Shown here: positions 1 through 13,323 of the stretch, one piece after another
Numbering within the stretch: position 1 is the stretch's first letter
How the letters are laid out: each line of letters starts with the position of its first letter
From: Adineta ricciae
Taxonomy: Eukaryota
NCBI GenBank assembly: GCA_905250025.1
Contig: CAJNOJ010000319.1
Coordinates: 97,550 to 110,872, forward strand
DNA: 13,323 nt
Direction of reading: 5' to 3'
The notes under the pieces: generated by a model
Database searches by the model: none
The model's input: the letters and a program-made list of their open reading frames with translations, nothing else
Told to the model about the DNA's origin: nothing
Translations under genes and position numbers: made by a program

Positions 1-276
1 TGCCGTTGATGCACCAACATCAGTAATGTGCCAAATCTGACATAAATATTTCGAAGGACTTACGGAAAAGATTTCAAAAAAGATCGCAAAAGGTATTACA
101 AGAATTCCAACACATAAATCAGCTAAAGATAATGAAACAATGTAATAATATGTGGCATTATGAAGAGATCTTTCGCGATAAACTGCTAAGATAACAAGAC
201 AATTTCCAACAATTGTTAATAAACAAATGAAGATTAACCAAAATATTCCCTTGAGAAACATTTTCATGACGAACAT
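1..276 (-). CDS. Class A (biogenic-amine-like) GPCR, N-terminal part (TM1-TM3). Partial; continues past the window start.
   Basis: Minus-strand frame open from ATG at 276..274 to position 1. It reads MFVMKMFLKGIFWLIFICLLTIVGNCLVILAVYRERSLHNATYYYIVSLSLADLCVGILVIPFAIFFEIFSVSPSKYLCQIWHITDVGASTA. Rhodopsin-family hallmarks are present: GNxLVI..V in TM1, SLAxADL in TM2, C..W...DV..STASI in TM3. The listed ORF 158..403(-) is an overlapping out-of-frame artefact. Confidence 0.6.
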   Translation of the reverse strand, partial: MFVMKMFLKGIFWLIFICLLTIVGNCLVILAVYRERSLHNATYYYIVSLSLADLCVGILVIPFAIFFEIFSVSPSKYLCQIWHITDVGASTA

Positions 277-898
277 CAAAAGTAAATAGATCAAAATGTA
301 ATATCGTCAATCTGTTGACCTTGTGAGATGAATAATGAGCAGCAATGTAGGCGTGAAGATAGACGAATATTTCATCTGGAAGTCTTTCAATGAAATCCAT
401 CAAATAAATAATTCAATAACGGAAGGAAATCTTCAGAAGATTTGCGTTGCAACGATATTGATTCTCTTCGATTTATTAAAGATGAAAATGATCATCTCAG
501 TGTTTCCTTGTGATCTTTTCAAAAAAAAGATTTATTCAATCATTGTTTACAAAAACAAAATTTGGTTTATTTTTCTTCTTTGGAATCAATTAACAATGTC
601 GTTGAAAATCCGTTTCCATTGTTAAAATCACAGAGAACAAAGAAGAAAAAGAAAAATGATAAATTTGGATCTCAAATCGAATTGAAATGAGACAAAATTT
701 AACCTCATCCACCTTGAGGTCTTCGTCGAGAAGAAGGTCGCCATCCACATGAATCTCCATTAGAACGATTCGATTGTCCTGTTAATGGATTATGATCTGA
801 TGAACGATATTTCAATCGAGTTGGCTTTTCATCTGTTGTCGATTTCATTGCTTCGAGTTTCTAAAAGAAAAAGTTTGTTTATAATGAAATGAATCATT

Positions 899-1339
899 TC
901 AAAAACCAACCGCTTGTTTTTCTGCTAAACGACGTTGAGCTTCTTGTTCATATCGTTTCTGTTGTTGTTCTCGCACTTTTTCCATCTGTTCATATTGATT
1001 TATTCTTTGTTCTTTTCAAGAGAAAAATCAAATTTCGTCTGTTGTTTTTTTCTTCTTCTTCAAATCTTTTCAACTGACCTGTGGATAAACGATTTTCTCT
1101 TGGAGAATTTCGTTTTTTATAATAAATCACAATTGCAATAAGTAAAACAACGAAAACAATCCATTGATAAGTAACTAAAATCAAATTTCAATGACAAATT
1201 TTGATTAAAAAAGAAGAATTTTCTTTCTTTTACTTATTTTGTCGAAAAAAGATTTTTCAAAGAAATTAGTTTTTTCCTCTGATTGAGAGAAAATTTGTGA
1301 ATTTGAATCCACTTCATCTTCAATTGTCACATCATCCAT
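899..1339 (-). CDS. Small single-pass membrane protein with a charged, coiled-coil-like C-terminal tail (3-exon model, ~104 aa).
   Basis: Model complement(join(899..1011,1079..1174,1234..1339)). ATG at 1339..1337. It reads MDDVTIEDEVDSNSQIFSQSEEKTNFFEKSFFDKI | ITYQWIVFVVLLIAIVIYYKKRNSPRENRLST | EQRINQYEQMEKVREQQQKRYEQEAQRRLAEKQAVGF*. Introns are 59 and 67 nt (GT..AG) and the phases agree. Exon 2 overlaps listed ORF 990..1184(-). Alternatively, the unspliced reading of that ORF could be correct. Confidence 0.4.
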
Positions 1340-1983
1340 TTCTTCAAGAAATAAAATGAAAAGAAAGCAAAAACTACGTCGATAACAACAAAACCAATGA
1401 AAATATTTTTCAACAAAAATACAGATGTCACTGAATTTCATTTAAATTATCAAAACAGTTCAAAAATTCTTTTTTTCATTTCAATTGTACTTTTAGTCTG
1501 AAAAATTCGCTTTCTCTTCACTGATCAATGGTATCAAAGTCCATTTTCTCAGTGCAAAATCTTTTTGTGACTGATGTAATCAATTCTGGGTCACATATTT
1601 TGTTAATATCACTCTAATAATAACGATTGTCGATAAAAGACAATCTGTGAAACATTAGTATTCGCCCTACAAATGTTGTGTTACACTTTTTATTATTATT
1701 TCAATGAAGTCAAATTCAAATATATGTCGATAAATGATTTTTGATCTTCAATGGGCGTCACAGATGTTTTTTGAAAAGATTTCTTTTGAAATGTAAATGT
1801 TTGTTTTTCTCGCGACGATAGAATGTGATAATGATTTCAAATGTTAATAACAATAATTTCTTATCGAAAAAAGAAAGTTCTTGAAAAACAAATAAGAAGA
1901 AAATAATCTTTGTCATATCTTTTAACTTCTCATCTTTTCAAAAGTTAAAGACGTGTTGATAAGTAAGATAAATAAAATTGATA

Positions 1984-1986
1984 ATG
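1984..1986 (+). CDS. ABC transporter, putative single-codon initiator exon (ATG|gtaaaag).
   Basis: ATG is followed directly by a GTAAAAG donor. A 66-nt intron reaches the acceptor at 2052, and phase 0 joins frame to give MDQSKELAVSVQNGCKNYG... Alternative phase-0 first exon: 1529..1576 (ATGGTATCA...ACTGAT|gtaatc). Confidence 0.3.
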
Positions 1987-2052
1987 GTAAAAGATCAAAT
2001 TTCACCAACGTCGAATGAAAAATGAACATTTTTTTTGTCTTTCAATTAAAAG

Positions 2053-2168
2053 GATCAATCAAAAGAATTAGCTGTCAGTGTTCAAAATGGATGTAAAAAT
2101 TACGGACATTTTTGGAATTCTACACGTGTTTTACACGATATTACACTTAACGTTCCCATTGGAATTAT
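2053..2168 (+). CDS. ABC transporter exon. N-terminus of the nucleotide-binding domain, up to Walker A.
   Basis: Frame reads DQSKELAVSVQNGCKNYGHFWNSTRVLHDITLNVPIGI. Donor GTAAAT at 2169. A stop codon lies just upstream in this frame (2047-2049), so the exon must begin at the acceptor ag at 2051-2052. Confidence 0.7.
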
Positions 2169-2227
2169 GTAAATGAATATTTTTCCGTTGAAAAACAAAA
2201 CGAAAGAAAATGCGAATTTGTTCGTAG

Positions 2228-2542
2228 ATATGGTTTATTAGGACCAAGTGGATGTGGAAAAACGACGTTATTACGTTGTATTGTTGGTCGTTTCGAATTG
2301 AATTCAGGTGAAATTTTATTATTTGGAAAACATCCTGGAAGTTATGGACATGAAATTCCTGGCCGATCAGTTGGTTATATGCCACAAGAAAATGCTCTTT
2401 ATAAGAATTTTTCTATTTCGGAAATGCTTCATTATTTCGGTCGTCTTCATCATATGTCGAAAAAGGAAATTTTATCTCGAGTAGAATTTCTCATTCATTT
2501 TCTTGATTTACCTTTAAAAACGAGAAAAGTTGCTCAATTAAG
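2228..2542 (+). CDS. ABC transporter exon. Walker A (GPSGCGKTT) and Q-loop region.
   Basis: Acceptor ttcgtag at 2221-2227. Reads (I)YGLLGPSGCGKTTLLRCIVGRFELNSGEILLFGKHPG...YMPQENALYKNFSISEMLHYFGRLHHMSKKEILSRVEFLIHFLDLPLKTRKVAQL. Donor AG|GTTGGT at 2543. Confidence 0.85.
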
Positions 2543-2590
2543 GTTGGTGTTTTCCTTCGAATGAAAATTGAAATGTATTCTTTTGAATAG

Positions 2591-2698
2591 TGGTGGACAA
2601 CAACGTCGTGTTTCATTGGCATGTGCACTTCTTCAACAACCGAAATTATTAATTCTCGATGAACCGACTGTCGGAGTTGATCCTTTACTTCGAGAAAA
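2591..2698 (+). CDS. ABC transporter exon. ABC signature (SGGQQRR) and Walker B (LLILDEP).
   Basis: Splicing restores (S)[36 protein letters not shown]. Introns are 48 nt (2543-2590) and 45 nt (2699-2743). Confidence 0.85.
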
Positions 2699-2743
2699 GT
2701 CTGTTCGAAACAAATTGTCTCTATTTAATACATTTCATTTTAG

Positions 2744-2837
2744 AATTTGGACACATTTAATTGAAATTTGTCAATCAAGTCAAACGACGATCATTATCAC
2801 AACTCATTACATTGAAGAAGCAAGAAAAGCCAATCGA
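2744..2837 (+). CDS. ABC transporter exon. H-loop (TTHYIEEA).
   Basis: Reads (K)[31 protein letters not shown]. Donor GTAAGA at 2838. Confidence 0.8.
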
Positions 2838-2893
2838 GTAAGAGAAAATATTTGTATGAAAAAAAAAGAAAAAAAACACCAAGTTTTGTAAAG

Positions 2894-2968
2894 GTTGGAT
2901 TGATGAGAAGTGGAAGAATGTTGGCAGAAGATGAACCATTGAAGCTTTTAAATCAATATAATCAAACA
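2894..2968 (+). CDS. ABC transporter exon. C-terminal end of the nucleotide-binding domain.
   Basis: Reads VGLMRSGRMLAEDEPLKLLNQYNQT. Acceptor ttttgtaaag, donor GTTGTT (phase 0). Confidence 0.7.
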
Positions 2969-3023
2969 GTTGTTTTTGAAAAGAAACAAATTTTCGTTGT
3001 CAAAACGAATTTGTTAATTTTAG

Positions 3024-3334
3024 AGTTTGGAAAATGTTTTTCTTCATTTGTGTTTCAATGATCAAAATCGAATTGAAAGAGAAAATCTTCCAATTTCATT
3101 CGCAAATCCTTTAACAACAGAAGTTAACACAGATAATTTTCTTCCAATGAATACAAATCAAATCAAAAGTTCGTTTTCATCGAGTTTGTTTTTATTCAAC
3201 ATTTTCGTTGGTTTGATCTTTGAAGAAAGTTCCAAACCAAAAAAAATTCTTCGAGATTATTTGGTTTTTCCTAAATTACATAAAATTCTCGCATTGATTA
3301 TCAAAGATTTAACAGTTATCAAAACAAATATCGG
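3024..3334 (+). CDS. ABC transporter exon. End of NBD (LENVFLHLC) plus the linker.
   Basis: Acceptor ttaattttag. Reads SLENVFLHLCFNDQNRIERENLP...KLHKILALIIKDLTVIKTNIG. This corresponds to the LEDVFLKLC / KxRALLWKN block of ABC-2/ABCH proteins. Donor GTAAGA at 3335. Confidence 0.6.
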
Positions 3335-3381
3335 GTAAGAAAGAGAAATTCGCTGAAAAATCTGAAAATTCTTTTGGAAAG

Positions 3382-3446
3382 ATTTTTATTTTTTCAATTT
3401 TTAATTCCTGTTATTCAAGTTTCGTTGTTTTGCCTTTGTATTGGAC
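3382..3446 (+). CDS. ABC transporter exon. ABC-2 membrane domain, TM1.
   Basis: Reads (G)FLFFQFLIPVIQVSLFCLCIG(R), which matches the conserved FQFLLPVVQVILFCLAIGR block. Donor GTAAGT at 3447. Confidence 0.7.
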
Positions 3447-3499
3447 GTAAGTGACACAAGGAGAATGACAAAAAATTAACTGAAATGAATTTTTTTCAG

Positions 3500-3615
3500 G
3501 TGATCCGAAAGCTCTTCCAATGGCACTTTTTAACAACGAATCTCTCAACAATTTCCCCACGGGCAATGAGAGTTTACAACTCCTTAGTCAAATCAATTCG
3601 GATCAAATTCATTTT
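3500..3615 (+). CDS. ABC transporter exon. Start of the extracellular loop (RDPKxLP..NNE motif).
   Basis: Acceptor ttttttcag. Reads (R)DPKALPMALFNNESLNNFPTGNESLQLLSQINSDQIHF. Confidence 0.75.
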
Positions 3616-3664
3616 GTAAAAAACAAATTCTTTTTCCGAGAAATTATTATCGTTTCTTTTCAAG

Positions 3665-3768
3665 AATTCGTTTAATAATTTCGATCAAGCATTGAACTCG
3701 GTAAAACAAGGTCGATATTGGGGTTTAGCTGAAATTCGAACGAATTTTACTGAAGCGATCAATGACAA
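3665..3768 (+). CDS. ABC transporter exon. Extracellular loop.
   Basis: Reads NSFNNFDQALNSVKQGRYWGLAEIRTNFTEAINDK. Acceptor ttcttttcaag. Confidence 0.75.
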
Positions 3769-3827
3769 GTTTGTTTTTCCCCTCTTTCTCTCTTCGTTTT
3801 GAAAAAATCATTTTTATTGCTGAGCAG

Positions 3828-3898
3828 ATTTTTCAAATTTCAAACGGATCCATTAACATTAAATACATCGTCAATTCATTTATATCTCGATATGACAA
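3828..3898 (+). CDS. ABC transporter exon. Extracellular loop (YLDMTN motif).
   Basis: Reads (K)FFKFQTDPLTLNTSSIHLYLDMT(N). Donor GTAAAG at 3899. Confidence 0.7.
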
Positions 3899-3952
3899 GT
3901 AAAGTCGTTGAATGAAATTCGAAATGTTCGATGAATTATTCTTTGTAATCAG

Positions 3953-4320
3953 ATCAACAAGTGACATTTACAATGCAAAATGTGATTTTAAATGGAACAG
4001 AAATGTTTTTAAAACGATTTTTATCTGAACATGGCTTTGATCCTTCGATTGTTAATCCACCTGTAATTATTGAAAATCCCATTTATGGAAGTTTAACTCC
4101 GAAATTTTTGAATTTCGCGGCACCGGGAATGATGATATCGGTCATATATTTTTTAGCGCTCTGATATTTGTTGTTGAGAAAAAAAGAAGGTCTTTTAGAA
4201 CGAAGTTGGATCGCTGGTGTAACGATCATCGAAATTATGTTTTCACATATCATTGTCAAGTTTTTTATTCAAATTATTCAAGTTGTACTTTTAATTGTTT
4301 TTGCACATTTCATCTTCGAA
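3953..4320 (+). CDS. ABC transporter exon, TMD core. It contains an in-frame TGA at 4162-4164.
   Basis: Reads (N)QQVTFTMQNVILNGTEMFLKRFLSEHGFDPSIVNPPVIIENPIYGSLTPKFLNFAAPGMMISVIYFLAL*YLLLRKKEGLLERSWIAGVTIIEIMFSHIIVKFFIQIIQVVLLIVFAHFIFE. Conserved ABC-2 blocks lie on both sides of the stop. No GT..AG pair can remove it while keeping frame. Confidence 0.65.
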
Positions 4321-4372
4321 GTTTGATTTCGTCGATTTCTCATTTTCTTTTCTCATTTTCTCTTCATTTTAG

Positions 4373-4445
4373 GTGGAATTTAAAGGATCATTATTATTAT
4401 CAATGGCTTTGATTTTTCTTCAGGGAATTTGTGGAATGACTTATG
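4373..4445 (+). CDS. ABC transporter exon, TMD.
   Basis: Reads VEFKGSLLLSMALIFLQGICGMTY(G). Acceptor ttcattttag. Confidence 0.75.
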
Positions 4446-4497
4446 GTTAAATTCAATGACATGAAAATTTGCATTTCATTTTTCTGTTTTTCTTTAG

Positions 4498-4584
4498 GTT
4501 TATTGATCTCTTCATTCTGTGAAAATGAAATGCAAGTTATGGAAGTTGCTATGGGAAGTGTTTTCCCCATGTTACTTAGTTCAG
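4498..4584 (+). CDS. ABC transporter exon, TMD.
   Basis: Reads (G)LLISSFCENEMQVMEVAMGSVFPMLLSS(G). Acceptor tttctttag. Confidence 0.75.
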
Positions 4585-4641
4585 GTTTGTTGAATTGTAT
4601 TGGAAATGATTTTTTTTGTATTGATTGCTTTTCATTCGAAG

Positions 4642-4746
4642 GAATTCTTTGGCCAGTCGAAGGAATGCCATCAGTTATGCGTTTTCTCAGTCACTTTACA
4701 CCGTTAACATATCCTGTTGAAGCGATTCGATGTATCGCAGCACGAG
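4642..4746 (+). CDS. ABC transporter exon, TMD.
   Basis: Reads (G)ILWPVEGMPSVMRFLSHFTPLTYPVEAIRCIAAR(G). Donor GTGAGA at 4747. Confidence 0.8.
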
Positions 4747-4805
4747 GTGAGAGAATAATAGGGAATGATTTTTGTTTGTTAAAAACGAATATTTCTCTTT
4801 GAAAG

Positions 4806-4912
4806 GTTGGTCATTTGTTTACTACAAAGTTTGGCTTGGATTTCTCATAACGAGTTCCTGGAGTTTAGCATTTTTCATTATCGCTGCTATTTTACTCGCG
4901 TTGAAAAAATAA
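4806..4912 (+). CDS. ABC transporter terminal exon, last TM helix.
   Basis: Reads (G)WSFVYYKVWLGFLITSSWSLAFFIIAAILLALKK*. TAA at 4910-4912. AATAAA at 4937-4942. Total CDS is 2,118 nt, about 705 aa, which is typical for an ABC-2/ABCH half transporter. Confidence 0.8.
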
Positions 4913-4936
4913 TTCTCCTTTTTTTTCTTTGCATTT

Positions 4937-4942
4937 AATAAA
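4937..4942 (+). terminator. Polyadenylation signal AATAAA of the ABC transporter gene.
   Basis: AATAAA lies 25 nt after the TAA stop. Confidence 0.5.
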
Positions 4943-5046
4943 GAGTATCGTTTGGTAAAACAAGGAAATGAATTTGATTGGCTTAGGAAAAGAAAGAACA
5001 TATATGATGGAAAAAGTCATCTCAATCTCTTTTCTCCAATCTAAAA

Positions 5047-5087
5047 ATGTCTGATAACGTTGAAATTGTAAATCCAAATGAACAAAG
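5047..5087 (+). CDS. SLCO/OATP organic anion transporter, exon 1.
   Basis: Reads ATG MSDNVEIVNPNEQ + ag. Donor GTAAAC. After a 53-nt intron it joins in frame to TM1. Confidence 0.6.
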
Positions 5088-5140
5088 GTAAACATAAATG
5101 TTTTTCTCTGGAAAAAATCCTTCATGTTCTGTTTTTGAAG

Positions 5141-5679
5141 AAAATGTTCATTTTATACAATTCGATCGTATTTTATTCTTTTATGTTTCATTGTCTTATG
5201 TCAATCAATGATCACATCTGCATATTTAAGTTCGATTATTTCTTCAATTGAGAATTATTATGGATATTCAACAGAATTAATTGGCATTGCTCTGAGTTCA
5301 TATGATCTCATTTCAGTTATTTCAATTCCTTTATTTTCTTTCATTGGTTCGAGATTTAATCGTGCAAAATTAATCTCTTTTGGCTCATTTTTCTTTGCAT
5401 TGGGAAATATTTTGTTTATTTTACCATATTTTATCAATGGTTATGATATTAATCAATTGACCAATCAAACGAAAAATTCGTCATTCGATGAGTTTTGTTC
5501 TTCGAATATTTCAATTGAATCTCTTTATGAACCTTTCACACGACTTTCTCCATCTTGGTCCTATTATGTGATCATTCTATCAATGATTATCATGTCGATA
5601 GGTTCGAGTCCATTTTATACTTTGGGAATTACCTATTTAACTGATCATTTGAATAAAGATGATCAACCGATTTACACAG
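5141..5679 (+). CDS. SLCO/OATP exon 2 (TM1-TM4).
   Basis: Reads (R)KCSFYTIRSYFILLCFIVLCQSMITSAYLSSIISSIENYYGYSTELIGIALSSYDLISVISIPLFSFIGSRFNRAKLISFGSFFFALGNILFILPYF...LTDHLNKDDQPIYT. This corresponds to the OATP blocks KSSIT.IERRF, GSF(E)IGN, YFGSR.HRPK and YLDD. Donor AG|GTAAGG. Confidence 0.8.
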
Positions 5680-5729
5680 GTAAGGTTTTCTTTGAACAAA
5701 AAAAAAGAATTTTCTTTTGATGAAAAAAG

Positions 5730-6005
5730 GAATTTTGTATGGAATGGTCGCTTTGGGACCTGGAATTGGTTTCGTTTTGGGTTCATATTTTGGATCGAAA
5801 TGGATAAATATAAATGATGAAATCGATTCGTTTGATTTGAATAAAAATGATCCTCGATGGATTGGAAGATGGTGGGCGGGATTTTTAATTTCCTCGACCT
5901 TGTTGTTTCTTCTTTCCATAATTTTATTTACATTTCCATCTTCTTTATCAAATCATTCTCAATTACAACAAACAAATCAAAATGAATCTTCAACAAATTT
6001 TCAAG
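5730..6005 (+). CDS. SLCO/OATP exon 3.
   Basis: Reads (G)ILYGMVALGPGIGFVLGSYFGSKWININDE...DPRWIGRWWAGFLISSTLLFLLSIILFTFPSSL.. This corresponds to OATP 'G.GPA.GF..G', 'PRW.GAWW.GFL'. Confidence 0.8.
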
Positions 6006-6058
6006 GTCACAACTTTTTTTTCTCTTTGTCATATCCAAAACAACTTTTTTTCTTTCAG

Positions 6059-6135
6059 TTTTTCGCAAGAATCTCATTGAATTATTGAAAAATGTCACAT
6101 ACATCTCCATTTCATTGATCAATGCAATTGAAAAT
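6059..6135 (+). CDS. SLCO/OATP exon 4.
   Basis: Reads (V)FRKNLIELLKNVTYISISLINAIEN, matching OATP F.KSL..LL.NP.Y. Acceptor tctttcag. Confidence 0.7.
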
Positions 6136-6197
6136 GTATAGAAAATCTTTTTCTTTCTTCCAAAAAAGAAATATTTCCTAATTGTTGATCAATTTAG

Positions 6198-6584
6198 ATT
6201 TTAGTTGTTTTATTTACAACATATTTGATCAAATACATTGAATCAGTATTTAATTATTCCTCATCATATTCGAGTATCTTAACAGGATTAATTTTATTAC
6301 CATCAGCTATACTTGGAACAATCTCAGGTGGATTTTTAGTTCGACGTTTTCATTTAACAATCTTTGGTTGCATTAAATTGATCTTTATATCATGTTTGAT
6401 TTCTTTGATAAGTTTAATTTTGATTTTATTCTTAAAATGTCAATCAAATATTCGATATTCATTTGATGATCAATGTTCTCAAAAGTGTCATTGTTCCTCA
6501 TTGATTTACGAACCAGTTTGTTATGAAAATCAAATCAATTATCTTTCTCCATGTTATGCAGGTTGTACAAACAAAAATCAAACG
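6198..6584 (+). CDS. SLCO/OATP exon 5, including the first half of the Kazal-like domain.
   Basis: Reads ILVVLFTTYLIKYIESVFNYSSSYSSILTGLILLPSAILGTISGGFLVRRF...CQSNIRYSFDDQCSQKCHCSSLIYEPVCYENQINYLSPCYAGCTNKNQT. The cysteine spacing matches the Kazal-like domain found in the large extracellular loop of OATPs. Confidence 0.75.
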
Positions 6585-6725
6585 GTAAGGTCAACATATT
6601 TTCTTCTAATTAACGTCAAAACTTTGGAAAATAGAAATCATCGTTATTTTTTATCAAAGTTGAGATGACCTTTTTATGTTTGGATCGAAAGAAAAGTTCC
6701 TTATTTTTTTTTCTTTTCTTTTAAG

Positions 6726-7232
6726 AATTATCTGAATTGTCATTGTTTATCAAATGGAACGATGGTTGAAAAAGGTTTATGTGAGAATAATTGTCAAATG
6801 GAATTGATATTTTTCTTTGTAATTTTATTTTTGGTGACATTTTTCGAAACTTTAATGGCAACACCACAATTAATGATTATTTTACGTTCGACAACAGAAT
6901 CTTTGCAATCATTTGGATTGGGTTTAGAAAATTGTCTGATGAAGATTCTTTCTCAAATTCCAACACCGATTTTATTTGGAATTTTGATTGATAAACAATG
7001 TTTATTTTGGTCGAAATCGTCACTATTTAATCATTCAACATCGTGTTTGATTTACAATCAAAAGCAATTTTCATTTACTTTATTTTTGACGATCACTCTT
7101 ATCAAAACGATTTCGTTTTTCTTTATTTTATTTTTATTTTTATTTCATTGGAAAAAACAGAAAAGCCTTTTAATAGAAAATCCTGGAGAGCGAGAACATC
7201 TTTTAAATAATTCATCGACAGATATTCAATAA
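6726..7232 (+). CDS. SLCO/OATP terminal exon (end of Kazal domain, TM10-12).
   Basis: Reads NYLNCHCLSNGTMVEKGLCENNCQ...SFGLGLENCLMKILSQIPTPILFGILIDKQCLFW...* TAA at 7230-7232. An AATAAA overlaps the stop. Total CDS is 1,827 nt (609 aa). Confidence 0.8.
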   Translation, partial: NYLNCHCLSNGTMVEKGLCENNCQMELIFFFVILFLVTFFETLMATPQLMIILRSTTESLQSFGLGLENCLMKILSQIPTPILFGILIDKQCLFWSKSSLFNHSTSCLIYNQKQFSFTLFLTITLIKTISFFFILFLFLFHWKKQKSLLIENPGEREHLLNNSSTDIQ

Positions 7233-7496
7233 AATCATATTTGCGACAAAAAATTTCCTCTACCTTGATTCAATACGCAGCTATTCGATTAATTCAGGTA
7301 AAACTGTCTGATGTGATGATTCTCTTACCAATGAGTAATTAACGATAGTTCGAAGGATTGCTTTTTTTTTGTCAGGGCAAAACGAGTTAAATTATTGCGA
7401 ATGATTGATAAATGAAGAACGAGAAAAATAAATGAGCTGCGTTTAGTCGTTATATAAAACGTTTATTTGTTTGTCGACATTTATTTTCGTTGAATT

Positions 7497-7591
7497 ATGT
7501 CACGACGAAAAGGTAAAAAACAAGTGGAGACCTTGGCTTGGATCACCGATGATGAAGCTGAATTTTGGACGGTTCGATTTCTGATTTTTCA
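7497..7591 (+). CDS. Possible 5' exon of the low-complexity protein gene.
   Basis: Reads ATG MSRRKGKKQVETLAWITDDEAEFWTVRFLIF + ca. Donor GTAAGA at 7592. A 39-nt intron reaches acceptor ag at 7629-7630 and joins in frame to the 7668 ORF. The intron is unusually short, so this is low confidence. Confidence 0.25.
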
Positions 7592-7630
7592 GTAAGAAAT
7601 TTTTTACACGAAGTCTTGTTGTTTTTAGAG

Positions 7631-8207
7631 TATCACACCAAATCGTAAAATTGCCGAACATGAGAAAATGAAAAAATATGCTTCAGACAATGACCTACCT
7701 GACGGTGATCATTTTCGTTTCGATCGTTCGTTAAAAGCAAAAAAACAACAAGAGAATCTACTTGAGAAGGAAAATCAACGTCATTCGGCGGATAATTTCA
7801 ATTCAAAAAAAAATTCATTGGATCAAGTGAAAGAAATCAATGAAGAAAATCAACATTTTATCGACAAGCCAACGATTGAAAGGGAAAAAAACGATAAATT
7901 CTTTTCTCGATTAATTCAAGAATTAAAAGGTTCGTCAATCGATAATGAAGAAAATGTTCAATTGAATCAACAAAATAGTTTCGAAGATTATCAACAAATC
8001 AGTACAAATGACGTCATTGCAAATCAAAATCAACAGCAATCGACAATCTCCAATGAAGAAAACGAAACAAATCTACTTTTCGATCAATTTCATTCGTTTA
8101 TCGATGAAATTACCGAAGAATCGTTTGTGATTACTGGAAGTTTAGATGAAGATACACTTCTTAATCGGAGAAGTAGACGTGCAAAAGGTTTTTCAGCTTT
8201 CAAATAA
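7631..8207 (+). CDS. Low-complexity, N/Q/E/D-rich acidic protein with a basic C-terminal end (RRSRRAKG). Function unknown.
   Basis: Listed ORF 7668..8207 (179 aa) runs to TAA. The upstream in-frame extension to 7631 depends on the putative splice. Composition is coding-like, and AATAAA motifs lie downstream. Confidence 0.55.
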
Positions 8208-8578
8208 ACGAACAAAACTTATCGAGATGAAGAAGTTTTGTCTTTGGAGTACAACTGAGCGTCGTCATTTTATCTCAAAGGAATAATAAATCAATTAATT
8301 TCTTTTCTACGAAATTCAATGATTTCTTCTTTTTGTTCTTTAATGGTGAAAGATTTTCTAAAAAAAATATGTAACAGATTTTCTTTTTAAACAAAATTCA
8401 ATAAAGAATAAATCAAAACATCTGTTCTTTCCAACGTCATTGGAAGATACAAAAGAAAATAACATTTTCTTGTTCATCCTTATGTACCAAAAGTATAAAA
8501 ATCTTCTTTCTTCAAATTCAAATGTCAAATTCAATCAATAAACTTTCATTTCCAATCAAAGTCCAACTGCAACTGAGC

Positions 8579-8586
8579 TGACGTCA
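8579..8586. promoter_or_regulatory. Perfect CRE-like palindrome TGACGTCA.
   Basis: TGACGTCA sits ~270 bp upstream of the ATG of the secreted modular gene. It is the canonical bZIP/CREB site, but it is also expected by chance in the window. Weak. Confidence 0.2.
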
Positions 8587-8768
8587 TTCACTGTAGGCGT
8601 TCGAATACAAATTGAATAGAAAACAAAAACAAAGAATCTAGGGAAAAAGGCTAATGAATCCAATGGAATGAAAGAGAAGAAATTAAATCCATCTGATACA
8701 TTCATTTCGTAACATCAGGAATAATCATTAAGAGTATTTTCGAGAAACAATTTCAAAATAAGATTCCA

Positions 8769-8775
8769 TATAAAA
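8769..8775 (+). promoter_or_regulatory. TATA-like box (TATAAAA) ~85 bp upstream of ATG 8855.
   Basis: The sequence context is ccaTATAAAAtcc. Its position fits a core promoter for the secreted-protein gene. Confidence 0.3.
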
Positions 8776-8854
8776 TCCGCTGAATATTTCATTTCACGAC
8801 ATTTCACATATTTTCTTACTCTGAAAGCATTGTCGTTTACATTGACAACCAAAA

Positions 8855-9374
8855 ATGCGAACGACATTCTTTATACTCCTATCTGCAATTGCGTTTCTCC
8901 AACTCCCATCATGTTCATTTGCGAGTAAGACTTTCTTTTTATACTTTGCTATGTCTTTCAACTTCATCTTTGCCTCTTCTTCTTCTCCTCAAGCTGCCCA
9001 AACGAAAACAGCGGCAGTCGATGCTCATATGGTCGTGAATAAAGGTGGAACTTTGAAAGGAACTATGGTTATTACAAATTGTGATAAAACTTCTCTCACA
9101 CAATCGAAAGAAACTTTAACAAACACATTAACGAAAAAAGTACAAGCTGATGATACCAAAAATTCAAATTCGAAAGTTAGTGTCACGGGTATTCGAGAAT
9201 TAGAACCAGGAACACTTGCTTTCGATTACGAATGCACCGAATCTAAAAATCCCGAAAAAGCTAAAGAAACGTTGAATACCTGTGTGAAACACGATGATGT
9301 GAAGAAAGTTATTGCAAAATCATCATCCAATGTTGCTACAACCCAGGCAAAACAACAAGCAAATGTTCAACAAA
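8855..9374 (+). CDS. Secreted modular protein, exon 1: signal peptide plus Cys domain 1 (degenerate, 3 Cys).
   Basis: Reads MRTTFFILLSAIAFLQLPSCSFA (signal peptide) ... TNCDKTSLTQSKE...YECTES...NTCVKHDD... An in-frame 69-nt GT..AG segment at 8925-8993 (gtaaga...cctcaag) is probably an intron. Donor A|GTAAGT at 9375, phase 1. Confidence 0.75.
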
Positions 9375-9537
9375 GTAAGTGACCTTCTATCTAATAGAAC
9401 TTTCGATTATCTGTAGTGCAAGATTTCTTTCTTGACGTCGTTTACAAAGGAAATGAAGAATTACTTTGGCAATATCATTTTATCTTATTTTATCTATTAT
9501 CCACTTCTTTTCTCTAAATAATATTTTCTATTCGTAG

Positions 9538-10161
9538 CTAAAGCTCAACCGGCTACTCAAGCACCAAAAGCTGCAACAGCAGCCCCGAAATCTTCCCAAA
9601 GCAAACCAACCAAAGCTGTTAATCTCGATTGTGACAAAACACATCAAATCGTCGCTCAAGATGAGAATTCAATTACTGGTGTATTTACTGTTCATTCTTG
9701 TAAAGCATCACGTTTCACTCAGAAACAAAGTCGATGCACATCTCTCGGTAGTAAACTCAGTTCATTAGTCACCGATCGTGTAGCTAAAACTGGTGATAAG
9801 AAACCATGTAGCGTTAATATCGTTAAAGCAAGTGGTACATCAACTTCAACTGAATTTCGGTACACACTTCCATGCGAGAAAAGCCGTCAAAAAGCTGTTA
9901 TTGATTCGCTAAAAGACGCTTGTAAAGACAAAAATTTTGCAGATACAATTACAAATATCAAACAAAAAGAACAAGGAGAATCGAGTTCGTCCGAAAGTGA
10001 TGAAAATAACAAGAGTCCAAGTAAACCAGTTAAAGTTGTGCAAACTGAACAGCCAAAGACAACCACGACAGCCAAACCAACAGAGAAGCCAACGACTGCC
10101 AAGCCCACAGAAAAGCCAACGACTGCCAAGCCTACAGAGAAGCCAACGACAGTTAAGACAA
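9538..10161 (+). CDS. Secreted modular protein, exon 2: Cys domain 2 (6 Cys) plus an S/E-rich stretch and the PT-rich linker.
   Basis: Reads (T)KAQPATQAPKAATAAPKSSQSKPTKAVNLDCDKTHQIVAQDENSITGVFTVHSCKASRFTQKQSRCTSLGSKLSSLVTDRVAKTGDKKPCSVNIVKASGTSTSTEFRYTLPCEKSRQKAVIDSLKDACKDK...EQGESSSSESDENN...TTTTAKPTEKPTTAKPTEKPTTAKPTEKPTTVKT. Phase-1 acceptor and phase-1 donor (A|GTGAGT). Confidence 0.8.
10077..10157 (+). repeat. Three tandem 27-nt coding repeats (PTEKPTTAK).
   Basis: Units ccaacagagaagccaacgactgccaag / cccacagaaaagccaacgactgccaag / cctacagagaagccaacgacagttaag. The antisense ORFs 9887..10184(-) are artefacts of this repeat. Confidence 0.8.
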
Positions 10162-10294
10162 GTGAGTCGAATTTTGCCCTTCATTCACAAGTATACTTTC
10201 TTTTCGTCACTCAAAATGAATGCACATATGTGTGGTGATGACAGAGACATGTAGAACAAAAATAAGGATTCAGTACAATCATGTACAATTTTAG

Positions 10295-10674
10295 CTCCAC
10301 GCAAAACCACCAAGGCCGGTGCAACGAAGAAACCACCAGCCACAACACGTAAAGTTGAAGTGAAGAACTGCGATGACCATGACTACAACGACAAAGACCA
10401 AGTCTTGACCGGTAAAATCGTTGTTCAAGACTGTCCATGTGAGAAGCGATTCGCTAACAATGCATCACGTCTTGCTGCCGTTTCATCAACTGTCTGCACA
10501 CAACTCCGAAACTACTTCCAACAACTGTATGGAACAAAGATCAACTACCCATGCAGTCTCAAAGTAGTCGCAGGAAACAAAACGCACACCGTGTTTGCAT
10601 ACACCGTTAACGTACCACAATCAGAACAGAGCAAAGCCAAAGCGGCAGCCAAGAAGGCCTGTCAAGATGATCAA
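10295..10674 (+). CDS. Secreted modular protein, exon 3: Cys domain 3 (6 Cys).
   Basis: Reads (T)PRKTTKAGATKKPPATTRKVEVKNCDDHDYNDKDQVLTGKIVVQDCPCEKRFANNASRLAAVSSTVCTQLRNYFQQLYGTKINYPCSLKVVAGNKTHTVFAYTVNVPQSEQSKAKAAAKKACQDDQ. It is paralogous to domain 2: NCD...LTG..V..C, PCS..V...T..F.YT, ACxDD. Donor GTAAGT, phase 0. Confidence 0.8.
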
Positions 10675-10772
10675 GTAAGTGAAAGCGGCCGTGATAGAAG
10701 TTACACATGGCCGCAAAGCAGACACTCGAGAAAAAGAGAAACGAGTGTTGAGGAATGTTTTACTTATTCTAG

Positions 10773-10995
10773 GTGAAAAAAGTTATCGAACAAGAGTCGC
10801 TCAAACGCGACGGCGATGACGATAGTGATAGTAGCAGTTCGGAAGAAACCACACGCGCGCAAGCCAAGCCTGTAACGACCCAAAAGGCTACTGAGAAGCC
10901 GACGGAAAAGCCAACAACTGCCAAGCCCACAGAGAAGCCGACGGAAAAGCCAACTACTTCCAAGCCCACAGAGAAGCCGACAACAGTTAAGACAA
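10773..10995 (+). CDS. Secreted modular protein, exon 4: acidic/Ser stretch plus PT-rich linker 2.
   Basis: Reads VKKVIEQESLKRDGDDDSDSSSSEETTRAQAKPVTTQKATEKPTEKPTTAKPTEKPTEKPTTSKPTEKPTTVKT. Donor A|GTGAGTCGAATTTTG is identical to the donor after linker 1. Phase 1. Confidence 0.8.
10887..10994 (+). repeat. Tandem ~39-nt coding repeats (PTEKPTEKPTTAK/SK).
   Basis: acagagaagccgacggaaaagccaac(a/t)act(g/t)ccaagccc is repeated. The antisense ORF 10769..11047(-) is an artefact. Confidence 0.75.
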
Positions 10996-11055
10996 GTGAG
11001 TCGAATTTTGTTTCGTCTTTATAGGTGTCATTTTTCTCTTCACTCAAAATGAATA

Positions 11056-13183
11056 CCTAGAGTAGTGTGAAAGATTGTAGAATCAATCTCTTCCTTCGCT
11101 TTTTCTTGGCTTTTGAAACGTCACTGATGTTTTTTCGTTCTACATTTTACACTATTACAACAATTCAAAGATGTTCTTCCATATTTTATTCGAATAAAAT
11201 ATGAAAGAATATCTATGAATCGATCCCTTTTCCGAGAGAAAGGGTTATACAGCGGTTAACTCCTGGGCTCAAAAAGCTTAAAGTTTGTCTCTCTGTCTGT
11301 CCTATCCAATCAGAAAGCAGCATTTGTTAAATCATTGAAATTTACGGATGGCATCCAAAAACTGAGTACTAGTAAGGTAATCTGGGTCGAGGAACTCAAA
11401 TTCCTTGTTAGTTTTTCCTTCACTCACTAAGATCCATCTTCTTCCTTTCTCTTTCTGAAGCAGATGTTTTTCTGAATCTTTTCTAAAATCTCGTATAGAA
11501 GGTAGTGGATGAATCGCTATTTTTGGGTATGATGTGTGCGAGATAGCGGTTTTGGTCGTTGCACCAAAAAGATTTAGCATATCTTACATTATCATATTTG
11601 CCTTGTGAGCTACGATACGTGACGTCTTTTGATAGAATTTTACGGGAAATAGATCCCCTAAAGAGTATACTCGTCAGTGTAATTGTATCTTATTATCCAT
11701 AATGATAACGGCTAGCGGCGAGTGACTGACCGGAGTTTGGCCTACGAATGACTAACCATTAAGCGGTGGGAGTTTAGTAAACATAGCTAGTACTTGAAAA
11801 ATATTCTCTGACAAATGGGTGATTGATTCGGTTCATGAAAAAAGAAGAGTTTTTGTCTTGTATTGACTCTCGTGTGGGACACAACGCCATGATCTAGCTC
11901 GGGAACAGTAGTAACCGCAGTGTCCTATTTGTTCTTCAATGAATCGGAATATGTTCAACAGTAGACCAGTTCTTTCAATAAAGGGTCGGCGAATCTAGGG
12001 TGAGGGTTACTTGTTGTACTAGTGCAAAATGTACAACGAAAAAACATCAATGACATTTTAAAAAATCAAGAAACAACGAAGGGAGAAATTGATTGTATAA
12101 TTTTTTCCCACCACTGTATATGACAATAGATAAAACTAACGTACTAGAGAGTAATCGTTGACGATTAAGAAATACTGTATCGAGCGTTTCATGCGTTGAA
12201 GAACTAAAGCAGACAGAGAGATCAATATTCTACAAACTTCTTCGTTTTCGAGCCCCTATTTTTCAGCCATGCATTGCAACTAACGATAGTTTCCATCGCA
12301 TTTCTTGGTAGTAAAGAGAGAAATATCAATGTTGGGCGAGGCGGTTACGGCGGGGAACTTTACAGATCAATACTAGCTACACAATCAAAGCTAGTTTTTA
12401 CATCATTTAAAACTATGAAAACTGTTTCTTTCACAAAAGTTAATTGTCGCCTTCAGAAGAGCGCTCATCAAACTCATTTTCATCATCGCGATACTCTTTA
12501 CATCCTGTTCTTCATATTCACTCAGCCATTCTCTATCACCATCGGATACACACACAACCGCATCTAAACCCTGAGCTTTATTTTCAACTAAAGCGTTAAT
12601 AACGCAGCTTCCATTTACCCATACAAATACCCTCTTCTATGTGCAAAAGCATCTTCAAAGACTTACTAACTCTAAAAATCTTTTGCCTAACTCGTGCAAC
12701 TTCACCGATGTCTACTATTCAGACCCGCCGACTTAACCCACTGCCTAAGCCAACAGCATGTAAAGTTTCCTCAATCCGACACATGCAGAAACTGAATGTG
12801 TACGGCATGAACGAAAACTTTTCGCTTCATGTTAAAAATATCCTAAAGCGATCAGCGTACAGGGAGCTTTCGCAGCACATTCTCCAACTCTTTTCAAAAG
12901 CTATAATCCTGTGCGTCAAGCCAAGATTCCCTCTAACGAATCTCAGGTTCAATTATACCGCCGCAACCTATCGATTGGCCCCACATCCGCCTAACACCGT
13001 ACCAAGGGAATTTACGTTACCGCAGACACTATCGCACACAGTGAGAAGCGACCCAATCAAGAACATTCCCTCCACATAAGTCATAGTACGCTAACGACAA
13101 AAGCACACATTACCGATATAATATTCTATCTCAGAAGCCCTACAGCGACGCACTTTCTAAGAGCCATCTACTTTTCTGCCTTT
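11056..13183. mobile_element. ~2.1 kb compositionally distinct insertion inside the intron of the newest module. Possibly a degenerate transposable element or other foreign-derived DNA.
   Basis: The equivalent intron of the older module (10162-10294) is ~130 nt. Here the homologous flanks (cactcaaaatgaat ... atcaCATACAATTcTAG) are separated by ~2.1 kb. That stretch has higher GC, strong A+C strand skew from 12400-13180, and no convincing spliced gene. It contains minus ORF 11332..11580 and a start-less, protein-like minus frame at ~12385-12650. Confidence 0.3.
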
Positions 13184-13205
13184 CACCTATCACATACAAT
13201 TCTAG

Positions 13206-13323
13206 CTCCACGCAAAACCACCAAGGCCGGTGCAACGAAGAAACCACCAGCCACAACACGTAAAGTTGAAGTGAAGAACTGCGATGACCATGACTACAAC
13301 GACAAAGACCAAGTCTTGACCGG
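13206..13323 (+). CDS. Secreted modular protein, exon 5 (partial): start of a further copy of Cys domain 3.
   Basis: The 118 nt from the acceptor ag to the window end are 100% identical to 10295-10412. The same phase-1 junction continues the reading frame. Confidence 0.6.

What the first reader, a model, noticed from the sequence alone, without database searches (positions are those of the whole stretch)
4156..4170. In-frame TGA inside a conserved transmembrane exon of the ABC transporter
Exon 3953-4320 is collinear with the ABC-2/ABCH membrane-domain consensus on both sides. APGMMISVIYFLAL lies before and RKKEGLLERSWIAGV lies after. A TGA at 4162-4164 interrupts it. No canonical donor/acceptor pair can excise the codon while preserving frame, and about four residues seem to be missing relative to the family at this point. 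The options are a sequencing or assembly error, a genuine nonsense allele in a recent pseudogene, or stop-codon read-through or recoding.
Basis: seen in the sequence. Interest (0 to 1): 0.6.

Follow-up and report, generated by a model that had tools for sequence, protein, structure and literature searches.

The report
Frameshift-made premature stop, one rotifer allele
The in-frame TGA is real in this sequence, but it comes from a small compound mutation (a 13-base deletion, one extra A and one base change) in one of two otherwise identical copies of a bdelloid rotifer ABC-transporter gene, so it is an ordinary premature stop or a library artefact, not recoding.

Summary
The window is Adineta ricciae (bdelloid rotifer) DNA from the 'maxhap' SPAdes assembly GCA_905250095. 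It carries an ABCH-type half-transporter gene at 1984-4912 on the + strand, with 17 exons and 16 GT-AG introns of 45-66 nt.

A second contig of the same assembly (L001) matches all 13,323 bases of the window except for three changes within 45 nt:
- A>G at 4141 (Ile>Val).
- A 13-nt deletion after 4157/4158.
- One extra A in the run 4179-4185 (A6>A7).

The two indels sum to -12 nt. Only 27 nt (4159-4185) are therefore read out of frame, and the TGA lies in that stretch. The twin copy and all homologues, from rotifers to fish, read ...FLAIGLTALIFVVEKKEGLLERS with no length variation.

Recoding finds no support:
- No SECIS element was found.
- No homologue has Cys or Sec at this position.
- No natural-size intron can remove the codon in frame.
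- No frameshift-stimulating RNA structure follows the slippery-looking sites.

GenBank already ends the protein (CAF1396368.1) at this TGA. My best reading is a young heterozygous null allele made by one error-prone repair event (about 0.65). The main rival is an artefact of the whole-genome-amplified library or the assembly (about 0.28). Interest is low.

The parts
1984..4912 (+). ABCH-type (NBD-TMD) ABC half-transporter gene. It has 17 coding exons: 1984-1986, 2053-2168, 2228-2542, 2591-2698, 2744-2837, 2894-2968, 3024-3168, 3226-3334, 3382-3446, 3500-3615, 3665-3768, 3828-3898, 3953-4320, 4373-4445, 4498-4584, 4642-4746 and 4806-4912. The natural stop is TAA at 4910-4912.
   Evidence: The hand-built model reproduces GenBank CAF1396368.1 up to the TGA, and all 16 introns are GT-AG and 45-66 nt long. 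Pfam finds ABC_tran plus ABC2_membrane_3/ABC2_membrane. Best hits are bdelloid ABCH-like proteins, Brachionus 'Abch-like1' and crustacean snustorr.
3953..4320 (+). Exon 13, which encodes the end of the extracellular loop plus TM2-TM3 of the ABC-2 membrane domain. It carries the lesion.
4141..4141 (+). G here, A in the twin contig. The change is ATC>GTC, Ile>Val. Ile is conserved in all homologues aligned.
4157..4159 (+). Junction of a 13-nt deletion relative to the twin contig. The lost bases are GATTGGTTTAACA, or equivalently ATTGGTTTAACAG, with 1-nt microhomology. They encode part of Ile-Gly-Leu-Thr-Ala.
   Evidence: No other copy of the junction sequence exists in the 16.3-kb locus on either strand.
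4159..4185 (+). A 27-nt stretch read out of frame. It is read as L * Y L L L R K K instead of (A)LIFVVEKK. The conserved peptide ALIFVVEKK is still encoded here in the -1 frame.
4162..4164 (+). The in-frame TGA, codon 511. It acts as a premature termination codon, 156 nt upstream of the next exon junction, with four junctions downstream.
   Evidence: GenBank ends CAF1396368.1 here and annotates the tail separately as CAF1396386.1.
4179..4185 (+). A7 run, which is A6 in the twin contig. The extra A restores the original frame from 4186 onward (GAA GGT = E G...).

Best explanation
The TGA is a premature stop codon in a very young null allele of an ABCH-type transporter gene of the bdelloid rotifer Adineta ricciae.

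One haplotype acquired three changes within 45 nt: an A>G substitution, a 13-nt deletion and a +1 expansion of an A6 run. Most likely this was a single error-prone DNA-repair or replication event, such as end joining or translesion/repair synthesis at a break or lesion. That mechanism is inferred, not shown.

The indels sum to -12 nt, so the frame is restored after 27 nt. The misread stretch happens to contain TGA.

Translation therefore stops after 510 residues. That leaves the ATP-binding domain, TM1, the extracellular loop and about half of TM2, and removes the rest of the membrane domain. The message is a plausible target of nonsense-mediated decay.

The other haplotype (contig CAJNOR010003236.1) is intact and presumably supplies the function. 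Nothing is recoded.
For: **Shown**
- The window equals L001 2939-16273 except for 1 mismatch and 2 gaps, all between 4141 and 4185.
- If three independent differences fell at random in 13.3 kb, the chance of all three landing within about 45 nt is roughly (45/13323)^2, about 1e-5. A single event, or a single artefact, is therefore implied.
- The intact state is ancestral. The A. ricciae twin and ohnologue, A. vaga, A. steineri, Rotaria, Brachionus, a nemertean, an oyster, crustaceans, a fish and a brittle star all read ...(I/V/L/T)GLTAL.F(V/I).E.KEGLL.R with no length variation. All keep Ile where the window has Val.
- The rest of the gene is undamaged. All 16 introns are GT-AG, and the Walker A, signature and Walker B motifs and the C-terminal TM region are intact.
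- The assembly is a plain SPAdes (k up to 121) 'maxhap' re-assembly with only 2 kb of gaps, so no gap-closing or consensus-polishing step could have written the lesion. Both versions must have been present in error-corrected reads.
- The input was DNA from about 200 clonal animals, which argues against a single early amplification error reaching high frequency.

**Context from the literature**
- Low-divergence (loss-of-heterozygosity) tracts from about 100 bp to more than 50 kb are documented in Adineta vaga (PMC13564844). That would explain the identical flanks, although A. ricciae homologues normally differ by about 4.6% (PMC5916493).
Against: - No reads, coverage values or independent assembly could be consulted. 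Exact look-ups of ORFs from either allele found nothing, and the 110.9-kb contig itself is not retrievable.
- The library was whole-genome amplified with phi29 (REPLI-g), which does create rearranged molecules.
- The identical 13.3-kb flanks may simply be shared assembly-graph edges used in two contigs. The relative abundance of the two versions is therefore unknown.
- The proposed repair mechanism is inferred only from the clustering. No local template explains the new junction.
Confidence: 0.65

Rival explanations
1. Library or assembly artefact. The mutant version does not exist in the animals. It arose during phi29 whole-genome amplification or read correction, and SPAdes kept it as one arm of a bubble. 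The gene would then be intact, as in contig CAJNOR010003236.1.
For: - The DNA was REPLI-g amplified, corrected with tadpole and assembled with SPAdes into a 'maximum haplotig' set designed to keep highly similar contigs.
- The two contigs are identical over 13.3 kb outside the lesion. This fits one locus with two read populations better than it fits typical A. ricciae homologues, which differ by 4.55% at the median.
- L001 ends inside a 141-nt near-identical block shared by two paralogous genes. That is what a graph path made of shared edges plus an alternative arm would do (inference).
Against: - A 13-nt deletion plus a base change 17 nt upstream plus a +1 about 21 nt downstream is not the usual phi29 artefact. 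By general knowledge, those are mostly inverted chimeras, each of them unique.
- The input was about 200 animals, so an early 'jackpot' error is unlikely.
- The mutant arm sits in the long 110.9-kb contig. It passed two rounds of read error correction and the assembler's low-coverage filters (inference from how SPAdes works).
- There was no gap-filling step.
Confidence: 0.28
2. Recoding. The TGA is decoded rather than terminating, by one of three routes: selenocysteine insertion; stop-codon read-through; or a -1 ribosomal shift at T_TTT_TTA (4147-4153) followed by a +1 shift in the A7 run. The double shift would yield ...YFLSALIFVVEKKEGLLERS...
For: - T_TTT_TTA lies in the zero frame just upstream, and an A7 run lies just downstream. 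Shifting at both would read the conserved ALIFVVEKK peptide and bypass the TGA.
- The organism does use Sec-TGA elsewhere. The neighbouring SelS-like gene ends ...GG-TGA-GGT-TAA.
Against: - No SECIS match was found on either strand at Rfam gathering score or at E<=5. This negative is weakened because the same Rfam models also miss the SECIS-like hairpin of the neighbouring SelS-like gene.
- The ABCH 3' UTR is short, and the only SECIS-like hairpin lies on the opposite strand, in the SelS 3' UTR.
- Homologues have Gly/Leu or nothing at the aligned position, never Cys or Sec.
- The T_TTT_TTA and A-run sequences are also present in the intact single-frame allele, so they are ordinary AT-rich coding sequence.
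- No stable RNA structure follows either site (z -0.76 and +1.8).
- Two low-efficiency shifts in series would give very little product, and that product would still lack 4 residues of a length-invariant helix.
- No homologue shares the split-frame layout.
Confidence: 0.01
3. Old or decaying pseudogene, or a cryptic micro-intron that removes the TGA.
For: There is a premature stop in a conserved exon. The A>G change at 4141 creates a GT dinucleotide.
Against: - The copy has no other disabling change and no other difference from the intact copy in 13.3 kb.
- GT(4141)...AG(4198) is 58 nt, not a multiple of 3, and runs into a stop after splicing (sequence inspection).
- The smallest in-frame GT-AG pair is 96 nt and deletes the conserved core. 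The 21-nt GC-AG option is far below the 45-66-nt intron range.
Confidence: 0.02

Closest known systems
ABCH subfamily of ABC transporters. Examples: insect/crustacean Snustorr and Oskyddad, Tigriopus ABCH, Brachionus 'Abch-like1', and the solved insect ABCH structures 8yzp/8z00/8z01.
   Same: The domain order is NBD then ABC-2-type TMD. Pfam finds ABC_tran plus ABC2_membrane_3/ABC2_membrane. Identity is 42-49% over the full length to named ABCH proteins. The match to the solved 'ABC transporter G family member 23-like' chains has E 3e-162. The ...APG...GLTAL.F..E.KEGLL.RS... TM2 motif is shared.
   Different: This copy is truncated at codon 511 and lacks 4 residues of TM2. No function has been tested in rotifers. 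The lipid-barrier role is known from arthropods only (general knowledge).
Heterozygous frameshift / premature-termination alleles caused by complex (multi-change) mutations, as produced by error-prone double-strand-break repair or translesion synthesis.
   Same: There is a cluster of a small deletion with 1-nt microhomology, a homopolymer +1 and a nearby base substitution, in otherwise identical sequence. The second copy is intact.
   Different: The mechanism was not observed. No templated insertion or nearby template was found. Reality in the animal is unverified.
Selenoprotein genes (in-frame TGA decoded as Sec with a 3' UTR SECIS).
   Same: An in-frame TGA lies inside a conserved coding exon.
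   Different: There is no SECIS and no Cys/Sec in homologues. The TGA lies in a frameshifted stretch that is absent from the intact allele. A likely genuine example, a SelS homologue, lies in the same window on the other strand, for contrast.

Membership tests
ABCH-type ABC half transporter (the gene) | N-terminal nucleotide-binding domain with Walker A, ABC signature and Walker B motifs, followed by a C-terminal ABC-2-type membrane domain | tested here: met
   The motifs GPSGCGKTT, SGGQQRR and LLILDEPT are present. Pfam gives PF00005 at 4e-31, PF12698 at 4e-32 and PF01061 at 2e-25 on the intact twin.
ABCH-type ABC half transporter (the gene) | Closest relatives are proteins named or solved as ABCH | tested here: met
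   Hits include Brachionus Abch-like1, Tigriopus ABCH, snustorr and oskyddad. The match to PDB 8yzp/8z00/8z01 has E 3e-162. No phylogeny was built.
ABCH-type ABC half transporter (the gene) | Complete six-helix membrane domain | tested here: not met
   The window copy stops at codon 511. P0003 covers only profile positions 2-177 of 347 in PF12698. The twin copy meets this feature.
Selenocysteine recoding | SECIS element in the 3' UTR of the same transcript | tested here: not met
   Rfam finds no SECIS at gathering score or at E<=5 on either strand. Caveat: the Rfam models also miss the SECIS-like hairpin of the neighbouring SelS-like gene, so this negative is not absolute.
Selenocysteine recoding | Cys or Sec at the aligned position in homologues, with the TGA in the conserved frame | tested here: not met
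   Thirteen homologues align without Cys or Sec at this position. The TGA lies in a stretch that is out of frame relative to the intact allele.
Programmed ribosomal frameshifting | Slippery heptamer in the zero frame | tested here: met
   T_TTT_TTA lies at 4147-4153 in frame, and an A7 run lies at 4179-4185. Both motifs, with A6 in place of A7, also occur in the intact single-frame allele.
Programmed ribosomal frameshifting | Downstream stimulatory RNA structure | tested here: not met
   The fold of 4154-4240 has z -0.76 and the fold of 4186-4270 has z +1.8 against shuffles. Pseudoknots were not searched.
Programmed ribosomal frameshifting | Split-frame layout conserved in relatives | tested here: not met
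   All homologues and the twin allele are in a single frame.
Stop-codon reassignment (TGA = sense) | Many in-frame TGAs at conserved sense positions across genes | tested here: not met
   There is one TGA among 686 codons of this gene and none in the twin. The gene ends with TAA. Other genes in the window were not checked for in-frame TGAs.
Long-standing pseudogene | Several independent disabling changes and relaxed constraint | tested here: not met
   There is a single lesion cluster and zero other differences from the intact copy in 13.3 kb.
Genuine heterozygous allele (versus artefact) | Allelic read fraction in amplified and unamplified libraries | not testable with these tools
   No read data were available. 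Exact-ORF look-ups were negative.

The most novel reading that the evidence does not exclude
The three clustered changes could be the footprint of a single error-prone repair of a chromosome break in a desiccation-tolerant bdelloid rotifer, sitting inside a freshly homogenised (loss-of-heterozygosity) tract of at least 13 kb. If so, this locus would be a natural example linking break repair, gene conversion and mutation clusters in an asexual animal. A more exotic reading is that the mutant allele is partly rescued by a -1 shift at T_TTT_TTA and a +1 shift in the A7 run. I put that reading well below 1%.
Probability: 0.12. Interest if true: 0.4.

Novelty: already known. Interest (0 to 1): 0.12.

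Why it matters
It matters mainly as a clean-up. An eye-catching in-frame TGA in a conserved exon turns out not to be recoding, so it should not be followed up as a selenoprotein or read-through candidate.

For annotation, CAF1396368.1 (510 aa) and CAF1396386.1 (151 aa) are two fragments of one broken ABCH allele. CAF1392495.1 represents the intact gene, although its model skips one exon.

If the allele is confirmed in reads, it is one data point on how null alleles and clustered mutations arise in a long-term asexual animal. A single case carries little weight.

Tried and rejected
- **Splicing.** I enumerated every in-frame intron spanning the TGA. None has a natural size with canonical ends without deleting the conserved core. 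GT(4141)...AG(4198) is 58 nt and out of frame.
- **SECIS and other RNA families.** Rfam gave nothing at gathering score or at E<=5.
- **Template switching or ectopic patch.** I searched for local direct or inverted templates for the new junction and the base change in the 16.3-kb locus. I found no nearby (within 400 nt) match longer than 7 nt and none of 9 nt or more anywhere in the locus; only chance matches to the A-run turned up.
- **Frameshift stimulators.** Folds downstream of T_TTT_TTA and of the A7 run are not stable beyond shuffles.
- **Independent evidence for either allele.** Ten exact ORF look-ups, mutant and intact with several start choices, were all absent from the collection.
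- **Fetching the 110.9-kb contig to compare flanks beyond the window.** P0003 and P0122 are not on record in the position index. A search with an OATP exon did not return the A. ricciae protein at all. I therefore could not test whether L001 1-2938 also matches the long contig.
- **Gap-closing artefact.** I rejected this because the maxhap assembly is plain SPAdes with only 2 kb of gaps.

Full report
**What the sequence is**

The window is AT-rich (about 30% G+C) and carries short-intron animal genes. A search with the conceptual protein of the + strand gene identified bdelloid rotifer ABC transporters. The best hit, P0003 (Adineta ricciae CAF1396368.1, 510 aa), is identical to the window's translation and ends exactly at the flagged TGA.

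The source is a 110,872-nt contig of GCA_905250095. This is the 'maximum haplotig' SPAdes assembly of A. ricciae clone ARIC003/AD001, built from run ERR4467412. The library was HiSeq X 150 PE on REPLI-g whole-genome-amplified DNA of about 200 clonal animals. The assembly has 22,742 contigs and only 2 kb of gaps (Nowell et al. 2021, PMC7943196).

**The gene**

I built the model by hand and then adjusted it to the GenBank protein.
- It has 17 coding exons between 1984 and 4912 and 16 GT-AG introns of 45-66 nt. The natural stop is TAA.
- Walker A (GPSGCGKTT), the ABC signature (SGGQQRR) and Walker B (LLILDEPT) are all present.
- Pfam finds ABC_tran followed by ABC2_membrane_3/ABC2_membrane.
- Named relatives are ABCH-type proteins: Brachionus Abch-like1, Tigriopus ABCH, snustorr and oskyddad.
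- The closest solved chains are 8yzp/8z00/8z01, at E 3e-162.

**Checking the observation**

TGA at 4162-4164 is in frame and is the only internal stop, at codon 511.

The segment is exactly four codons shorter than in all relatives. Those relatives show no length variation here, from rotifers to molluscs, crustaceans, an echinoderm and a fish.

**What made the TGA**

The 90% cluster of P0003 holds two more A. ricciae proteins.
- P0122 (151 aa) is the tail of this same gene, annotated separately on the same contig.
- P0121 (665 aa, CAF1392495.1) lies on another contig and reads straight through: ...ISIIYFLAIGLTALIFVVEKKEGLLERS...

That contig (L001 = CAJNOR010003236.1, 16,279 nt) aligns with the whole window (1-13323 = L001 2939-16273) with one mismatch and two gaps. 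All three differences lie between 4141 and 4185:
- A>G at 4141 (Ile>Val).
- Loss of 13 nt (GATTGGTTTAACA) after 4157/4158.
- A7 instead of A6 at 4179-4185.

The sum of -13 and +1 is -12, so the frame is restored from 4186 (GAA GGT = EG). The 27 nt in between are read one base out of register, as L-stop-Y-L-L-L-R-K-K. The conserved ALIFVVEKK is still legible in the other frame.

All three window states are derived. The twin, the ohnologue and every outgroup share the other state.

Three independent changes falling within about 45 nt of 13.3 kb has a chance of order 1e-5. This is therefore one event, or one artefact.

**Recoding and splicing rescue**

- Rfam finds no SECIS or any other family at gathering score. 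At E<=5 it finds nothing relevant.
- Homologues have no Cys or Sec at the site.
- An HIV-like T_TTT_TTA heptamer lies in frame at 4147-4153, and the A7 run follows. A -1 shift and then a +1 shift would read ...YFLSALIFVVEKKEGLLERS.
- Against that idea, both motifs are ordinary coding sequence in the intact allele too. No stable structure follows either site. No relative has a split frame.
- No in-frame canonical intron of natural size spans the TGA.
- The GT created by the A>G change, paired with the AG at 4198, gives a 58-nt interval that is out of frame (sequence inspection).

**Real allele or artefact?**

I could not settle this.

Points in favour of a real allele:
- The assembly involved no gap filling or consensus polishing. 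Both versions must therefore have been present in corrected reads and must have survived the assembler's coverage filters (the filter behaviour is inference).
- The input was many animals, so an early amplification error is unlikely to dominate.
- The pattern of a small deletion with 1-nt microhomology, a homopolymer +1 and a nearby substitution looks like error-prone repair rather than a phi29 chimera (general knowledge).

Points in favour of an artefact:
- The library was phi29-amplified.
- The 'maxhap' set is designed to keep near-identical contigs.
- The 13.3-kb identity is atypical for A. ricciae homologues, whose median divergence is 4.55% (PMC5916493). The two contigs may therefore share collapsed graph edges and differ only in one bubble arm.
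- L001 ends inside a 141-nt block shared by two paralogous genes, as such a path would (inference).

Loss-of-heterozygosity tracts of up to more than 50 kb are documented in A. vaga (PMC13564844), so a homogenised region carrying one new lesion is plausible.

My weights are: real young null allele 0.65, artefact 0.28, everything else under 0.05.

**Consequence if real**

The product would stop after the ATP-binding domain, TM1, the extracellular loop and half of TM2. P0003 covers Pfam PF12698 positions 2-177 of 347.

Four exon junctions lie downstream of the stop. Nonsense-mediated decay is therefore likely, by inference from the general rule. The intact copy would carry the function.

**Verdict**

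It is not a recoding event.

**Other things seen**

The gene just upstream on the minus strand is a selenoprotein S homologue. Its annotated stop is TGA followed by GGT TAA, giving ...RRRPQGG-U-G like vertebrate SelS. A SECIS-like hairpin sits in its 3' UTR, and Rfam does not detect it. Details and further items are listed separately.

Noticed in passing
window 705-1339, minus strand (coding exons 1339-1234, 1174-1079, 1011-911, 860-705; probable true end 699): This is a selenoprotein S homologue (Pfam PF06936, 30.3 bits against a cut-off of 29.8). Its annotated stop is TGA (reverse complement of 705-707), followed by GGT TAA. The true C-terminus is therefore probably ...RRRPQGG-Sec-Gly, as in vertebrate SelS. 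The public annotation (152 aa) treats the Sec codon as a stop.
   Followed up: partly
window ~575-650, minus strand (3' UTR of the SelS-like gene): This is a SECIS-like hairpin. An outer helix (UUCUUCUUUG/CAAAGAAGAA) encloses an internal loop with GUGAU on the 5' side and UUGAU on the 3' side. Inside is a perfect 9-bp helix (UUAACAAUG/CAUUGUUAA) and an apical loop starting GAAAC. The fold is -18.7 kcal/mol with z -2.2. Rfam's SECIS models do not report it even at E<=5.
   Followed up: partly
window 1984-2052: The first coding exon of the ABCH gene is only the ATG (1984-1986). It is followed by a 66-nt GT-AG intron, according to the GenBank model that my reconstruction reproduces.
   Followed up: partly
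L001 4922-7862 (P0121) versus window 2894-2968: The GenBank model of the intact allele (CAF1392495.1, 665 aa) skips the 75-nt exon that encodes VGLMRSGRMLAEDEPLKLLNQYNQT. That exon is present in the model of the broken allele and in all homologues, so this is probably an annotation slip.
   Followed up: no
window 8846-11024 and 13189-13323: These are mucin-like secreted-protein genes with Thr/Pro/Lys-rich tandem repeats. One array has period 27 at 10051-10152 and another has period 39 at 10893-10981, both encoding TEKPTTAKP-type units. A second paralogous copy starts near the window end: 13189-13323 is 97.8% identical to 10284-10418. L001 ends in this block.
   Followed up: partly
window 11111-11163 and 12011-12063: This is a 53-nt inverted repeat, 89% complementary, with arms 847 nt apart, in an intergenic stretch. 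A hairpin-like palindrome at about 11159-11224 gave weak, sub-threshold miRNA-family hits. It may be a small foldback or MITE-like element.
   Followed up: no
window 1-306 (minus strand) and 5047-7232 (plus strand): The neighbouring genes are a rhodopsin-type GPCR (7tm_1), cut by the window start, and an OATP/SLCO organic-anion transporter with a Kazal-like Cys-rich loop. A search with a 159-aa OATP exon did not return the A. ricciae protein itself, which suggests it is missing from the protein index.
   Followed up: no

What the first reader, a model, noticed from the sequence alone, without database searches (positions are those of the whole stretch)
10295..13323. Perfect tandem duplication with a 2,911-bp period: either a very recent module duplication or a collapsed repeat
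13206-13323 is identical, base for base, to 10295-10412. The preceding acceptor context is similar but not identical (acaattttag at 10285-10294 vs acaattctag at 13196-13205). Older modules have diverged substantially. So the last unit (domain exon + linker exon + intron) has been copied so recently that no substitutions are visible in the available 118 bp. Actively expanding or contracting coding tandem arrays are typical of surface, mucin-like or host-interaction genes. They are also a frequent site of assembly error.
Basis: seen in the sequence. Interest (0 to 1): 0.65.

Follow-up and report, generated by a model that had tools for sequence, protein, structure and literature searches.

The report
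Homogenised tandem module in rotifer mucin-like gene
The perfect repeat is real: it is the start of a second copy of a protein-coding module in a secreted, mucin-like gene of a bdelloid rotifer. The duplication is old, and its copies are kept identical by gene conversion or unequal crossing-over, which is an ordinary process for tandem coding arrays.

Summary
Confirmed: 10295-10412 equals 13206-13323 base for base. The exact match is 121 bp (10292-10412 = 13203-13323) and runs to the last base of the window.

It is the first part of a fourth module of a secreted modular gene that starts at 8855: signal peptide, M1, M2, M3, M4. All module exons are phase 1-1. Flanking genes place the window in a bdelloid rotifer.

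"Copied so recently that no substitutions are visible" is not supported. Two metagenome contigs from a roughly 9%-diverged relative carry both copies. One of them carries the same long-intron-to-exon junction. In the 118 bp, each lineage's two copies are identical to each other, yet the lineages differ at 9 sites. The duplication therefore predates the split, and the exons have been homogenised (concerted evolution). The 17 homologous intron bases just upstream have 3 mismatches, against 0 in 118 exon bases.

Four more distant loci show the same habit, including at least 3.8 identical 1,379-bp units.

A single-copy artefact is unlikely. However, the window probably ends because of the repeat, so copy number is unresolved.

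The module has no Pfam match and a weakly SEA-like predicted fold. This is a known kind of phenomenon, of low to moderate interest.

The parts
8855..8924 (+). Exon 1 of the modular gene. It encodes the signal-peptide-like N-terminus MRTTFFILLSAIAFLQLPSCSFA and ends in phase 1 before a GTAAGA donor.
   Evidence: ORF list and sequence reading. The signal peptide was judged by eye, not with a predictor.
8994..9374 (+). Module M1 exon (phase 1-1), a distant member of the same domain family.
   Evidence: Orthologous M1 is found in L005 (57% aa) and L003. It aligns weakly with M2 and M3.
9538..10161 (+). Module M2 exon (phase 1-1): domain, acidic Ser-rich patch and Pro/Thr-rich linker. It contains a 27-bp coding tandem repeat at 10051-10152.
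   Evidence: It is 95.8% identical to L001.
10162..10294 (+). Short intron between M2 and M3 (GTGAGT...TTTTAG).
   Evidence: It is 82% identical to the L001 intron.
10295..10674 (+). Module M3 exon A (copy 1): basic linker plus a Cys-containing domain of about 105 aa. The predicted fold is beta-alpha-beta-beta-alpha.
10675..10772 (+). Intron inside module M3.
   Evidence: It is 76% identical to L001.
10773..10995 (+). Module M3 exon B: acidic/Ser patch and (T)EKPT-type Pro/Thr linker (39-bp tandem repeat at 10893-10981). It ends in phase 1 with the same ...ACAGTTAAGACAA|GTGAGTCGAATTTTG as M2.
   Evidence: (family D1).
10996..13205 (+). Long (2,210-bp) intron between copy 1 and copy 2. Its first ~91 bp are homologous to the start of the short intron, and its last 17 bp to the end of the short intron. 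The rest is inserted material, including an inverted repeat (arms about 11052-11163 and 12011-12122).
   Evidence: Its last ~490 bp are homologous to L004 1-476 (66% identity, E = 2.6e-29). No Pfam hits for its ORFs.
13206..13323 (+). Start of module M4 exon A (copy 2). It is identical to 10295-10412, in the same reading phase, and is cut off by the end of the window.
10292..10412 (+). Copy 1 of the exact 121-bp match. Its partner is 13203-13323.

Best explanation
The window holds the 5' part of a bdelloid-rotifer gene for a secreted, mucin-like protein. The protein is built from phase 1-1 modules: a Cys-containing alpha/beta domain of about 105 aa with a weakly SEA-like predicted fold, then an acidic Ser-rich patch, then a Pro/Thr-rich linker. 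The last module in view (M3: exon A, intron, exon B) is followed after a 2.2-kb intron by a second copy (M4), of which only the first 118 bp lie inside the window. The duplication is not new. It was already present, with the long intron, in the common ancestor of this lineage and a relative that differs by about 8-9% in these exons. The two copies stay identical because they are repeatedly homogenised, either by gene conversion between neighbouring copies or by cycles of unequal crossing-over. The unique intron sequence around them diverges freely. Shown: the identity, the exon-intron anatomy, the shared junction, and the pattern 'paralogues identical, orthologues different'. Inferred: the homogenising mechanism, that copy 2 continues through the whole module, and the protein's role as an extracellular glycoprotein.
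For: (1) Identity and anatomy.

(2) L001 (ENA metagenome) is a 91% DNA orthologue of window 9568-10891, i.e. M2, intron and copy 1. L004 comes from a different sample. It carries the same exon behind a different upstream sequence, which aligns to the tail of the window's long intron (intron-only alignment 66% over about 490 bp, E = 2.6e-29; alignment shown).

(3) In the 118 bp: W1-W2 0 differences, R1-R2 0, W1-R1 9, W2-R2 9. Over exon A (380 bp): W1-R1 32 differences, of which only 6 codons change the amino acid, and R1-R2 3. R1-R2 differ at 8 of 612 positions, across exon A, the intron and exon B. If the copies had diverged independently since before the split, at least 9 differences would be expected where 0 are seen (Poisson probability about 1e-4).

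(4) In the window, 3 of the 17 homologous intron bases differ against 0 of 118 exon bases (p = 0.0017).

(5) Family-wide pattern. In L005, a long-read contig that shares the upstream ABC-transporter membrane-domain exon and modules M1 and M2 with the window, at least 3.76 units of 1,379 bp show no differences. Exon A copies within a locus are 97.4% (L006) and 99.5% (L007) identical, but 73% in L003. In a distance matrix of 20 copies, neighbours in one locus are 0-2% apart (25% in L003). Copies from different organisms are 8-42% apart.

(6) Long proteins of the family have up to about 8 near-identical modules in a row.

(7) Taxon: the ABC-transporter exons are 82% identical to Rotaria sp. and 77% to Didymodactylos. 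Named family members come from Adineta steineri and Rotaria socialis.
Against: Only 118 bp of copy 2 are visible, so the extent of the copy in this genome is inferred from the relative.

L001 and L004 are low-coverage (about 2x) short-read metagenome contigs from two samples. Inside the repeat their sequence could mix reads from both copies. Only the exon bases adjacent to each unique intron are securely copy-specific; the first 60 bp hold 5 of the 9 diagnostic sites.

The perfect identity of the L005 units could be inflated by consensus polishing at 5x coverage.

The data cannot separate gene conversion from unequal crossing-over.

The identity at the window's end is partly selected for: an assembler stops exactly where an exact k-mer recurs.
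Confidence: 0.72

Rival explanations
1. Very recent duplication: the 2.9-kb unit was copied so recently that no substitutions have accumulated, with no homogenisation involved.
For: 0 differences in 118 bp. Arrays in this family clearly expand: L005 has at least 3.76 identical units and P0177 has about 8 modules.
Against: The junction 'long intron - exon A' is shared with a lineage whose exons differ by 8-9%. The 9 lineage-specific substitutions are present in both copies of each lineage. 3 of the 17 adjacent homologous intron bases differ.
Confidence: 0.1
2. The array has more than two copies and the assembly is unresolved or collapsed. The contig walks through one unit and the long intron, then stops when it re-enters the repeat, so the visible 121 bp are the assembler's overlap. 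This concerns copy number and is compatible with the best explanation.
For: The window ends exactly 121 bp (an odd, k-mer-like length) after the last mismatch. A randomly placed end would fall that close to the start of the repeat about 1% of the time. The window length, 13,323, is not a round number. The L005 contig also ends inside its array, and L001 ends in the Pro/Thr repeat.
Against: There is no read depth or assembly graph to examine. In the relative, only two junction types were recovered (L001, L004).
Confidence: 0.35
3. Assembly artefact with a single true copy, caused by a false join or a chimeric read linking the intron back to exon A.
For: Repeat-rich coding arrays are frequent sites of misassembly (general knowledge). 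Only 121 bp support the second copy.
Against: An independent assembly from another sample and lineage has the same junction, with a homologous upstream intron and an intact acceptor site. There the copy continues for at least 612 bp. The reading phase across the junction is preserved. Tandem M3 modules occur in L003, L005, L006 and L007.
Confidence: 0.04
4. Independent, parallel duplications of the same module in the two lineages after they split.
For: The family is prone to amplification in many species.
Against: It would need the same breakpoint about 17-19 bp upstream of the exon, and the same long intron placed in front of the new copy, in both lineages.
Confidence: 0.03

Closest known systems
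Concerted evolution of tandemly repeated coding modules (gene conversion or unequal crossing-over in mucin-type and other repeat arrays); general knowledge
   Same: Head-to-tail coding units. Paralogues are identical within a lineage while orthologues differ. Homogenised exons sit next to freely diverging unique intron sequence. Copy number and module composition vary between species.
   Different: The repeat unit here spans two exons and includes a 2.2-kb intron that does not take part in the homogenisation. No conversion tract was mapped directly.
MUC16-type mucins: tandem SEA domains separated by Pro/Thr/Ser-rich linkers
Gene conversion between homologous copies in bdelloid rotifer genomes (discussed in PMC5916493)
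   Same: Same group of animals, and the same kind of mechanism (DSB repair or mitotic recombination that homogenises similar sequences) is invoked.
   Different: The literature concerns allelic or homologous copies on different chromosomes. Here the partners are neighbouring paralogous modules within one gene. No experiment links the two.

Membership tests
Tandem module array under concerted evolution | At least two head-to-tail copies of the unit at the locus | tested here: met
   121-bp exact second copy at a period of 2,911 bp in the same reading phase. In the relative, the second copy runs for at least 612 bp. Only 4% of the second unit is visible in the window itself.
Tandem module array under concerted evolution | Paralogues within a lineage are more alike than orthologues between lineages | tested here: met
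   118 bp: W1-W2 0, R1-R2 0, W-R 9 differences. Exon A: R1-R2 3 against W-R 32-33. Matrix of 20 copies.
Tandem module array under concerted evolution | The duplication predates the lineage split (shared junction or flank) | tested here: met
   L004 1-476 aligns to the tail of the window's long intron (66%, E = 2.6e-29). It does not align to the copy-1 intron.
Tandem module array under concerted evolution | Directly mapped conversion tracts or recombinant arrays | tested here: inconclusive
   There is a sharp change from 3/17 mismatches to 0/118 at the intron-exon border. In the relative, the first difference appears only at offset 265. These are suggestive of tract borders but no tract is demonstrated.
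SEA domain (Pfam PF01390) | Sequence match to the family profile | tested here: not met
   No SEA hit for the window modules or for any of the 37 aligned members at E <= 1. A profile search against PDB sequences gave nothing.
SEA domain (Pfam PF01390) | Alpha/beta sandwich fold superimposable on solved SEA domains | tested here: inconclusive
SEA domain (Pfam PF01390) | G|S[VI]VV autoproteolysis motif at the beta2-beta3 turn (present in many SEA domains, not all) | tested here: not met
   The turn reads VVAGNKTHTVF. Gly is invariant but is followed by N or D, not by S-V-V-V (alignment).
Secreted mucin-like glycoprotein | N-terminal signal peptide | tested here: inconclusive
   MRTTFFILLSAIAFLQLPSCSFA has the n-, h- and c-region form of a signal peptide. 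No predictor was available.
Secreted mucin-like glycoprotein | Pro/Thr/Ser-rich tandem repeats | tested here: met
   27-bp and 39-bp coding tandem repeats give (T)EKPTTAKP-type linkers. There is a weak Pfam 'PT' hit below the cut-off.
Secreted mucin-like glycoprotein | Dense O-glycosylation and an extracellular location | not testable with these tools
   Needs biochemistry or proteomics.
Assembly artefact (false duplication) | The junction is absent from independent data | tested here: not met
   The junction is present in L004, from another sample and lineage. The exact window junction was not found in JGI metagenomes, which only shows that this species is not represented there.
Assembly artefact (false duplication) | Read depth or long reads inconsistent with two copies | not testable with these tools
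   No reads are available.

The most novel reading that the evidence does not exclude
This bdelloid-restricted family of SEA-like mucin genes might be a natural recorder of ectopic (between-paralogue) gene conversion in animals that lack conventional meiosis. Exons would be homogenised within a few hundred base pairs while flanking introns diverge, and arrays would expand to many identical units in some species. If rates and tract lengths could be read from such arrays across species with different desiccation habits, they would bear on the open question of how bdelloids recombine and repair their genomes. The domain may also be an undescribed, highly divergent branch of SEA domains.
Probability: 0.25. 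Interest if true: 0.5.

Novelty: new member of a known kind. Interest (0 to 1): 0.3.

Why it matters
The result replaces 'brand-new duplication or artefact' with a specific, testable picture: an old tandem module duplication whose exons are kept identical by homogenisation. This is ordinary biology for mucin-like arrays. Three points give it modest extra value. The module family is unannotated (no Pfam match) and appears confined to bdelloid rotifers. Its arrays differ strikingly between species, from two diverged copies to at least four identical ones and higher-order M2-M2-M3 repeats. Bdelloids are a group in which the extent and mechanism of gene conversion are actively debated. Practically, it warns that the gene model and copy number at this locus cannot be trusted from this assembly.

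Tried and rejected
(1) Looked for the window's own genome to read beyond 13323. The protein search found no 100% match for the module; the best was 95%. An exact search for the copy-2 junction in JGI metagenomes found nothing. One ABC-transporter fragment (P0167) is 100% identical to the window, but only on a 604-bp contig.

(2) Pfam on all modules and on the ORFs of the long intron: nothing above the cut-offs.

(3) Profile search against PDB sequences: nothing. Foldseek against PDB: nothing significant. The AFDB library was unavailable.

(4) Considered that the long intron holds a transposon. It has an inverted repeat of about 110 bp (81% identical arms) about 850 bp apart. Its left arm overlaps sequence homologous to the short intron. 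It has no protein hit and no other copy in the window or in the fetched loci, so it was left unclassified.

(5) Considered purifying selection as the cause of the identity. Rejected, because most of the 32 differences between lineages in exon A are silent (6 amino-acid changes), yet the paralogues share them.

(6) JGI loci L008-L014 were too short to show arrays. They were used only in the distance matrix.

It was repeated with exon A alone.

Full report
**Observation**

The two stretches 10295-10412 and 13206-13323 are identical at all 118 positions. Including the three intron bases 'tag', the exact match is 121 bp (10292-10412 = 13203-13323) and ends on the last base of the window. Ungapped similarity continues only 17 bp upstream of the exon, with 3 mismatches, and is then lost. 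The period is 2,911 bp. Only 4% of the supposed second unit is visible.

**What the locus is**

The window is AT-rich eukaryotic DNA with short GT-AG introns. It carries three genes:
- an ABC transporter (ABC_tran at 2568-2888, ABC2_membrane at 4443-4799);
- an OATP/SLCO transporter with a Kazal domain (5208-7229);
- from 8855, a modular gene.

The ABC-transporter exons are 82% identical to Rotaria sp. Silwood1 and 77% to Didymodactylos carnosus. Named relatives of the modular protein come from Adineta steineri and Rotaria socialis. The source is therefore a bdelloid rotifer that is not among the annotated species.

**Gene model (read)**

| Feature | Coordinates | Notes |
|---|---|---|
| Exon 1 | 8855-8924 | Signal-peptide-like MRTTFFILLSAIAFLQLPSCSFA |
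| M1 | 8994-9374 | |
| M2 | 9538-10161 | |
| Short intron | 10162-10294 | |
| M3 exon A | 10295-10674 | |
| Intron | 10675-10772 | |
| M3 exon B | 10773-10995 | |
| Long intron | 10996-13205 | |
| M4 exon A | 13206 onwards | Cut by the window end |

Every module starts 'ag|CT' in phase 1 and ends in phase 1, so modules can be added or removed without breaking the reading frame. Each module has three parts:
- a basic or Pro/Thr-rich lead-in;
- a Cys-containing domain of about 105 aa;
- an acidic Ser-rich patch followed by (T)EKPT-type repeats, encoded by 27-bp and 39-bp tandem repeats.

**The domain**

**Age of the duplication: the key test**

The closest database hits are metagenome ORFs. L001 (ENA sample ERZ12289983) is a 91% DNA orthologue of window 9568-10891. 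It covers M2, the short intron, exon A, the inner intron and the start of exon B. L004 (sample ERZ12289978) carries the same exon A, but its upstream 476 bp align to the tail of the window's long intron. That intron-only alignment is 66% identical with E = 2.6e-29. The four-way alignment shows that this upstream sequence is unlike the short intron. L004 is therefore the orthologue of the window's copy 2. Consequently the junction 'long intron - exon A' already existed in the common ancestor.

Counts:

| Comparison | 118-bp region | Exon A (380 bp) |
|---|---|---|
| W1 vs W2 (window copies) | 0 | not visible |
| R1 vs R2 (relative's copies) | 0 | 3 |
| W1 vs R1 | 9 | 32 |
| W2 vs R2 | 9 | not visible |

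Only 6 of the 32 W1-R1 differences fall in codons that change the amino acid. From the start of exon A to the end of L001, R1 and R2 differ at 8 of 612 positions. All nine lineage-specific substitutions in the 118 bp are carried by both copies of a lineage.

If the copies had evolved independently since before the split, at least 9 differences would be expected between W1 and W2 where none is seen (Poisson probability about 1e-4). Because most of the between-lineage changes are silent, purifying selection cannot explain the identity. This is the classical signature of concerted evolution.

A within-window observation agrees. The 17 intron bases that are still homologous between the copies carry 3 mismatches, against 0 in the next 118 exon bases (p = 0.0017).

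**The same habit elsewhere in the family**

- **L005.** This is the end of a 57.7-kb long-read metagenome contig that shares the upstream ABC-transporter membrane-domain exon and modules M1 and M2 with the window. It has at least 3.76 units of 1,379 bp without a single difference, and the array runs to the end of the contig.
- **L006.** Two M3 copies, 97.4% identical.
- **L007.** Two M3 copies, 99.5% identical, inside a higher-order M2-M2-M3 repeat.
- **L003.** Two copies only 73% identical.
- **Distance matrix.** Among 20 exon A copies, the nearest relative of each copy in a multi-copy locus is its neighbour in the same locus. Copies within a locus are 0-2% apart, apart from the diverged pair in L003. 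Copies from different organisms are 8-42% apart.
- **Long ORFs.** Other metagenome ORFs hold up to about 8 near-identical M2-type modules (P0177). P0179 has the same M1-M2-M2-M3 order as the window.

**The long intron**

Its first ~91 bp are homologous to the first 98 bp of the short intron, and its last 17 bp to the short intron's end. It therefore looks like a short intron that received about 2.1 kb of extra DNA. That DNA includes an inverted repeat (arms about 11052-11163 and 12011-12122, 81% identical). It has no protein-family hit. At least its right-hand ~490 bp are shared with the relative.

**Assembly caveat**

The window ends exactly 121 bp after the last mismatch. A randomly placed end would fall that close to the start of the repeat about 1% of the time. 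In addition, 121 is an odd, k-mer-like number, and the window length (13,323) is not round. I infer that the window ends at a contig end produced when the assembler re-entered the repeat. This has three consequences:
- The copy number is at least 2 but unknown.
- 'No substitutions in 118 bp' is partly a by-product of where an assembler stops.
- The sequence of 'copy 1' could be a consensus of several copies.

A one-copy artefact is unlikely, because the junction exists in an independent assembly of a related lineage and the reading phase is preserved. Caveats also apply to the relatives. L001 and L004 have about 2x coverage, so their sequence inside the repeat could mix reads from both copies; the exon bases next to each unique intron are securely linked to it, and the first 60 bp hold 5 of the 9 diagnostic sites. 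Polishing at 5x coverage could inflate the identity of the L005 units.

**Mechanism**

The most likely mechanism is gene conversion between adjacent modules during double-strand-break repair or mitotic recombination, and/or unequal sister-chromatid exchange that contracts and re-expands the array. This is an inference from the pattern. Homogenisation by gene conversion is discussed for homologous copies in bdelloid genomes (PMC5916493). No data here link that process directly to this array.

**Verdict**

The repeat is real. It is the beginning of a further module of a mucin-like gene. Copy number is unresolved. This is a new example of a well-known phenomenon in an unannotated, rotifer-restricted protein family.

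Noticed in passing
window 13203-13323 (end of window): The exact match to 10292-10412 is 121 bp and stops on the last base of the window. This odd, k-mer-like length suggests that the window ends at a contig end created by the repeat.
   Followed up: partly
window 11052-11163 and 12011-12122: An inverted repeat of about 110 bp (81% identical arms, about 850 bp apart) lies inside the 2.2-kb intron. The left arm overlaps sequence homologous to the short intron 10162-10294. It could be a foldback or MITE-like insertion, or a local inverted duplication. It has no protein hits and no other copy in the window or the fetched loci.
   Followed up: partly
window 12500-13200: The right half of the long intron is unusually C-rich (GC 43%, GC skew -0.39, against about 30% GC elsewhere). 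It contains a 146-aa ORF (12639-13079) with no Pfam match. Its origin is unknown.
   Followed up: partly
window 10101-10176 and 10935-11010: The 3' ends of the M2 exon and of M3 exon B, plus the first 15 intron bases, are 91% identical, although the domains of M2 and M3 share only about 29% amino-acid identity. Linker ends and donor sites may also be homogenised between different module types.
   Followed up: no
window 2298-4802 and 5208-7232: Two transporter genes lie upstream on the + strand: an ABC transporter (closest named hits 'ABC transporter G family member 23-like') and an OATP/SLCO transporter with a Kazal domain. The ABC-transporter membrane-domain exon is matched upstream of the L005 array, but no OATP match was found in L005.
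   Followed up: partly
window 7668-8207: A 179-aa low-complexity, Asn/Gln/Glu-rich ORF lies between the OATP gene and the modular gene. It has no family hit. It may be the cytoplasmic tail of the OATP gene or a separate gene.
   Followed up: no
L007 3000-11900: A related metagenome locus has a higher-order array (M2-M2-M3 repeated with a period of about 2,844 bp, then a run of M2 modules). A gene just downstream of the array (13452-13913) matches Pfam pAdhesive_15. This is a hint at an adhesive role and was not examined.
   Followed up: no
L001 / window 9568-10674: Between the two lineages the M2 exon is 95.8% identical but M3 exon A only 91.6%. The homogenised module therefore seems to evolve faster than its single-copy neighbour.
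   Followed up: no

What the first reader, a model, noticed from the sequence alone, without database searches (positions are those of the whole stretch)
11056..13183. 2.1 kb foreign-looking block in the intron of the newest module
The introns after linker 1 and after linker 2 share their first ~15 nt (GTGAGTCGAATTTTG), the motif CACTCAAAATGAAT, and their last ~17 nt. However, the second intron is ~2.2 kb rather than ~130 nt. The extra DNA differs sharply in composition from the rest of this AT-rich window. It is GC-richer from 11600-12060 and A+C-rich on the plus strand from 12400-13180. It carries an 82-aa minus-strand ORF at 11332..11580 (…GRRWILVSEGKTNKEFEFLDPDYLTSTQFLDAIRKFQ). It also carries a ~88-codon protein-like minus frame without a start at ~12385-12650 (…RVFVWVNGSCVINALVENKAQGLDAVVCVSDGDREWLSEYEEQDVKSIAMMKMSLMSALLKA…). 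Both ends have CTAG with weakly inverted similarity (ctagagtagtgtgaaag vs the reverse complement ctagaattgtatgtgataggtgaaag). This fits a decayed transposon or another captured fragment. It may also have been part of the unit that was duplicated.
Basis: partly seen in the sequence, partly recalled or inferred. Interest (0 to 1): 0.6.

Follow-up and report, generated by a model that had tools for sequence, protein, structure and literature searches.

The report
Long transposon-bearing intron in repeated module
The 2.1 kb block is ordinary non-coding spacer/intron DNA of a rotifer (Adineta ricciae) secreted-protein gene: its left half looks like a decayed inverted-repeat transposon, and the whole block belongs to a 2.9 kb repeated unit and is not foreign DNA.

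Summary
The window is Adineta ricciae (bdelloid rotifer) DNA. The block sits in a 2,210-nt GT..AG, phase-1 intron (10996-13205) between a Cys-rich "B" module plus mucin-like linker and the start of a second B module. The species' median intron is 55 nt. The junction is real: two contigs end in exact 127-nt (k-mer) overlaps, the signature of a collapsed tandem repeat (periods 2,911 and 3,097). The same block lies at the same place in the diverged homologous copy L002, so it predates the haplotype split and is part of the repeated unit.

No frame shows Pfam, protein, Rfam, tRNA, plasmid or phage similarity. The claimed CTAG-end inverted similarity is noise.

What is real is a 1,057-nt element (11060-12116). 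It has 104-nt terminal inverted repeats (83% complementary), TA flanks and a TA|CAGTGG terminus, which suggests a non-autonomous Tc1/mariner-like transposon. Copy number could not be tested. The right half (12119-13188) is anonymous, C-rich, fast-diverging DNA.

One thing is unexplained: divergence between homologs rises from 6.5% (left) to 29% (right). Low interest.

The parts
10295..10995 (+). B module of the secreted modular gene. Exons are 10295-10668 and 10773-10995 (mucin-like TEKPTT linker at the end), with a 104-nt internal intron at 10669-10772.
   Evidence: The spliced translation matches A. ricciae protein P0001 at 100%. Differences from L002 fall on codon positions 1/2/3 as 1/3/24 and 0/0/6, indicating purifying selection.
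10996..13205 (+). Intron 2 / inter-module spacer: 2,210 nt, GTGAGT...CTAG, phase 1. It contains the whole block.
   Evidence: The sequence shows it directly. The gene model P0010 on L002 splices the equivalent intron. The models P0001 and P0009 instead read through to a stop at 11022-11024.
10996..11057 (+). 5' part of the intron, homologous to the start of intron 1. It includes the 15-nt splice-donor block and TCACTCAAAATGAAT.
   Evidence: (D1, D6). It is 93% identical to L002.
11060..12116 (.). 1,057-nt element bounded by terminal inverted repeats and flanked by TA (11058-11059 and 12117-12118). It has no coding capacity. Candidate decayed non-autonomous Tc1/mariner-like or foldback-like transposon.
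   Evidence: (I1). The right terminus read inward is TA|CAGTGGTGGGAAAAAATTATAC and the left is TA|GAGTAGTGTGAAAGATTGTAG.
11060..11163 (+). Left terminal inverted repeat (104 nt).
   Evidence: It matches the right arm at 86/104 and the L002 left arm at 100/104.
12011..12116 (-). Right terminal inverted repeat (106 nt).
   Evidence: It is only 82% identical to its L002 counterpart.
11163..11220 (.). 58-nt near-perfect palindrome abutting the left TIR. Its centre, TTTATTCGAATAAA, gives AATAAA on both strands.
   Evidence: I2. The RNA fold is -23.2 kcal/mol with z = -6.2. Positions 11164-11220 are 57/57 identical in L002. Rfam gives only sub-threshold miRNA-like hits (23 bits against a gathering score of 88).
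12119..13188 (+). Anonymous right half: C-rich and G-poor on the plus strand (C 229 against G 104 over 12401-13188). It has no repeats, no TIR or TSD and no homology, and it is the fastest-diverging part of the unit.
   Evidence: Identity to L002 is 65-76%, with ts:tv 112:120.
13189..13205 (+). 3' end of the intron, 14/17 identical to the 3' end of intron 1. This is the junction of the repeat unit.
   Evidence: (D2).
13206..13323 (+). Start of the second B-module exon, identical to 10295-10412.
   Evidence: Contig L001 stops 6 nt after the window, after exactly 127 nt of identity with the internal copy.
11332..11580 (-). It is a chance ORF, not a gene.
   Evidence: Mismatches by codon position are 8/3/4. 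In L002 it is frame-shifted at 11540 and has an earlier stop. No Pfam or protein hit. Its length is expected by chance.
12406..12636 (-). Chance.
   Evidence: Mismatches by codon position are 21/17/19 and it is not open in L002. No homologs.
12603..13076 (+). 158-codon stop-free plus frame. It is mildly longer than composition predicts but is not conserved as coding.
   Evidence: 1.6% of dinucleotide shuffles reach 158 codons. Mismatches by codon position are 49/44/44 and the frame is fragmented in L002. No homologs.

Best explanation
The block is the non-coding body of an unusually long intron, or inter-module spacer, inside a roughly 2.9-kb unit. That unit (B-module exons, linker and spacer) is tandemly repeated in an Adineta ricciae gene for a secreted, Cys-rich, mucin-linked modular protein.

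It is native rotifer DNA. It was already present before the two homologous haplotypes diverged, and it was copied along with the module when the unit duplicated by unequal recombination or replication slippage. The exons were later kept similar by gene conversion.

The left half (11060-12116) is most likely a decayed non-autonomous cut-and-paste transposon of the Tc1/mariner type that inserted at a TA. The right half (12119-13188) is anonymous, fast-evolving sequence that lay downstream of the linker exon when the unit was duplicated. Nothing in the block encodes protein.

Shown: the anatomy, the absence of homology, the presence in the homolog and the repeat topology. Inferred: transposon origin (copy number not testable here), splicing across the spacer, and the duplication mechanism.
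For: ORGANISM AND GENE. A 100% match to A. ricciae P0001 on contig CAJNOR010003236.1, with relatives in A. steineri and Rotaria.

INTRON. GT..AG, phase 1 at both ends, with the donor region conserved with intron 1. The P0010 model splices it.

TANDEM UNIT. The period is 2,911. L001 ends after exactly 127 nt shared with 10292-10418, and the first and last 127 nt of L002 are identical. A Logan unitig spans 11853-13232 and stops 30 nt (k-1) into the shared exon.

ANCESTRAL, NOT A RECENT INSERTION. L002 is collinear across the whole unit, at 86.7% and then 72% identity. Third-codon-position divergence of 19% fits A. ricciae homologs (Ks 0.135), not ohnologs (Ks 1.27) (PMC5916493).

NON-CODING AND NOT FOREIGN..

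TIR ELEMENT. The arms are 104 nt at 83% identity. The alignment score is 64 against a shuffle maximum of 15.5. TA lies on both flanks in both haplotypes, with a CAGTGG terminus. TA target duplication is the Tc1/mariner hallmark (PMC2874221).

TRANSPOSONS DO LAND HERE. L002 carries an extra ~176-nt insertion (between 1738 and 1914) with inverted ends CCCAGGT/ACCTGGG at a TA/ATAT site that is empty in the window.

LONG SPACERS AND REPEATED B MODULES ARE A FAMILY TRAIT. In A. steineri, B-B has a period of 1,587 and introns of 785-870 nt. The module is 99.2% identical between copies, while the spacers are 79% identical or unalignable.
Against: Copy number of the TIR element could not be measured. 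Two TIR patterns gave no hit in JGI metagenome contigs, and no eukaryotic genome search is available, so mobility is unproven.

The left terminus (GAGTAG) is degenerate compared with CAGTGG. TA flanks are weak evidence in AT-rich DNA. At 1,057 nt the element is larger than a classical MITE.

The reference gene models P0001 and P0009 terminate by read-through at 11022-11024 rather than splicing, so use of the long intron is unverified.

The left 590 nt of the intron diverge by only 6.5% between homologs, against 19% at third codon positions (Fisher p = 8e-6). A purely junk reading does not predict this.
Confidence: 0.65

Rival explanations
1. The left ~590 nt of the intron (10996-11583), comprising the left TIR, the palindrome and flanking sequence, is a functional non-coding element under purifying selection. 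It could be an alternative 3' end (read-through stop at 11022 plus the AATAAA in the palindrome) that sets how many modules the protein carries. It could also be a hairpin-RNA/siRNA source formed by the 104-bp TIR stem and the 27-bp palindrome. This can coexist with a transposon origin.
For: Divergence from the homolog is 38/586 (6.5%), against 30/159 at third codon positions (p = 8e-6). TIR-L plus the palindrome show 4/163 (p = 8e-7). The palindrome is 57/57 identical and folds at z = -6.2. The annotated models P0001 and P0009 end by read-through just upstream. The TIRs form a ~105-bp stem in the predicted fold.
Against: The right TIR is not conserved (82%), so the long stem is not under selection. 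Other genes in the window have AATAAA within ~0-30 nt of the stop, whereas here it lies 170 nt downstream (read from the sequence). Only two sequences are compared, and a ~600-nt inter-homolog gene-conversion tract would give the same pattern. Rfam hits are far below threshold. No expression data are available.
Confidence: 0.15
2. The 104-nt inverted repeat is not a mobile element. It is a local inverted duplication, for example from break repair or template switching, that arose once in this spacer.
For: No second copy was found anywhere that could be searched. There is no transposase remnant. The left terminus is not CAGTG. A perfect-centre palindrome sits next to one arm, and bdelloids undergo frequent double-strand-break repair (general knowledge).
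Against: Both ends sit exactly at TA, with a Tc1-like CAGTGG terminus, in both haplotypes. The arm length and element size fit long-TIR Tc1/Tc3-type derivatives. An undoubted small TIR insertion at a TA/ATAT site lies 1 kb away in L002, so such elements are active in this lineage.
Confidence: 0.15
3. The block is foreign DNA captured into the intron, by horizontal transfer from bacteria, fungi or plants, or as an organellar fragment.
For: Bdelloids carry unusually many horizontally acquired genes (PMC4632278, listed). The block's GC content and strand skew differ from the AT-rich genes upstream.
Against: There is no hit in Pfam (six frames), in 5.8 billion proteins (two frames), in plasmids or phages (DNA), or in Rfam, and no tRNA. 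The flanking B-module exons have the same or higher GC. The block is shared with the homolog and evolves like non-coding DNA.
Confidence: 0.03
4. The block-to-B-exon junction is an assembly artefact: a chimeric join or mis-resolved repeat. Under this reading the block is really the gene's 3' flank, not lying between two modules.
For: The contig ends exactly one k-mer (127 nt) into the repeated exon, so nothing beyond is resolved. The reference gene models stop before the block.
Against: The same junction is found independently in the diverged homolog contig L002 (its own sequence, period 3,097) and in a k=31 Logan unitig from run ERR2135445. The junction carries its own 17-nt intron end, which differs from intron 1 at 3 positions.
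Confidence: 0.04

Closest known systems
Non-autonomous Tc1/mariner-superfamily elements (Stowaway-like MITEs; long-TIR Tc3-type derivatives)
   Same: Terminal inverted repeats, TA on both flanks, a 5'-CAGTG-type terminus at one end, no transposase ORF and an intronic location (the TA target rule is from PMC2874221). My recollection that the Tc3 TIR begins CAGTGTGGGAAAG is a lead from memory and was not tested.
   Different: At 1,057 nt it is twice the usual MITE upper size (80-500 bp; PMC2874221). The left terminus is degenerate. No other copies and no autonomous partner could be shown. The arms are already 17% diverged.
Foldback-type elements / long hairpin (hpRNA) loci
   Same: Long inverted arms (about 10% of the element each) plus an internal palindrome. 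The predicted RNA forms a ~105-bp stem.
   Different: Foldback elements typically have arms built of subrepeats that make up most of the element. Here the arms are unique sequence and 80% of the element is loop. There is no small-RNA evidence.
The minority class of long introns in bdelloid genes (Nowell et al. 2018, PMC5916493)
   Same: A. ricciae introns are mostly 30-100 nt (median 55), with a minority of much longer ones. This is one of the long ones, with canonical splice sites.
   Different: This one is also the spacer of a tandem repeat, and splicing across it is unverified.
Tandemly repeated modules in mucin-like secreted-protein genes evolving in concert
   Same: The repeat unit consists of module exon(s), a Pro/Thr/Lys-rich linker and a phase-1 intron. 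The exons are near-identical and the spacers divergent, both here and in A. steineri.
   Different: The unit carries 2.1 kb of non-coding DNA, three times its coding content. Copy number is unresolved.

Membership tests
Tc1/mariner-type non-autonomous DNA transposon | Terminal inverted repeats at both ends | tested here: met
   The arms are 11060-11163 and 12011-12116, matching at 86/104. The alignment score is 64 against a shuffle maximum of 15.5. They are also present in L002.
Tc1/mariner-type non-autonomous DNA transposon | TA target-site duplication | tested here: met
   TA lies at 11058-11059 and 12117-12118 in the window and at the equivalent sites in L002. This is weak evidence, because TA is common in this AT-rich DNA and the boundaries have 2-3 nt of freedom.
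Tc1/mariner-type non-autonomous DNA transposon | Multiple dispersed copies in the host genome, or polymorphic presence/absence | not testable with these tools
   No eukaryotic genome collection can be searched by DNA. There are no extra copies in the window, L001, L003 or L004. Two metagenome scans returned nothing. The element is present in both haplotypes, so no empty site is available.
Tc1/mariner-type non-autonomous DNA transposon | TIRs matching those of an autonomous, transposase-encoding partner | not testable with these tools
   There is no transposase remnant inside the element, as expected for a non-autonomous copy. The partner could not be searched for.
MITE (strict sense) | Short length (80-500 bp; PMC2874221) | tested here: not met
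   The element is 1,057 nt.
Spliceosomal intron | GT..AG boundaries with compatible phase joining two coding exons | tested here: met
   GTGAGT at 10996 and AG at 13204-13205, phase 1 on both sides. The same holds in L002, where the P0010 model splices it.
Spliceosomal intron | Transcript evidence of removal | not testable with these tools
   No RNA-seq access. The models P0001 and P0009 read through to a stop at 11022-11024.
Horizontally acquired / organellar DNA | Sequence similarity to non-metazoan or organellar genes | tested here: not met
   No Pfam, protein, tRNA, Rfam, plasmid or phage match. Bacterial chromosomes were not searched at the DNA level.
Protein-coding gene nested on the minus strand | Open frame conserved in the homolog with third-position bias of substitutions | tested here: not met
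   For ORF83, mismatches by codon position are 8/3/4, and it is frame-shifted and truncated in L002. For ORF77 they are 21/17/19. Both lengths are expected by chance.
miRNA / hairpin RNA gene | Stable hairpin matching a curated family or backed by small-RNA reads | tested here: inconclusive
   The hairpin is stable (z = -6.2) and 100% conserved in the homolog. The Rfam scores of 23 and 22 bits fall far below the gathering thresholds of 88 and 135. There are no small-RNA data.

The most novel reading that the evidence does not exclude
The strongly conserved left ~590 nt of the spacer is a functional RNA-level element, exapted from a transposon and carried in every repeat unit. It comprises the left TIR, a palindrome identical to the homolog at all 57 compared positions with AATAAA on both strands, and flanking sequence. 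It could be an intronic polyadenylation switch that decides how many B modules the secreted protein contains, or a hairpin that feeds the expanded bdelloid RNAi machinery.
Probability: 0.1. Interest if true: 0.45.

Novelty: new member of a known kind. Interest (0 to 1): 0.2.

Why it matters
This mostly matters as a clean-up. A block that looks foreign in a lineage famous for horizontal gene transfer turns out to be native non-coding DNA, so it should not be counted as HGT or as a gene.

It also documents three points:
- A. ricciae assemblies collapse a ~2.9-3.1 kb tandem repeat in this secreted-protein gene, so the true module number and gene model are unknown.
- B modules have been tandemly repeated and homogenised independently in two Adineta species, while their spacers diverge.
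- Small TIR elements have inserted into this spacer in one haplotype but not the other. This gives usable presence/absence markers for questions about transposon activity and inter-homolog exchange in bdelloids.

None of this opens a major question.

Tried and rejected
1. Protein remnants. Pfam on the eight longest stop-free segments gave only E > 0.03 noise. Pfam on all six full frames gave 0 hits (one search failed on stop codons). The pseudo-proteins of minus frame 2 and plus frame 0 gave 0 hits at E <= 1 against 5.8 billion proteins. The second negative is weakened because the Logan-called ORF146 is evidently not in that database.

2. Foreign DNA. blastn against plasmids and phages gave no match. 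There are no tRNAs and Rfam is only sub-threshold.

3. Decayed copy of the gene's own modules or linkers. blastn and tblastx of both halves against the rest of the window and the A. steineri locus gave nothing below E = 0.03.

4. TIR or TSD for the whole block or for the right half. None was found.

5. 'Empty site' homology between intron 1's middle and the sequence flanking the TIR element. Not significant.

6. Copy number. Two TIR patterns in metagenome contigs gave 0 hits and exhausted the scans. An exact look-up of ORF83 found nothing. ORF146 returned only one Logan unitig of the same locus.

7. Reaching the longer (104-111 kb) A. ricciae contigs through P0009. It is not on record.

8. Arkhipova & Meselson 2005 (PMC1188004), sought for bdelloid TIR sequences. 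Not held.

9. The Rotaria locus L005 was fetched but could not be read in Python. Only its gene span was used.
Full report
WHERE THE WINDOW COMES FROM. The spliced translation of the gene starting at 8855 matches the Adineta ricciae protein P0001 at 100% identity. P0001 is encoded on contig CAJNOR010003236.1 of assembly GCA_905250095.1, fetched as L001. Neighbouring genes are a GPCR, an ABC transporter and an OATP transporter, so this is ordinary bdelloid-rotifer nuclear DNA. From 4180 onward the window is identical to L001, and L001 ends 6 nt after the window. The gene encodes a signal peptide followed by Cys-containing modules of types A, C and B. The modules are separated by TEKPTT-type mucin-like linkers and phase-1 introns. 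Relatives occur in A. steineri and Rotaria.

CHECKING THE OBSERVATION. Intron 1 (10162-10294) is 133 nt and intron 2 (10996-13205) is 2,210 nt. They share their first 15 nt, the motif TCACTCAAAATGAAT, and 14 of their last 17 nt. The exon after intron 2 (13206-13323) is identical to 10295-10412, giving a period of 2,911. The composition claims hold, but the B-module exons next to the block are as GC-rich (0.43-0.48) as the block itself. The 82-aa ORF exists. The other minus frame is 77 codons, not 88. A. ricciae introns have a median of 55 nt and a mean of 104 nt, with a minority class of long ones (PMC5916493). A 2.2-kb intron is therefore unusual but not unprecedented.

IS THE JUNCTION REAL? 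L001 ends after exactly 127 nt that are identical to 10292-10418. A second contig, L002 (CAJNOR010011093.1, 3,224 nt), has identical first and last 127 nt. This is the de Bruijn-graph signature of a repeat whose copies were collapsed. L002 is a single 3,097-nt unit closed on itself. A k=31 Logan unitig from run ERR2135445 covers 11853-13232 and stops 30 nt into the shared exon. Three independent assemblies, on two diverged haplotypes, therefore join the end of the block to the start of a B exon. The '100% identity' of the second exon is partly by construction, because it is the shared k-mer. The number of units is unknown.

THE BLOCK IS ANCESTRAL AND BELONGS TO THE UNIT. L002 aligns collinearly with 10279-13316. 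Its exons differ from the window mainly at third codon positions (1/3/24 and 0/0/6), which is 19% at that position. This fits A. ricciae homologs (mean Ks 0.135) and not ohnologs (Ks 1.27). L002 contains the whole block at the same place, so the block predates the split of the two haplotypes and is part of the repeated unit in both.

NOTHING CODES AND NOTHING IS FOREIGN. No frame of the block hits Pfam. Pseudo-proteins of the two frames holding the longest open runs find nothing among 5.8 billion proteins. There are no tRNAs, and only sub-threshold Rfam hits that reflect a hairpin shape. There is no DNA match in plasmids or phages. The two minus-strand frames show no third-position bias (8/3/4 and 21/17/19) and are frame-shifted or truncated in L002. 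Their lengths are expected by chance: 39% of shuffles reach 83 codons. A 158-codon plus-strand run (12603-13076) is mildly long (1.6% of dinucleotide shuffles), but it is fragmented in L002 and has no periodicity. The block is also not a decayed copy of the gene's own modules.

WHAT STRUCTURE IS THERE. The claimed inverted similarity of the CTAG ends is noise, and the right CTAG is simply the splice acceptor. The real feature is an inverted repeat of 104-106 nt, 11060-11163 against 12011-12116. It matches at 86/104 and scores 64 against a shuffle maximum of 15.5. It bounds a 1,057-nt element flanked by TA on both sides in both haplotypes. The right terminus reads TA|CAGTGGTGGGAAAAAATTATAC and the left reads TA|GAGTAGTGTGAAAGATTGTAG. 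TA duplication is the Tc1/mariner hallmark (PMC2874221). The CAGTG terminus is typical of Tc1-like elements, but that statement rests on my own knowledge and was not tested. A 58-nt palindrome (11163-11220) abuts the left arm. The most likely reading is a decayed non-autonomous Tc1/mariner-like element. Dispersed copies, which are the defining property, could not be tested. The right half (12119-13188) has no repeats, termini or homology. In both haplotypes it is C-rich and G-poor.

HOW THE ARRANGEMENT AROSE (INFERENCE). The similarities between introns 1 and 2 are confined to the flanks of homologous exons: 58 nt after the linker and 17 nt before the B exon. The 57-nt middle of intron 1 has no counterpart beside the TIR element. 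The data therefore do not support 'a 130-nt intron that received a 2.1-kb insertion'. A simpler model is that a segment running from 17 nt upstream of the B exon to position 13188 was tandemly duplicated. Whatever lay downstream of the linker exon (the TIR element plus anonymous sequence) was carried along, and the exons were later homogenised. A. steineri supports this as a family habit. Its ortholog has two B modules with a period of 1,587 and spacers of 785-870 nt. The modules are 99.2% identical over 711 nt, while the spacers are 79% identical or unalignable. Those spacers share no sequence with the A. ricciae block. The Rotaria ortholog spans only 2,477 nt for 659 aa, so it has no long spacers.

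AN UNEXPLAINED GRADIENT. Divergence between the window and L002 is 6.5% over 10996-11583 and only 4/163 over the left TIR plus palindrome. It is 14.7% over 11584-12220 and 28.9% over 12221-13188, reaching 40% just before the exon. It then drops abruptly to about 9% in the exon. Compared with third codon positions (19%), the left part is significantly conserved (p = 8e-6) and the right part is faster (p = 0.009). The right TIR diverged by 18% while the left diverged by 4%, so the long stem itself is not being preserved. Two explanations are possible. One is constraint on the left part, for example an alternative 3' end, since the annotated models stop by read-through at 11022-11024 and the palindrome offers AATAAA on both strands. 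The other is a ~600-nt inter-homolog conversion tract. Two sequences cannot tell these apart.

VERDICT. The transposon idea survives for the left half, on different evidence. The statement that the block is 'part of the duplicated unit' is confirmed. This is an ordinary, if long, transposon-bearing spacer in a tandemly repeated module and is of low interest. A small residual possibility remains that its conserved left end has an RNA-level function.

Noticed in passing
window 4141-4179 (ABC transporter gene): This is the only place where the window differs from contig L001. It shows one G/A mismatch at 4141, a 13-nt segment (GATTGGTTTAACA) missing after 4157, and one extra A at 4179. The net change is -12 nt, so a short stretch of the ABC2 membrane domain is read in another frame. 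The window may come from a different assembly or haplotig than L001. P0001 is recorded on two contigs of 16 kb and 111 kb.
   Followed up: partly
L002 1738-1914 (empty site at window 11950/11951): The homologous copy carries an extra ~176-nt GC-rich insertion with inverted ends CCCAGGT/ACCTGGG. It also has subterminal 13-nt inverted repeats (AGTCGGTTCCGGC/GCCGGAACCGACT) and a duplicated TA or ATAT. This is a MITE-like insertion that is polymorphic between haplotypes.
   Followed up: partly
L002 1340-1386; window 12321-12380: There are further haplotype-specific indels inside the block. L002 has a 47-nt insertion after window position 11600. The window has a ~60-nt GC-rich stretch (GGGCGAGGCGGTTACGGCGGGGAAC...) that is absent from L002.
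   Followed up: no
L003 (A. steineri CAJNOE010000043.1) 7005-10110: This is an independent tandem B-B arrangement. 7744-8454 and 9332-10041 are 99.2% identical. The preceding long introns are 79% identical over their 5' ~530-550 nt and unalignable over the last ~200-270 nt. Identity resumes 46 nt upstream of the exon. The polarity is the same as the divergence gradient seen between the A. ricciae homologs.
   Followed up: partly
window 10996-13205 against L002: Homolog divergence rises monotonically along the spacer (6.5%, then 15%, then 29-40%) and resets sharply at the B-exon acceptor. ts:tv falls from about 1.5-2.4 to about 0.9 in the right part.
   Followed up: partly
window 11022-11024; P0001, P0009: The deposited gene models end by reading through the donor site of intron 2 (…TVKTSESNFVSSL*), even on the longer contigs. 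The partial model P0010 on L002 splices linker to B instead. The true 3' structure and module number of this gene are unresolved.
   Followed up: no
window 10685-10714 (intron inside the B module): A short GC-rich hairpin, GCGGCC...GGCCGC, is present in the window but disrupted in L002 (GTCGCC...GACTGC). It is probably chance.
   Followed up: no
L003 10626-12772: In A. steineri a ~2.1-kb gap separates the annotated end of the modular gene from a further C-type module that is annotated as a separate 267-aa gene (96% identical to the last module). The array may continue across long spacers there too, and the gene may be split by the annotation.
   Followed up: no
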